A stretch of 64,000 nt of DNA, taken from the NCBI GenBank assembly GCA_963770895.1, contig CAVYRF010000002.1, forward strand, positions 704,001-768,000. Direction: 5' to 3'. Shown piece by piece: positions 1-64,000 of this stretch. Source of the stretch: an uncultured Acidobacteriota bacterium (lineage in GTDB: Bacteria > Acidobacteriota > Thermoanaerobaculia > Multivoradales > UBA5704). The position numbers and the translations under genes were made by a program. Position 1 is the stretch's first letter. Every line of letters starts with the position of its first letter. A model generated the notes under the pieces. The model was not told the DNA's origin and made no database searches. It saw only the letters and a program-made list of their open reading frames with translations.

Positions 1-795
1 GCGAACAACGTCGCCGGAGCCCCTGCCCGCAGCGTCTTCCTGCAGCGCGCCCTGTCCGGCCGCAGGGTCGGCGGCCTCTGCTACGCGACCGAAAAGACCA
101 TCACCTCCGCCACCGGCTACGTCACCATCGACGCGGCCAATTCCTGCTCGGCGCTCAACCCGTCCAGCCCCGGCTACTTCGCGAGCGGCGGCACCGGCGT
201 GGCGAGCGATGACAACGTCCTGCTCGGCGACTACTACTACTCCAACCCCAGCGCCAACTTCGCGCAGGGCGACGCGGCGGTCCACATCGCCGCCGACGCC
301 ACCGTCTTCGCCGGCAACCAGTACACCTTCTACGCCCGCTACGTGGCCGGCACCGGCACCGACAACCGGCAGCCGCTGGGAGCCGTGTACGGCGTGCACT
401 ACCTGACCACCGGCGAGTTCGACGGCACGCAGCTCACGGTGTGGCGCGACACCAAGAGCGGCGACCCCAGGCCGGTGGCCTGCGGCTCGCTGCCAGCGTG
501 GGCGCCGCTGTCCACGGCGCAATCGGTGGTATGGGACGAACAGGAGAAGAACTCCGCCGTCGGCCCCGGCACCAACATCTCGCCGCTCGCGACGCAGCTG
601 ATCAGCGTCGGCTCGGCGGCCCTGCCGCTGGCGCCGCAGGCCGGCTGGCTGGCGCTCGACCTGTCCCACTCCGCGACCTCGCTGTTCGGCGACCAGGCAC
701 AAGGGTGGGTCACCGTCCTGCACAGCTCCACCTCCACCACCGCCACCTGGAGCCAGCGCGCCTGGCACCTCGACAACGCCTGCATCCCACATTGA
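1..795 (+). CDS. Hypothetical, probably secreted protein (5'-partial)
   Basis: Frame 1 is open from base 1 to TGA 793-795 with GC3-rich codons; Cys/Gly/Thr-rich (CYATEK, TGYVTID, GDYYY, GWLALDL). Confidence 0.75.
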   Translation, partial: ANNVAGAPARSVFLQRALSGRRVGGLCYATEKTITSATGYVTIDAANSCSALNPSSPGYFASGGTGVASDDNVLLGDYYYSNPSANFAQGDAAVHIAADATVFAGNQYTFYARYVAGTGTDNRQPLGAVYGVHYLTTGEFDGTQLTVWRDTKSGDPRPVACGSLPAWAPLSTAQSVVWDEQEKNSAVGPGTNISPLATQLISVGSAALPLAPQAGWLALDLSHSATSLFGDQAQGWVTVLHSSTSTTATWSQRAWHLDNACIPH

Positions 796-828
796 TCCGT
801 TTCTTCTGAAGGCCTAGCATCCTCCCCC

Positions 829-863
829 CGCCCCGCCCGGCATGCCGGTCGGGGCGCTTTTTT
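829..863 (+). terminator. Rho-independent terminator
   Basis: GC hairpin cgccccgcccgg-cat-gccggtcggggcg followed by a T6 run, 35 nt after the stop. Confidence 0.75.
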
Positions 864-1079
864 GTCTGGGGGCTCGCGAACTGTGGCAGGGATCTTGCTG
901 TTATTGGGGAGCGCGGACCGAGCGATCAACATCAGGGCACGAACTTCTCCGGTCCGCCCTTTGACTCAAGGTACCAGACCGCGGCGCGACGACGCGCGGC
1001 GGGGGTTGGAGGGCGGTGGGCCGCCACCGGGCGTCCCGTCCCTCCCTGGTGTGCACGATTTTCTAAAGGAGATCCGCCA

Positions 1080-1229
1080 ATGCTTTGGACGATCATCGTC
1101 ATCCTGCTGGTGCTGTGGCTGCTGGGCTTCGTCATCGTGCCGATCGGTGGCGGCCTGATCCACATCCTGCTGGTCATCGCCCTGATCCTGGTCGTCGTCA
1201 GGCTCCTGCAAGGGCGTCGGGTTCTATAG
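1080..1229 (+). CDS. Small membrane protein, lmo0937/DUF5670-like (49 aa)
   Basis: Not in the ORF track. AAAGGAG RBS, ATG 1080; MLWTIIVILLVLWLLGFVIVPIGGGLIHILLVIALILVVVRLLQGRRVL. Confidence 0.85.
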   Translation: MLWTIIVILLVLWLLGFVIVPIGGGLIHILLVIALILVVVRLLQGRRVL

Positions 1230-1305
1230 GCAGCGCACGTACCGCTGTCCTCTACCCTGCAGTCCGTTTCTGGCGCCGGCCGGTTCTCACCGGCCGGCTG
1301 ATTTT

Positions 1306-2589
1306 TTATTGCGGCGCAGAGATCTGGCGCGCATAGATGGTGTTGGTGTGCGCCGAGATCCAGACCGCGACGGCGCCGTTGGGGCCGCTCGCGAGCGCCG
1401 GCGCATCCTGATTGCCGGCGTCGGTCACGTCCAGCGGGAAGTCCCCACCGTACGGGGCGCCGTCGGCCGCAAGCAGGTGGCCGAAGACCCCGCCCCAAGG
1501 GTTGTTCACGCCCTCCGCCAGCCAGATCGTGAGATAGCCGCCGGCCGGCAGCCATGCGACTTGCGGCTCGGTCAGCTTGCCTTGCGGCAGGGCCCGGCGA
1601 TTGACCTGGATCACCGCGTCCCCCGCGGCCGTCCCGTCGGCGGCAAACAGCCGCCCCAGGATGCCCTGTGGCGGCGGCGCCGGCAGCCGCGAGCTGGGCG
1701 ACGATCGCGCCAGGTCCCAGGCGATGAAGAAACGACCATCCGCCGCCATCGCCAGCGAGGAATCGAAGGTATTGGGGATGCAGCAGGTGCCGTCAGGATA
1801 CACATCGTCCACCGGCAGCACGGCGCCGTCCGCCGACACCCGCACCGCGTACGCCGATACGCCGTCGCCGACGTAGGTCACCGCCGCCGCCAGCGACCCG
1901 TCCGGCGCCTGCGCGATCGCGTCGGGGTACGGCCCCGACGAATCGGTGGGCGATCCCGAGGCCAGGGTCAGCTCGCCCGACAGCGGCCGCAGCCGCGATG
2001 AAAAAATGCGCGCCACGGCGTTGAAGTAGTACGGGCCGGCATCGGGATTCCCCACGTCGGCCGTCCAGGCGACGACGACGTCGCCGCCGGGACCGCTGCC
2101 GACGATCCCCGCGTAGCGGTTGCCGGCGCTGGGCCCGCTCGCCACCTGCGGCCCGGTCAGCGGCGTGCCGTTGCGATGAAACATCTGCACGTCCACCTGT
2201 TCGACCGGCAGCCCGGTGTGGGGAGCCTTCCCCTCCGCGTCCCATACCACCGCGAAGCGATCGTTGCCGTCCGCGGCCACGCCGTCCAGCGCCAGCAGAT
2301 TCGCCGGCCGCGCCAGCAAAAACTCCCCGCTCACCGGCTGACCGTTTGCCCCAAACAGCCGTGCATGCATCACGATCGGCCCCGTCGACGCCCCGCCGGC
2401 CGCCGCCTCCCACACCACCACAAAGCCGCCGTCCGCAAACACTCCCACCCTGGGCGCACCCTGCGAATCCACCCTGCTGACGCTGACCCGGATCTCCGGA
2501 CCCAGCACCGGCGCCGCCGCCGCCGGCGCCACAGGCGCCAGCGCAACGCCCACCATCACCGCCGCAAACATCCAATCACGCATCCGCAT
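1306..2589 (-). CDS. Secreted beta-repeat protein
   Basis: GGAGGTG RBS before ATG 2589; signal peptide; repeated V(A)xxxxGxF(V)VxW...ARxF units. Confidence 0.75.
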   Translation of the reverse strand: MRMRDWMFAAVMVGVALAPVAPAAAAPVLGPEIRVSVSRVDSQGAPRVGVFADGGFVVVWEAAAGGASTGPIVMHARLFGANGQPVSGEFLLARPANLLALDGVAADGNDRFAVVWDAEGKAPHTGLPVEQVDVQMFHRNGTPLTGPQVASGPSAGNRYAGIVGSGPGGDVVVAWTADVGNPDAGPYYFNAVARIFSSRLRPLSGELTLASGSPTDSSGPYPDAIAQAPDGSLAAAVTYVGDGVSAYAVRVSADGAVLPVDDVYPDGTCCIPNTFDSSLAMAADGRFFIAWDLARSSPSSRLPAPPPQGILGRLFAADGTAAGDAVIQVNRRALPQGKLTEPQVAWLPAGGYLTIWLAEGVNNPWGGVFGHLLAADGAPYGGDFPLDVTDAGNQDAPALASGPNGAVAVWISAHTNTIYARQISAPQ

Positions 2590-2744
2590 ACCCGCACCTC
2601 CAACGTTCAACCCCATGATACCTAGCCTATCTTACCATTGGCAACACCACCGCCTTGGCAAAACCGCCAATCTCGCAAGCAAAACCTGCGCCGCACGCAC
2701 CACGCGGCGCCACCTGCCCCCACCTGGTCGAGTACACTTGCAGC

Positions 2745-3179
2745 ATGGCCGCGGCGCTGGATCCCGAAGCAATCGCGCGGATCGCGCCCTTTCTTTCAGC
2801 CCGGCCGGAGCTGAACGTCGCGTCCCTCTACCTGTTCGGCAGCCAGGGCGAGGGCAGGGCCCACCGCGAGAGCGACGTGGACCTGGGCGTGCTGGCATCC
2901 TGGAGCGCGTATCCGTCGCGGCGCGATCGTTTCGAGCTGCGGGTGCGCCTCGGCTCCGAGCTGATCGCCGTGCTCCATCGCAACCAGGTGGACGTGGTGA
3001 TCCTCAACGATGCGCCGCCGCTGTTCGGGCGCCACATCATCACCCATGGCCGCCGCATCTTCCTGGGCGACCCTGCCGCGGATCACGCCTACGTCCGCGA
3101 CGTCCAGCTGCGCGCCGCCGACCTGGAACCCTTTCTGCGCCGCATGCGAGCCATCCAACTGGAAGCCCTGGCCCGATGA
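2745..3179 (+). CDS. mntA: MNT nucleotidyltransferase antitoxin (MntA-like)
   Basis: YLFGSQGEGRAHRESDVD (GSx10DxD motif); VDVVILNDAP; ATGA overlap with the HEPN gene. Confidence 0.85.
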   Translation: MAAALDPEAIARIAPFLSARPELNVASLYLFGSQGEGRAHRESDVDLGVLASWSAYPSRRDRFELRVRLGSELIAVLHRNQVDVVILNDAPPLFGRHIITHGRRIFLGDPAADHAYVRDVQLRAADLEPFLRRMRAIQLEALAR

Positions 3180-3589
3180 GCCCCGTCGTCGAGCGGCTTG
3201 CCGAGCTGCGCCGCCATCTCGATCACCTGCAGCAGCTGCGGCCCCAGGTGACCGGCGCCGAGGTCCTCAGCCGTGACCTGTCGCTGCACAACGACGTGCT
3301 GTTTTCCTTGCTCACCGTCTGCCAGCTGGTGATCGATCTGGCCGGCGAGCTGAGCGCGCGGCGGGGCGTGCGCTTCGCCGACTACACCGAGGCGGTCCGC
3401 AACCTGGCGTCGTTCCCTGAGTTCCCTGCCGCGCTCGTGCGGAGCCTTGAACGGCTGCCCGGCTTCCGCAACGTGCTGATTCGCGAATACGTCAGCCTGG
3501 ACCTCGGCCGCGCGGTCGAGGCGCTCGATCAGCTGGCGGCAATCGAAGCGTTCGCGGACACCCTGCGCCGCATCGAAGCGGAATCGTAA
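3176..3589 (+). CDS. hepT: HEPN/DUF86 toxin (HepT-like), catalytic His replaced by Arg
   Basis: DUF86-like sequence with GFRNVLIREY in place of Rx4HxY; coupled to MNT. Confidence 0.8.
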   Translation: MSPVVERLAELRRHLDHLQQLRPQVTGAEVLSRDLSLHNDVLFSLLTVCQLVIDLAGELSARRGVRFADYTEAVRNLASFPEFPAALVRSLERLPGFRNVLIREYVSLDLGRAVEALDQLAAIEAFADTLRRIEAES

Positions 3590-3601
3590 AACCCCGATTC
3601 G

Positions 3602-6562
<2,961 letters not shown>

Positions 6563-6568
6563 GACGCG

Positions 6569-7150
6569 CTAACCCAGCTCGGCGAGCAGGAAGGCGCGCG
6601 CCTTGCGCCAGTCGCGCTTGAGCGTGCGGTCGCTGACTTTGAGAACGGGCGCGATCTCTTCCAGGGGGAGGCCGCCGAAGAAACGCAGCTCCACCAGCTG
6701 GGCGAGGCGCGGGCTTTCGCGCTCCAGCCGTTCGAGAGCAGCGTCGAGCGCCATGACGGTCGGTCCCATGTGCTGGTCCGCCGCGGCCGGTTCGAAGCCT
6801 TCGGGCCACGACACCCGCAGCGCGGCCCCACGCTTGGCAGCGGCGCGCCGGCGGGCGAAGTCGATCACCACGTGGCGCATGACGCGTGCGGCCAGATTGA
6901 AAAAATGGGCCTGGTCTTCGGCCGCCAGCCCTTCGGGCTCCACCAGCCGCACATAGGCTTCGTGCACCAGGGCAGTCGTTTCCAGCGTCCCGTCGCGGCG
7001 CCGCCCCCGCCCCAGCTGCGCATGCGCCAGACGCTTCAGATCCTGGTACAGCACCGCAAACAGCTGGTCGGCGGCGCCGCGCTCGCCGGCGCGCGCGGCG
7101 CGCATGAGCGTGGTCAGATCCTGAACAGGAGTCGGTCGCTCATCGAGCAT
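6569..7150 (-). CDS. ECF sigma factor, kinase-associated (ECF43-like)
   Basis: TTALVHEAY, VELRFFGGL and RDWRKARAFL motifs; directly upstream of the kinase. Confidence 0.9.
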   Translation of the reverse strand: MLDERPTPVQDLTTLMRAARAGERGAADQLFAVLYQDLKRLAHAQLGRGRRRDGTLETTALVHEAYVRLVEPEGLAAEDQAHFFNLAARVMRHVVIDFARRRAAAKRGAALRVSWPEGFEPAAADQHMGPTVMALDAALERLERESPRLAQLVELRFFGGLPLEEIAPVLKVSDRTLKRDWRKARAFLLAELG

Positions 7151-7266
7151 GAAGTAGCTTCAGATCCTCCGGTCCAGGCGCCACGTCAACCGTTCATTCT
7201 ACAATAGCCGCCTGCCCGGCCAACAGTTGCCGGACCCCCTGCCAACGCCACCGGGAGCCCTTACCG

Positions 7267-7836
7267 ATGTCGCCATCTCAGCTGCACGTCCGCACGGCGG
7301 AGCGCACCGACCTGCCGCGACTGACCGAGATCTACAATCACTATATTATCCACACTCCGATCACTTTCGACGTCGAGCCGTACACGACCGAGCGGCGCGC
7401 CGCGTGGTTCGATCAATTCGCAAGCACCGGCAGGCACCGGCTGCTGGTGGCGGAGACCGGCGGCAGGGTCGTGGGATACGCCGGCACCACCCGCTTCCGC
7501 CCCAAGGCCGCCTACGAAACGACCGTCGAAACCACCATTTATTGCTGCCACGAAACCGTCGGCCAGGGCGTCGGCGCCGTCCTCTACCAGGCGCTGTTCG
7601 AAGCCATCGCCGACCAGGACGTGCACCGCATCGTCGCCGGCTACACCCTGCCCAACCCCGCCTCGGCGGCCCTCCACCAGCGCTTCGGCTTTCAACGCAT
7701 CGGCATCTTCAGCAGCGTGGGCCGCAAGTTCGGCCGCTTCTGGGACGTGGCGTGGAACGAGCGGCCGGTGCATCCGCCGGCGCCGGCAGAGCAGATGGGG
7801 ATCGCGGACGGTGGCGAACCGGGATCGACAGGTTGA
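7267..7836 (+). CDS. GNAT N-acetyltransferase (phosphinothricin/MnaT-like)
   Basis: IYNHYI..T.ITFD, AYETTVE, GQGVG, NPASAALH, GRKFGRFWD. Confidence 0.9.
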   Translation: MSPSQLHVRTAERTDLPRLTEIYNHYIIHTPITFDVEPYTTERRAAWFDQFASTGRHRLLVAETGGRVVGYAGTTRFRPKAAYETTVETTIYCCHETVGQGVGAVLYQALFEAIADQDVHRIVAGYTLPNPASAALHQRFGFQRIGIFSSVGRKFGRFWDVAWNERPVHPPAPAEQMGIADGGEPGSTG

Positions 7837-7842
7837 CCGGAT

Positions 7843-7941
7843 TGGCGGAAGCGCATGGGAATCGAACCCACCTCCCGGGCCGCGACGGACCGGGACAACG
7901 GTTTTGAAGACCGCAAGAGGCACCAGCCTCCTAGCGCTTCC
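7843..7941 (-). tRNA. selC: tRNA-Sec (anticodon UCA)
   Basis: 8-bp acceptor stem GGAAGCGC/GCGCTTCC, CTTCAAA anticodon loop, long variable arm, GGTTCGATTCC T-arm, GCCA end; 99 nt. Confidence 0.95.
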
Positions 7942-8175
7942 GTAGGTGCCGCCGCGCGGCGCCTCCCAGCACCGCGGCGACGCGCCGCCGCTTGACGATA
8001 CCATGCCGGACCTGCGCTCCCGGCGCGTGATCGGCCGCCGCGCCCAGACCCGTCCGGCGCGCCCGCGCGCTATCCGCCCGGACGGGTCCGGCGGGCGGGC
8101 GCGCGCGGCGAGCGCGCAGCGGCGGAGCGAGCGGTGGCCTGACCGCTCCGCGCCCCTCCCCGCTGGTCAGCGGGG

Positions 8176-10620
8176 TCAGCGGCGGGGAGGGGTCGGGCTC
8201 GGGGCGGCGCCGGCGGCGGGCGGCGCCGCGGGGTGCTGGGGCGGCGCCGCGGAAGACGGCGAGGACGACCCGGACGACGGGTGGCTGCGATGGGCCTCGG
8301 ATTCGCGGCGGGCGAGGTCGCGCAGGACCTTGGCCTGCTGTTCGATCTCGCGCTCCATCGAGCGCAGCTCTTCGCGCTGCCGGTCCAACTTGTCGGTCAG
8401 CTCGCGGTTGCGGCGCTCCAGCTTTTGCAAGGCTTCCAGCTGGGCAGGATTGGGGCGCATCGCATCGGTCAGCCGCTTGACGTCGGCGATGACCTTTTGG
8501 CGCTCCACGGCGTCCAGGGCGGGGGGCGGCAGCTTTGCCATCACCTCGTCGACCAGGCGCCGGGTCTCCCGCCGGATGTGCTCCGCTTCGGCAGGGGAGA
8601 GCGCGGGGTGCTCCTTGAGATCGCGGCGGACCTCTTCGGCGAGCCGCCTGGCCTGCTCTTCGGTGATCTTGGGGGCGTCGGCCACCAGCTTGCGGATGTC
8701 CGCCTCCAGCCGGCGCAGATCCGCGGCGCTGGGGAGGGATTGCGCCACGGTTCCGTCAAGGTCATAGCGCAGCGGCGGCATGTCGGCGACCTGCTGCGTG
8801 GCGGCCTGCGACGCGGCGATCTCGCGGCCCAGGCGGTCGAGGTTCAGGTGCATCTGCAGGTCGATCTGCTGCGACAGCTTGTCGAGCGCCGCGCCCATCT
8901 GCGCCAGGTCCTGCGACGACAGGCCACCGCCGCCAGCGTGAGCGAAGCGGGCGGCCGCGGCCGCCATCCGCGCCGCTTCGCGCTCCATCCGCGCGGTAGC
9001 GTCCGCGCCCGCGGCGGCCCGTGCTTCGGCACCCGCCCCTGCCGCCACGGCCGCAGCGTCGCCGGACCTGTCATCGTCGGCGTCCGCACCGGCCGGCTCG
9101 GCGATCGCGGGCTCAGCGTCCGCGGCTTCGGCCGGCGAGGCAGCAGCGGCTGGCGCGACCGCGGAGCTGGCGCCTGCCGCGGCCGCGGGGCCGGCCGCCG
9201 CCACGGTTGCGGCAGGAGCGGCGGCAGCGACAGGAGCGGTGACGTGGGAGCACGCGGCGGCGCCCGAGGCAACGGCGGGGGCGGGAGCCGCGCTCACCGA
9301 AAAACCGGGAGCGGCCAGGGCCACGCCAAGCAGCACGGCGCCGGCAAGGACGGCCAGGCGGCGCGTCCAGGCACCCTCCACCGCGGCGGGAAGAGACGGC
9401 GCCGGGCGATCGAGCAGGCGGCGGATGCGCCGGGCCAGGAGCGATGAGCGGCTGGCCAGGCTGGGGACCGGCAGGCGAGCGATCTGGCGCTGCGCGGACG
9501 ACGCGCCGAGCGACCAGCCGGCAACCTCGGCCAGGCAGCCGGCGAGCGACAGCGGCCGGCCGGTGCGGGAGACCGCCCATTCGTCGCACAGCAGCTCGGA
9601 GAGCTCACGCAGGCGGCGGCGCGCCATCCAGTTGAGCGGCTGGAAGAAAAAGACGCTCACCAGCAGCTGGATGCCGACCAGCCAGGCCGGATCGCGCCGC
9701 GCCAGGTGGCCCAGCTCATGCGCCAGCATCGCGTCCTGCTGCTCGTCGTTCAATTCGAACAGCGCCCGCGGCGGCACGCACACCTCGCCGGGACGGCCCG
9801 GCAACGCCACCGGCACCCGCAAGCGCCAGGTGCACGTCAGGCGCACTGCGCCCGCCAGACCGGCTTCGCCCGCCAGCCGCGCCAGGCGCTCCAGGATGCC
9901 GCCTGCCACCACCTGCGGCCGGTAGCGCAGCCTGCCGCGCAGCGACACGAACGAGCGCGCAAACCCGGCCAGCAGCAGCGCCGCGCCGGCCATCCAAAGC
10001 GCCACCATCACCGCCAGTGGGTTCGCCGAAGCCAGCACCTGACGCAGCGCCCGGACCGCCGGGCCGGCAGTCCACGCGGCCAGCGCAGCCGTTGACAGCC
10101 TGGCCGAGGGAGCCGCACCACTCGCCCGCGCCGCCGGCACGGCCGCATGCCGCATTGCAGGCTCGCTTGCACGGCGTATCGCGAGGTCGCTTTCAAATCG
10201 CGTTGCGGGCTCGGGCGCCGCTGGCCTGGCCGACTCGTACGCCAGCGCTGCCCGCGCCGTGTCCGAGGCCGCAGCAGCCGCACCAGCCTCAGCGTGCCCG
10301 GCCATCGCCAACGCCGCCGGCACAGTCGCGGCAGGCGCAGCGATAGCCGTCGCCGCCGGCGCGGTCGGCAACAGGAAGCGGCCGGCGACGGGAGCGTGGC
10401 CGAACTGGCCCAGGGCGAGCTGCAGCGAGGCAGTCAGGATGCCGCCGACCAGCGCGCAACGCCAGATGGTCTCCTGCAGGGCGAGCGCCCGGCCGCGCAG
10501 GCGGCGGGTCACCAGGGCGGCGACCGCCAGCAGCAGCGTGCTGTGCAGGGCATAGGTGAGCAGCCACGCGGCGGCTTGGGCCAGGGGCGCCGGAATGCCG
10601 GAGAGCAGGGGGTGAGGCAT
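8176..10620 (-). CDS. BlaR1/MecR1-type M56 metallopeptidase with Ala-rich and coiled-coil C-terminus
   Basis: TM helices, LAHELGH, FFFQPL and ELLCD motifs; downstream of BlaI. Confidence 0.88.
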   Translation of the reverse strand: MPHPLLSGIPAPLAQAAAWLLTYALHSTLLLAVAALVTRRLRGRALALQETIWRCALVGGILTASLQLALGQFGHAPVAGRFLLPTAPAATAIAAPAATVPAALAMAGHAEAGAAAAASDTARAALAYESARPAAPEPATRFESDLAIRRASEPAMRHAAVPAARASGAAPSARLSTAALAAWTAGPAVRALRQVLASANPLAVMVALWMAGAALLLAGFARSFVSLRGRLRYRPQVVAGGILERLARLAGEAGLAGAVRLTCTWRLRVPVALPGRPGEVCVPPRALFELNDEQQDAMLAHELGHLARRDPAWLVGIQLLVSVFFFQPLNWMARRRLRELSELLCDEWAVSRTGRPLSLAGCLAEVAGWSLGASSAQRQIARLPVPSLASRSSLLARRIRRLLDRPAPSLPAAVEGAWTRRLAVLAGAVLLGVALAAPGFSVSAAPAPAVASGAAACSHVTAPVAAAAPAATVAAAGPAAAAGASSAVAPAAAASPAEAADAEPAIAEPAGADADDDRSGDAAAVAAGAGAEARAAAGADATARMEREAARMAAAAARFAHAGGGGLSSQDLAQMGAALDKLSQQIDLQMHLNLDRLGREIAASQAATQQVADMPPLRYDLDGTVAQSLPSAADLRRLEADIRKLVADAPKITEEQARRLAEEVRRDLKEHPALSPAEAEHIRRETRRLVDEVMAKLPPPALDAVERQKVIADVKRLTDAMRPNPAQLEALQKLERRNRELTDKLDRQREELRSMEREIEQQAKVLRDLARRESEAHRSHPSSGSSSPSSAAPPQHPAAPPAAGAAPSPTPPRR

Positions 10621-10623
10621 GCG

Positions 10624-11181
10624 TCAATCCTCCTCGCGTTGCGACTGCGTGCCGGCGGGGTCCGGCCGGCCCTGGCGCTCGCGCGCCGTGATCAGGGAGC
10701 GCAGATCGGCAAGCTCGCGCGCGTCGATCGAGTGCTCGGCCAGCAGGTGGTTGACCAGCGCCGTGACGTCGCCGGCAAAGAGGTGCTGGGTCAGGTCGTC
10801 CACCATCGAGCGCCGCACCTGCCGCTCGTCCACCAGCGCGCGGTAGATGAAACGACGTCCGTCCATCCGGTGGGCGACGACTCCCTTGCGCTCCAGCTTG
10901 GCCAGCATGGTCGCCACCGTGGTCGGCGCCAGGCCGCGCTCGGCCTCCAACTCTTCGTGTACGTCGGTGACCGCCGCTTCGCCGCGCCGCCACAGCACCC
11001 GCATGATGGCCAGCTGCAGGTTGCCAAGGCGCACGCCGCCTTCAGCATCGCCCTCCTGCTCGGCGCTCGGAGGGGTGCCGCCGGTCGCGGCGTCGAGCTG
11101 GCCGCGGCCATTCTCCCCATCAGCCCCGCGAGGGGCGTGCAAAGGCGGCGGGTTGGGAAGGGTCAAGGGCTTTTCAGGCAT
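10624..11181 (-). CDS. BlaI/MecI/CopY family repressor
   Basis: LQLAIMRVLW, LAPTTVATMLAKLERKG, GRRFIY; GAGGTG RBS before ATG 11181. Confidence 0.9.
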   Translation of the reverse strand: MPEKPLTLPNPPPLHAPRGADGENGRGQLDAATGGTPPSAEQEGDAEGGVRLGNLQLAIMRVLWRRGEAAVTDVHEELEAERGLAPTTVATMLAKLERKGVVAHRMDGRRFIYRALVDERQVRRSMVDDLTQHLFAGDVTALVNHLLAEHSIDARELADLRSLITARERQGRPDPAGTQSQREED

Positions 11182-11194
11182 GGTCACCTCGTCC

Positions 11195-11233
11195 ACTACC
11201 GGGATAGTACTACCGCGGTAGTTTTGACGTCAA
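11195..11233 (-). promoter_or_regulatory. Sigma70-like promoter with tandem BlaI-type operator palindromes
   Basis: Minus strand TTGACG-18-TACTAT; boxes ACTACCGGGATAGT (11195-11208) and perfect ACTACCGCGGTAGT (11209-11222). Confidence 0.65.
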
Positions 11234-11498
11234 GCCCCGCTGTCAAGGCTCCCGCAAGCATCCTCAAGGTTCCCAAAGTCCGGGTCGTGCGCACGCGTCG
11301 GCCCCCTCCTCCCTCTGCAATACCGTGCAACCCTTGGCCAGGTTTCCAAGTCCCCTGCGAGGGGAGCCCGCAGCCGACCCGAGGTGTCGGGATCGGTGTG
11401 CCGTGGATTTGACCGCGCGAAGATGCCCTGGCTCGATTTTGTCGGGGCGCGGGCGCCCAGGGCCGCCCCGGTTGGGGCGGGCCCTGGGGGAGCGGCGG

Positions 11499-12755
11499 TC
11501 AGGCGCGCAGCAGGGGGAGGCGGTGACCGGTCCAGCCGGGGAAGAGGGTGTCGTCGTGATGGATGGCCAGGTGTTTGCCGGCCAGCTCGCAGAAGACGGC
11601 GCGAAAGTCGGTCGTCACCGGCAGGTCGCGCCCTTCGTACAGGCCATCGGGGTGGATGCCGGGGAAGGAGCCGTGCACCTTGCCGCCGTCCACCCGGTTG
11701 CCGAGCACGAACAGGCACGAGCCGTGGCCGTGGTCGGTGCCGCCGGAGCCGTTTTCGCGCGCTGTGCGGCCGAATTCCGTCATGGTGGTCATCACCACGT
11801 CGTCCTGGCGCGGGCCCAGGTCGGTCCAGAAGGCGGCGATCGCCTGCGCCAGATCCTGCGCGCGGCGGTAGAAGGTGCCGTTGGCGGTGCCCTGCGCCAC
11901 GTGGGTGTCCCAGCCGCCGGATTCGGCGAAGGCGACCTCAAGCCCCACGTCGGATTTGATCAGCAGCGCGATCTGGCGCAGGGAGTCGCCCAGCGGACTC
12001 TTGGGATAGACAGCGCCCGCGGCCGGCTGGTAGTGGGCGATGTCGGTCGCCGACAGCATGTTGATCGCCTCGAAGGTCTCGGTGCCGGTGTTGTGCAGCA
12101 GCCCCTGGGCGGTCTTTTCGTAGAGCGCCTCGAAGCCTTCGCCCGCCGCCGCCGCCACCTGGTCGGCGCCGGGGAGCTTCACCCGGAAGTCGGCCAGGTT
12201 GGTCACCGCCACCGCGGGCTCCTCGCCGTAGAGCGAGCGCGGCAGCGACGGCGTCATCGCCACCGCCCGAAACGGCGTGCGATCGTGGCCGAGCAGCCCC
12301 ACCGCCCGGTTGAGCCAGCCGGAGGGCGTGCCCTTGCGGCCGGGAGTGCCGGTCTCCATGTAGTCCTGGGCGTCGAAGTGCGAGCGCGTCGGATCGGGCG
12401 ACCCGACGGCGTGCACGATCGCCAGCCGGCGGTCGCTCCACAGCGGCAGCAGCGGCGCGAAGCCGGGATGCAGGCCGAAGCCGCCCAGGTCGGCCAGGGC
12501 GTTGTCGCCGGCGGCGCGCGCCGCGCTCATCGCCAGCCGCGGCCGCAGCTGCTTGAGCGTCGCTTCGTCGAGCGGCGTCACCGCCATGATGCCGTCCATG
12601 GCGCCGCGCTGGAAGATCGTCACCAGCACCTTGCGCCGCGCGTTGGGACCCGGCGCCGCCGCGGCCTGCGCCGCGCGATGGAGGAACGACGGTCCGGCGC
12701 CCAGGGTCACCAGGGCCATGCCGCCTGCCTTGAGAAAGATTCTGCGTGTCAGCAT
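11499..12755 (-). CDS. DUF1501 family protein (Tat signal)
   Basis: TRRIFLK; FQRGAMDG, RSHFDAQ, GGWDTH, TEFGRT, GTDHG. Confidence 0.9.
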   Translation of the reverse strand: MLTRRIFLKAGGMALVTLGAGPSFLHRAAQAAAAPGPNARRKVLVTIFQRGAMDGIMAVTPLDEATLKQLRPRLAMSAARAAGDNALADLGGFGLHPGFAPLLPLWSDRRLAIVHAVGSPDPTRSHFDAQDYMETGTPGRKGTPSGWLNRAVGLLGHDRTPFRAVAMTPSLPRSLYGEEPAVAVTNLADFRVKLPGADQVAAAAGEGFEALYEKTAQGLLHNTGTETFEAINMLSATDIAHYQPAAGAVYPKSPLGDSLRQIALLIKSDVGLEVAFAESGGWDTHVAQGTANGTFYRRAQDLAQAIAAFWTDLGPRQDDVVMTTMTEFGRTARENGSGGTDHGHGSCLFVLGNRVDGGKVHGSFPGIHPDGLYEGRDLPVTTDFRAVFCELAGKHLAIHHDDTLFPGWTGHRLPLLRA

Positions 12756-12792
12756 CGTGTGCTCCCAGGAAGCCGCGGAACGGCTCCGTGAT

Positions 12793-14970
12793 TCATCGCC
12801 GTTGAAACTCCGGCGAGCCCAGGATGAGGCCCACCACCTGCTCGATCGCCGTGGGCGGATGCCGCGGCTGGACGGCGCGCACCACCTCCGCCTGGCGCAC
12901 GCGGCCGCCGCCAGCCCCACCGCCGCCGCCCTGCCGCAGCGGCCTGACGGGCGGCGCCTGCATGTCTTCGGCGGCGGCGGCGACCGGGGCCACCGATGCG
13001 GCCGACGCCGCCGGGGCGGCCAGAGTAGGCCCGGTCGCTGCCGGCGCCGGCGCCGCCGCGTCCACGCGATGCCCGACGTCGGGATCGCTGACCAGCGGCG
13101 TCAGCAGCTTGATCGTCGTCCCCAGGTCGCGCCCAGGCAGCAGCAGGGCGGCGTAAGTGCGCAGCGCCTCCTCGCGCGATTCGGGTTCACGGCCGTCGTG
13201 CAGCGAGGGCAGATCGACGTCGAAGCCGGCGATCCGCTGGGTGGCAAACTGCAGGCCGAAATTCATCCGGTTGAGCAGCGACCCGGTATTGACCCAGGCG
13301 TCGCCGCGGTCGGGATAGCCGGTCGGCGCCAGGTACGCGTACAGCGGCTCCCCCATCCTTCCCACCCAGGCGATCAGCTGGCGCGGATCTTCGACGTGCG
13401 CGCCCGACGCCCGCACCGCCGAAACCGCCAGCTCGAAGGGCGATTTCACCTTGGCGCCCACCGCCTGCGGGCTCCAGAATTCGCGCGACTCGACAAGGGT
13501 GCGCAGCAGGGCGCGCACGTCGCCATTGGAGCGGTCGTAGGTGGCGACCAGCCGATCGATCAGCGCCTGCGGCGGGTGGTCGGAGACAAAGCGGACCGCC
13601 AGCTGTTCGGACAGGTGCCGCGCCGTCGCGGGATGAACCGCCAGCAGGTCGAGCACCGCTTCACCATCTTCGATGCCGCGCCCCGCCGGCAGGTGATAGC
13701 CCAGGATCACCTTGGCGGCGTCGTCGTGCATGTCGGCGCGGAACAGGAAGTCGCCGTCGGTATGGAAACCCAGCCCGCCGTACTGCCGCACCCGCTCCAG
13801 CCGCTTTTCGGCAGCCTCGCGCCCCGGCCCGGCGGGCAGCACCGTCCAGCCGGTAAAGGCGCGCGCCACTTCGATCACGTCTTTCTGGGTGTAGCCACCG
13901 TCCACCCCCAGCGTGTGCAGCTCCATCAGCTCGCGCGCGTAGTTCTCGTTGAGGCCGTGCCCCTTGGCACGCTTGGCCGGCCTGGCCAGCGGCCCGCGCC
14001 GCACGTTCATCGCGCTGATTTCGTCGCCCATCAGGGTGGGCGCGTCGGGCGATGCCGTGGATTCGGCGTTGTTCAGGTAATAGAGCATCGCCGGGTGGCG
14101 CGCCGTGGCCTCCAGCAGGCCGCGCACCGTGCCCAGGGCGTTGGGCCGGATCGCGTCGCGCTCGTACGACAGCAGGTAGGGGCGGGCCTGTCCGTTGGTC
14201 TGCGAGACGTTGAAGTGGTTGAACCAGAAATCGGTCATCACCTCGCGCAGCTGGTTGCGCGACTCGGCGGCCCGCAGCAGCTTCTGCGCCTGCAGCTGCA
14301 AGGTCAGCTCGCGCTCGGGCCGGTAGCCGCGCTGGCGGGCGAAGTCCAGCAGCTTGGCGCGCAACCCCGACCGCTCCATCTCCTCCAGTCCGTTGACCGG
14401 TTCACCAGCGGCACCGTTGGCCGCCGCGCCGCCACCCACCGCGGGCACCGCGCCCGGCATCGCGCCGCCGCCGGCACCCCCCTGCCCCCCTCGGCGAAAC
14501 AGGTTCTGCAGCGCCTTGTCGGCCTTGGCCGCGGCCACCTCGTCCTTGGTGATGATCCCTTCCTTGAGCGCCTCGGCCAGGATCTGTCCGGGGTTCCGGT
14601 ACACTCGCACGATGTCTGCCTCGGAGAGCGACAGAGCCGGCAGCTCCCGCAGCCGCGCCTCCAGGTTGGCGTCCGGCAGCTGCCCCGACAGCTGGGCCTC
14701 AAACCACTTTTCCAGGCCCATGGCGACAACCTGGTCGATCTCGCCCGGCAGCGGCCCGAACCCAAAACGGTTCAGCAGGTGCGCCGCCGCCTGCCGCTCG
14801 TTCAACCCCGCGTCCTGCCACGGCATGTGCTTGACCGTACGGACCAACGGCGCCGCCGGCGCCGGCGCGGCCATGGACGACGCGGCCATCCCGGCGCTGC
14901 CGGCCACGCCGCAGGCAAGGGCCACAAGGCCCATGGTGCTTACAATCTTGGGTGCTCGGGCTGCTCTCAT
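12793..14970 (-). CDS. DUF1800 family protein
   Basis: HLLNRFGFG, FWFNHFNV, NENYARELMELHTLG, VARAFTGW, SPEFQRR. Confidence 0.9.
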   Translation of the reverse strand: MRAARAPKIVSTMGLVALACGVAGSAGMAASSMAAPAPAAPLVRTVKHMPWQDAGLNERQAAAHLLNRFGFGPLPGEIDQVVAMGLEKWFEAQLSGQLPDANLEARLRELPALSLSEADIVRVYRNPGQILAEALKEGIITKDEVAAAKADKALQNLFRRGGQGGAGGGAMPGAVPAVGGGAAANGAAGEPVNGLEEMERSGLRAKLLDFARQRGYRPERELTLQLQAQKLLRAAESRNQLREVMTDFWFNHFNVSQTNGQARPYLLSYERDAIRPNALGTVRGLLEATARHPAMLYYLNNAESTASPDAPTLMGDEISAMNVRRGPLARPAKRAKGHGLNENYARELMELHTLGVDGGYTQKDVIEVARAFTGWTVLPAGPGREAAEKRLERVRQYGGLGFHTDGDFLFRADMHDDAAKVILGYHLPAGRGIEDGEAVLDLLAVHPATARHLSEQLAVRFVSDHPPQALIDRLVATYDRSNGDVRALLRTLVESREFWSPQAVGAKVKSPFELAVSAVRASGAHVEDPRQLIAWVGRMGEPLYAYLAPTGYPDRGDAWVNTGSLLNRMNFGLQFATQRIAGFDVDLPSLHDGREPESREEALRTYAALLLPGRDLGTTIKLLTPLVSDPDVGHRVDAAAPAPAATGPTLAAPAASAASVAPVAAAAEDMQAPPVRPLRQGGGGGAGGGRVRQAEVVRAVQPRHPPTAIEQVVGLILGSPEFQRR

Positions 14971-15213
14971 CGCTCCTCCCCACAACCACCGGACTGCGGC
15001 GGCCGGGAATCCATTCTGCTTAAACCCGCGGCCGCCGCAATTCCTACGCGGCGCCGCGCCAACCCCACCTCCCAACGCTCCGCGCCAGCCCGCCCACCAC
15101 CACCGCTCAGGGCCGCCCGGGCGTGCCATCGCGACCCGCGCCCGCCGGCGCCGCGGCCGCTCGCGCGTGCCGTCGCGACTCTCGCGCCCACCAGCCATGG
15201 CACTTGCGCCACG

Positions 15214-15786
15214 ATGAATGACAGCGGACCCGCCGCTCCGGCGCCGGGGACCGGCGACGAGGAGAGCCGCCGCGACGTCGGCCGCAACGGTGGCAGACGC
15301 CGCGTCGACTGGCGGCGGCTCCTGCTCGCCGTACTCATGAATTTCTACCCGCCCTACCTGGGCGCCGGCATCCGCGTGCGCCTGGCGCCGGCGGTATCGC
15401 CCGCGGCAGGCGGCGCCACGACCAGCGACGGCGCCATCGAAGTGCGCATGGGCCTGCACTTCTGGAACCGCAATATCGTCGGCACCCACTTTGGAGGGTC
15501 CCTCTATAGCATGTGCGACCCCTTCTACATGCTCATCTTGCGGCAAAAGCTGGGGGCGGGCTACATCGTCTGGGACAAGTCCGCGGCCATCCGCTTCCGC
15601 CGCCCCGGCCGCGGCCCCGTCAGCGCCATCTTCGACGTGCCGGAAGATGTGGCCGCCGACATCCGCGCCCGCGCCGATCGCGGCGAAACCGTCCAACCCA
15701 CCTTCCACGCCGAGGTCACGGACCGCAACGGCGAAGTCGTCGCCATCGTCGAAAAGCTCCTGTACGTGCGTCGCCGCCCAATCTGA
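15214..15786 (+). CDS. DUF4442/hotdog-fold thioesterase-like protein
   Basis: YPPYLGAGIRV, NRNIVGTHFGGSLY..DPFY, YIVWDK. Confidence 0.85.
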   Translation: MNDSGPAAPAPGTGDEESRRDVGRNGGRRRVDWRRLLLAVLMNFYPPYLGAGIRVRLAPAVSPAAGGATTSDGAIEVRMGLHFWNRNIVGTHFGGSLYSMCDPFYMLILRQKLGAGYIVWDKSAAIRFRRPGRGPVSAIFDVPEDVAADIRARADRGETVQPTFHAEVTDRNGEVVAIVEKLLYVRRRPI

Positions 15787-16055
15787 TCGCCAGCCTGCTT
15801 GTAAGCTCCCCCCACCCCCCTCCGCCCCCCATCCCCATCCTCGACCTGCGGCACCGCCCGCAGCGCTTGCTGGATTTTTAGCTCCATATGGGCAGACCTC
15901 AATCGACCAGAGACGCTAAGACACTGCCCGAAAAGCTCGCGGCTGTCGCGTTGTAGAGCAGGATGTCTGGAACAGCTTGAGACGCCGCTAAACAAACGCG
16001 GCTGGACCGCATCCAAGCTGTCGGCAGGCAGCGCCGGTCAGTGCCGGGAGGCCCG

Positions 16056-19000
16056 ATGGACTGCGAGGACTTGGTGCTCCACCTGGGGGTGCACCCGCTC
16101 GGCGGCTACGACGTGCGGGTAATGGAGTCGCCGGCGGGGCGCGCCCGAGCGCGCTGCATCCAACCGCTGACGGTAAACGGCCAAGCCGCCTTCGCGGGTG
16201 CGGGGCGCAACATCGGCTTGACGCCCCTGGGGTCCGGCCCGGGTGGGCCGCGCCTGTCCCCGCAGGCGATCGGCGACCAGCTGTTCCGCACCCTGTTCGC
16301 CGGCGATGTCAAGGCGGCCTTCGACAAAAGCCTACACCTTGTCGCACAACGCGACCGCATGCTGCGCTTGCAGCTGCGCATCGAGCTGCCCGCCCTGGCA
16401 GACCTCCTCAACCTGCCCTGGGAGCTGCTGTACAACGCCGAGCTCGAAGAGTTCCTGTGCCTCAACCGCCAGACCCCTTTCGTCCGGGCACTCAACGTCC
16501 CCAGATCGGAGCTTCCGGCCGTCCTGCCCGCTGCCCTGCGTGTCCTCGCTGTCGCCGCGACGATCGATGCGCCGAGCTATCCATCGCTTGGCATTGCCGA
16601 CGAGCTGGCCAGGCTGGCGGACGCCGCACGCCGGGCCGGCATCCATTTCGAGGTCGTCGAAGACGTGCGCCGCGCGTCGCTGGCCGCGGCCTTGGACAAG
16701 GGGCGCTTCCATGTCCTCCATTTCCTGGGCCACGGCTGGTTCAACAGCGCAAGCGGGCGCGGCGGCCTCTGCTTCAAGGCGCCGGACGGCACTGCGGAGC
16801 TGGTGGACGGCGCCGACCTAGCGATCGAGCTCAAAGGGCTGCGCGATCTGCAGCTAGTCTTCCTGAACGCCTGCAACACGGGGCGCATCGCCAGCGACGG
16901 CGCCCACCACAGCCCATTTGCAGGCGCCGCCACCGCCCTGGTCCTGGGCGGCCTGCCGGCGGTGATCGCCATGCGCGAGCGCATCGCCGACGTGCCGGCG
17001 ATCGATGTAAGCGTCTCCTTCTATCAAAGCCTGCTGGCCGGGCTGCCGATCGAGGAGGCCGTGCGGCAGGGACGCCTCACCCTGCAGCGGCAGCGCCCGC
17101 GCGAGCTGGCCGAGTGGGCGATCCCCATGCTCTTCCTGGCCGGACGGAGCGTCCCCATGGGCGCCTCCGATGAGCCCGCAGGCGCGGTCGGCTCAGGATG
17201 GGTGCGCGGCCTGCTGGATCGCACCCTGCCACGCTGCCACCAGCTCCTCACCCGCCGCGGCTGGCTGCGCGAGCCGGCGCCGGACATTCGGCGGTACCTT
17301 GCGCAACAGCGGGCCGAGCTCCAATCGGCCCTGCAGGGCAAGACCTACCTGCCGGGTCAGGCCCGGACGGTGCCCACCGGAATCGCCGACCGCGACAACG
17401 ATGCGGCCGGCCCCGTCCACCGGTCCATAGCCGTTTCCATCCGCCAGCTCAGCAGGCGCAGCGGCGAGGCCGATGCCGTCGCCACCGCGACCGCGCAAGT
17501 CACGGCCAGGACCCGCCGGGTCCGCAACCTGATTCAGGCGCTGCTGCAGGCCCGCGAACCGCTGGTGCTGCTGGGTGATCCGGGCAGCGGCAAGACCATG
17601 GCCCTGCAGGCGGCCATGCTGGACCTCATCGACCGCCAGGCGCGTCGCCTCTTCCCCGATGTGCCGATCTATGTGCGGCTGGGTGAGTTCCACGTCGACG
17701 GCCCGGTCGATGCGGACAGAGTGCGCCAGCTGATCCGCCAGGCTGCCTCGCCCCTGGTCCGCCCTTTCCTGGGCGAGCTGGAGCGCGATCGCCGCCTTAT
17801 CCTGCTCTTCGATGGCATCGACGAAATGAGCCGCGACCGCTATGGCGAGCACGTGCGGGCGCTCAACCAGTTCGCGGGTGAGAACCGCGACTCCATCAGG
17901 ATGCTGTTCACCTGCCGCATCGACGACTTCAGCGCAGCCTTCACCCATCGCCGCCTGGTGGTGCTCCCCTTTGGACCGGCCGAGATCGCGCAATACCTGC
18001 GCAGCCATGTGAACGCCTCCTCGCTGCTGATCGACGGCAGGTCGTGGACCGCCGGCGAGCTGGCACGCTACTTCACCGAAAACGAGATCGCCGTCGACAC
18101 CTCCAACCCCTTCGCCCTGTCGCTGCTCTGCGACCACCTGAGCTTTGAAAAGGCCTGGCCCGGCTCGCGCATGGACCTGATTGAATCCTTCCAGAACCGC
18201 AACTATCAGAGAAAGAGCCGCGAAGCGCAGCAGCAGTGGCGAGACCTGCCGCCCGCCGCCACCTGCTTCAGCGCCTGGGCACGATTCGCCTACCTGATCA
18301 CCGAGCGCAGTCGCGGCGACGCAATCCCCGTGCAAGAGCTGCTGGAGCAGCTTGCCGGCGACACGCTGCAGACCATCGCCGCCGGCCTCTGGTGCGGCAC
18401 CCTAGCGCCGGTGGGCGGAGGCCAGGCCGATCAGGTCCGTTTCGAGCATCAACGCTATCGGGAGTACTTCTGCGCACTCTGGATCCACCAGGCAGCGGCG
18501 CAGATCTCGTGGCGCGAAAAACTGGCTTCGCCGCCATGGCAGGAGGCCATGCTGAACCTGGCCCTCATGGGCGGCGGCGGCGGCGGCGTAGAGTCATTGG
18601 CCATACTCATCGTCGACGACCTGCACAGCCTTGCCAAGATCGCCACCAACAACGGCCGGCAGCCCGCATCCGATTCGCCCGCACCGGACGGCGCCGCCCC
18701 GCCGCCGAGCTTCGCGGAGGCAGGGGTGCCGTACGAGCAGGAGGCCGCGCTGGCCGAGCTGGTCGATCTTGCCGCACGCCTCCTGCAAGCCGCGCCCACC
18801 GCACCTGCTGTGCACGAATCGCTGCGGCCCGCGCTAGAGGAGACGCTAAGCGCCCTGGTGGACCGCGGCCGTCCGGTGACCCAGCTCAGGATGATGCGGG
18901 CCTTCCGGCATCTTGACGATATGGAGCTCGGCCAGGTACTCGACCAGCTGACCGCCTCACCGGTGCGCATGGTGAGCGAAATGGCGCTGATCATGGTCAA

Positions 19001-20309
19001 CGGCGCCCGTGGGGGCAGGGGCGTGGGCGCCACTGATCTCGCAACTATTTTTGCTTACAACCTTACGGCCAATCGCATTATCGATCAATGGTTGACGTTG
19101 AGACGCGCGGCGAGGGCCGCCGGCCGCCATAGAAACCTGGCTCATCTGCGCTGTGCGACGGCCTTCGCGGTGCTCGAGCTCGGCCTGCTCCAGCTTCTTG
19201 CAGCAGGTCTTTTCATCGCCATCGTGGCCTCCCTGCACGCCGTGGACAGCAAGGCTCTCCACCCGGCGTTCCTGATCGGTCTGCGGCGACTGACCGGTCT
19301 GCAACTTGCAACTTTCCAATGCGCTATCACCGGCATGGCCACGCTGGTCGGGCTGAAACGCTACCCTTCCAGCGTCGAAGTCTATACCTTGCTCAGTGTA
19401 CCCATCGGCATCCTGTTCCTGGTCGGTTGCTTTTCGATGCTGAATGGCTCGGGGGCGGCGATCTATCTGCTGCTTGCCAGCCCCTTCATCTTCCTGGCGG
19501 GGCCGATCTGCGCGATCCTGTTTGCGCCAATACACCTATTGATCGTGTACCTGTACACCAGGCTACCTGCTTATCTTCGTCCATTTCGCTGCAGCCAAGC
19601 AGCGCTCTTCCGGATGGCGAAGGCGGAGCTGAACCATGCCCTGGATGCGACCAAAGAGGACGGACGAAGTCTGGTGAAGGCCGCCACGGTGCTGCTCCCA
19701 AGGTTTGGCTTCATCGCCCTCCTCTTCTGTGCCGCAGCCAGCGCGCGCGCCGTCAGCGGACTGCTGGGCCTGCCGTATCACCCCTTGATCAGTGAAGCAG
19801 CCGGCGCATCGATGGCGGCCATCATGGCCGCGACAGCCATGCATTTGATCCGCCGCGGCAGCATCTGGTCGATCGTCAAGGTCATGGCAGACACGCTGAT
19901 CAGGTTTGCGCTTGCCGCGACCGTTTCGATTGGATCGATGTACCTGGCGACCCGCTTCACGCACGCAGTCGGCAAGGCAGTCGCCATCTTTGCAGCATTG
20001 ATCGCTTCGCTCATCGCCGGCCGCAAGCTGTGGGACTGGTTGCTTCTTTCACGTGCTCGCCGGCACAAGCTGACCCCAGGCGAAGACTCGCCACAGGAGT
20101 GGACCGAGCGCTTGAGCGGCGCCGATCCCGAAGCGCAAATGCGCCTGCTCGCCGCCACCACCCCCGAAAGCTTAGGGCTATCGCTCGCAGCCTTCGAGCA
20201 CCTGCTGATTCAGGCCGAGCGCAGGGTACTCGCCGAGCCTGCGCTGAGCTTCTATTGGAAACTTCGCGACCAGATCGAACAAGCGCTCCGCCAGGAGCGG
20301 ATCGGTTGA
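16056..20309 (+). CDS. CHAT (caspase-like) + NACHT NTPase + multi-TM protein
   Basis: LPWELL, HFLGHG and LNAC (CHAT); GDPGSGKT and LLFDGIDE (NACHT); hydrophobic C-terminal third; GGGAGG RBS. Confidence 0.85.
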   Translation: MDCEDLVLHLGVHPLGGYDVRVMESPAGRARARCIQPLTVNGQAAFAGAGRNIGLTPLGSGPGGPRLSPQAIGDQLFRTLFAGDVKAAFDKSLHLVAQRDRMLRLQLRIELPALADLLNLPWELLYNAELEEFLCLNRQTPFVRALNVPRSELPAVLPAALRVLAVAATIDAPSYPSLGIADELARLADAARRAGIHFEVVEDVRRASLAAALDKGRFHVLHFLGHGWFNSASGRGGLCFKAPDGTAELVDGADLAIELKGLRDLQLVFLNACNTGRIASDGAHHSPFAGAATALVLGGLPAVIAMRERIADVPAIDVSVSFYQSLLAGLPIEEAVRQGRLTLQRQRPRELAEWAIPMLFLAGRSVPMGASDEPAGAVGSGWVRGLLDRTLPRCHQLLTRRGWLREPAPDIRRYLAQQRAELQSALQGKTYLPGQARTVPTGIADRDNDAAGPVHRSIAVSIRQLSRRSGEADAVATATAQVTARTRRVRNLIQALLQAREPLVLLGDPGSGKTMALQAAMLDLIDRQARRLFPDVPIYVRLGEFHVDGPVDADRVRQLIRQAASPLVRPFLGELERDRRLILLFDGIDEMSRDRYGEHVRALNQFAGENRDSIRMLFTCRIDDFSAAFTHRRLVVLPFGPAEIAQYLRSHVNASSLLIDGRSWTAGELARYFTENEIAVDTSNPFALSLLCDHLSFEKAWPGSRMDLIESFQNRNYQRKSREAQQQWRDLPPAATCFSAWARFAYLITERSRGDAIPVQELLEQLAGDTLQTIAAGLWCGTLAPVGGGQADQVRFEHQRYREYFCALWIHQAAAQISWREKLASPPWQEAMLNLALMGGGGGGVESLAILIVDDLHSLAKIATNNGRQPASDSPAPDGAAPPPSFAEAGVPYEQEAALAELVDLAARLLQAAPTAPAVHESLRPALEETLSALVDRGRPVTQLRMMRAFRHLDDMELGQVLDQLTASPVRMVSEMALIMVNGARGGRGVGATDLATIFAYNLTANRIIDQWLTLRRAARAAGRHRNLAHLRCATAFAVLELGLLQLLAAGLFIAIVASLHAVDSKALHPAFLIGLRRLTGLQLATFQCAITGMATLVGLKRYPSSVEVYTLLSVPIGILFLVGCFSMLNGSGAAIYLLLASPFIFLAGPICAILFAPIHLLIVYLYTRLPAYLRPFRCSQAALFRMAKAELNHALDATKEDGRSLVKAATVLLPRFGFIALLFCAAASARAVSGLLGLPYHPLISEAAGASMAAIMAATAMHLIRRGSIWSIVKVMADTLIRFALAATVSIGSMYLATRFTHAVGKAVAIFAALIASLIAGRKLWDWLLLSRARRHKLTPGEDSPQEWTERLSGADPEAQMRLLAATTPESLGLSLAAFEHLLIQAERRVLAEPALSFYWKLRDQIEQALRQERIG

Positions 20310-20563
20310 CCTTTCTCTGGAGGTGATCATGTGGAAAAGCCTTGTCGTGGGTTTCGTGTCCATGCCCCTATCCGGTCTGGCCTTGGTGATCGGTTGGGCT
20401 TCAGGTGGCTTCAAGACGGGGGGGGTGGCAGGGGCCTGCGTCCTGGCGCTGGGCTGGGCTGCCGCCGCCGTCTTGCTTTTCACCATCCGTCATCTGTCGT
20501 TGGTAGACGTCTTTCTACCCATACCGGCGGCGGTTGTCTGGTCGCTTCTGCTGACCGCGGTTA

Positions 20564-21855
20564 GTGACTGGCACGAAATAACTGCTTGATATCTACCCTC
20601 GCGTCAGGTACACTTGATGGGTGGACATCGAGTCCCTGCGCGCGAAATACGAAAGCCTTGCTCCAGCACTGACAGAACGATCACGGCGACTCTGGGCGGC
20701 CACCGAGGCGCGGGCGTTGGGGCACGGCGGGATTGCCTTGGTGGAGCGCGCGACCGGCATCTCTCGATCCACGATCGCACGTGGCATCCAAGAGACGAAA
20801 GCCGGCGCCAGGTTCGGGCCGGAGCGCACGCGTAGGCCGGGGGGCGGCCGCAAGAAGACGATCGATAAGGACGCGACGCTGCTGACCGACTTGGAAGCCT
20901 TGGTCGAACCGACGGCTGCCGGTGATCCTCAGTCGCCCCTGCGTTGGACGTCAAAGAGCGTGCGTCGCTTGGCGGCGGAGCTTCAAGTGTTGGGGCACAT
21001 TGCAAGCCACCGTCTGGTCGCCGAGCTCCTGCAGGCGAGCGGCTACAGTTTGCAGGCTAACCGGAAGACCCGCGAGGGATCTCAGCATCCTGATCGCGAC
21101 GCGCAGTTTCGCTACATCAACGAGCAGGTGCGTCGCTACCACAAACGGGAGCAGCCGGCCATTTCGGTGGACACGAAGAAGAAGGAATTGATCGGAGACT
21201 TCAAGAATGCCGGCCGGGAGTGGCGGCCGAAAGGCGAGGCCGAGCCCGTGCGGGTGCACGACTTCGTGATCCCCGAGCAGGGCAAGGCGATTCCCTACGG
21301 CGTCTACGACCTGCACCGCAACGAGGGCTGGGTCAGTGTCGGGATCGATCACGACACGGCGAGCTTCGCGGTGCACGCGATCCGGCGATGGTGGCAACTG
21401 ATGGGCCGAGCGGTTTACGGTAGCGCCACATCGCTGCTCATCACGGCGGATAGCGGCGGGAGCAACGGAGCCCGCGTCCGCCTGTGGAAGTGGGAGCTAC
21501 GAGAGCTCGCCGAACGCACTGGCCTCTCGATCACCGTCTGCCACCTCCCTCCCGGGACCAGCAAGTGGAACAAGATCGAGCACCGCTTGTTCTCCTACAT
21601 CGCGATGAACTGGCGCGCCAAACCGCTGGTGAGCCTGGCCGCCATCGTCAGCCTGATTGGCTCGACCACCACGACGGCTGGGCTGAGGGTCAGGTCCGAG
21701 ATCGACAAGGGTAGCTATCCGCAAGGCCTCGCCATCACGGACCAACAGATGGATCAGATCAATCTCAAGCGTCACACCTTCCACGGGGACTGGAACTACA
21801 CAATTTACCCAGGCAAACCTCAGAGCAAGTAAAGCAGTTATTTCGTGCCACGCCC
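20564..21855 (+). mobile_element. ISAzo13-family IS, copy 1 (1292 bp)
   Basis: Terminal inverted repeat core TGGCACGAAATAACTGCTT; 3-bp TTA target duplication. Confidence 0.92.
20621..21832 (+). CDS. ISAzo13-family transposase
   Basis: GDPQSPLRWTSKS, ISVDTKKKE, DSGGSNG, PPGTSKWNKIEHRLFS, FHGDWNY. Confidence 0.93.
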   Translation: MDIESLRAKYESLAPALTERSRRLWAATEARALGHGGIALVERATGISRSTIARGIQETKAGARFGPERTRRPGGGRKKTIDKDATLLTDLEALVEPTAAGDPQSPLRWTSKSVRRLAAELQVLGHIASHRLVAELLQASGYSLQANRKTREGSQHPDRDAQFRYINEQVRRYHKREQPAISVDTKKKELIGDFKNAGREWRPKGEAEPVRVHDFVIPEQGKAIPYGVYDLHRNEGWVSVGIDHDTASFAVHAIRRWWQLMGRAVYGSATSLLITADSGGSNGARVRLWKWELRELAERTGLSITVCHLPPGTSKWNKIEHRLFSYIAMNWRAKPLVSLAAIVSLIGSTTTTAGLRVRSEIDKGSYPQGLAITDQQMDQINLKRHTFHGDWNYTIYPGKPQSK

Positions 21856-22584
21856 TTAGCGTGGGTGGGAATGCTTTTACCGCACCCGCATGCATCGGCT
21901 CGGCCATCCTACTCTCCATCAACCTGTGGATGGTGCGCCAGGGGAAGTTTGCCAAAAGCTGGGCGATCATCCCCATCACCGTCTTCATCTACGAGATGCT
22001 GCCGGTCAACATCCCGGGGCCGTTCGACGACTACTTCTCATTTGGCGGCGATGCCGCCGTCCTGCTGCTGCAGGGCGCGATGTACACGTTCCGCAAAGAG
22101 TCGGCGCCGCTCGACGCCGCTGAACCGACCCGCAGGCTCTATCCGTAGGACCCGGCGATCGGCGCTGCTGTGCCTGCCTGCCGGCCGGCAGGTGCGGCAG
22201 CGGGCCGGCGCCCGGTAGACGGCAGGCGACTCGCGGGGCGCCGTGGCATGCGCGAAGCGGGGGTGTCTTCGCCTACGCGCCCCGGTGCGGGGCGAGGCGC
22301 TGCCATCGGAACTTGCGGCCGCCCGCGAGGACACGACCTGCAGCCACTCAGCCTTGCGCAGGCTCTGCGTATCGGATAAGAATGAGCGCGTATTGTCGTT
22401 TCCACAAAGAGACGGCCAGCAGTGCCGGCCACCCGGCCATCGCACCGGGCGTTTCGCGGCGGCCAGGCCGGCGGGCGCCAACCGGCGGCGAGCGCCGCTC
22501 CCAAACCGGATCTTGCCATGGCGCTCCGCGGCGCACCGGATATCGAGATCGCCGGGCGAGAACAACGGCAACAAGGAGCTGTGA

Positions 22585-22917
22585 TTGAGTCTCTCAACTC
22601 GTGGGCACAAGGGGTCTGGCGCGGAATCCGGCGAAGGAGGCGCTGTAGCAAGTATATATAGGACCTTTGTCGAGTTAGCGGCCGAAGTCGCTGTTCTTCT
22701 GCTCGTTGTCGGCATCATCGCGGTGCTCAATTTTCTACTGCGCCTGACGATCGGCAACGCCAGCAGCCGTTGGACATGGATACCGATCGAGATCCTGGAT
22801 GCAGTGACCTTGTTGGCCGGCTGTACTCTCGCAGTGGACCTGGTGGGTCGCAGTTTGTGGAAAGTGTACAAGGAGCTGTCGCGAGAAGACGCCCATAAGG
22901 CACCCTCCGATGACTAA
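22585..22917 (+). CDS. Small two-TM hypothetical protein
   Basis: AAGGAG upstream; two hydrophobic helices; overlaps the next gene. Confidence 0.55.
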   Translation: MSLSTRGHKGSGAESGEGGAVASIYRTFVELAAEVAVLLLVVGIIAVLNFLLRLTIGNASSRWTWIPIEILDAVTLLAGCTLAVDLVGRSLWKVYKELSREDAHKAPSDD

Positions 22918-23329
22918 GGATCAGGAGAAGCCAGAAGCCCGACCAGGGAAGCTCGGCGGGCTCCTGCGGTCTGACCCGGAACTGTCCTTCGTCGTCGGCG
23001 TCCTGAAGAAAATGGCAGGATTCCTCGTCATCGCCCTGTCCGCCGTCGGAATTGAGAAAATTGTCGACGTCCTCACAGCGCATCACGCCTCGAAGCTGGT
23101 CATCTTGCTCCTAAACCTTCTGGCAGGCGCAATCGTGATCGTCGATGCCGTCTGGTTCACCATCTACCTGATCGTCGAAGCGGTCGAATCGATCGCAACC
23201 TTGCTCAAGGGCAAGGCTTCAAAAGTAGCAATAGCCGCGACACTGATCATCCTGGGAGCCATCGCCAGCCCCTACCTGAAGACCTGGCTTGCAGCCTTGA
23301 TCCAGACCATCGCCAGCCAGAATCGCTGA
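22910..23329 (+). CDS. Small membrane hypothetical protein
   Basis: Two to three hydrophobic helices; coupled to the previous gene. Confidence 0.6.
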   Translation: MTKDQEKPEARPGKLGGLLRSDPELSFVVGVLKKMAGFLVIALSAVGIEKIVDVLTAHHASKLVILLLNLLAGAIVIVDAVWFTIYLIVEAVESIATLLKGKASKVAIAATLIILGAIASPYLKTWLAALIQTIASQNR

Positions 23330-23599
23330 CCGGACCGGCCGCGACGGCCGACCCGCGGTTCAGGAATCTGCCGCCCAGGTTGGACTAGGATGCGCCGGGT
23401 CGATCCGCTCCTTCCAGGACTGCCCCCAATCAGGGACAGGCGGCGCAGCCGCGGCGGCGGGCGGCCCGCATCGTGGACCTGCGGCAGGGGCTGGGAACAC
23501 CGGAAGCATGGATGCTGTCCTCGTACGGTGCGGCGCTGCCGCCCGGTCGCCAAGTCGGCCCGCCTTGTCAACGGTGCGGGCGGCGGTTAAGCTACCGGG

Positions 23600-24385
23600 A
23601 TGCATCGCTGCACACGGATTTCCCGCTTCCTTCGGCCTGCCGGCCGTCCCGTCGTCGTGCTTTGCCTGCTGCTGACGGTGGCGCTCGCGGCGCTCACCGC
23701 CGCCGGGGCCGCGGCCGATACGCTGCTCACGGTCAAGGGGCATACGGACGGGGTGAAGATCGGCACGCGGGCGCAGGAGCCGCGCGATTCCGAAGTGAAA
23801 ATCTGGATTGCCAGCGACAAGATGCGGCGCGACGAAGGGACGCTGTCGGCGATCGTGCGCCTGGACCGCAAGAGGCTCTACTTGATCAACCACACCGACC
23901 GCACCTACACGATGGTGGACCTGCCGGTCGATTGGACCAAGCTGGTGCCGCCCCGTGACCAGGACAGCTTCAACCGCTTCTTGACCGACAACGCGATGAA
24001 GGCGGCGGTCACGCCCTCCACGGAAGCCAAAAAGATCCGCGGTTGGGACACCCATCGCGTCGATGTGGAGCTGACCAACTCCCACGGCCTGAAGGTCTCG
24101 ACGCAGATGTGGGTGACCAAGGACCTGGCGTTCTACACCGCCTACAATCAGATGTCCGCCAACCTGGCCTCGCTGCAGCCCAACGCCGCCGAATGGGCGC
24201 AGAAGATGAGCCAGCTGGGCGGCTTCCCGGTGTTCCAGGAAACCACGGTCAACGTCGGCGGCAGCAGCTTCAAATCGCGGGAAGAGCTGGTGGCGGCCGA
24301 CACCAAGGACGCACCCGCCGGCACCTACGACATCCCGGCGGGATTCACCGCCACCCCGTTCGACCCCTACAACGCGCCGCACTGA
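23600..24385 (+). CDS. Secreted DUF4412-like protein
   Basis: Signal peptide; IVRLDRKRLYLINH..RTY, KKIRGW, MWVT, GFPV, YDIPAGF. Confidence 0.75.
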   Translation: MHRCTRISRFLRPAGRPVVVLCLLLTVALAALTAAGAAADTLLTVKGHTDGVKIGTRAQEPRDSEVKIWIASDKMRRDEGTLSAIVRLDRKRLYLINHTDRTYTMVDLPVDWTKLVPPRDQDSFNRFLTDNAMKAAVTPSTEAKKIRGWDTHRVDVELTNSHGLKVSTQMWVTKDLAFYTAYNQMSANLASLQPNAAEWAQKMSQLGGFPVFQETTVNVGGSSFKSREELVAADTKDAPAGTYDIPAGFTATPFDPYNAPH

Positions 24386-24481
24386 CGCACCGCCGCCCCC
24401 TGACCGGCAAGGCCGCCGCCGGCGAGCGCGAGCGCTCGGCGGTTGACCTGGAGCGCAAAACCAGCTATCACTAGTCGCGTG

Positions 24482-24772
24482 ATGCTGGCCGGATTCTCGC
24501 AGCGCGCCACACGCCTGGCAGGGGCGGCGGTCACCATTGCCGCGCTTCTGTTAGTGCTCTTCACGTGCGCCATGCATCACCACGGCGCCAGCGAGCAGCA
24601 CTCGGATTGCCCGCTCTGCCAGTGGATCACCGACACTGGCGCCAGCCGGCTCACCAGCCCGCCCAGCTTGTCTTTGCCGGCGCCTGCCGGCGGGGTCGTG
24701 CCACAGGCTGCCGCTGCGGTCTGCGACCTCTCGCCCGCAACGATCGGCGCCCGCGCTCCTCCCTCCGCCTGA
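24482..24772 (+). CDS. DUF2946/CruR-like leader peptide (TM, His-rich, CxxC, RAPP)
   Basis: Hydrophobic segment, MHHHGASEQHSDCPLC, Pro-rich linker, C-terminal GARAPP; GTG 24479 is an alternative start. Confidence 0.75.
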   Translation: MLAGFSQRATRLAGAAVTIAALLLVLFTCAMHHHGASEQHSDCPLCQWITDTGASRLTSPPSLSLPAPAGGVVPQAAAAVCDLSPATIGARAPPSA

Positions 24773-24911
24773 ACCGACTCCAGGCCTGAGCCCTTTTCCA
24801 TCCCGCTCCCCCGAAGCATCGCCGGGGCGGGTGCGATAGCGGCTTACCCACCCAACGGCAGGAAGGTTCGCCGTGCGGCCGACCAGCGCAGGGTACGAGG
24901 AGACATTCATC

Positions 24912-25898
24912 GTGGCATCCGATCGAGCGGCGGTCGTCGACGACCCGCCGTTCCGCAACCCACCGCCGCCGGTTCGCATCGCGCGGCGCGTCCTGGCGGC
25001 AGCCGCCGCGCCAGTCGTGGCGGCGCTGCTGGCTCCGGCACTGTACGCGGTGCCCGCGCCGTCCGCGTCCGCCGCGGTCAGGCAGGCTCCGCTGCCTGTC
25101 GCGGCCAGCATCGCGCCCGCGGCCTACCTCGTGGACCGCCTCGCCGGCCCCCTTGCGACCACCACCGTCATGGTGCCGACGGGGGCCGAGGAGGAAACCT
25201 GGTCACCCACCCCGCGCCAGCTCGCCGCGCTGCTCGCGGCGCGCGTGTACGTCGCCGTCGGTCACCCCGCCTTCGTTTTTGAGAGCCGCGACCTGCTGCC
25301 GCTGCTCCGCATCCACCCCGAGATCCGCCTGATTTCCATGGCGCAGGGCGTCGATCCGTTGCCGATGGGACCGCCGCCGCACGGCGGCACTGCATCGAGC
25401 GATCCGCACATCTGGCTGGCGCCGGCGCCGATGGCCGCCGCCGCGCGCTCCGTTGCCGCCGCCTTGGTTGCCGTCGATCCGGCGCACAGCGCGATCTACG
25501 CCGCCAACCTCCGGCGCCTCGAACAGGACCTGCTGGTCCTGGACACGGCCTTCCGCCGGGTCGCCGCCGGCCCGCAACGCGTGCGCTTCGTCTCCTATCA
25601 CCCTGCCTGGGGTCACCTGGCCCACCAGTACGGCTTCGAACAGCTGGCCGTCGAGGCCGACGGCAAAGATCCGGGGACCGCCAGCCTGGTGGCGCTGGTG
25701 GCGGCGGCACGCTCCCACGACGTCCATCTCGTGCTGGTGCCTGCCGGCCTGCCGGCGCGTCTGACCGACTCGCTCGCGGCGGCGATCCGCGGCCAGGTGG
25801 TGACGGTCGACTACATGGCGCGCGACTGGCTATCCATGATGCAACGCCTGGCCGTCTTGTTCGCCGAGGTGGCGGCCCATGGACAAACCCATGGATGA
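24912..25898 (+). CDS. znuA: ZnuA/TroA-like metal ABC substrate-binding protein
   Basis: DPHIWL, YAANL, YHPAWGHLA motifs; GAGGAG RBS before GTG 24912. Confidence 0.85.
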   Translation: MASDRAAVVDDPPFRNPPPPVRIARRVLAAAAAPVVAALLAPALYAVPAPSASAAVRQAPLPVAASIAPAAYLVDRLAGPLATTTVMVPTGAEEETWSPTPRQLAALLAARVYVAVGHPAFVFESRDLLPLLRIHPEIRLISMAQGVDPLPMGPPPHGGTASSDPHIWLAPAPMAAAARSVAAALVAVDPAHSAIYAANLRRLEQDLLVLDTAFRRVAAGPQRVRFVSYHPAWGHLAHQYGFEQLAVEADGKDPGTASLVALVAAARSHDVHLVLVPAGLPARLTDSLAAAIRGQVVTVDYMARDWLSMMQRLAVLFAEVAAHGQTHG

Positions 25899-26577
25899 AC
25901 CCTGGCCTCTCCTCGAGGTGCGCGGCGTGACCTTCGGCTATGGGCGCGAGGTGGTGCTCGAAGACGTCGACCTGACGGTTGGCGGGCGCGACTTCCTGGT
26001 CCTCGCGGGTCCCAATGGCGGCGGCAAGACGACGCTGCTCAAGCTCATGCTCGGCCTGCTCAGCCCCTGGCGCGGCGAAGTGAGACGCCATCTCCGGCGC
26101 CGCCGCGGCGGCATCGGCTACGTGCCGCAATTCTCCACCTTCGACCGCAACTTCCCATTGCGCGTTGAAAGCCTGGTGCTGATGGGACGGCTTGCGCACG
26201 GCGGCCTGCTGCGCGCCTACAGTCGCGACGACCGCCGCGAGGCGGCGCGGGCGCTCCATCGCCTGCGCTTGACCCACCTTGCCAAGCTGCCGATCGCCGA
26301 CCTTTCGGGCGGCGAGGCACAGCGCGTGCTGATCGCCCGCGCGCTGGCCGGCGATCCCGAGATCCTGATGCTCGACGAGCCCACCGCGTCGGTGGATCCC
26401 AACGCGCGTGACGTGCTGGCCGCGGTGCTCGTCGAGCTCAACCGCCGCATCCCGGTGGTGGTCGTGACGCACGACCTCGCCTCGTTCTGCGGCCAGGCGA
26501 CGCGGATCGCCCACATCCATCGCACGCTGACGCTGCGAACCTGGCCTGCCGCGGCCACGCATGGGGTCCCGCAATGA
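25879..26577 (+). CDS. znuC: ZnuC-like metal ABC ATPase
   Basis: GPNGGGKT, GYVPQ, LSGGE, LDEPT, VTHD. Confidence 0.9.
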   Translation: MDKPMDEPWPLLEVRGVTFGYGREVVLEDVDLTVGGRDFLVLAGPNGGGKTTLLKLMLGLLSPWRGEVRRHLRRRRGGIGYVPQFSTFDRNFPLRVESLVLMGRLAHGGLLRAYSRDDRREAARALHRLRLTHLAKLPIADLSGGEAQRVLIARALAGDPEILMLDEPTASVDPNARDVLAAVLVELNRRIPVVVVTHDLASFCGQATRIAHIHRTLTLRTWPAAATHGVPQ

Positions 26578-27425
26578 GCGCCTGGCGTGCCGCGCTCGAC
26601 CTTGGCCTGGTGCGCAACGCCGTCTGCGCCGGGCTGGTCGCCAGCGTGTTGTGCGGCGTGGTCGGCGTCTTCGTGGTCGCCAAGCGCCTGACCTTTATCG
26701 GCGACGGCATCAGCCACGCCGCATTCGCCGGCCTCGGCCTCTGCTTTTTGCTGGGCGCCGATCCTCGTCTGGGAGCCCTGGCCACCGCCGTGCTGTTCGC
26801 GCTCATTCTGGGGTTCGCCGGCACCTCCGCTGCGCGCCGCCACGACGCTCTCATCGGCGTCCTGTACGCCGTCGGCATGTCGCTTGGCATCGTTTTCGTG
26901 CATCAGGCGCCGGGGTATGCCCCCAACCTGATGACCTACCTGTTTGGCAACCTGCTGCTCACCACGCCGGCGGACGTGCACCTCACCCTGGCACTCACCG
27001 TGGCCGTCCTTGTGGCGCTCGCCCTGCTGCGCAAGCCGCTGGTCGCCGTCGCCTTCGACGAGGAGCTCGCCTTCGTGCAGGGGGTGCCGGTAAAGACAAT
27101 GGTGATCGTTCTCCTGCTGCTCGTTGCCGTCACCGTGGTGCTGATCATCCAGGTCGTCGGCGTGATCCTGGTCCTCGCGCTGCTGACCCTGCCGCCGCTC
27201 ACCGCCATGGCCCTGGCCCGCGACCTGCGGCCGGTGATTGCGCTCTCCGTGACGGCGGCGCTGGCCAGCACCACGGGCGGCCTCGCCCTCTCCTACCGCT
27301 GGGACCTGCCCTCAGGACCGGCCATCGTGCTGCTTGGCGCAGCGCTTCTCGCGACGGCGCACCTTGCCGCGCTGCTAGGTCGCGGTGACCGGCGGCGCCG
27401 CCTTTCCGGGAGACCTCGGAGATGA
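26574..27425 (+). CDS. znuB: ZnuB-like metal ABC permease (ABC-3)
   Basis: GDGISHAAFAG, YLFGN, AFDEELA, VGVILV, LPSGP. Confidence 0.9.
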   Translation: MSAWRAALDLGLVRNAVCAGLVASVLCGVVGVFVVAKRLTFIGDGISHAAFAGLGLCFLLGADPRLGALATAVLFALILGFAGTSAARRHDALIGVLYAVGMSLGIVFVHQAPGYAPNLMTYLFGNLLLTTPADVHLTLALTVAVLVALALLRKPLVAVAFDEELAFVQGVPVKTMVIVLLLLVAVTVVLIIQVVGVILVLALLTLPPLTAMALARDLRPVIALSVTAALASTTGGLALSYRWDLPSGPAIVLLGAALLATAHLAALLGRGDRRRRLSGRPRR

Positions 27426-29785
27426 CCGTTCCGCCTCTGCTGTCCGCCATCCTTACCGGCACCTGGGACGCTTTCTTGCTTGCCGCGCCCTTCGTGCTCT
27501 TCGGCCTGCTGATCGCCGCACTGCTGCAGGTGCTCATCCCGCGATCGCGCATGGCGCGCTTCATGGGGGGCGGCGGCCTGGCGGCGGCGGGGCGCGCCGC
27601 GCTCCTCGGCATCCCCTTGCCGATCTGCAGCTGCGGCATCGTACCCGTCGCCATCGCCCTGCGCCGTCGCGGCGCCAGCCGTCCGGCGATCCTCTCTTTC
27701 CTGATCACCACGCCGGAGTCGAGTGTGGATGCGATGGTCCTCACCTGGGGCCTGATGGGGCCGCTGATGGCCACCGCCCGCCTGGTCGCCGCCCTGGCCG
27801 GCGCCATGGCCGCGGCGGTGCTGGCCATCGCCGGCTTTGCTCCCGAAGGCGCCGCCGCCGCTGGAGGCAGCGGCGATCCCGGCAGCGGCGGCGAGGCCGC
27901 CGGCAGCGTTCCCGATCGCGCCAACCACGCTGACCATCCCGATCACGCCGGCCACTCCCATTCCCACCCGGCGGACCAGGACGACGGCACCATCGGCTGG
28001 CGCACCCTCTGGGCATCACTGCGGACGGCGGTGGTCAAACCCTGGCGGTCGGTGTCACCGCCGGCGCCGCCGCCGTCGACACCCGCGGCGGTCGAGCCGG
28101 CAGCTCCGCACCAGCCGCCAGCGGTGGCCGCGCCGCCGCTTGGCAGGCTGCTGCGCACTGCCCTGCGGGGCCCCTTCCTCGAACTTGTGGATGACGTCGT
28201 GTTCTGGCTGGTGATCGGCCTGTTCGCCGCCGGGACGATCGAGGCCCTGATGCCGTCGGGGCTCGCCGCGGCGAGCGCGGGCGGCGGCCTGGCGGCCATG
28301 CTCCTTCTCCTTCTTGTGGCCGTGCCGATGTACGTCTGCGCCTCCGCCAGCACTCCCATCGCCGCCGCGCTAGTCGCCAAGGGCGTCAGCCCGGGCGCAG
28401 CCCTGGTCTTTCTGCTGGCGGGTCCCGCCACCAACATGGCGACCATCACCCTGATCGCCCGCCACTTCGGCGCCCGCTTCCTGCGCATCTATCTCGCGAG
28501 CGCCATCGGCGTCGCGATCGCCTGCGGCCTGGCGCTCGATGCGCTCGCCGGCGCGCTCGGCTGGCGGATCACCGGCCAGCTCGCCTCCCAGGCCGACGAC
28601 ACGTCCGCCTCCTTCGAGCTGCTCTGCGCCCTCGCCCTGCTCGCCCTGATCGTCTGGCGCCTGTGGGCAGGCGCGGCGCACAAGGGCATCGGCGAGCTGC
28701 GCTCCAACCTGCGCGGCCTCGGGCGCTGGCTGAAGTCGACGCCCGCCGCCCGGCGGTTCTCGCAGCGGTGGCCGCAGGCCCGGCGCCGGCTGCCGCACGC
28801 CGTCGCGGCCGGCCTGCTGTCCGCCTATCTGCTATCCGGCCTTGCCGCCGTGCCGGCCGGCTCGCAGGGATTCGAGCTGTGCTTTGGCCACCTGCTGCCC
28901 GGCCGGCTGGGACCGGGCCTCCACTGGCTGCCACCCCGGCCTTTCGCCCGCCTGGATGTCTGGCGGGTCGCCTACCCGCGCTTGTCGGAAGTCGGTTTTC
29001 GCACCGACCCGGCCCTGCTTGCCAACCGCCAGGCGATGCTGCGGAGCGCCGATCCCGCCCAGTGGCACAGCCCGGTGGCGGCGATGAACACCGACAGCCG
29101 CGAGGCGGCATACCTGGCGGGCGACGAGAACCTGCTGGAGATGAGCTTCGCGGTGCAGTATCAGCTGGCCAACCCGCGCGCCTTCCTCTACGGCCTGGAT
29201 CGCGAGCACGACCTGGTGGGACTCTGCGCCCAGGCGGCGGCGCGCCAGCTGGTGGCCGCCGCGGCGCTCGATGAGCTGCTGACCGCCGGGCGCAGCCGTC
29301 TCGAAGCCGCGCTGGCCGCCGAGATCCAGCGCCGCCTCGACCGGCTGGACGCCGGCGCACACGTTGCCTCGGTCCAGATCGTCGATCTTCATCCGCCCCA
29401 AGACGCCGTGTTCGCCTTCCGCGACGTCGCGAGCGCGCGCGAGGACAGGGATCGCCGCATCCAGTCGGCGCTCGCCGAAAGCGAGACGCAGGTGCCGCTG
29501 GCGCGCGGCAACGCCAGCATGGCGGTGCGCGGCGCGCAGGCGACCGCCGACGCCGCTCGCACCGAGGCCGCCGGCAGAGCCGAGGCGTTTGAGGCGCGCG
29601 CCGACGCCTTCGCACCTCACCGCGACATCCTGCGCGATCTCCTGTGGCTGGAGACCGAGGAGAAGGTGTTGCCAGGACGTCGTAAGTTCATCGTGCCGCC
29701 GGGCACCGCCGGCCGCCGTGTCGTGCTTTGGCCCGATCAACCGGCAGCAGCCCCGCCGGCGTTTCCTGACACGGGAGAGAGGTAG
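27422..29785 (+). CDS. SO_0444/DUF318-type metal permease fused to an SPFH (HflK-like) domain
   Basis: PLPICSCG, TPES, His loop HADHPDHAGHSHSH, MYVCASASTP, GPATN; then GDENLL, VQY, HPP..AFRDVASARED. Confidence 0.85.
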   Translation: MTVPPLLSAILTGTWDAFLLAAPFVLFGLLIAALLQVLIPRSRMARFMGGGGLAAAGRAALLGIPLPICSCGIVPVAIALRRRGASRPAILSFLITTPESSVDAMVLTWGLMGPLMATARLVAALAGAMAAAVLAIAGFAPEGAAAAGGSGDPGSGGEAAGSVPDRANHADHPDHAGHSHSHPADQDDGTIGWRTLWASLRTAVVKPWRSVSPPAPPPSTPAAVEPAAPHQPPAVAAPPLGRLLRTALRGPFLELVDDVVFWLVIGLFAAGTIEALMPSGLAAASAGGGLAAMLLLLLVAVPMYVCASASTPIAAALVAKGVSPGAALVFLLAGPATNMATITLIARHFGARFLRIYLASAIGVAIACGLALDALAGALGWRITGQLASQADDTSASFELLCALALLALIVWRLWAGAAHKGIGELRSNLRGLGRWLKSTPAARRFSQRWPQARRRLPHAVAAGLLSAYLLSGLAAVPAGSQGFELCFGHLLPGRLGPGLHWLPPRPFARLDVWRVAYPRLSEVGFRTDPALLANRQAMLRSADPAQWHSPVAAMNTDSREAAYLAGDENLLEMSFAVQYQLANPRAFLYGLDREHDLVGLCAQAAARQLVAAAALDELLTAGRSRLEAALAAEIQRRLDRLDAGAHVASVQIVDLHPPQDAVFAFRDVASAREDRDRRIQSALAESETQVPLARGNASMAVRGAQATADAARTEAAGRAEAFEARADAFAPHRDILRDLLWLETEEKVLPGRRKFIVPPGTAGRRVVLWPDQPAAAPPAFPDTGER

Positions 29786-29787
29786 AT

Positions 29788-30663
29788 ATGAGCCGCCGAT
29801 TCTCGACCGTCGCGTACCTGGCCGGCGTCGCCGCCGCCGGTCTGCTCCTGACCTCGCTCTTTACCGTCGACGAAGGGCAGGTGGCGATCGTCACCCGCTT
29901 CGGCCGCCCCCTGGCGGGCGTCGACGGCCCCGGCCTTCATCGCAAGGCGCCATGGCCGATCGATACCGTCCTGCGCTTCGACTCGCGACTGCTGGTCTTT
30001 GCCAGCGGTCCCACCGAGATGCTGACCGCGGATCGGAAGAACGTCGTCGTGGACAGCTTCCTCTGCTGGCGCATCGCCGATCCCGTTCTCTTCGCCCAGA
30101 CCGTCCGCACGCGGCAAGAGGCCGAAGCGCGGCTGCTCGACTTCATCGCCTCGGAGATGGGCGCCGCCGTCGGGCGCGAGCCAATGGAAAGCTTCATTCA
30201 CGCCGGCGGCTCGGTGCGCCTGCGGGCCGTGGCCGACGGCGCCGCCGCGTCGATCGGCCGCCTGACTGCGGCCAGCCTGGGCGTCAAGGTGGTGGACCTG
30301 GAGATCAACGGATTCAACCTGCCGGCGCAGAACCGCGACAGCGTGATCGAGCGCATGCGCGCCGAGCGCGGTCGCATGGCCAGCCGCTACCGCAGCGAGG
30401 GCGACGAGCAGGCGCTCAAGATCCAGGCGCAGGCGGCCGCCGAGCGCGAGGCCATCCTGGCCGCCGCCGGCTCCCAGGCCGAGGCAATCCGCGGCCACGG
30501 CGAGGCCGACGCGCTGCGCATCTTTGGCGCCGCCTATGCCAAGGACCCCGCCCTGTATCGCTTCCTGCGCACCTTGGAGAGCTACGAGACGGTCATCGAC
30601 GACAAGACGACCCTCTTCCTGCAATCCGATTCGAAGCTCCTGCGAGCCCTCGATGGCAACTAG
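29788..30663 (+). CDS. hflC: HflC-like SPFH protein
   Basis: FTVDE..AIVTRFG, LTADRKNVVVD, WRIADP, RMRAER, YRFLRTLESY. Confidence 0.88.
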   Translation: MSRRFSTVAYLAGVAAAGLLLTSLFTVDEGQVAIVTRFGRPLAGVDGPGLHRKAPWPIDTVLRFDSRLLVFASGPTEMLTADRKNVVVDSFLCWRIADPVLFAQTVRTRQEAEARLLDFIASEMGAAVGREPMESFIHAGGSVRLRAVADGAAASIGRLTAASLGVKVVDLEINGFNLPAQNRDSVIERMRAERGRMASRYRSEGDEQALKIQAQAAAEREAILAAAGSQAEAIRGHGEADALRIFGAAYAKDPALYRFLRTLESYETVIDDKTTLFLQSDSKLLRALDGN

Positions 30664-31669
30664 CGACATGCCCCCCAGCGTGCGCATCCTGCGCGCCGCC
30701 GCTGCCTACCTGCGTCAGCGCCGTCGCCTCGCCTTGGTGATCCTGGCGCTCGTCGCGATCGGCGGTTGGCTCGGCGCCGGCGTCTACACCGTCGGCAACG
30801 GTGCCGCCGCCGTCGTCCGCCGCTTCGGCCGCCTGGCGCACGGCGGCGTCGAACCCGGCCTGCACCTTGCGATGCCGCCCGGTATCGATGCCGTCACCTC
30901 GGTCAAGACTGGACAGGTCCAACGGATCACGGTCGCTGGTGACGAAGGGCGTCCGCTATCGCTCGTCACCGGCGACGAAAACCTCATCGACACGATCCTG
31001 GTGGTGCAATATCGCGTCAGCTCGCCAGGCTCGTATCTGTTTCGCGCCGAGGATCCCGCCGCGCTGCTCGCCCGGGCAGTCCAGGCCGCCCTGGTGGACG
31101 AGGTGGCCCACCGCACCGTCGAAGACGTGCTGACTTCCGGCAAGGCGGCCGTACAAAACGAGGTGCGGCGCAAAGCACAGGAGATGTTGCAACGGTACGG
31201 CGCCGGCCTCAGCCTGGTCGCCGTCGCTTTTCAGACGATCACCCCGCCCGCCGAGGCGGCGCCCGCCTTCCTCGCCGTAAGCGACGCACGGGCACAAGCG
31301 GCGCGTGCCGTCAACCTGGCGCAGAGCCGCCGCGAGACCTCTCTCAACCTGGAGCATGGACGCGCCGAGCGCTTGGTGGACGAAGCCCGCACCTGGGCCG
31401 ACCAGCGGGTGCAGAAGGCCCGCGGCGCCGCCAGCCGCTTCGAGCAGGTGCTTGCCCAGGCCCGCCGGGTCCCCGAGCAGACCCATACTGACTTCTACCT
31501 CGCCATGGTTCGCAAGGTCCTGCCCAAGGCCCGCATCGTCGTCCTCGCTCCCGGCGAGACCCCGCGCCTCGACATCTATCTGACCCCACCGCCGCACGTC
31601 GCCGCACCGCCCGCCGGCGCCGGCCTGCCGGCGGAGGGTGTGCCGCCGGCCAGTCCTGATGGGAGTTAG
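30653..31669 (+). CDS. hflK: HflK-like SPFH protein
   Basis: VVRRFG, PGLH, VTGDENLI, VQYRV, PPAEAAPAF, ARGAASRF. Confidence 0.85.
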   Translation: MATSDMPPSVRILRAAAAYLRQRRRLALVILALVAIGGWLGAGVYTVGNGAAAVVRRFGRLAHGGVEPGLHLAMPPGIDAVTSVKTGQVQRITVAGDEGRPLSLVTGDENLIDTILVVQYRVSSPGSYLFRAEDPAALLARAVQAALVDEVAHRTVEDVLTSGKAAVQNEVRRKAQEMLQRYGAGLSLVAVAFQTITPPAEAAPAFLAVSDARAQAARAVNLAQSRRETSLNLEHGRAERLVDEARTWADQRVQKARGAASRFEQVLAQARRVPEQTHTDFYLAMVRKVLPKARIVVLAPGETPRLDIYLTPPPHVAAPPAGAGLPAEGVPPASPDGS

Positions 31670-31682
31670 GGTTAGCGACTCA

Positions 31683-33494
31683 CTAGTCGTCGCGGTTCTG
31701 CGAGATCTGGCGGCGCAGCAGCTCGTTTTCGAAGGCCATGCCGACCTGGGCGGTCGCCAGCTCCAGGATGTCGATGTCTTCGATCGGCTCTTCGCGGTCG
31801 CCATTGTCGGTGTAGATGACCGAGATCACGCGCTGCGCGCCCAGGACGGGGAAGACCACGACCTGGCCGTTGCGCGACCGTCCGACCAGGGTGCGGAACG
31901 GTTCGGCCAGGCCGGCTTCGTCGAAGTGCACCGACTGCACTTCGCCCAGCGCCAGGCTGCGGGAAAAGACGCTTTCGGAGTTTGTGGCCAGTTTGATGCC
32001 GCGCGTCAGCTCGGCGAGCGGGCGCCCGGCGGCGTCGGCGCCGAAGGCGCCCAGGGCCACCAGGTGGTCGCGCTTGACCAGGAACAGCACGGCGCGCTCG
32101 ACCGATTCGGAGATGATGTGCATCAGGTTGAGCGCCACGGTGGCGGAGATCAGCCCTGAACGCAGATCGCCGAAAACCCGTCGCAGGCGCGCCACTCCCG
32201 ATTGGGAAGCGGTTTCGGGCACGATGGGCGCCGCCGCGGGGCCCGGCAGCAGGTCGTCGCGGCTGTCGATGAGGTTTTCGACGCACGCGGCGATGGCTTC
32301 GACGTCGGGCGGCAGCGCATTGAGCATCCCGGCGGCGTAGACCTTGACGATCGGCGTACCGGGGTCGACCACCGCGATCAGCGAGGCGCGCGGACGCGCC
32401 CGCCGCAGGGCCGTGGCCTGCTCCAGCGTCACGCCGCCGGGACGCAGATCCACCACCACGATGGGCGGCGGCTCACCCGGACCCGCCATCCCCGCCTGGT
32501 CGATGCCCATGCCTTCCACGCCGGCCACCTGGTGGTGCAGCACCTGCGCCAGCCGCTCGCAGAGCACCGCATCGGCGGAGACGATCTGCAGGTGCAGGCG
32601 CTCGACGGCGTGCGTCGGCGCTTCGCCGCGGCGCGGCTCCGCCTGCGGCCTGGGCTCGAGCAGCATGACCGCCGCCGCGGATCCCACCGTGGTGAGGGCG
32701 ACGGCCTGATCCAGCGACGGGTTGGTGGCGTCGCCATCCGCATAGCCGCCCATCGCCGGCGTCGCCCCCGCACCGTGCGACGGCGCGTGCGCAGCGCTTG
32801 CAGCCATCGGGCCGCTGGCAGCCAGCGGAGCCAACGACCCGAGCGGCAGCATGTGGCCGCCGCCCATGGCGTCGTCACCGGCGGCGCCGGCGTGCCGGGC
32901 GCCGGCGGGGAGCGAACGGCGCAGCTCGGCCAGGCCGGGGATGCCGCCGCCGGCCGGTTCGGCGACTTCGCCACGCCCGCGGTTGCGTTCCCGCTCGTCG
33001 AAGATGCGGGCGGCTTCGAGCAACACCATCTGGGTGTTGATGTCGGCGTCCGGCAGCACGTCGCTGGGGTACAGCGCGATGTCGTCGATCGGCCGCAGGT
33101 CGTCGATGGCGAATTCGAAGGTGCCGGTTTCCCAGACCATCACTTCGGAGACCGCCTGCTCGATCTGCTGGCCGATGACGCGGCGCAGCCCTTCGGCGTC
33201 GATGGCGCCGGACGCCACCAGCATCTGTCCGAGCGAGCGCCGCTCGCGTTCGAGGGACTGCGATTCGATCGCCCGGTCGAGCGTGTGGGTGCTGATCAAG
33301 CCCGAGGAGATCAACAGGTCGCCCAGCTTGGGCGTGCGCGGAGCCTGCGCCGACACCAGCCGGCCGCCGTGGAAGCCGATCACGGCGCGCTGGGCGCCGC
33401 GCGTCAGCAGCAGCGTGCCGGTGCGCCGTCCCAGGTGGATGAACTGCATGACGTCCGCGACGGAGACGTCTTTCAGACTACCGGAAATGGCCAT
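31683..33494 (-). CDS. DUF4388 + degenerate receiver + GAF-like protein
   Basis: ISGSLKDVSVADVMQF..RRTGTL, WETGTFEF, LLEAARIFDE; C-terminal GAF-like segment. Confidence 0.8.
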   Translation of the reverse strand: MAISGSLKDVSVADVMQFIHLGRRTGTLLLTRGAQRAVIGFHGGRLVSAQAPRTPKLGDLLISSGLISTHTLDRAIESQSLERERRSLGQMLVASGAIDAEGLRRVIGQQIEQAVSEVMVWETGTFEFAIDDLRPIDDIALYPSDVLPDADINTQMVLLEAARIFDERERNRGRGEVAEPAGGGIPGLAELRRSLPAGARHAGAAGDDAMGGGHMLPLGSLAPLAASGPMAASAAHAPSHGAGATPAMGGYADGDATNPSLDQAVALTTVGSAAAVMLLEPRPQAEPRRGEAPTHAVERLHLQIVSADAVLCERLAQVLHHQVAGVEGMGIDQAGMAGPGEPPPIVVVDLRPGGVTLEQATALRRARPRASLIAVVDPGTPIVKVYAAGMLNALPPDVEAIAACVENLIDSRDDLLPGPAAAPIVPETASQSGVARLRRVFGDLRSGLISATVALNLMHIISESVERAVLFLVKRDHLVALGAFGADAAGRPLAELTRGIKLATNSESVFSRSLALGEVQSVHFDEAGLAEPFRTLVGRSRNGQVVVFPVLGAQRVISVIYTDNGDREEPIEDIDILELATAQVGMAFENELLRRQISQNRDD

Positions 33495-33530
33495 CGCTCT
33501 GACTTTCGGGTGTGCCGCGCGGTCCGGACT

Positions 33531-34307
33531 CTACTCGCCCCGCGCCAGCTTGACGAGGCTTTCCAGCGTGCGGAGCTTGCGGTCCTTGGTCGCGAACAGC
33601 CGCGCCGCAAAGAGAGCCGACGCGGCATGGGCCGACAGCAGGTCCAGCAGATCGCGGTCTTCCGCCCGCAGGATGGGCTTGTGGTCGAGCAGCTTGAGCA
33701 GCACCAGCGCGCCGACGATCTCGTTTTGCACCCGCAGCGGCACCGCCGCCAACGCTTTCGAGTCGCCGGTCGGTCCCAGGCGCAACACGCCGTCGCCGAG
33801 CGTCGCGTCGACCACCGGGTCGCCGCCGCCGTAGGTTTCGCCGCCGTACAGCGGATCGATGTCGCCGTAGGCACCTTCGATGAGGGCGATCTCGCAGCCG
33901 TCGCCTTCGTCGCGCCGCAGCAGCAGGACGAACTGCTCGGCGCCCAGCAGGTTGATGGCGATTTCGGCAATCGTCGCCTGCACCTCCGCCGGGTCCAGCG
34001 TCGCGTGCAGCTGGTAGGTGGCGACGTACAGGTTCATCAGGCGGCCGCCCTGGTGCTCCGAGTCCACCAGCCGCGACGCCAGCTCCTTGACGTCCGAATC
34101 GGCCGTCGCCAGACGCCGCTCCAGCTCGGTGACGCGGCTCAGGCCGGCGAGATCGCCGCCACGCTCCGCGATTTCGCGCAGGTTGACCTCTGCGACGCGG
34201 GCCAGCTCGCCGGCGCGCTCCAGGGTGATGCGCAGCTCGCCGATCAGGTCGAGTCCAGGCGAGGCCTGTGCCGGGCCGGCGCCGATCTGCGACACCCGGT
34301 CGTTCAC
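33531..34307 (-). CDS. Coiled-coil + GAF domain protein
   Basis: LMNLYVATYQLHATLD..EIAINLLGAE, AVPL, DLLSAHAASAL. Confidence 0.8.
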   Translation of the reverse strand: MNDRVSQIGAGPAQASPGLDLIGELRITLERAGELARVAEVNLREIAERGGDLAGLSRVTELERRLATADSDVKELASRLVDSEHQGGRLMNLYVATYQLHATLDPAEVQATIAEIAINLLGAEQFVLLLRRDEGDGCEIALIEGAYGDIDPLYGGETYGGGDPVVDATLGDGVLRLGPTGDSKALAAVPLRVQNEIVGALVLLKLLDHKPILRAEDRDLLDLLSAHAASALFAARLFATKDRKLRTLESLVKLARGE

Positions 34308-34684
34308 GCCGCGGACCTCGCCGGCAGACGGGCGATCACGGCCAGGATCTCCTCGCTGTGGAACGGCTTCTTGATGTACGCCGAGGCGCCGGCCGCGAGG
34401 CCGCGCACGGTGTCTTCTTCGCGCCCTTCGGTGCTGATGATCACCACCGAGGTGGCGCCCCGCGAACCGCCGGACGAGCGCAGCTGGGCGAGGAATTCCA
34501 GGCCGTTCATGTTCGGCATGTTCACGTCGAGCAGCACCAGGTCCACGTCTTCATGCTCGCGCAATCGTTCCAATGCCTGCCTGCCGTCGGAAGCGTACAC
34601 CAGCGCATACTGGCGCAGCATCACCTCGTACATTTTGTGCATGAGCTTCGAGTCATCGACGACCAGGACTTTCCTTGGCTGCAC
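34304..34684 (-). CDS. Single-domain response regulator (CheY-like)
   Basis: VVDD, LDVNMP, ST and KPF motifs; GGGAGAG before GTG 34684. Confidence 0.88.
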   Translation of the reverse strand: MQPRKVLVVDDSKLMHKMYEVMLRQYALVYASDGRQALERLREHEDVDLVLLDVNMPNMNGLEFLAQLRSSGGSRGATSVVIISTEGREEDTVRGLAAGASAYIKKPFHSEEILAVIARLPARSAA

Positions 34685-34922
34685 AGCGCTCTCCCGCCGG
34701 AGCTGCCAGGCCTCCTCGCCGGCTTCGGCGCGTGCCCGCGGTCCGGCGCTTTCGGTGGACGCACCAACCCCCAAAGCAGCAGTCTAGCCAATGCATTGAC
34801 CTAGTTCAAGTTGGTCGCAGCGCGCTCCAATTGCGCTGCGCGCCGCTCGCGTTGCAGTGCAGATTTGCGCTGACGCTAATACCGGCGACTGGTATACGAC
34901 CTGACAAATCCCCGCGTCAGGG

Positions 34923-35198
34923 ACCGATCCGCGTCGATTCGAAAGCCCGCTGTCGATGGCCGATGGGGTGCGCTGGTCGCGCCGGCTCTGGCGAGCCGCC
35001 GAAGTGATGCCGATCCTTCCCGCGCCCGGCGTCATGGATCGCACGCTCGAGCTCCTGGAGCGCCTGCGCCTGGGGCGCAAGCGCATCCTCGACACCGCCC
35101 TTGCCGCCACCCTCCAGCTGGCCGGCGTGGATCGCCTCGCCACCTTCAACGCGCCGGACTTCCGGCGGTTCGACTTTCTGCAGCTCACGCCGGACTGA
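34923..35198 (+). pseudogene. 5'-truncated PIN/VapC toxin fragment
   Basis: TDPRRFESPL...ILDTALAATL...LATFNAPDF; in-frame TGA at 34902; no N-terminal D motif and no antitoxin. Confidence 0.65.
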
Positions 35199-35220
35199 CT
35201 CCGATCCCAGACGCCACCCG

Positions 35221-37122
35221 TCACTGGTACATGTCGAGGAAGGCCTGGCTGTTGGCGTCGTCGGCGACGACCCAGGCCGAGAGGTTGGCCAGCATGTTGA
35301 TCTCGGTGGCGGACAGGCCGGTGTCGAAGGTCGGGTAGTGGGGGAACGAGTTGAACGCCATCGGATCGGTAAAGGAGCCGAGCAGCGCCTGCACCTGCGG
35401 CGAAAGCAGGTCGTACCAGGCCTTCACCCGGCTGTTGTAGACCCACAGCACGGTGACGGTGCGGCCGCCGTGCACCCCGAACCAGGCGTTGTCCAGCACC
35501 GGCAGGGTCTGCTTGAAGACGGCGGGGGCGGCGTTGGTGCCGCTGCCGCTGGCCGCCCACAGGCCGCGCAGAAACGGAGCGAACTGCTCCGGCGGGAAGA
35601 CGCAGCTCTTGCCGCCTTCGGCGAACACGGGGGTTTCGTCGCCGGCGTAGGGGATGTACCCGACTCCCGGCTGGTAGGGCTGGTAGCCGAACAGCGGCGG
35701 CAGGTCCTGGGTGACCGCCACCCGCGTCCCCGCGATCTCGTTGCCCTGGGCGTCGATGACGCCGCGGTTGCCGGAGGTGATCGCCGCGTCGGTGTTGATG
35801 AAGGAGATCAGCTGCCCCACGTCCGCATAGGAGAGGGTCGCTGCCACGCCCAGGTTTTCCAGGTTGCCGCCGTCGGCAAAGCGCGTCGGCTTGGTCGCCG
35901 GCCAGGCGGACGCGCCGGTGACCGGCCAGTACTGGAACTGCGGGATCAGGTCCTGCAGCACCTGCAGATCGGCCTTTGCCTCGACCAGCATCTCGATCTT
36001 CGACAGCACCGACTCCACGCCCTGCAGCGCCTTGGCCGCGACCATGTCGAACTCGGGGAAGCGGCTGCCCAGCAGGTCGGTGACCCGGCCGCCGAACTGG
36101 TTGAGCGCCACGAACATCTGGCTGGGGTCCTGCTGCCACGTGGCGAACAGGTTTTCCAGCACCTCGGCAAAGGCGGCGCTGCTGGCGCCGACGATCTCAG
36201 CCAGCGACAGCTGGCGCTGCTGCGCGGCCGACACCGCGGCAGCGTCCACCGCCGTCGGATTGGAGCTGAAGGCGAACGACGTGACGCCGCCGCCGCCCAC
36301 GGCGCGGCCGTTGGCGTCGGTGCCCTGCGGCGCGCCGACGATGCCGGTGAAAAAGGGCGTGGCCTGCGCCGGCGCCAGGTAGTGGTAGGTGGTGGCCGGG
36401 GTGTTCACGAACATCGAGCTGTTGCACAGCAGGTAGGGCCGCTGGTCGTGCCCGGCGCCGGCGGCGACCAGGTGCCCCGTTTCGGCGGCGAGCGCCGGGT
36501 TGGGGCCGGTGACCTGCGCGGCGAGCGTCGCCGGGTCCCACGAAAAATACGACGTCGGCAACGAATCGGTGCCGGGTTGGTACAGACCGTACGGCTGCAG
36601 GATGTGCATGCCGATCAGCACCTGCCACAGGAAGTTGGGAGGAGTGTGGTGGAACTTGTACAGCAGATAGCCGGCGATCGCCAGCGCCGGCACCGAGAAC
36701 AGGTCGCCCTCAATGGAGTTGCCGATGTTGCCGGCCGGCAGCACGTCCAGCGTCTCCGCCGGCGGATGCCCCGGCGTCGAGGTCGGCACCAGCGCCCCCT
36801 GGTCGGCGACGTAGTCGTTGAGGAACTGCGCGTCGCTCGTCGCGGCGGGCAGGAATTCGAAGGTCACACCCAGCCACGAACCGCCCGACACGGTGGACAG
36901 GCTGCGCGTCTGGCTGAGCAGGCTGCGGCCGTTGCTCTGCAGGTACGCCAGGGCGCGCAGCTGCCCCATGCCGGCGCTCAGGGCGCGCGAGCCGCCGCCG
37001 GAAAGGCAGACCCCCACCTGTCCGGGCGTATCGTTGCGCGCCACGAACTGGCCGACGGTGAGCGATTGGGAAGTGTCGGTCAGCTGGGCGTTGAAGGTCC
37101 CTGCCACTGCTTGGTTCGGCAT
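35221..37122 (-). CDS. Patatin/cPLA2-like (lyso)phospholipase
   Basis: CLSGGGSRA, STVSGGSW, ASSAA and ADGG motifs; GGAGG RBS. Confidence 0.75.
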   Translation of the reverse strand: MPNQAVAGTFNAQLTDTSQSLTVGQFVARNDTPGQVGVCLSGGGSRALSAGMGQLRALAYLQSNGRSLLSQTRSLSTVSGGSWLGVTFEFLPAATSDAQFLNDYVADQGALVPTSTPGHPPAETLDVLPAGNIGNSIEGDLFSVPALAIAGYLLYKFHHTPPNFLWQVLIGMHILQPYGLYQPGTDSLPTSYFSWDPATLAAQVTGPNPALAAETGHLVAAGAGHDQRPYLLCNSSMFVNTPATTYHYLAPAQATPFFTGIVGAPQGTDANGRAVGGGGVTSFAFSSNPTAVDAAAVSAAQQRQLSLAEIVGASSAAFAEVLENLFATWQQDPSQMFVALNQFGGRVTDLLGSRFPEFDMVAAKALQGVESVLSKIEMLVEAKADLQVLQDLIPQFQYWPVTGASAWPATKPTRFADGGNLENLGVAATLSYADVGQLISFINTDAAITSGNRGVIDAQGNEIAGTRVAVTQDLPPLFGYQPYQPGVGYIPYAGDETPVFAEGGKSCVFPPEQFAPFLRGLWAASGSGTNAAPAVFKQTLPVLDNAWFGVHGGRTVTVLWVYNSRVKAWYDLLSPQVQALLGSFTDPMAFNSFPHYPTFDTGLSATEINMLANLSAWVVADDANSQAFLDMYQ

Positions 37123-37270
37123 CGAAGCCTCCCTTTGGGGCCGGCGAGCGCCCCATCGTTTCTGCTCGCACCAGGCATGCGCGGCACCCGGCGCCGAATT
37201 GGAATCGGTCGTGGATTTTTGGCAGTTTAGCATGACCGCGCCGGCACCGGCGCCATGGTAAATTCAGCCC

Positions 37271-37768
37271 ATGGCGGTGCCGACGGACCCGGTGGTGGCA
37301 GGGTGGGCCTCGTACTACGCGGGGCTGCTGCGCGAGCGCCGTCACGGCGCCCAGCAGCTGGCGGTCCTGACCCGGCTACGGCGGGCGCGCCAGCACATGA
37401 CGGCCGGCCAGGCGCTGGAGGAGCCGCTGGACCTGGCGGCGATGGCCAGCGCCGCGCACTTTTCCAAGTTCCATTTTCTCCGCCTGTTCCGGCAGGCGTA
37501 CGGCGAAACGCCGGCGCGCTATCGCTCGCAGCTGCGCCTGGAACGGGCGCGCGCGCTGCTTGAAACCACCGACCGCAGCATCACCGACATCTGCCTGGAC
37601 GTCGGGTTTGCCAGCCTCCCCTCCTTCAGCGGCGCCTTTCGCAAGCACACCGGCCATTCGCCGCGGCACTACCGGCGCAGCCAGATCGTGGTGCCGCGCG
37701 CCATCCGGGCGGCACCGCGGGTGCCGGGTTGTTTCGTCGCCATGTACGCGGCGACGCGGCCGGCTTAG
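37271..37768 (+). CDS. AraC-family HTH regulator
   Basis: SKFHFLRLF..YGETP, RLERARALL, SITDIC..VGF.S..SFS..F. Confidence 0.88.
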   Translation: MAVPTDPVVAGWASYYAGLLRERRHGAQQLAVLTRLRRARQHMTAGQALEEPLDLAAMASAAHFSKFHFLRLFRQAYGETPARYRSQLRLERARALLETTDRSITDICLDVGFASLPSFSGAFRKHTGHSPRHYRRSQIVVPRAIRAAPRVPGCFVAMYAATRPA

Positions 37769-37833
37769 CAATCGGCGATAAGCGTCGCCGCGGCGGGTGC
37801 GCTAGCGTTCTCCCAACAGATAAGGAGACCGCA

Positions 37834-38238
37834 ATGATCAGCCACCTGTCCCACGCCGTCGTCTACGTCCTCGATCACGACCGCGCCATCGACTTCTACA
37901 CCAACAAGCTGGGCATGGAGGTGCGCACCGATGCGCGCGCGGGCGACTTCCGCTGGGTCACCGTCGGCGTGCCCGGCCAGCCCGAGGTGGAGATCGCGCT
38001 GATGGAGCCCAAACCCGGCCTGGTGATGGACGCCGAGGACGCCGCCCAGATCCGCGCCCTGGTCGCAAAGGGCGCGCTGAGCGGGGGCGTCCTCGACACC
38101 CCCGACTGCGCCGCCGCCTACCAGGAGCTCAAAGCGCGCGGAGTGCAGTTCAAATCCGAGCCTCAAAAGCAGGAGTGGGGCACCGGCGCGGTCTTCGTCG
38201 ACGATTCGGGCAACTTCTTCAGCCTCTCCCAGCATTGA
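37834..38238 (+). CDS. VOC/glyoxalase family protein
   Basis: AIDFYTNKLG, FRWVTV, GVQF, WG..AVF.DDSGN; TAAGGAG RBS. Confidence 0.88.
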   Translation: MISHLSHAVVYVLDHDRAIDFYTNKLGMEVRTDARAGDFRWVTVGVPGQPEVEIALMEPKPGLVMDAEDAAQIRALVAKGALSGGVLDTPDCAAAYQELKARGVQFKSEPQKQEWGTGAVFVDDSGNFFSLSQH

Positions 38239-38330
38239 GACCCGGCGCTTGTCTCGCGGCGGCGCGCCGGCTAACCTGGGCCGGCCGGCCGGCGCGCCGC
38301 CGGCCATCCACCGGCGAAGGGAGAGCAACC

Positions 38331-39071
38331 ATGATCGACGAAGACATCCAGGTCCAGGCCGCCGACGGCACCGCCCTGGCCGTGCTGGTGCGCGACGGGG
38401 GCGGGCGGCGGCGGCCCGCGGTCCTGCTGCTGACCGACATCGGCGGTATCCGCCCCGCCACCCGCGACCACGCCCGCCGTCTGGGTGAGCAGGGCTACAC
38501 CGTCCTGCTTCCCAACGTCTTCTACCGGACCGCCCAGCCGCCGCTCTGGGAGACCCGCCCCAACATGGCCGAAGAGAAGGGCAGGCAGCGCTTTGCCGAG
38601 CTGACCGGGCCGCTCGCTCCCGACGCCATGGAGCGCGACTGCGGCGCCTACGTCGATTTCCTGGCCGGCTGCGCCGCCGCCGCGCCGGGGCCGATGGCCG
38701 TCGTCGGCTACTGCTTTACCGGCGGCATGGCCCTGCGCGCCGCCGCGGCGCGCGCCGACCGCATCGCCGCCGCCGCCTCGTTCCACGGCGGCGGCCTGTG
38801 GACCGACGCCCCCACCAGCCCTCACCTGCAGCTGCCCCGCGTCAAGGCGCGGCTCTACTTCGGCCACGCCCAGGACGACCGCAGCATGCCCGCCGCCGCC
38901 ATCGCCCAGCTGGAAGGCGCGCTGGCCGCCTGGGGCGGCACCTGGGAGAGCGAGGTCTACCAGGGCGCCCACCACGGCTGGACCATGCCGGGATCCCCGG
39001 TCTACAACCCCGAGCAGGCCGACCGCGCCTTCGGCAAGCTGACCGACCTGCTGGCCGCCACTCTTCGGTAA
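38331..39071 (+). CDS. Dienelactone hydrolase
   Basis: GYCFTG, SFHGG, DRSM, GAHHGW. Confidence 0.9.
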   Translation: MIDEDIQVQAADGTALAVLVRDGGGRRRPAVLLLTDIGGIRPATRDHARRLGEQGYTVLLPNVFYRTAQPPLWETRPNMAEEKGRQRFAELTGPLAPDAMERDCGAYVDFLAGCAAAAPGPMAVVGYCFTGGMALRAAAARADRIAAAASFHGGGLWTDAPTSPHLQLPRVKARLYFGHAQDDRSMPAAAIAQLEGALAAWGGTWESEVYQGAHHGWTMPGSPVYNPEQADRAFGKLTDLLAATLR

Positions 39072-39395
39072 TCGCGGCAGCGCCGTGCGGACCAGCCGCG
39101 CGGGCCAGGCCCGGGCACGCGTCCAATCGCGACAGGACCAAGCGGAATTTTGGCCGCCGCGTCCCGTTCCTGGCCGCGACTCGCACGCCCTCCTAAGAGA
39201 GGCCCGCCATCCGGCAGGTGGTGGTGCCCGGCCTGCTCCGCAAAGCCAGCATGCTTAGCTTTTCCGATACACTGCAACGCACACAAGGCGCCGGCGGCGC
39301 CCCTCAACCCTCGCACTGGCAAGCATTGCCGCAACCGCAGGCGCAAACGCTGGAGTTGCGCCCATTCACCACCCGCACCCGAAAGGACTATCGCA

Positions 39396-39887
39396 ATGGT
39401 TGACGCTCGGTTGGGCTCACAGGCCCGCAGTATTGATCATATTGCCATCGCCGTTCGCAATCTCGAAGAATCGATCACCTTCTATACCGACGTGTTGGGC
39501 TTCGAGCTCCGCGAGCGCCGCAAGACCGAAGGCAAAAAGACCGCCATGGTTTCGGCCGTGCTCAAGGCCGGCCCGATCACCGTGGTGCTGCTCGAGGGGA
39601 CCTCGCCGGAATCGCAGGTGTCCAAGTTCATCGAGCACTACGGCCCCGGCGTGCAACACCTGGCCGTCGCCGTCGAAGATCTGCCGGCAACCGCCGAACG
39701 GCTCAAGCAGGCCGGTCTGTCCTTCGATACCTCCATCATCGAGAGCCCGGGCCTGCGGCAGATCTTCACCACTCGCGACCCCGGCTCGGGCATCATGATC
39801 GAGCTCATCGAGCGGATGGGTGGCGACTTCAGCGATCAGAGCGTGCAGAATCTCTTCCAGCAGCTGGAGCAGAAGGACAGCTTCTAG
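39396..39887 (+). CDS. VOC-family metalloenzyme (epimerase- or HPPD-domain-like)
   Basis: IDHIAIAV, GPGVQHLA, LRQIFT, IELIER. Confidence 0.85.
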   Translation: MVDARLGSQARSIDHIAIAVRNLEESITFYTDVLGFELRERRKTEGKKTAMVSAVLKAGPITVVLLEGTSPESQVSKFIEHYGPGVQHLAVAVEDLPATAERLKQAGLSFDTSIIESPGLRQIFTTRDPGSGIMIELIERMGGDFSDQSVQNLFQQLEQKDSF

Positions 39888-39947
39888 AAGCGCGGCGCCG
39901 ACCGCGCCCGTGCACGCCCCGCCCACCGCGGGCGTTCAGGAGGTGAT

Positions 39948-41216
39948 GTGAAGCTGCAGCTGAAGCCCTGTTTCACCGAGCCGTTGCTGGAAGTCATGAA
40001 CTTCCTCAACGAGGTCGTGCTGCGCTATCCGCAGGCCGTGTCGTTCGCGCCCGGCCGGCCGGCGGAGCAGCATTTCGACGTCGCCGCCAGCCTCGACAAG
40101 GTGGCGACCTTCGTCGCCGATCGCGCCGCGGCCAGCGGCGCCTCGCAGCAGGCCGTCTACCGCGATCTCGGCCAGTACAACCGCACCAACGGCATCATCA
40201 ACGACCTGATCGCGCGCCAGATCGCCGCCGACGAGCACATCGCCGCCGACGCCGCATCGATCGTCGTCACCACCGGCTGCCAGGAGGGCATGGCAATCCT
40301 GCTCGCCGGACTCTTCGAGCCCGAGCGCGACGTGCTGCTGGTGAGCGATCCCACCTACATCGGCATCACCGGCCTGGCGCGCATCCTGGGCATCACCGTC
40401 GTGCCGGTGGCGAGCGGACCGCATGGCCTCGCGCCGCACGACGTCGAAGCGGCGATCGACGCCGTCGAGGCATCCGGCCGCCGCCCCCGCGCCCTGTACG
40501 ACATCCCCGACTTCAACAACCCCATGGGCACCCGCCTGCCGCTCGCCGCGCGCCACGCCCTGCTCGACCTCGCCGCCCGGCGCGGGGTGCTGATTTTCGA
40601 AGACAACCCCTATGGCATGTTCGGCTATGACGGCGAGCCGCTGCCGACCCTCAAGGCACTCGACCGGCAAGGCGTGGTCGTCTACATGGGGAGCTTCTCG
40701 AAGACGCTCTTTCCCGGCCTGCGCCTGGGCTACCTGGTCGCCGACCAGCAGGTCGACCTGCCCGGCGGCCGCCACGCCAGCCTCGCCGCCGAGCTCTCCA
40801 AGGTCAAGAGCCTGACCACCGTCAACACCTCTCCCCTGTTGCAGGCGGTCGCCGGCGGCATCCTGCTCGAAAACGGCGGCTCGCTCGCCGCCCTGATGAG
40901 CCGCAAGCTCCCCTCCTACCGGGCCAATCGCGACCGCATGCTGGCCTGCCTGGAGGCCCACCTGTCCGGCATCGCCACCTGGAATCGCCCCCAGGGCGGC
41001 TTCTTCCTCACCATCGACCTGCCCTTCGCATTCGATACCGACTGCCTGGAAACCTGCGCCCGCGACTTCGGCGTCATCTGCTGCCCGATGACCTTCTTCG
41101 CCCTGGCGCCCGGCCGCGAGCGCCAGATCCGCCTCTCCTTCAGCTACGTCACCGAAGAGCAGATCGAACAAGGCATCGCCCGCCTGGCGCGCTTCATCCG
41201 CGGATTCGGCCGATGA
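39948..41216 (+). CDS. PLP aminotransferase, HpgT/Pgat-like
   Basis: EVMNFLNEV, SFAPGRP, FNNPMG, EDNPY, GSFSKTLFPGLRLG. Confidence 0.88.
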   Translation: MKLQLKPCFTEPLLEVMNFLNEVVLRYPQAVSFAPGRPAEQHFDVAASLDKVATFVADRAAASGASQQAVYRDLGQYNRTNGIINDLIARQIAADEHIAADAASIVVTTGCQEGMAILLAGLFEPERDVLLVSDPTYIGITGLARILGITVVPVASGPHGLAPHDVEAAIDAVEASGRRPRALYDIPDFNNPMGTRLPLAARHALLDLAARRGVLIFEDNPYGMFGYDGEPLPTLKALDRQGVVVYMGSFSKTLFPGLRLGYLVADQQVDLPGGRHASLAAELSKVKSLTTVNTSPLLQAVAGGILLENGGSLAALMSRKLPSYRANRDRMLACLEAHLSGIATWNRPQGGFFLTIDLPFAFDTDCLETCARDFGVICCPMTFFALAPGRERQIRLSFSYVTEEQIEQGIARLARFIRGFGR

Positions 41217-42307
41217 CCGGGTGGGCGCCTTCGCGCATCGCGGCCACGGCCTCCGCCGCCTTCACCCGGCGGGGTCTGTCCGCCGAGCACGCCGCCTATG
41301 TCGTCCAGGGCCTGCTGTTCGCCTCCGCCCGCGGCATCGACACCCACGGCCTGCGCCTGCTCAAGACCTACCTGGCGGAGCTCGACGGCGGCCGCGCCCT
41401 GGCCCGCCCCCGGCTGATCTGGCAACGCGAAAAGGGTGCCGTCCGCCTCCTCGACGCCGGCAACGCCCTGGGCATGGTCGCCGGCCGGGTGGCCGCGGCG
41501 CAGGCCGCCACCCTCGCCCACGAATTCGGCATCGGCGCCGTCACCGTCGCCAACTCCAACCACTTCGGCGCCGCCTCCTACTACACCGTCCAGCTGGCCC
41601 AGGACGGCCTCATCGGCCTCGCCTTCAGCAACTCCGACGCCCTGGTCGCCCCCCACAACGGCCTGCGCCCGCTGTTCGGCACCAACCCCCTATCCCTGGC
41701 CGTCGCCGGCGACGACGACGAGCTGTTCTGCGCCGACCTGGCCACCAGCCAGGTCTCCTACTCCCGCATCAAGCACCACCGCCAGCAGGGCATCCCGCTG
41801 CAACCCGGCTGGGCCCTGGCTGCCGACGGCACCGACGCCGCGCTCCCGCCGGCCGCGCCCGCCGGCGACCTGGCCCCCCGCTCACCCTCCCCGGCCGCAC
41901 CCGCCGGCGGCGTGACGCCTGGCGAAGTCGCGGCGCTCCAGCCCCTTGGCGGCTACAAAGGGCAGTGCCTGGGCATGGCCGTCGAGATCCTGTGCAGCCT
42001 GCTCACCGGCATGCCCTTCGACCACACGCTCACCCATCTGTACGATCCCCCCTTTGACCAGCCGCGCCAGGTCGCGCATCTCCTGATCGCCATCGACCCC
42101 GCCGCCCTGACCGACGCGCCCGCCCTGCGCACCAGGCTCACCCAATGGCTCCGCACCACCCGCACCGAGCCCGCCGCCGGCGCCGATCCCATCCTGGTGC
42201 CCGGCGACCCCGAGCGCGCCGCCGCCGCCGAGCGGCACCACCTCATCCCGCTCGACGATGAAGACCTGCGCCTCCTGACCGCTCTGGAACAGGCTGCAGA
42301 CAGCTAG
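41213..42307 (+). CDS. Ldh_2 (MDH/LDH-like) oxidoreductase
   Basis: RGIDTHG, SNHFGAA, FGTNP, DLATS, GGYKG, PGDPE. Confidence 0.88.
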   Translation: MTGWAPSRIAATASAAFTRRGLSAEHAAYVVQGLLFASARGIDTHGLRLLKTYLAELDGGRALARPRLIWQREKGAVRLLDAGNALGMVAGRVAAAQAATLAHEFGIGAVTVANSNHFGAASYYTVQLAQDGLIGLAFSNSDALVAPHNGLRPLFGTNPLSLAVAGDDDELFCADLATSQVSYSRIKHHRQQGIPLQPGWALAADGTDAALPPAAPAGDLAPRSPSPAAPAGGVTPGEVAALQPLGGYKGQCLGMAVEILCSLLTGMPFDHTLTHLYDPPFDQPRQVAHLLIAIDPAALTDAPALRTRLTQWLRTTRTEPAAGADPILVPGDPERAAAAERHHLIPLDDEDLRLLTALEQAADS

Positions 42308-42466
42308 CACCGCGCGGCGCTCCACGGCTCCGCCCGGAGCATGCGAATATAGCTGAAATAGAGTGCGGCGGTATTTACAGCGAAAGATTCCCGCATATTC
42401 TTCTTCAGGACGCCCGCGTATCGGCCGCGCCGATGTCGGCCGGCGCGATGCGCCAGCGAACCCGCC

Positions 42467-43723
42467 ATGGCCGCCAAGAAGCACGTTCTCATCATTCCTG
42501 ACGGCGCGGCCGACCGCCATCGGCGCCAGGGCCTCTCCCCCATGGCCGAGGCGCACCAACCCTTTCAAGACTGGCTGGCCAGAAACGGTCTGTGCGGCCG
42601 CATGCAGACCCAGTACGAAGACCTGCCGCGCGGCAGCATCGTCGCCCAGCTGGGCATGCTCGGCTGGGACCCACGCCAATACCGCTGCCTGTCGCGATCC
42701 GCCTGGGAGCTGCTGGCGCTCGGCACCGTCGACCTGCACCGCAACGACCTGGTCTTGCGCGCCAACCTGGTGCGCACCGCAGGGCAGCGCCTGGTCAGCT
42801 ACAACGCCGGCTTCATCCGCAGCCAGGACGCCATCCCGCTCATCGACCGCCTCAATGCCCACCTGCGGAGCCAATTTCCCGAAATCGAGCTCTACCACAA
42901 CTGCGACTTCCGCAACAGCCTGGTCATCCGCGGCATCGGCGTCGATCCCCTGGCCCTCACCGGCCCCGAGCCGCACGAAAGCGAAGGCCTCGACCTGGCA
43001 GGCGGCGCGCTCCTCAGCGGCTGCGGCCCGGCGGCCCAAGCGGCGGCCGCCAGGATCAACCGCTACGTCGCCCGCGCCGCCGACCTGCTGGCCGGCGCCC
43101 AGGCCAATTTTCTATTCCCCTGGAGCGCCGGCTGCCCCCTGCGGCTGCCCTCCTTCAAGGCCAACACCGGCTTTCAGGGCCGCGTCGCCATCATCGGCTG
43201 CATGGACTTCCTCCGCGGCATCGCCCGCGCCGCCGACATCGACTTCTACCCCGTCGGCAACGGCCGCCCCGACACCGACTACGCCGCCAAGGGAGCCAAG
43301 CTCCTGCAGCTGCTCGACGACGGCTACGCCCTGGTCGTCTGCCACATCAACGCCCCGGACGAAGCCGCCCACATGCACGATCGCAACCTCAAGATCCGCT
43401 GCCTGGAATCCATCGACCGCCACATCGTCGGCCCCGCCGTCGACTACTTCCGCCCCCGCATGGCCGACCTCGGAGGCCTCCTGGTAGCCCCCGATCACTA
43501 CACCAACCTCCTCCTGGACGGCCCCCGCGCCGACGCCCACTCCACCGACCCCGTCCCCTTCGTCCTCTGGAACGGCCGCGACCGCCAGGCCGCCCCCGCC
43601 TTCCACGAAGACGCCGTAGCCGCCATCCACCCCGCCCCACCCCCCATCAGCCACCTCCGCCTCCTCGACCTCCTGGGCGTCCGAATCCTGGCCGCGCAAC
43701 CCCACCACCCCACCGCCGCCTGA
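42467..43723 (+). CDS. ApgM-like metalloenzyme (alkaline phosphatase superfamily phosphoglycerate mutase-like)
   Basis: IPDGAAD, GSIVAQ, HINAPDEAAH, PDHYT, HSTDPVP. Confidence 0.82.
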   Translation: MAAKKHVLIIPDGAADRHRRQGLSPMAEAHQPFQDWLARNGLCGRMQTQYEDLPRGSIVAQLGMLGWDPRQYRCLSRSAWELLALGTVDLHRNDLVLRANLVRTAGQRLVSYNAGFIRSQDAIPLIDRLNAHLRSQFPEIELYHNCDFRNSLVIRGIGVDPLALTGPEPHESEGLDLAGGALLSGCGPAAQAAAARINRYVARAADLLAGAQANFLFPWSAGCPLRLPSFKANTGFQGRVAIIGCMDFLRGIARAADIDFYPVGNGRPDTDYAAKGAKLLQLLDDGYALVVCHINAPDEAAHMHDRNLKIRCLESIDRHIVGPAVDYFRPRMADLGGLLVAPDHYTNLLLDGPRADAHSTDPVPFVLWNGRDRQAAPAFHEDAVAAIHPAPPPISHLRLLDLLGVRILAAQPHHPTAA

Positions 43724-43762
43724 CCCTCGGCCGCAGGGAACACGCGAGATCCGTCGGCAAGC

Positions 43763-44178
43763 CGCCGTGCGGTAGGTCAGCGCAGGCCGAAGGCTTTGGC
43801 GATCAACGGCGCGTCGACCACCACGTGCGGCGCGATGGCGTGGTAGCCGATGGCGTGCACCCAGGCGTTGCCGGTGCGCAAGGTGAGGAACGTCTTGATC
43901 ATGCCCGGGCCAAAGTAGCCGAGGCCGACCAGGAGCAGCGACAACGCGGCGTTGCGAGGCGTATTGAACAGCGACCACCCTTCGACCAGGTGCATCGCGG
44001 CATAGGTGATGCCGCCCAATAGCACCGTCGTGGTGAAGGAACCGGTCAGCTTGAGGTACCGCGGAACCAGGATCGAGTAGATCAGCACCATGGTCGGCAG
44101 CACGGTGCCGATCAGGAACACGGCCAGCGACAGCGGCACCGCGGTCGCAAGCTGCCGGGCGTTCATGTGAAAGATCCC
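43763..44178 (-). repeat. Diverged duplicate of 46826-47241 (3' part of a CPBP-like gene)
   Basis: Near-identical translation with many synonymous changes. Confidence 0.9.
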
Positions 44179-44468
44179 GCGCCAGGTCGCGCATCTCCTG
44201 ATCGCCATCGATCCCGCCGCCATGACCGACGCGCCGGCCCTGCGCACCAGGCTCACCCAGTGGCTCCGCGCCACCCGCGCCGAGCCCGCCGCCGGCCCCG
44301 ATCCCGTCCTGGTCCCCGGCGACCCCGAACGCGCCGCCGCCGCCGAGCGCCGCCACAACATCCCGCTCGACGACGAAGACCTGCGCCTCCTGACCGCCCT
44401 AGAATAGGCAACGGACAGCTAGCGCGACCGCGCGGCGGCGCACCGCTCCATCCGGAACACGCGAATAT
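44177..44468 (+). repeat. Diverged duplicate of 42062-42350 (Ldh_2 3' end and flank)
   Basis: RQVAHLLIAIDPAA...DDEDLRLLTALE repeated; CAG changed to TAG. Confidence 0.9.
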
Positions 44469-44481
44469 ATATACTGTCGCG

Positions 44482-44913
44482 GTGAGCACAACCGATCAAA
44501 TCGGTACGACCGCAGAGATCGAGCTGGCGTTATCCGGTTTCTTCGCCGGCTGCCCGGCATCGGAAGGGCTGGCCGCGGCATACCTGTTCGGAAGCTTCGC
44601 GCGCGGCAGCGCCGGACCGGCAAGCGATGTGGACGTGGGAGTGCTCTACGCCGCCCCGCCGCTGTCCACCTTGGCGGGCCTCGGCTTTCACCTGGAAGCC
44701 GATCTCGCCCGCCTGCTCCACAGACCGGTGCAACTCGTGGTACTGAACCGTGCTCCCGTCGACCTGATCCAGCGCGTCCTGCGCGACGGCAGACTCGTCC
44801 TCGATCGCGACCGTTCCTATCGCATTCGTTTCGAAGTCCAGGCTAGAAACGAATTTTGGGACCTGCAACCCTTTCTGTTGCGCTACCGCAAGGCGGGAGA
44901 GCAGCCGCATTGA
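44482..44913 (+). CDS. mntA: MNT nucleotidyltransferase antitoxin
   Basis: YLFGSFARGSAGPASDVD; start is approximate (GTG 44482). Confidence 0.82.
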   Translation: MSTTDQIGTTAEIELALSGFFAGCPASEGLAAAYLFGSFARGSAGPASDVDVGVLYAAPPLSTLAGLGFHLEADLARLLHRPVQLVVLNRAPVDLIQRVLRDGRLVLDRDRSYRIRFEVQARNEFWDLQPFLLRYRKAGEQPH

Positions 44914-45344
44914 CCGACGCCGACCTGGTCACCAAGCGCCTGGCACGCATCGAGACGTGCGTGCAAGAGCTGCGGACGCTCGGCAATCCAGGGCGCATCG
45001 CCACGGATCTGCGTGAACAGCGCTTCTTCGAGCACACTCTGCAAATCGCCATCCAGTCTGCCCTCGACGTAGCCTCCCACATCGTGTCCGACAGGCGCCT
45101 TGGAGAGCCGCAGAGCAACCATGATCTTCTCGACCTGCTTGTGCGCTATGGATGGATACCCGCCGAGCTGGCCCAGGCGCTACATCGCATGGTCGGTTTC
45201 CGCAACATCCTCGTCCGCGGCTACGAAACGGTTGACCTTGTCATCGTCGAGGACGTCGCCCGGAACCACCTGGACGACCTCCTCGCCTTCGCACGCGAGA
45301 TCCGTCGCCACGCCGCCCTGAATCCACCGCCTGCCGCCAACTAA
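44910..45344 (+). CDS. hepT: HEPN/DUF86 toxin, catalytic His replaced by Arg
   Basis: LQIAIQSALDVASHI, MVGFRNILVRGY; TTGA overlap with MNT. Confidence 0.82.
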   Translation: MTDADLVTKRLARIETCVQELRTLGNPGRIATDLREQRFFEHTLQIAIQSALDVASHIVSDRRLGEPQSNHDLLDLLVRYGWIPAELAQALHRMVGFRNILVRGYETVDLVIVEDVARNHLDDLLAFAREIRRHAALNPPPAAN

Positions 45345-45348
45345 TACC

Positions 45349-46428
45349 ATGCCAAAGGTATTCATGTCGTATTCGTGGGACGACGACGAACACAGACTTT
45401 GGGTGCGCGATCTTGCCGCCCGGCTGCGCGGCGACGGCATCGAGACACTCCTGGATCAATGGCACCTCGTTCCGGGAGATCGGCTCCCGGCGTTTATGGA
45501 AACGTCGGTCCGGGAGTGCGACTTTGCCCTCATCGTCTGCACGCCACGATACAAGCAACGGTCGGACTCACGCGCCGGCGGCGTCGGATATGAAGGCGAC
45601 ATCATGACCGGCGAGGTCTACGTCCATGGCAACGCCAGGAAATTCATACCTCTTCTGGCGCGGGGTCCGTGGAGCCTCGCGGCCCCCTCATGGCTATTAG
45701 GGCGCCTCTACCTCGATTTCACCACGACGCCGCCGGATACTGCGTCCTACAACGACCTGGTGACGACCATTCTCGGGCGATGGCCTCAGCCGCCACCTGT
45801 CGGCGAGCTACCGCTGGAAGTGCCGCCACTCACCGTCGAGGCCCTCTTCGGCAACCAGGACACCCTGACCGTGAGCCCTATTTCGCGCGATTTTCGGCAA
45901 GGGTATAGCAGCTTCACCTGGCCCGCGGCTTACGCAGTGAACAACATGAGCCGGCGCGACTTCACCATCACCGGTATCGAAAACGTGCTGACCAGCGTGC
46001 GACTAGGCGAGCATGAGCTCCTGCTGAGGCAGACCAACGGCTCCCACGCCCTGATTATCATTTATGATGATTTCGGATCACTGCTGCATGACGGAGGCGC
46101 CACGGAGCGCCTCCCCTGGACAATCAGAGCTGGCGTCAAGCAGTATTTGAAAGTGATGGGTGACTACGACTTACTGGACCATGGCCATCCAGTGTTCTTC
46201 AAGAACGAGCAGGATGGCTATCAGCTTTTGACGGCAGCTCTCGGCGCCGAGCTGGGCGCCGACGGCTCACGGCCGGGCATTGTAAAGACGTTCGAAACGC
46301 ACCTGGCGCTCCACGGCCATGGAAAGCTTGTCTCCAGCCAGCGGACGATTCTTCTGACCCCGGGGTGCAAGATTAACTTGCAGCCCTTGCTGGACAGCGT
46401 CGTAGTCACCAAGAAGGACGACATCTGA
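45349..46428 (+). CDS. TIR/SEFIR domain protein
   Basis: KVFMSYSWD, LDQWHL.PGD, VCTPRY, GGVGYE. Confidence 0.85.
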   Translation: MPKVFMSYSWDDDEHRLWVRDLAARLRGDGIETLLDQWHLVPGDRLPAFMETSVRECDFALIVCTPRYKQRSDSRAGGVGYEGDIMTGEVYVHGNARKFIPLLARGPWSLAAPSWLLGRLYLDFTTTPPDTASYNDLVTTILGRWPQPPPVGELPLEVPPLTVEALFGNQDTLTVSPISRDFRQGYSSFTWPAAYAVNNMSRRDFTITGIENVLTSVRLGEHELLLRQTNGSHALIIIYDDFGSLLHDGGATERLPWTIRAGVKQYLKVMGDYDLLDHGHPVFFKNEQDGYQLLTAALGAELGADGSRPGIVKTFETHLALHGHGKLVSSQRTILLTPGCKINLQPLLDSVVVTKKDDI

Positions 46429-46430
46429 CA

Positions 46431-46676
46431 CTAACAAACACCCGTCGAGCTGACGTGGTAGTACGGCCTCTGCATACCACTGCACCAGCAGGTGCCGCAG
46501 TCGTTCTCACACGTACCGACAATCGTGGTCATCGAAGCGTCCGAATAGTAGACCCACATGCTGTCATAGGGTTGGGGGCGACAGACGAAAGCGTGCGCGG
46601 CAGATGGGGCTGCCGCCAGAGCGACCAGCACCAGCGCAATGATCAGACCCAAGAGGCGCAGACGAGGACTCGACAT
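46431..46676 (-). CDS. Small secreted Cys-rich protein (DUF6289-like)
   Basis: GGAGGAG RBS; signal peptide; YYSDAS.T..VG..C..C; six Cys. Confidence 0.7.
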   Translation of the reverse strand: MSSPRLRLLGLIIALVLVALAAAPSAAHAFVCRPQPYDSMWVYYSDASMTTIVGTCENDCGTCWCSGMQRPYYHVSSTGVC

Positions 46677-46839
46677 GACAGGCTCCTCCAAGAGCGAATG
46701 GTTTGATGACGCAGGGCAAGACCGGCGGAACAGCCGCCCGGCGGTTCGCCACCCGCGGAGCCTAGCACAGCATTTTATAATTGCAGATACTAAGGTGTGG
46801 CTGGGCGCCCTCCGCAATGCCGTTGCGCCGTGCGGCAGG

Positions 46840-47760
46840 TCAGCGCAGGCCGAACGCCTTGGCGATCAGCGGCGCGTCGACCACCACGTGCGGCGCGATG
46901 GCGTGGTAGCCGATGGCGTGCACCCAGGCATTGCCCGTGCGCAAGGTGAGAAACGTCTTGATCATGCCCGGGCCAAAGTAGCCGAGGCCGACAAGCAGCA
47001 GCGATAACGCGGCGTTGCGGGGCGTATTGAACAGCGACCACCCCTCGACCAGGTGCATCGCGGCATAGGTGATGCCGCCCAGCAGCACCGTCGTGGTGGA
47101 GGAGCCGGTCAATTTGAGGTACCGCGGCACAAGAATCGAGTAGATCAGCACCATGGTCGGCAGCACGGTGCCGATCAGGAACACGGCCAACGACAGCGGC
47201 ACCGCGGTAGTCAGCTGCCGAACGTTCATGTGCAAGATCCCATCAAAAGCGCCCAGCTCGACGAAACTTTCGATCACCGCCACCACGACGATCACCAGCA
47301 GATCGTTCGCCCGATCGGTGGAGCGCAGGTTCAGCTCCATCGCCGAGTAGCGCCGGCGGAACCACACATAGGGTATGACGGCGAAGACGACAAAATTGTA
47401 GACCGCCCAGGTGCAGATCTCTCCCACACCGGCCGGGACGCTGCAACCCACCAGCGTGCCGGCGACGTGGAAGCTGAAGGGCCGGTAGCCAAGCGCCGGA
47501 CCGACCACCCATCCGCCGACCTGGCCAACCGCTGCATAGGTGAGCAACAGCGTCGTTTCCCGAGCCGCCTGGGGCCGGCCAGGCGCCCGAGCCGCAAGGT
47601 CGGGGATCTCACGCCGCCGGGTCAGCCAGTACACCACCGCCATCAGCGCAAAGACCTCAAGCAGGCCCAGGCTGGGAAACGCCACCTGCCGGCCGAACGA
47701 CAACTTTGCCAATGCCGGCCGGTCGAACGGCAGAACGCCACGCGCCAGCAGGCTGCACCG
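46840..47760 (-). pseudogene. CPBP/Abi-like membrane protein, 5'-truncated and fused in frame to an IS21 fragment
   Basis: Multi-TM; YAAMH and RTGNAWVHAIGYH motifs; junction position is approximate. Confidence 0.6.
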
Positions 47761-48228
47761 CTGGCCAAGATGCGCCAGCTCACGACTCAGCACCACGCTG
47801 CTGAACCCCACCTCCGGGGCTCGCACCCGCAAGAACGGCACCCAACGGTCCAGGACACGCCCCCGCCGCCGACGGTGCTGCACCTGCCAGACCCGCGCCC
47901 ACCACTTCCGCACGGTCTTTACGTCGAGGCCGAGCTGCCGCGCAATCGCCTTCTTCGCCACTCCACGCTCCCGCAAAGCGGCGATCGCTCCCCACATCCC
48001 CTCGTCGACCAACTCGCCCTCCTGGGCGCCTCCAGGCGCCGCAGAGAGCATGTCCGACTCCGGTGCCGGCAACGGCGCCGGCTCCTGCTCCGCATGCACC
48101 TCGGCCGCCGGCACGCCGGCCGCCGCCACTTCGCTGCTGCTGCTTGTTTCGCTCATTCCCTTCCTCCGTGCGGAGGGGGGGGGAATTTTAGCGTCCAGCA
48201 TGGGGGGAATTTAGGCGTCTCGCTGACA
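47760..48228 (-). mobile_element. Partial IS21-family element (left end and istA HTH)
   Basis: TGTCAGCG terminus with a duplicated AATTCCCCCC box; KAIARQLGLDVKTVRK. Confidence 0.7.
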
Positions 48229-48229
48229 C

Positions 48230-49077
48230 ACGGCCAAGGGGCGCCAGCAGGTCGCGGTGGCCGACACCTTGCTGCGGCTGGTCGCCGAGCTGCCGCGGTA
48301 CGGGGTGCGGTCGTTTCGCTTCAAGGATCTGGCCGACCCGCTGAGGACCGATGCGCGGCAGCGCTGGGCGGCCTGCCTGGCCGAAGACCGGGCGGTGCCG
48401 ACCGCGATGGCTGACGGCGGCGAAGGCTGGGCGCTGCGCCAGGAGGTGCCGGAGTGTACCTTCGAGTCCCACCACAACTACCTGCACCTGGTCAGCTGCG
48501 TCTCGGCTGCAATTGGCAGCATCGAAACCGACCTCCGAACCCGCGGCTACCTGCGGGCGCTGTGGGATCACCTGCGCCTGAGCGACGACGACGGCGCGTA
48601 TGGCGCTTGCGATGACGTCGCACCGGTCGAGCGCCGGGCGCTTTTCCACCGCCAGGCGGTCGAAGACGAGAAACCCCACCGGGTCGTGCTCGCGTTGCCG
48701 TTCGTGCAGAAAGTGCTTGATGTTGAGGTTGACCAGGCCGTCGATATTGGCCTTGGCCGCGAGCTGGCAGCGGAGCGAGTGGTGCCGGTCCGAGAAGATG
48801 TATGCCCAGCAGTCGCTGACCAGTTCGCCCAGGGCGCTCTGCTCCGCCCGCCGCTCGCCCCAGAGGTGCGCCATGGGATCTCCCATCGCCGCTTCGGCGT
48901 CCCAGCGCTCGTAGCCGTACACGCCCAGGTAGCAGGGCGGGCAGCGCCACAGGCCGCGCCGCTTGAGCTCGCCCCCAACGCCGTCTGGAGGCTGTTCCAG
49001 GCATCGTGGAAGAGCTCCAGATCGGGAGTTTCACCGCCCTTCTGGCTTCGCAGAAAAGCGGTGAAGGCGGACTGCAT
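48230..49077. pseudogene. Scrambled or frameshifted hypothetical gene fragments
   Basis: Minus strand ATG 49077 with a shift at the G5 run near 48972; plus strand protein-like segment at 48257-48595. Confidence 0.4.
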
Positions 49078-49320
49078 GTCGCCCCCTGCCGTCGACGCGC
49101 GGCGCCCGGCAGGTTCGCCGCCGGCGGTGATCGTGGGCACCCTGCGGATCATGGCCAGAGTCTCCGTCGCATTCCGCGCCCTCCATTGCGCGATCCCTCG
49201 CTGCCGGGGGCAGAACGCCGCCCATAAGCTCTTAACGGCGGGGATCGCCGCATTGGCGGCGCCGGCGCTCCTGGCGACTCCCGAACTCACCCGCCGGATG
49301 CCAACGCGGCACAAGAATCA

Positions 49321-49387
49321 GCCAACCTCGGAGGCAGGCCTCCTCGTAGCCCCCGATCAATACGCCAACCTCCTTCTCAACGGCCCC
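49321..49387 (+). repeat. Relic copy of the ApgM-like gene segment 43463-43525
   Basis: GLLVAPDQYANLLLNGP versus GLLVAPDHYTNLLLDGP. Confidence 0.75.
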
Positions 49388-51105
49388 TACGTCTTGACCC
49401 CCCTGCCATCTCCTGACACTCGGACGCTCCTGAGGAGTTCCTGGCCGTCATAGAAGCGGAAGCACCACTCGGCCCCTCCTCGTGGTCGCTCCAAACTAAC
49501 CGACATCACGTAAGACACCACCGCCGAGCAGCGGATAGCGAGTGCCCGCGCCCGGTGATACGCTTCTGAAAGCGATTCTGGCAAGGGGCACTGCGAGAAG
49601 GGAACGGAAAACGCGCAGCTATCGACTGCACCGACCCGGGCGGCGCCGTCCTTGCGAGTAACCAGGATCTGCTGGAAGTCGTAGGCATAGCCGGTCCGCC
49701 CATCCCGAGACATTACGTGCGGCTCGCCGCTGTATACCTCGACGACCCATTGCCCCGCTCTTCCGTCGGGAGTCATGAGCCCTTCCTCAGGGCTGACGAA
49801 GTGGCGGCTAACCACCGATTCCACTATGCCCGTGTTTGATAGAAAGGCCAGCTGCCATCGCCGAGCCGCATCCGCGGCGAGGAGTTGGTCCGCTAACCTG
49901 AGAGCCTCTCCGGCCGTGAGGCGATCCCCGGTCGACTCATCCGGAGGCAGAATGTCCCAGATATAGTTGCCCATCGCCTTCCGCTGCTGGTTGATGTCGA
50001 TCACGACATTCCCGTTTTCGATTTTTGTATGGAAGAAGTCGGCGTTCAGAACCTCAGCCTGCATGGCCGGATGCCGCACCTCGCCCGACGCCGCGTCCAC
50101 ACCGACCGTAAGAATGCTATCGCCCAGCGCTGGATCGAAGAACGACACTTTCCAGATCAGGAAGCCGCCGTCGCGCTTGTCGCACTCGAGCTTGGCGAGA
50201 GTGAAGAATTGCTCGTCGTCTTTGCGCAACGCCCCTCCCGCCCGTCCGCAGTCGAGGGCGCGCGCGATGGCGGCGTCGGAATCGACGAAACCACCCGTGA
50301 TTGGAAGCGGCCTGAACCGAGTGTATCTTTTCGCGACGTGCTTCACGTTGGCCCCATCGTACTCGATGAGATCCTTCGCCCGCTTCTCTGAAATGCTCGG
50401 CTGCTCATTGAGGGCGCAGGAATAAATGACCACAGAGTCCGGAACAGGCCGCGGGTCCAGGTCGAGGAGGAATAGGGTGGGCAGAGCATGGATCTTGCCA
50501 TCGATCACAGCATAGGCCTGCACCGAGGCCTTTTCTGGATCGAAGAATTCGGTGATCCAAAGGCGGCTGGCGCCGTTCGTCGAATCAGCGAAGAGCCAGT
50601 CGCGTCGCCTGCTGAGGCTGTAGACGGTCGCGACACCCTGGTGAGAAAGGCCGAAAAGTTGTCCCGCTGGATTAACCTTGACCTTGACCTCCCTGGCGGC
50701 CTCCTTGGCCCTGAGATACCGTGGCTTCGGCAGGCATTTGATCTCATTGACAAGCTGGTAGAGCGCGCGACGATAATCCGAGCGAACGCGGAAATCAGTG
50801 AAGGCCATCTCGAACTGCCACGGCCCCACGATGTCCTCGATGAGCACGGGCAGGATGCGGACCCCGCCCATCGCCCTTGCCATCTCGATCTCCCTCTTGA
50901 CCCAGTCCGATTGATTTGCCGCCTTTGACAGGACCACCACAAGACATCCCGCGTTGCGGATACCCGTCTCAAGGGCCGTGAGGCTCTCGCCGGCCCGTAG
51001 CTCCATCTCGTCGAGCCAGGGCTCTATCCCCTCCTGGTGCAGGTCAATGGCCAGTCTTCGAACAAAGGCCTTGTCTTTGCTGCTATGCGAGAGAAAAACC
51101 GGCAT
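49387..51105 (-). CDS. TIR domain protein with repeated C-terminal domains
   Basis: VFLSHSSKDK, WLDE, SDWVKREI; AGGAGGAG RBS. Confidence 0.85.
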   Translation of the reverse strand: MPVFLSHSSKDKAFVRRLAIDLHQEGIEPWLDEMELRAGESLTALETGIRNAGCLVVVLSKAANQSDWVKREIEMARAMGGVRILPVLIEDIVGPWQFEMAFTDFRVRSDYRRALYQLVNEIKCLPKPRYLRAKEAAREVKVKVNPAGQLFGLSHQGVATVYSLSRRRDWLFADSTNGASRLWITEFFDPEKASVQAYAVIDGKIHALPTLFLLDLDPRPVPDSVVIYSCALNEQPSISEKRAKDLIEYDGANVKHVAKRYTRFRPLPITGGFVDSDAAIARALDCGRAGGALRKDDEQFFTLAKLECDKRDGGFLIWKVSFFDPALGDSILTVGVDAASGEVRHPAMQAEVLNADFFHTKIENGNVVIDINQQRKAMGNYIWDILPPDESTGDRLTAGEALRLADQLLAADAARRWQLAFLSNTGIVESVVSRHFVSPEEGLMTPDGRAGQWVVEVYSGEPHVMSRDGRTGYAYDFQQILVTRKDGAARVGAVDSCAFSVPFSQCPLPESLSEAYHRARALAIRCSAVVSYVMSVSLERPRGGAEWCFRFYDGQELLRSVRVSGDGRGVKT

Positions 51106-51220
51106 ACGTCGCGCTCCTCCTTCTCAGAAACGGCCGTGATAGGCACGGGCGTCCAGACCTGCGATTTCGTCGCCGCAATACCCTGAAAGGCGCTGCTGGT
51201 CGCCACGGCCGCCGAGAGGC

Positions 51221-52646
51221 GGGGATGTCCCACTTTCCGTTGAAAGTCGACGGCGAAGTTGGCGGTAGTTTCACGCAGTGAGCGTCTCCTGGTCAAGCTT
51301 TTCTGGGTAAGAAGGGGCAGACCGAGCGAGGGCGATGCTGAGAGCCGGCAGGTCGCGGTAGCCCTTGATGCGACGGAAGCGCTTCTCGGCTTCGAGGATC
51401 CCGGTGACCGCCCAGCGCAAGACCATCGTCCCTCCTCGCCAGCGCTTGACACGGCGAGCCAGGTGCTTCAGAGCACTGTTGAGATTCTCGATTGGATTGG
51501 TCGAGCGCAAACTGCGAGTGAGCGTCGCCGACATGCGCAGGCCGATGATTGTTAAGGTTTCATCGAGACCTTCCCGCAACGACGACGCTGCGCCTGGATG
51601 CGCCTCTTCCAGTTGCTCTGCCAAGCCCACGAGGCGCTTCCGGGCTTGCTCGACAGAGCCAGCGGCCCAAGCCTTCCGGATCACCGTTCGCACCCACGCG
51701 TGCTTACTATCAGGTAAATGATCGATCACGTTGCGCATCTTGTGGATCTGGCAGCGTTGGATCAATGCCCAGCCCGCAAAAGTCTTTCTAATCGCGGCAC
51801 GCACGCCCTTGCCGCCGTCCACAACGAACAGGCGCATCCGCTCTACCAGCAGGCCGCGCTCGATCAAGTTGCGCAGCAACGCCCGCCCTGCCTGCTCGCT
51901 CTCGCTGCTGCCTTCCACCACCCCCAGCACTCGCTTCGACACATCCGCCTCGATGCCCATCGCCAACAGCAGCACATGGTCGCCAAGCACCGTGCCGTCG
52001 ATCATGAGCACCGGGAAGTCCCTGCCTTCGAGGGACTCGGACAGCCGCTGGGTGATCTGCTGGCGGGTCCGCGCGACGAAGCGCCGGGACACGCTCGAAC
52101 GGCTGACCGAGCACGAGTTCCGGCTCTCGGGCAGGGCCTCCAGGCTCCGGGCATACTTGCGCGTCGATACGCCCACGATCATCTGCTCGAGAGCTCGCTC
52201 GTCGAGAGGATCTTCCTGTCGCATCGCGACCCAACTCGGCAGCGCCAACTCCTCGCCCCCGACGGTGCGCACCCGCGGCCGGCCCAGCTGCACCTTGCGG
52301 CCGCCGAGGACCACGCGACCCTGCTCATGTCCGTAGCGATACGCCGTGCGCTGCGCTCCCTGCCGGCTGCCGGCAGGACCCACCAGCGCCTCGCGGTCCT
52401 CCTCCAGCATCGCCTCGAACACCGCGAGCCCCGTCGCCATCACCAGCTCCCGTAGCGCCTCTCCGGCTCGCACCAGCACGCCCCCCACGCCTACTCGCCG
52501 ACAGGCTCCCTCTTGCCCAGCAGTTGCCTCTCTCCCTCTCGCCGTGGCACTCTTCTTCATGACGGTGACCCTCCTTTAGTTGGCACCCCCATGCTCTATG
52601 GGGGCGAGGATCGCCGTCAACTTTCAACGGATTCTGGGACAAGGCC
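51221..52646 (-). mobile_element. IS256-family IS
   Basis: About 36-bp imperfect TIR (TGTCCCA..TCCGTTGAAAGT.GACGGCGA); 9-bp TSD CCGAGAGGC. Confidence 0.9.
51271..52560 (-). CDS. IS256-family transposase
   Basis: GVSTRKY, IDG, VDGGKG, QRCQIHKMRN, STNPIE. Confidence 0.92.
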   Translation of the reverse strand: MKKSATARGREATAGQEGACRRVGVGGVLVRAGEALRELVMATGLAVFEAMLEEDREALVGPAGSRQGAQRTAYRYGHEQGRVVLGGRKVQLGRPRVRTVGGEELALPSWVAMRQEDPLDERALEQMIVGVSTRKYARSLEALPESRNSCSVSRSSVSRRFVARTRQQITQRLSESLEGRDFPVLMIDGTVLGDHVLLLAMGIEADVSKRVLGVVEGSSESEQAGRALLRNLIERGLLVERMRLFVVDGGKGVRAAIRKTFAGWALIQRCQIHKMRNVIDHLPDSKHAWVRTVIRKAWAAGSVEQARKRLVGLAEQLEEAHPGAASSLREGLDETLTIIGLRMSATLTRSLRSTNPIENLNSALKHLARRVKRWRGGTMVLRWAVTGILEAEKRFRRIKGYRDLPALSIALARSAPSYPEKLDQETLTA

Positions 52647-52949
52647 CCGAGAGGCTGCGCCATCGTGGAGCAACCAATGCGGTTCATGTCCGAAGGGCTG
52701 GCTGTCGCCCGAACGCGCACCGCGGGCTCAGGGGTTTGGCGAGTGCGCGGTCGAGTGGGCAATGCTTCTGGTGGGGCAGATGGATGGAGCGGCCGCAATC
52801 GGCAGGCGTGAGAAGCGCACGGGGGCCGCGGTGCGCGCGAGGCAAAAGACGTACACCTCGTCAAATCCGCGTTGAGGGGTGGGCTCCCTATCTGACGCTC
52901 GAAGACGCTGAGCAGTCGGACGAGGTGCGCGAGGCATTGGCGATGCCGC

Positions 52950-53426
52950 TTGCCGCGCGGCGTCCGGGCTCGATGGCTACGGCGTGCCGGCGGGCGGCGA
53001 GGAACCCGGCGACGCTCCGGCGGCACTCGGCGCGAACAAGCCTACTTCGATGCGCTATCTCGCGGTCATATCAAGGCGACTGCCGCCGGCCTAGCTGGTG
53101 TCAGCGAGCGATGCGTGTACAAGCGGGCGAAGGAAGATAGCGACTTCGCAGAGCGGGAATGGATTGCGTATCACCGGGGAGGCGCGGCACTGATGAAGAT
53201 AGCATTAGATCGCGTGAGAGATCCAGCGCATCCTAGCGACAAGATTCTGCTACATCTTCTCGCTGTTCGTGAAGTCGATCATAAGCGGGTTATAGAGCAC
53301 AGCCGGCCTGATAGCGGATCGATGGCGACTCGGGACATGATACCCTTCGACAAATTATCGATTGAGACGAAGCGCCGCATAGTTGCAGAGGTAGAAGCGA
53401 TCGAGCGCGGCGACCTGCGGGTATAG
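52950..53426 (+). CDS. Phage terminase small subunit-like HTH protein (start uncertain)
   Basis: AAGLAGVSERCVY...DSDFA..W; SDKILLHLL; VIEHS. Confidence 0.5.
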   Translation: MPRGVRARWLRRAGGRRGTRRRSGGTRREQAYFDALSRGHIKATAAGLAGVSERCVYKRAKEDSDFAEREWIAYHRGGAALMKIALDRVRDPAHPSDKILLHLLAVREVDHKRVIEHSRPDSGSMATRDMIPFDKLSIETKRRIVAEVEAIERGDLRV

Positions 53427-53709
53427 TCTCCCCCGAGCGCGCCCAAATGGAGTCGGGGGCTTCGGCAGCGCCACACCTCAACGGAGGCGCCCGCGTACGC
53501 ATAACGCGCCAGGTGGACGACCGAGCGCAACGGGTGAATAGCGCCATAATACGGAAAGTGATGCCTTTAGTTGCCTGGGACAACTATGGGTCTTGAGGTA
53601 GTTGCAATTTCTCCCGGAGGCAGCGATCTTGTAATTCTCTCCCCTGCTGGCGCAGGTAATGGAACGGGAGGAGTCTGCTGAGTCTCTGCCATTGCTTATG
53701 TCTCCTGAG

Positions 53710-54369
53710 TTATGGTTTCCGATGGGTTGTAAGGTTTTGTTGATGCTTGGACTGCGAAGACGCCGCAGCCATGAGATGATCGCGCTGCTCAACAACACCG
53801 AATCCAAGCACCGCCACCCCGATGCCAACCAGAAGTAGTGAAAGGACCAAGATGGTTGAGGATCGCCGCAGCCGCCTCGCTAACCTTTCCTGGAGCTCCA
53901 AAAGCGAAGGATAAGCGTTGATGTAAGAATTTGTGATCACCTCGATGGCATTGCTTGAGCCAGTTTGTGAAATGGCATCATGCACCGCCCTGGGCGATGG
54001 CGGACCTTCGAGCGTATCGCCAGAGAAACCACTAAGGAGAGCTATCGACAGCGCACACAACTGAACGATAAGGGCTGCCACAAAAGCAATCGATCCAATG
54101 CTGCATAGAATGTCAAATTGCCCCACCCAATCGAACCAGAGCTTTCCGACCGCTGTGAGTTCCAAACCGAAAAGAATTACAACCGCTGATGCAAGTTGCC
54201 TAGCCCAGGTGCGAAACTCCTTTATCTGCTCTCCTGTTTCCGAGAGGCGGTCCTTTGTATACTCCAATAATGCGGCATGAATGCTGTCGTCTCCGGCAGC
54301 GGATGGCTTCGGGTTTGAACATTGGGCTGCGCTTTGCCTCCCCCTGTCACCTATTTGTTTCGAGCTCAT
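53710..54369 (-). CDS. Hypothetical membrane protein (low GC)
   Basis: 219-aa ORF with about three hydrophobic helices. Confidence 0.55.
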   Translation of the reverse strand: MSSKQIGDRGRQSAAQCSNPKPSAAGDDSIHAALLEYTKDRLSETGEQIKEFRTWARQLASAVVILFGLELTAVGKLWFDWVGQFDILCSIGSIAFVAALIVQLCALSIALLSGFSGDTLEGPPSPRAVHDAISQTGSSNAIEVITNSYINAYPSLLELQERLARRLRRSSTILVLSLLLVGIGVAVLGFGVVEQRDHLMAAASSQSKHQQNLTTHRKP

Positions 54370-54711
54370 GCGGTGGCAGTGGCAGAGCCTAGCCTACATC
54401 GAGGGGGCGTCAGGGGAGTTAAGTAATCCCCTCCGGAGATCGTGACCATGGTGGGTAGTTGTCTTCGGGAGGGCAAAATGGGATTGTCTTGGTGGTCTAC
54501 AAATGGTGCCCCTGAAAATGTGGCTCGCCTCTCGGCAAGCTTATGCCGCGCTACAATGCGCGACCCGTTCCATTGCAGCAGCCACAGGCATCACCTACGC
54601 CACCTGAGCTAAACTTGAACTCATTTAGCGATCGGTTTGTTTCTATTAGATCGCGCATGGACGACCGCTCGCGTTGTACCTCAACTGTATAGATATAGTC
54701 GCCGTCCTTAA

Positions 54712-56003
54712 GTGACTGGCACGAAATAACTGCTTGATATCTACCCTCGCGTCAGGTACACTTGATGGGTGGACATCGAGTCCCTGCGCGCGAAATACGA
54801 AAGCCTTGCTCCAGCACTGACAGAACGATCACGGCGACTCTGGGCGGCCACCGAGGCGCGGGCGTTGGGGCACGGCGGGATTGCCTTGGTGGAGCGCGCG
54901 ACCGGCATCTCTCGATCCACGATCGCACGTGGCATCCAAGAGACGAAAGCCGGCGCCAGGTTCGGGCCGGAGCGCACGCGTAGGCCGGGGGGCGGCCGCA
55001 AGAAGACGATCGATAAGGACGCGACGCTGCTGACCGACTTGGAAGCCTTGGTCGAACCGACGGCTGCCGGTGATCCTCAGTCGCCCCTGCGTTGGACGTC
55101 AAAGAGCGTGCGTCGCTTGGCGGCGGAGCTTCAAGTGTTGGGGCACATTGCAAGCCACCGTCTGGTCGCCGAGCTCCTGCAGGCGAGCGGCTACAGTTTG
55201 CAGGCTAACCGGAAGACCCGCGAGGGATCTCAGCATCCTGATCGCGACGCGCAGTTTCGCTACATCAACGAGCAGGTGCGTCGCTACCACAAACGGGAGC
55301 AGCCGGCCATTTCGGTGGACACGAAGAAGAAGGAATTGATCGGAGACTTCAAGAATGCCGGCCGGGAGTGGCGGCCGAAAGGCGAGGCCGAGCCCGTGCG
55401 GGTGCACGACTTCGTGATCCCCGAGCAGGGCAAGGCGATTCCCTACGGCGTCTACGACCTGCACCGCAACGAGGGCTGGGTCAGTGTCGGGATCGATCAC
55501 GACACGGCGAGCTTCGCGGTGCACGCGATCCGGCGATGGTGGCAACTGATGGGCCGAGCGGTTTACGGTAGCGCCACATCGCTGCTCATCACGGCGGATA
55601 GCGGCGGGAGCAACGGAGCCCGCGTCCGCCTGTGGAAGTGGGAGCTACGAGAGCTCGCCGAACGCACTGGCCTCTCGATCACCGTCTGCCACCTCCCTCC
55701 CGGGACCAGCAAGTGGAACAAGATCGAGCACCGCTTGTTCTCCTACATCGCGATGAACTGGCGCGCCAAACCGCTGGTGAGCCTGGCCGCCATCGTCAGC
55801 CTGATTGGCTCGACCACCACGACGGCTGGGCTGAGGGTCAGGTCCGAGATCGACAAGGGTAGCTATCCGCAAGGCCTCGCCATCACGGACCAACAGATGG
55901 ATCAGATCAATCTCAAGCGTCACACCTTCCACGGGGACTGGAACTACACAATTTACCCAGGCAAACCTCAGAGCAAGTAAAGCAGTTATTTCGTGCCACG
56001 CCC
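54712..56003 (+). mobile_element. ISAzo13-family IS, copy 2 (1292 bp)
   Basis: Same termini and same transposase as copy 1; TAA target duplication. Confidence 0.92.
54769..55980 (+). CDS. ISAzo13-family transposase
   Basis: Protein identical to 20621-21832. Confidence 0.93.
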   Translation: MDIESLRAKYESLAPALTERSRRLWAATEARALGHGGIALVERATGISRSTIARGIQETKAGARFGPERTRRPGGGRKKTIDKDATLLTDLEALVEPTAAGDPQSPLRWTSKSVRRLAAELQVLGHIASHRLVAELLQASGYSLQANRKTREGSQHPDRDAQFRYINEQVRRYHKREQPAISVDTKKKELIGDFKNAGREWRPKGEAEPVRVHDFVIPEQGKAIPYGVYDLHRNEGWVSVGIDHDTASFAVHAIRRWWQLMGRAVYGSATSLLITADSGGSNGARVRLWKWELRELAERTGLSITVCHLPPGTSKWNKIEHRLFSYIAMNWRAKPLVSLAAIVSLIGSTTTTAGLRVRSEIDKGSYPQGLAITDQQMDQINLKRHTFHGDWNYTIYPGKPQSK

Positions 56004-56087
56004 TAATCTTGATGAGCGAGGAGGTTCTCCCCTTGCTCTGTAGTTCATGGATCAAGGCAGCCGCGTAGTTGTCTTCTCTGGCCATGC

Positions 56088-56543
56088 TCATCCCCTTTTC
56101 AATTTGTCCATTGCTAGCCGTTCGCTCTTGAGAGTTTCGTAGAACTGCATAGCGGCTCTATTCTCAAGCAAAAGATCTTTTCCCGTCTTATTCAGCGTTG
56201 GCATCTTTCCGCATGCATCAATTTCATTATATATTCGTATAAAAGTGTCCCTGAAGGTCCTGCGGATAACCTGAGGGTCAACCATCTCACCTTCCTCGCA
56301 GAGCGCCAGAAGCTCCAGACTGTTCACTGCCCTTACAACATCTGGCACGATAGGCGAGGCAGGATCTATGTCATGGAGTTTGGACAAATAGTCCCACAAG
56401 GGCACTATCAATTGTCGCTGACTCAAGAGTTTCTGTCCCCTATACACACGCCAAGATACCCATATTGCTGCACCGGCTGAGATTGCTGAGATTAACGTCG
56501 AAACCGCAGTAAGCACCTCAGTCGCAGAAGGTGTAGAAGCCAT
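56088..56543 (-). CDS. Hypothetical protein with N-terminal TM (DUF4760-like)
   Basis: TM followed by VNSLELLALC..GEMVD..I; AGGAG RBS. Confidence 0.6.
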   Translation of the reverse strand: MASTPSATEVLTAVSTLISAISAGAAIWVSWRVYRGQKLLSQRQLIVPLWDYLSKLHDIDPASPIVPDVVRAVNSLELLALCEEGEMVDPQVIRRTFRDTFIRIYNEIDACGKMPTLNKTGKDLLLENRAAMQFYETLKSERLAMDKLKRG

Positions 56544-56558
56544 ACGACTCCTAGTTGT

Positions 56559-56774
56559 CTACTTCGGTGGAGATACGACCTGATAGGTAAACCGCAGTCG
56601 TAGCGTCGAGGCGCTATCGTTATTTGCGAGGTGCACATGCAGGTCGGCATTTCTTTCTGGTATTACAGCGAGATCGAAGTCAACGCCAATGGTCTGCTGC
56701 TGGCCAGGCCCGAGAGCCGTGCCTCCTTGTTGGACTGCTGCGAGCGCTGTTTGGATGAATTTCTCCAGGTCCAC
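56559..56774 (-). CDS. Small hypothetical protein, Trypco2-like
   Basis: GGAGGT RBS; DLEKFIQTAL..V..G, VDFDLAV, LRLRF. Confidence 0.55.
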   Translation of the reverse strand: MDLEKFIQTALAAVQQGGTALGPGQQQTIGVDFDLAVIPERNADLHVHLANNDSASTLRLRFTYQVVSPPK

Positions 56775-57513
56775 GATTGCTACCTCCCTACAGTATAGCA
56801 TATCATAGGTTGCCGGACCTTCAGGTTCCTGTAGGTCGCCTTGCCGGGCGGAGGCGTGTTCGCTGCCTGGACCCTTGCAGCAGGCCCAGGCAGTGAACGA
56901 TCTGAGAGGCGCCTTGGGGCGCGTGGCGGATCTACTTGTGTAGGCAGGCGGTCATCGCTTGCAGGTGCCGCCGGAACGGACTCGGCTCCTTGGGCGCCTT
57001 GAACACCATGCGGAAGAACTCAGCGGGCGCCATGTCCTGCGGATTCCGTCGAAGGCGACCACCTGTTCCGACGCAAGGCGACCAGTCTGGTCGGAGCGAA
57101 GCGACGAAGAGGCTCGGGTTGGGTTCAGGTGGTCGTCTTGGTGCTTGTCTCCTGGTTTCGTTCAAACAGTGTATCCCGTCGTCGTCGGGGTTGTGGGAGG
57201 TGCGTGAAAGCGGCGAGGGTGGGCGGTGGAGGGCGGGCGGGTGGCGGGCCGGGAGCCGGTTTCCGAGGGGCTGCGGTAACGGCGGACCGGGAGCCGCGGT
57301 GGGCGGGGGCCGTGGAGCGTAGCGACACGGGCGGCTCCCGTCGGGTCCGCGGTTTCCGCAGCCCCGGCACCTTCCACAGCCCGTGCGTGCGCTGGGCGGG
57401 CGGTACAGCGCCCTTGGACGCAGCGGCGGTGCCGTTCAGCCACTGCCGGAGCCGAGACCATAGGAAGGCCAGCAGGCGCGCGTAGCGCGCGCCGCCGCGG
57501 TCGGTCGTCCGCG

Positions 57514-58281
57514 TCATCGCGCCCCCGTTGCGGGCGCCGCGTTGGTTTGCAGCGCTTTTCGTTTGCGCATCGATTCCTTGGTGCTGAGAGGCAGCTGGTA
57601 GGCGTTGTGCACCAGCCGATCGAGCACCGCGTCGGCCAGTGTCGCGTCGCCGATGGCGTCGTGCCAGGCGGCCACCGGCAGCTGGCTCGTCACCACCGTC
57701 GAGCGGCGGCCGTATCGGTCCTCGAGGATCTCGAGCAGATCGCGCCTCTGGACGTCGGTGAGTGGGTGCAAGGCCCAGTCGTCGAGCACCAGCAGGTCGG
57801 CGCGGGCCAGCGCCGCAAGCAGTTTGCCGTAGCGGCCGTCGGCTTTGGCCAGGCCGAGGTCCGGCAGCAGCCTCGGCAGCCGGTGATAGAGCACCGAAAA
57901 TCCTTCGCGGCATGCTTTCTGCGCCAAGGCGCAGGCCAGGTAGCTTTTGCCGCTGCCGGTCGGCCCGGTGATCAAGACGTTGAGATGCTCGGCGATCCAT
58001 TGGCACGAGCACAGAGCTGCAAACAGCGCCCGGTCCAGCCCGCGCGGCGTGCGCAGGTCCACGTCCTCGATCGCCGCGGCCTGCCCGAGCCGCGCTTTGT
58101 CGAGCCGCATCTTGAGCCGTCGGTTCTCCCGTTCCGTCAGCTCGCGGTCGACCAGCAGCCCCAGCCGTTCCGCGAAGCTCAGCTCTTCGATGCCGGACAG
58201 CGCCTGTTGCTCTTCGAGGGCCTTCGCCATGCCGGTCAGCCGCAGCGCCTGCAGCTTGTCGAGTGTCGGATGGCTCAGCAT
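57514..58281 (-). CDS. istB: IS21 helper ATPase
   Basis: [30 protein letters not shown]. Confidence 0.93.
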
Positions 58282-59088
58282 GGCGGCAGTTCCTCGCCGG
58301 CGCCGCTGCCGTAGTAGCTGGCTCCGCGCAGGTTCTCGTGCTGGGGCAGGCGCGCCGACGGCTCGCCTGCCGGCGGTTCCGCCTGCCGGTCCAGTCCGGT
58401 CTCCAGAATCGAACGCACACTGCGGTACGACAGGGCGCCGGCGGCCAACGCCCGCGCACAGGCCGCGGCCAGCCGTTCCCCGCCGTACCGCTCGCCCAAC
58501 CGCATGATGCCCAAGCAGGTGCGGAAACCCTGCTGGGCGTGGATCCGCGTCGCCAGAATCGCCTCGACCAACGCCGCGACGGACGGGCCGCTGCTCTGCG
58601 CCCACTGCACCAGCCGGTGCGGCGTCCACGCGGCGTAGTCACGGTGCGCTCGCGGCATGTGTCCGCCCTGGGTGGTGTGCCCTGCACGGCGGAAGCTGCG
58701 CAGATGGCTTGCCACTCGCCGCCCGCGCACGAAGACTTCCACGGTCTTGGCGGTCAGCCGCGCCTCCACCGCCTGGCCCACCAGTTGGTACGGCACGCTG
58801 TAATAGTGGCCTTCGATCTCGACGTGATAGTCGATGTGCACCCGCGCCTTCTTCCACTCCGCATAGACGAACCGCTCGGCCGGCAGCGCGCGCAGCGCCG
58901 GCCGCTCCAGGCTCTCGAACTGCGATCGCCGGCAGCCGGGCAGTTTGCGAAACGGCCGCTCGTTGAGCCGGCTCAGCAGCTCGCGGATCGCCGTGTTGAG
59001 CTCGCCAAGCGAGAAAAACTGCCGGTGCCGCAGACGCGCCAGGATCCAGCGCTCGACCACCTGCACGCCGACCTCGACTTTGGCCTTG
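58275..59088 (-). pseudogene. istA: istA 3' half
   Basis: [12 protein letters not shown]...YYSVPY...[10 protein letters not shown]. Confidence 0.88.
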
Positions 59089-59122
59089 GAGAAGGCAGTC
59101 AACTACAGCAGCTTCAACAGAT

Positions 59123-59395
59123 GTGCGGCCGCTTGTTCGAGTGACACACCCGTTCCATCCCTTGTCTGGTTGCGAGTTCGAACTGGTGGAGTACAAGCAG
59201 GCGTGGGGCGAGGATCGCGTCTACTTCCTCGATGATAAGGGCCGGCTTCACCACATGCCCATCGGATGGACCAACGTTGCGCCGCTGGACCCATTCCGGG
59301 TGATGGCGGCCGGCCAGAGCCGGTTCAGGACGGAGGATCTCCTGCGGCTGGCTAACCTCATTACCCAACTTAAAGACGAAGCAAGAGTAAAGTAA
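59123..59395 (+). CDS. DUF5372 / Y4bD-like small protein
   Basis: VTHPFHPL.G..F, WGEDRV, P..WT, DPF, DLL.L. Confidence 0.75.
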   Translation: MRPLVRVTHPFHPLSGCEFELVEYKQAWGEDRVYFLDDKGRLHHMPIGWTNVAPLDPFRVMAAGQSRFRTEDLLRLANLITQLKDEARVK

Positions 59396-59511
59396 ATTAT
59401 GCCGCTAGTGTCAAGGGAACTATGCCGCCGCACTCGGTTTCAAAACGCATAGGCGTGCCCAGAGAAAGCACAGCAATCTCCGTAGATTACGTAGTTGCGC
59501 GTCGCGGGGGC

Positions 59512-59540
59512 TTGACTGTGCTCTAGATAGACGGCATAAT
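59512..59540 (+). promoter_or_regulatory. Sigma70-like promoter of the recombinase operon
   Basis: TTGACT-17-CATAAT upstream of GGAG and ATG 59568. Confidence 0.7.
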
Positions 59541-59567
59541 TCCTCTTACACATGTTGGAGATCACTG

Positions 59568-60035
59568 ATGCCAGACCGCAAGCCCTCCGATCCGAAGCTC
59601 GCCGCCTTGCGGGAGCGCCGGACCCTCAACCCGCGGCCGGAGCGCGTCACCGACGAGCTCTTCGCACGGTCGGACTTCTTCGATCCAAGAGATCTTCTCC
59701 AGGTCAAGTACGAGATGATCCGGCGTGCGCAGGTCGACGAGGCGCCTGTCGCCGAAGCGGCAGAGGCTTTCGGCTTCTCGCGGCCCTCGTTCTACAAGGC
59801 GCGCGACGCCTTCGCCGACGGCGGGCTCGCTGGCCTCTTGCCACGCAGGCGCGGGCCGCGAGAGGCTCATAAGCTCAGCCCGGACGTGATGGCCTTTATT
59901 GAAGAGCAGCGGGGGGCCGACCTCTCGCTCACCGCGGCGGCGCTCGTGCCCCTGGTCAAGGAACGCTTCGGTGTTGAGGTTCATCCCCGCAGCATCGAGC
60001 GTGCGCTGCGTCGGCTGGAAAAAAAACGACGGTGA
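59568..60035 (+). CDS. HTH protein of the recombinase element
   Basis: FFDPRDLLQVKYEM, FGFSRPSFY, GP..AHKL, VHPRSIERAL. Confidence 0.8.
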   Translation: MPDRKPSDPKLAALRERRTLNPRPERVTDELFARSDFFDPRDLLQVKYEMIRRAQVDEAPVAEAAEAFGFSRPSFYKARDAFADGGLAGLLPRRRGPREAHKLSPDVMAFIEEQRGADLSLTAAALVPLVKERFGVEVHPRSIERALRRLEKKRR

Positions 60036-60343
60036 CCTCCGTGTCCGACTCTGTCATGGCGGGAGCGCAAGATGCCCTGATCGCTGGCTACGAGGATCTC
60101 CGGCGTAGCGCGCTCGGTCGTCTTGCCGGGTCAAGTCGTGAGGTTGGATGGGGATTGTTCATCCGCAGTGGCATGGCCGCCTGGATGGAGAGGTGCGCGG
60201 CGCTGATCAGGCCGTCCGAGGCGGGGGCTCGGCGATCAGCCGCGGAGCCATCTTTCATGCCACAGGACTTCCGAGTCGAAGTGGCCATGCTCCTTGCCGA
60301 AATGGCTCTGTCGGCTTACGCCCCGAGAGGAGTGACGACATGA
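60032..60343 (+). CDS. Small hypothetical protein of the recombinase element
   Basis: YEDLR, G.GLF...GMAAW; 4-nt overlaps on both sides. Confidence 0.7.
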   Translation: MTSVSDSVMAGAQDALIAGYEDLRRSALGRLAGSSREVGWGLFIRSGMAAWMERCAALIRPSEAGARRSAAEPSFMPQDFRVEVAMLLAEMALSAYAPRGVTT

Positions 60344-62421
60344 TGGGCAACGAAGCGCACCAGAAGGTCACGGCCCGACACCTTAAGCGAAACGCCTACC
60401 TCTACATCCGGCAGTCCACGCTGCGACAGGTCTTCGAGAACACCGAAAGTACCGATCGCCAGTACGCCCTGAGGCAGCGAGCGGTAGCGCTAGGTTGGGC
60501 CCAGGAGCAGATCATCATCATTGACTGCGACCAGGGGCAGTCGGGCGCGTCGGCGGAGCGACGCGACGGCTTCCAGAGACTTGTCGCCGATGTCGGCATG
60601 GGACGCGCGGGAATCGTGATGGGGCTCGAGGTGTCGCGGCTGGCGCGGAACTCCTCCGACTGGCATCGGCTCCTCGAGATCTCTGCGCTCAGCGACACGC
60701 TCATCCTCGACGAAGATGGCGTCTATGACCCCGCGCACTTCAACGACCGCCTTCTGCTTGGCCTCAAGGGCACCATGAGCGAGGCGGAGCTGCACGTGCT
60801 GCGGGCGCGACTACGGGGCGGCATCCTCAACAAGGCGCGCCGCGGCGAGCTTGAGTCGCCACTTCCCATTGGCTTCCGTTACGACGCTCAACAGCGCGTT
60901 ATTCTCGATCCTGACAAGCAGGTGCAGGAGACGATCCGCACCTTCTTCCAGATTTTCCGCCGCACAGGTTCGGCGACCGGAACGATGAAGGCCTTCCGCG
61001 CACAGGGACTCCGGTTTCCTCACCGCGTGCGGACGGGGCCGGCCAAAGGTGAGGTGATCTGGGGAGATCTGCAGCATTCCCGTGCCCTCTGGGTGCTGCA
61101 CAATCCGCGATTTGCCGGAGCCTTCTTCTTTGGCCGTAGTCGACAACGCCACTATGGGAATCGCAGCGGCACGTTTGAGAGGTTGCCGCGGGAGGAGTGG
61201 ACCGCACTCATCCGCGATTCGCACCCAGGCTACATCACCTGGGACGAGTTCGAGGAAAACCAGCGACGCCTGCGCGAGAACTCGCAAGCCCAAGGCAGCG
61301 AACGCCGCAAGAGCCCTCCCCGAGAAGGGCCAGCACTCCTCCAGGGTTTGGTGATCTGCGGTGTCTGCGGTGAACGGATGACGGTCCGTTACAACCACAG
61401 CTACGGCAAGCGCCTAACTGTCTACACCTGCCAGCGACAAGGCATCGAGCGCGGCGAACCCTTATGCCAGAGCATCTCGGGCACCCACATCGATGCGGCG
61501 GTCGGGCGCCTCCTCGTCGAAGCCATGACGCCGATGGCTCTCGAGGCCACGCTGACGGTTCAGCAGCAGCTTCAGTCGCGCGCCGATGAAGCGGAGCGGC
61601 TATGGTCTCGACAGGTCGAGCGCGCTCGTTATGAGGCGGACCTGGCACGCCGGCGTTTCATGCAGGTCGATCCCGATAATCGTCTGGTGGCTGACGAACT
61701 CGAGGCTGACTGGAACCGGAAGCTGCGGACGCTCACCAGTGCTCAGGAAGAGTATGAGCGACGGCGGAAAGCCGAGACAATAGTTATCGATGAAGCGCAA
61801 CGCTCGCGCATCCTCGCCCTCGCTACGGATCTGACGAAGCTCTGGTACGAGCCAACGACGACGGATCGCGACCGCAAACGGATGGTCAGGCTTCTCATCG
61901 AAGATGTAACACTCAGCAGAGGAACACAGATCACGGCGCAGATTCGCTTCCGCGGTGGCGCAACCACGACACTGGGCCTCCCGCCCGCGTTGCGAGTTTG
62001 GGAGATCTCTCAAACCAGCAAGGAGGTGGTGGCGGAAATCGACAGGTTGCTCGACCATCATACCGACAAACAGATCGCAGCCATCCTCAACCAACAAGCT
62101 TTCCGGTCAGGCAGTGGCAAGAACTTCAAGCCGGTATTCGTCTATCGAATCCGCTTGGAATACAAGCTCCGGAGCCGATACGATCGTCTTCGGGCGGCGG
62201 GTATGATGGACATCACGCAGATCGCCAAGCGGCTCAACGTCACTCCCTGCACGATCAAGCTCTGGCGCCGCGCGGGCCTGCTCAAGGCCCATGCATACAA
62301 CGACAAGGGCCAGCACCTTTTTGAGCTTCCAGGTGCCGACCGGCCTATCAAATTCAAACACAAGCCGCAGCCCTTGCGGCCCACGGTGCGGCACGCAAGT
62401 CGCACCGATTCCAACGGATGA
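60340..62421 (+). CDS. Large serine recombinase (resolvase + recombinase + Zn ribbon)
   Basis: YIRQST, DQGQSG, SRLARN, LLLGLKGTMSEAE, CGVCG, VDPDNRLVA. Confidence 0.92.
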   Translation: MMGNEAHQKVTARHLKRNAYLYIRQSTLRQVFENTESTDRQYALRQRAVALGWAQEQIIIIDCDQGQSGASAERRDGFQRLVADVGMGRAGIVMGLEVSRLARNSSDWHRLLEISALSDTLILDEDGVYDPAHFNDRLLLGLKGTMSEAELHVLRARLRGGILNKARRGELESPLPIGFRYDAQQRVILDPDKQVQETIRTFFQIFRRTGSATGTMKAFRAQGLRFPHRVRTGPAKGEVIWGDLQHSRALWVLHNPRFAGAFFFGRSRQRHYGNRSGTFERLPREEWTALIRDSHPGYITWDEFEENQRRLRENSQAQGSERRKSPPREGPALLQGLVICGVCGERMTVRYNHSYGKRLTVYTCQRQGIERGEPLCQSISGTHIDAAVGRLLVEAMTPMALEATLTVQQQLQSRADEAERLWSRQVERARYEADLARRRFMQVDPDNRLVADELEADWNRKLRTLTSAQEEYERRRKAETIVIDEAQRSRILALATDLTKLWYEPTTTDRDRKRMVRLLIEDVTLSRGTQITAQIRFRGGATTTLGLPPALRVWEISQTSKEVVAEIDRLLDHHTDKQIAAILNQQAFRSGSGKNFKPVFVYRIRLEYKLRSRYDRLRAAGMMDITQIAKRLNVTPCTIKLWRRAGLLKAHAYNDKGQHLFELPGADRPIKFKHKPQPLRPTVRHASRTDSNG

Positions 62422-62446
62422 GGTGCAGTATGAAGCGCAGCCTTTG

Positions 62447-63208
62447 TCCCGCGGTTTGCGCACCCGCGCCGGCAGCACCGCCACACCGTAGTGCTGCGCC
62501 AGCTCCTGATAGGTCCGGTTCGATCTCCGGCTCGTACCGGCACGCCTTGCTCACGCCCGACCGCAGATTGTCGATCACTACGGTTTCCGGCACACCGCCG
62601 CTGAACTCGAAGGCCCGCACGTGCGAGCCCAGCCAGTCCGGCAGCCCCTGCGTCCAGGTCGCCTCCGCGAACGTGTGGTTGCTGGCGCCCCACACTGCCA
62701 CGAACACCTGCGCCTCGCTCACCACGCCGGTCGCTGCATCGATCACCGGCACCGTCTTGCCGCAATAGTCGACGAACAGAGCCTCGCCGGCGCGGTGCAC
62801 CTGCCGCATCGTCACATCGGCCCGCCGCCGCCATCTCTGGTAGAGCTCGCAGTAGCGGCTATATCTGTACCCTTGTGGTTCCTGCTCTTGATACTCCTCC
62901 CACAGCAGCTGCAGCGTCACACCTTTCCCTTTGAGCTCTTGGTGCACCGTAGCCCAGTCCACCGACGCCCGCTGCGCGGCCGGCACCGCCTCCGGCGGCG
63001 GGTACAGCCGCCGCTCCAACTCGTCGTCGCTCAGCGGCTGCGCTTCAGACCAGCTCAACCCACTGCGGCGCGCCCGCGCGCCGCACTCCGCTACCGCCGT
63101 CTTGCTCGACCCGCAGCAGGCCGCCGCTTGGCGCTGGCTCAGCCCGCAGACCATCAGCAAACGCAGGATCTCTCGAATCTTCCTCATGCTCACTCTCCGT
63201 GCTGGCAT
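62447..63208 (-). pseudogene. istA: istA 5' half (also an extra base near 62521)
   Basis: MRKIREILRL, LLWEEY, FVDY, DNLRSGV; frameshift at EPEI/NRTY. Confidence 0.88.
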
Positions 63209-63661
63209 CTCGACTCCTGATCGTCAAACGACCAGGATGCCAGAGGTTTGTGAGCCCCTCCAAACGCTTATCGCGCATGCACTTACGGCGCATCGCGACC
63301 GGCATTCCGGGGAAGGCGACCACCCTTCCGGGCTTGGCGACCACCCTTACGGCGGTCACACCCAAACCGGTCGTCTTCCCGTCGGAATCACTGGTCGCCT
63401 TCCGCCCGGAACGGTGGTCGCCTTCGCCCCGGAATCGGTGGTCGCCTTCGACCGGATTACGCACCATGTCCACCGCTTCTACGATTGCCAGCACCTGCCA
63501 CAACCGTAGGTCGGTCCTGCCGGTTAGAGCACGCTGCACGTCGCATGTGAAGCCCCGACCCTGAAGGCGGCGGGACATCTCCACTCGGCTCACCCCTGCC
63601 AATCCGACGAGACGGCAAAGCGCCTGGTGCGACCGCTCGGCGTCCGGGTGACGGCCAGTCG

Positions 63662-63955
63662 TCATGACAGCCTCCCTTCGATCGACTCCGCTATGGCGCC
63701 GACCTTCCCAGCCATCTTGCCGGCGAACCGGGCCAAGTCGTCGTCCGGCGGCGGGAGCGATGAGGCGCTGTGCGCATCGCCGGTCATGGATAGGTAGCCT
63801 TCGAGATACCGGAGATCGGCGGCGGCGGCGCGCAACTCGTCGCGGGTCGGAGACTCGGTGAATGGCCCGCGTGTCGTCTCCAGAGCGTACAGGTACAGCA
63901 TTCGGCTCAGGCGGCGGATGGCCTTCCGGTCCTTTGCGTTGTCGATACTGCGCAT
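63662..63955 (-). CDS. Hypothetical protein
   Basis: 97-aa ORF with ATGA overlap into the HTH gene. Confidence 0.55.
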   Translation of the reverse strand: MRSIDNAKDRKAIRRLSRMLYLYALETTRGPFTESPTRDELRAAAADLRYLEGYLSMTGDAHSASSLPPPDDDLARFAGKMAGKVGAIAESIEGRLS

Positions 63956-64000
63956 GGTGGTTTCCCGGATCGAGGCTGCCTCGGTCCAGGCGGGAGATGG

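Follow-up and report, generated by a model that had tools for sequence, protein, structure and literature searches.

The DUF5372 gene is split between the two ends of a 3358-bp element located at positions 59088-62445 of the window (the whole 64,000-nt stretch of DNA analysed here). The split, which underlies the original prediction that excision would create the start of this gene, was confirmed at the level of sequence and is kept by relatives. We consider it likely that this is a compact, cargo-free mobile element of ~3.36 kb, moved by a large serine recombinase (LSR) via a 2-bp TT crossover, and that, as part of the same explanation, its attP splits the gene for a cofactor that is tied to the recombinase and rebuilt on the circle.

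Element borders, target and gene content

The element carries genes for DUF5372, a helix-turn-helix (HTH) protein, a small ORF (ORF3) and an LSR, and lies antisense within an IS21-family istA gene (Table 1). We identified three copies in the genome, identical across the 3360-3361 nt matched and each in a different flank and target. An empty site occurs on one metagenome contig (run X4), in which 59085 is joined straight to 62444, with 3358 nt skipped and 3 ambiguous letters. Given the three identical copies in three flanks and the empty-site contig, the borders are independently fixed. Sequence shared by the three copies begins only at the left TT (59086-59087) and runs inward, and the dinucleotide TT is common to both junctions of all three. 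The crossover core was earlier given as TTG; it is TT, since the right side of the third genomic copy ends TTC, and the join is unaffected. Identical copies in different targets show that the element completes its cycle. Read antisense, the rejoined target encodes P-R-D-K-A-K-V-E. The element family also inserts in the catalytic-glutamate motif of DDE transposase genes.

Table 1. Features of the element and of its interrupted target (window positions).
Feature	Position	Strand	Details
istA C-terminal part (58275-59085) and istB (57514-58629)	57514..59085	-	Pfam Mu-transpos_C_2, IstB_IS21
Crossover dinucleotide TT, left junction (attL)	59086..59087	.	Shared sequence of three copies; empty-site contig
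DUF5372 gene body	59087..59395	+	Core-spanning TGG codon to TAA stop; Pfam domain from 59141; frame open upstream to core
Left-end inner attP arm	59088..59109	+	14-nt spacer, then outer 8-mer ACTACAGC (family consensus ACTGCACC); mirrors right-end GGTGCAGT
Three 20-23-nt repeats and promoter-like site	59381..59554	.	Direct 59381-59403, 59404-59426; inverted 59532-59554; TTGACT-17-CATAAT at 59512-59540; upstream of HTH gene
Helix-turn-helix protein, 155 aa	59568..60035	+	Pfam HTH_32, HTH_28, HTH_29; TGA stop overlaps GTG start of next ORF
Small ORF (ORF3), 103 aa, no known family	60032..60343	+	TGA stop overlaps recombinase ATG
Large serine recombinase	60340..62421	+	ATG ATG at 60340/60343; Pfam Resolvase, Recombinase, Zn_ribbon_recom
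Right-end attP arm	62418..62445	+	ATG 62418 over recombinase stop; SD GAGG 62420-62423; GGTGCAGT 62422-62429; ATG 62430; first five DUF5372 codons; TT 62444-62445
istA N-terminal part, interrupted IS21-family transposase (host target)	62446..63208	-	rve domain cut by insertion

The recombinase (residues numbered from ATG 60343) has a resolvase catalytic domain (PF00239, E 5.8e-19) with a Y-x-R-x-S motif in which Y21, R23 and S25 are invariant among 33 aligned family members. Also encoded are PF07508 and PF13408, with cysteines 339, 342, 363 and 375 invariant, and in the structural model residues 397-441 and 447-478 form the long helices of a coiled coil. A profile built for the family aligns to SPbeta integrase (structure 9dxh); the best NCBIfam match is XisF, at 99 bits, far under the 375-bit cut-off. 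In the attachment site, 14 nt separate the TT core from GGTGCAGT on one side and from its mirror on the other, for a total of 46 bp (an imperfect dyad of ~50 bp is the LSR expectation). The protein and its site have the hallmarks of the LSR family: a catalytic serine motif, Recombinase and zinc-ribbon domains with a coiled coil, and a dyad attachment site. For attP x attB recombination by this enzyme, the three identical copies in different targets and the one empty site are indirect evidence.

The DUF5372 protein matches Pfam PF17342 with 85 bits (cut-off 25, E 3.7e-24) over model positions 1-77 of 78. A homologue of the HTH gene was found in 45 of 46 related elements, and one of ORF3 in 16 of the 46 (tblastn); searches of Pfam, NCBIfam and PHROGs returned no match for ORF3. 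The repeats and promoter-like site upstream of the HTH gene are possibly the operator and promoter of an HTH-ORF3-recombinase operon.

The joined reading frame

Re-reading of the right end recovered the start signals as claimed, with GAGG (62420-62423), a 6-nt spacer, ATG 62430 and TT (62444-62445). There are 14 nt between this ATG and the core; the stop codon of the recombinase overlaps a further in-frame ATG, at 62418 (ATGA). The left end has TT at 59086-59087, the TGG codon at 59087-59089 and the GTG at 59123. Joining the ends at the core exactly reproduces the reading originally given: ATG 62430 runs through the core to GTG 59123 over 51 nt, or 17 stop-free codons. The core falls between codons 5 and 6 of the joined DUF5372 frame, and attP thus lies within an ORF of the element. 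In the integrated state, GTG 59123 was said to lack an SD site, and none precedes it; the host flank to the left of the window copy contains no in-frame start codon before a stop at 58997.

Conservation of the split gene in relatives

We compared 84 entries from many phyla, comprising the window, 3 relatives from a class sample and 80 loci from genome contigs. Grouped at 70% amino-acid identity, they form 53 clusters, 38 of which include a locus with the right-end motif. In a scan across all offsets, the core is in frame with THPFHP in 81 of the 84 entries. For arm counts we used 78 of these 81 in-frame left ends (score 8 or more, with a left-arm matrix trained on the in-frame class); the sole high-scoring out-of-frame locus is L072. 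The spacing from core to THPFHP is 19 codons (n=67), 18 (n=9), 17 (n=1), 20 (n=1) or 21 (n=1), and the left arm varies in length by whole codons only. Stop codons are absent from frame 0 of all 78 left arms; they occur in frame +1 in 59 of the 78 and in frame +2 in 64.

The right-end motif, called at three or fewer mismatches, is present in 50 of the 84 entries. All 50 have a start codon exactly 14 nt before the core (ATG in 38, GTG in 12), where the right crossover of single-copy loci is placed by the TT at the fixed offset and is directly verified in this genome, G285 and G089. TT lies 14 nt after the start codon in 46 of the 50 right ends and an SD-like 4-mer is present in 47; none of the 50 has a stop within the first five codons. 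The motif was not found in 21 of the 84 entries despite enough sequence. Six of these are without any recombinase match, and four have an intact recombinase and a diverged end. In the remainder, further insertions interrupt the element, the element exceeds the fetched stretch, or a contig end cuts it. In relatives, the DUF5372 gene directly follows, or overlaps, the recombinase stop.

The check suggested with the original prediction, namely that homologous elements keep the frame from SD and ATG into the gene, came out in its favour: the joined ORF is open and in frame in 46 of the 47 loci with both ends defined. The geometry was replicated in metagenomes, in which the joined frame is open in 30/30 loci and left arms are in frame in 72/72. 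The estimate of about 1 in 3 for an accidental in-frame fit stands for a single fit, but the geometry in 46/47 relatives and 30/30 metagenome loci is not due to chance overall. The ends of G285 (fixed by three copies) and of G089 (fixed by three left ends and one right end) were joined by hand; both are in frame, with a leader two codons shorter. A database protein, P0253, begins as predicted for the joined leader, with M-K-x-x-P exactly 24 aa before the Thr.

The family is large and occurs in many phyla: 2407 cluster representatives were retrieved by a profile search at E <=0.001 (1187 at E <=1e-10), and a species-level genome scan identified 499 relatives. No paper on DUF5372 was found by full-text search of the literature library used. 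A gene split at attP explains the truncated or arbitrary DUF5372 N-termini that come from annotation pipelines.

Constraint on the attachment site

Third codon positions are conserved in the left arm (59088-59109), indicating that the DNA itself is constrained. The recombinase half-sites are almost certainly GGTGCAGT, the outer motif, and its mirror ACTGCACC, and part of the conservation at the start codon and at the S-T-T/A-A-P codons would thus reflect DNA rather than protein. Conservation is stronger in the right arm than in its mirror. On the right, the GA that precedes GGTGCAGT and completes GAGG hardly varies, nor does the ATG/GTG that follows the motif, whereas the mirrored positions of the left arm are variable. 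Judged by this asymmetry, the start signals on the right arm are not merely a recombinase half-site. Protein-type conservation, with free third positions, is seen at three residues upstream of the Thr.

Start codons in integrated copies

No ATG was found in the 78 integrated arms, and 36 of them are also without GTG or TTG. In another 21 the sole start candidate is the codon before the Thr. That codon is GTG in 33 of the 78, and GTC, GTA, GTT, ATC or ATA in 45. A start candidate with an SD-like site was identified in just two of the 78 arms. The host flank happens to supply an in-frame start codon in 23 of the 78 loci; of these 23 starts, 11 are ATG and three follow an SD-like site. Integrated copies are mostly without a credible start. 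A directionality factor is expected to be available in the integrated state, where it can trigger excision, whereas the window copy has neither an SD nor an in-frame start, and nearly half of the arms (the 36 above) are startless.

Back-joints of the right end to the left end were not identified in the assembled metagenome contigs searched, the joined form was seen in 0 of 80 metagenome loci, and terminal overlaps were found on none of the small contigs. From the arrangement of the two ends, we infer that complete DUF5372 would be encoded solely by the excised circle (or by a tandem copy).

Predicted structure of DUF5372 and its complex with the recombinase

The predicted fold of DUF5372 consists of a disordered leader of ~24 aa, an SH3-like barrel and two helices, and the leader is encoded by attP itself. 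The barrel is generic SH3/KOW-like, with no specific fold match (best Z 5.8), and neither sequence nor specific fold similarity to known directionality factors was identified. In a complex model, DUF5372 docks onto the recombinase at its zinc-ribbon/coiled-coil junction, with a score of 0.72 compared to 0.17 for the best control, a mark reached by 58 of 80 solved complexes and by 2 of 110 mismatched pairs. At least 80% of contacts are shared between runs, and partner pLDDT is at least 71. The modelled contacts (residues 338-343, 394-413 and 480-541) involve the zinc ribbon, the coiled-coil base and the domain's second half but not the coiled-coil tip (442-446). The verified directionality factors examined in PMC12286644 are predicted to bind this same junction. 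The suggestion that DUF5372 is a directionality or feedback factor gains support from this predicted docking, although the model may remember a general docking mode, as a solved SPbeta integrase-RDF complex exists. We infer from the model that DUF5372 may be a recombinase-binding cofactor at the zinc-ribbon/coiled-coil junction.

Proposed mechanism and alternatives

In the observed arrangement, attP lies within the 5' end of the element's own DUF5372 gene, such that the right end keeps the SD, start codon and first five codons, and the left end codon 6 onward. With the start signals on one end and the gene body on the other, integration removes the gene start. Excision to a circle, or a tandem copy, would rebuild a complete DUF5372 gene that ends the HTH-ORF3-recombinase operon as a tightly coupled cistron, and recombinase from the circle would always be made together with DUF5372. 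As the circle would supply both proteins and the LSR reaction on a circle is integration, their complex may be integration-competent or integration-promoting. Supply of the cofactor would end at the moment of integration. A classical factor supplied only once the element has excised should block re-integration, so the direction proposed here is argued from logic. Tentatively, and with somewhat less than even confidence, DUF5372 could be an inverse directionality factor. The recombinase of integrated copies (alone or with the HTH/ORF3 proteins) would excise, and the recombinase-DUF5372 complex, made only from the circle, would integrate. The topology of the gene would form a self-contained two-state switch without an outside signal. 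Its carrier would be a widespread family of parasites of insertion sequences, which insert at codons surrounding the catalytic glutamate of DDE transposases.

It is unlikely that DUF5372 is a classical directionality factor, needed for excision and inhibiting integration, with the circle providing positive feedback so that a rare first excision leads to a burst of other copies. The predicted docking site is that of known factors, and three genomic copies could respond in trans. However, the first excision would have to proceed factor-free because most integrated copies are without a start codon, and a factor made with the recombinase on the circle would, judging by how such factors are established to behave, keep the circle itself from re-integrating; that the cycle completes is shown by the three identical copies in different targets. 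Somewhat less probable still is that DUF5372 is translated in integrated copies, starting internally or at a non-canonical codon (GTG 59123, or the Val codon that precedes THPFHP), with frame continuity a by-product of sequence constraint on attP. For 47 of 120 homologues, gene callers do place the start one residue ahead of HPFHP (V/M-THPFHP; two M-HPFHP), the codon before THPFHP is GTG in the 33 loci noted above, and the S-T-T/A-A-P codons show conservation of the DNA itself. Against such a start are the other codons at this position in 45 of the 78 loci and the SD-like candidates in only two arms. The protein-type conservation upstream of the Thr, an arm length in whole codons with frame 0 never stopped, and the conservation of the SD-forming GA and start codon on the right arm only also argue against it.

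A very improbable alternative is that DUF5372 made from the circle regulates or senses the excised state, for example as a repressor acting on the 59381-59554 repeats or as a factor that delays the host until re-integration. The generic SH3/KOW-like fold, without a specific match, would fit such a role, and the conserved repeats overlap the operon promoter. Yet the complex model points to a specific, plausible site on the recombinase and passes its controls, and the gene is placed directly after, or overlapping, the recombinase stop in relatives.

Significance and comparison with known systems

Serine integrases are leading tools for insertion of large DNA, and control of direction is the main practical problem in their use. 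This family may show a natural coupling of cofactor supply to recombination state, via an attachment site placed among the initial codons of the cofactor gene. The elements disrupt IS transposase genes, and precise excision, if it occurs, would restore these genes, a form of hyperparasitism among mobile elements.

In Tn4451/Tn4453, moved by TnpX, the circle joint is said (work of Lyras and Rood, 2000) to make a promoter for the recombinase gene. The element described here is likewise moved by an LSR, with expression that is predicted from sequence to depend on the joint of the circular intermediate. It differs in that the joint would connect the body of a separate gene to its SD, start codon and first five codons, attP being inside coding sequence. 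In mycobacteriophage BPs and its relatives, integration reportedly removes the 3' end of the repressor gene, and the shorter protein is active when integrated. Integration-dependent immunity in BPs (PMC4557955) is similar in that attP lies in an element-encoded gene and integration alters the product. Here, however, the 5' end and all start signals are removed, and the gene is expected to be silent in the integrated element and whole only in the excised one. Matches of the element proteins to repressor families were not identified in Pfam, NCBIfam or PHROGs.

For ICEKp1, PMC13023037 describes switching of the int promoter by state, such that expression differs between the integrated and excised forms and biases toward integration. 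State-dependent expression of a recombination gene is also proposed here, but ICEKp1 has a tyrosine integrase and a transcriptional promoter swap with no split coding sequence. The LSR directionality factors, such as SPbeta SprB and phiC31 gp3 (PMC12286644, PMC5814800), resemble DUF5372 as small proteins predicted on the zinc ribbon and adjacent coiled-coil base. Those factors are supplied in the integrated state to trigger excision, whereas DUF5372 is without a start codon when integrated. Skin (SpoIVCA) and the fdxN element (XisF) are also serine-recombinase elements in a host gene, which precise excision restores. Unlike those elements, the genes interrupted here are IS transposases in many phyla, and the element is multi-copy and evidently mobile rather than a domesticated developmental switch.

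The element, its host gene and its borders

An insert of 3358 bp on the plus strand separates the two halves of an istA gene and encodes four genes. Those for the helix-turn-helix (HTH) protein, ORF3 and the large serine recombinase (LSR) are chained via 4-nt stop/start overlaps (GTGA/ATGA; 60032-60035 and 60340-60343).

Genes of the insert and of the insertion sequence that carries it
Feature	Position	Strand	Remarks
istA, N-terminal part	62446-63208	-	IS21-family, cut by insert
istA, C-terminal part	58275-59085	-	IS21-family, cut by insert
istB	57514-58629	-	same IS21-family insertion sequence
DUF5372	in insert	+	PF17342, 85 bits
HTH protein, 155 aa	in insert	+	
ORF3, 103 aa	in insert	+	no known family
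LSR, 692 aa	in insert	+	Resolvase, Recombinase and zinc-ribbon domains

Three copies of the insert were identified in the genome, identical across the 3360-3361 nt matched, and their flanks all differ (two distinct istA genes of the IS21 type and, for the remaining copy, a transposase-like gene). The copies have sequence in common only from a TT on the left to a TT on the right, which makes TT the crossover dinucleotide. The original prediction had joined the ends through a shared TTG; a common core at the junction was indeed found, but it is TT, since the third copy reads TTC at its right end, which excludes TTG. The uninterrupted target is represented by one contig from a soil metagenome, in which 59085 is joined straight to 62444 (3358 nt skipped, three letters ambiguous). 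Elements of the family are uniformly small and cargo-free; the distance between cores is mostly 3.3-3.4 kb.

The recombinase has an additional C-terminal MerR-like HTH region past the zinc ribbon (window 62200-62330, residues about 615-660), recognized by weak Pfam matches and by helices at 597-643 in the recombinase model. This region is kept across the family, the members of which have recombinases of 684-702 aa. Also present is a 20-23-nt repeat at 59381-59554, with two direct copies and one inverted copy, ending ATTATGCC/CTATGCC. Ahead of the HTH gene lies a promoter-like site (59512-59540), the -10 box of which overlaps with the inverted copy. The DNA motif of the repeat seems to be conserved, as ORFs of homologues that continue beyond the stop encode these letters as I-M-P-H-V-like tails.

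A DUF5372 gene split across attP

The right end of the window copy reads GAGG, six bases, ATG at 62430, eleven bases and TT, and the left end reads TT and GG and then continues in a DUF5372 frame that is open through GTG 59123 and onward. When the ends are joined through the core, as on an excised circle, ATG 62430 is connected to GTG 59123 by 17 codons with zero stops, which reproduces exactly the joined frame originally proposed and confirms the observation of a split gene. The attP site separates codon 5 of the joined gene from codon 6; in the integrated state, the start signals are on one end of the element and the gene body is on the opposite end. As had been claimed, GTG 59123 is without a Shine-Dalgarno (SD) sequence in the integrated copy, and the host flank also provides no in-frame start before a stop at 58997. 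An additional ATG of the joined frame, at 62418, overlaps the recombinase stop codon (62418-62421). It was rejected as the conserved start, given that the position of the recombinase stop varies in relatives; the start that they conserve corresponds to 62430.

Conservation of the end geometry in relatives

A class-level family search identified DUF5372 in only 7 of 401 same-class genomes. Two of the seven (G285 and G089) hold multiple copies of diverged relatives, which fix the ends independently: identity among the three copies in G285 rises sharply to nearly 100% at a TG core, and the three left ends in G089 part ways at the same point. When their ends are joined by hand, the same ATG in both elements reads in frame into DUF5372, through a leader that is shorter by two codons than that of the window copy. 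A scan of one genome per species gave 499 relatives. The best 80 of these loci (from Acidobacteriota, Actinomycetota, Chloroflexota, Planctomycetota, Gemmatimonadota, Proteobacteria and others) were combined with the window, G285, G089 and another class-level entry, G057, into a comparison set of 84 entries. These form 53 clusters at 70% amino-acid identity, and the right-end motif occurs in 38 clusters. A scan of viral contigs gave one locus only; thus, we conclude that the family is not phage-borne.

Counted at three mismatches or fewer, the right-end motif is present in 50 of the 84 entries and absent from 21 despite enough sequence (the other 13 had too little downstream sequence). All 50 motif-bearing right ends have a start codon at a fixed position (ATG in 38, GTG in 12), and none has a stop within the first five codons. 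TT follows 14 nt after the start in 46 and an SD-like 4-mer is found upstream in 47. Six of the motif-less entries are without any recombinase match. The remainder are interrupted by insertions, extend beyond the fetched stretch or reach a contig end, apart from four with an intact recombinase and a diverged end (one with GTG in place, one with TTG one codon later, two unclear).

Left ends were located by a position-weight scan at all offsets. The core is in frame with the THPFHP motif in 81 of the 84 entries, with spacings of 19 codons in 67, 18 in nine, and 17, 20 and 21 in one each (plus two low-scoring entries). From these spacings, the left arm varies in length by whole codons only. Three left ends are out of frame, and only that of locus L072 is high-scoring. 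The left arm of this locus (5950-6010) is off frame by one base and its recombinase and right end look intact; the offset may reflect a recent frameshift or an error in long-read assembly. The left flank of another locus, L056, was considered as the right end of a second element, and on reading it proved to be unrelated host sequence.

Of the 47 loci for which both ends are defined, 46 have an open joined frame from start codon to THPFHP. The arrangement is replicated in another, independent set comprising 80 metagenome loci: left arms are in frame in 72/72, the 30 right ends begin with ATG (19), GTG (10) or TTG (1) and have TT in 29, and the joined frame is open in 30/30. Continuity of the frame from SD and ATG thus holds in homologous elements. 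At the level of sequence, this comparative test supports the original interpretation, in which the gene would be expressed only from the circle.

Start signals in the integrated state

The counts for integrated arms are based on the 78 entries with left-end scores of at least 8. From the core to the Thr codon, 36 of the 78 arms have no ATG, GTG or TTG, and the sole candidate start in another 21 is the codon before Thr. That codon is GTG in 33 arms and GTC, GTA, GTT, ATC or ATA in 45. No arm contains ATG (0/78), and a candidate start with an SD-like site was found in two. In 47 of 120 homologues from databases, the start assigned by gene callers is one residue ahead of HPFHP, within the conserved domain, which accords with integrated arms that lack a start. 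The host flank supplies a chance in-frame start at 23 of the 78 loci (ATG in 11, an SD-like site ahead in three).

Database proteins starting M-x-W were considered as junction forms and rejected, because their ATG, located two codons ahead of the Trp codon, corresponds to N-A-F/Y-type target codons on the opposite strand. An ATG of this type occurs at 2 of the 78 loci. Target-derived ATG codons via the N-A-F/Y reverse complement were seen in loci L083 and L089 and in database homologues P0036, P0063, P0085 and P0137; insertion into such targets creates an ATG, so some integrated copies gain a fortuitous start. In another homologue, P0253, the N-terminal M-K-x-x-P lies exactly 24 residues ahead of the THPFHP Thr, as predicted for the joined leader; this protein may derive from a circle or a tandem copy, or the match may be chance. 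The two genomes with the closest element were searched for its source and gave only copies of 61% identity. Other kinds of N-terminal extension occur in P0049, P0038 and P0087.

Coding constraint and the recombinase site

Part of the conservation of the ends is attributable to the recombinase. A mirror pair, GGTGCAGT on the right end and ACTGCACC on the left end, each 14 nt from the core, forms with the core a 46-bp site, a size typical of LSR enzymes. In codons 5-8 of the left arm (usually S-T-T/A-A-P), the third positions are conserved and the second position varies. This pattern indicates conservation at the DNA level, and thus that part of the motif conservation is the recombinase's own site. 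However, the left arm has no stop in frame 0 (0/78), compared with stops in 59/78 and 64/78 in the other two frames; for the variable stretch of the arm alone, the numbers are 0, 12 and 37. Conservation of the three residues ahead of Thr is of the protein type, with their third codon positions free to vary. On the right arm, the GA completing GAGG and the ATG/GTG hardly vary, in contrast to the variable mirrored positions of the left arm. A recombinase-site constraint cannot explain the openness of frame 0, the whole-codon lengths, the residues before Thr and the start signals restricted to the right arm.

Target choice and search for the circle junction

On the opposite strand, the flanks of relatives encode the catalytic-glutamate region of DDE transposases of several IS families (P-x-x-P-x-x-(K/N)-x-x-x-E). 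The crossover is in the K/N codon, with Glu four codons onward in 68/78 loci. The elements are inserted antisense in these DDE (rve-type) transposase genes, both in the window (59070-59087 and 62444-62470) and in the flanks of the 80 scanned loci (L026-L105). Given insertion at the catalytic-glutamate region, the family looks like a parasite of insertion sequences. Several relatives (L037, L040, L043, L047, L057 and L086) are themselves split by further insertions, mostly inside the recombinase gene, so that mobile elements are nested in an element that itself sits in an insertion sequence.

Twenty sequencing runs, none of RNA, were available as assembled Logan contigs, and four of them were examined for the circle. 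Among the contigs of these four runs, one shows the empty-site joint and none the back-joint from right end to left end; because contigs drop rare forms, this absence is uninformative either way. Terminal overlaps were not found among genome-contig loci shorter than 9 kb. Among the 80 metagenome loci, neither the right-end motif directly upstream of DUF5372 (0/80) nor a recombinase gene upstream of it (0/80) was identified.

DUF5372 as a predicted partner of the recombinase

In the model of DUF5372 (mean pLDDT 80), the N-terminus is disordered and the folded part consists of an SH3-like barrel of five strands and a pair of helices. Fold searches returned generic SH3/KOW/Tudor-like matches only (Foldseek best E 6.8e-3; VIA best Z 5.8), and because of this the function is not readable from the fold. 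The model of the DUF5372-recombinase complex has a score of 0.72, and the best control 0.17. A score of 0.72 is reached by 58/80 solved complexes and 2/110 mismatched pairs, counts that hold only roughly here because alignments of our own making were used. Runs share at least 80% of contacts, with partner pLDDT of at least 71. The modelled contacts on the recombinase (residues 338-343, 394-413 and 480-541) involve the zinc-ribbon strands, the coiled-coil base and the second half of the domain; the coiled coil of the model comprises helices 397-441 and 447-478, with the tip at 442-446. According to one study, the verified directionality factors examined are predicted to bind at the zinc-ribbon/coiled-coil-base site, and the SPbeta factor was observed to bind there (PMC12286644). 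The modelled DUF5372 contact site matches this site. A solved integrase-factor complex (9dxd) exists, and the prediction may owe part of its docking mode to that structure.

We predict that excision, following established LSR chemistry, would give a circle carrying attP, on which a complete DUF5372 gene would be the operon's final cistron, in tight coupling with the recombinase. DUF5372 protein would bind the recombinase at the directionality site, as in the model, and recombinase made from the circle would logically always be produced together with it. As integration is the reaction that an LSR would perform on a circle, the DUF5372 complex should be capable of integrating. The opposite reading is that DUF5372 is a classical directionality factor with burst-like feedback. 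The modelled contact site is the one expected of such a factor, but the predicted joint production of both proteins from the circle would favour integration, and we consider the classical role unlikely. If the DUF5372 complex is the integrating form, recombinase from the integrated copy, made without DUF5372, would have to carry out excision, either by itself or aided by the HTH or ORF3 protein, and integration, by cutting the cofactor gene, would reset the system.

Relation to known systems

A full-text search for 'DUF5372' found no paper in the library covered, and no description of a split-start attP arrangement was found in the literature searched on serine recombinases, circular intermediates, start codons, attP, transposase genes and nested insertions. 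The split DUF5372 gene would be a new form of control by recombination state, in a family that is widespread and, as far as these searches show, undescribed. Among the nearest ideas are lambda sib retroregulation, the junction promoter that Tn4451 reportedly has, and integration-dependent immunity. Also among them is the state-dependent promoter switching of ICEKp1 (PMC13023037).
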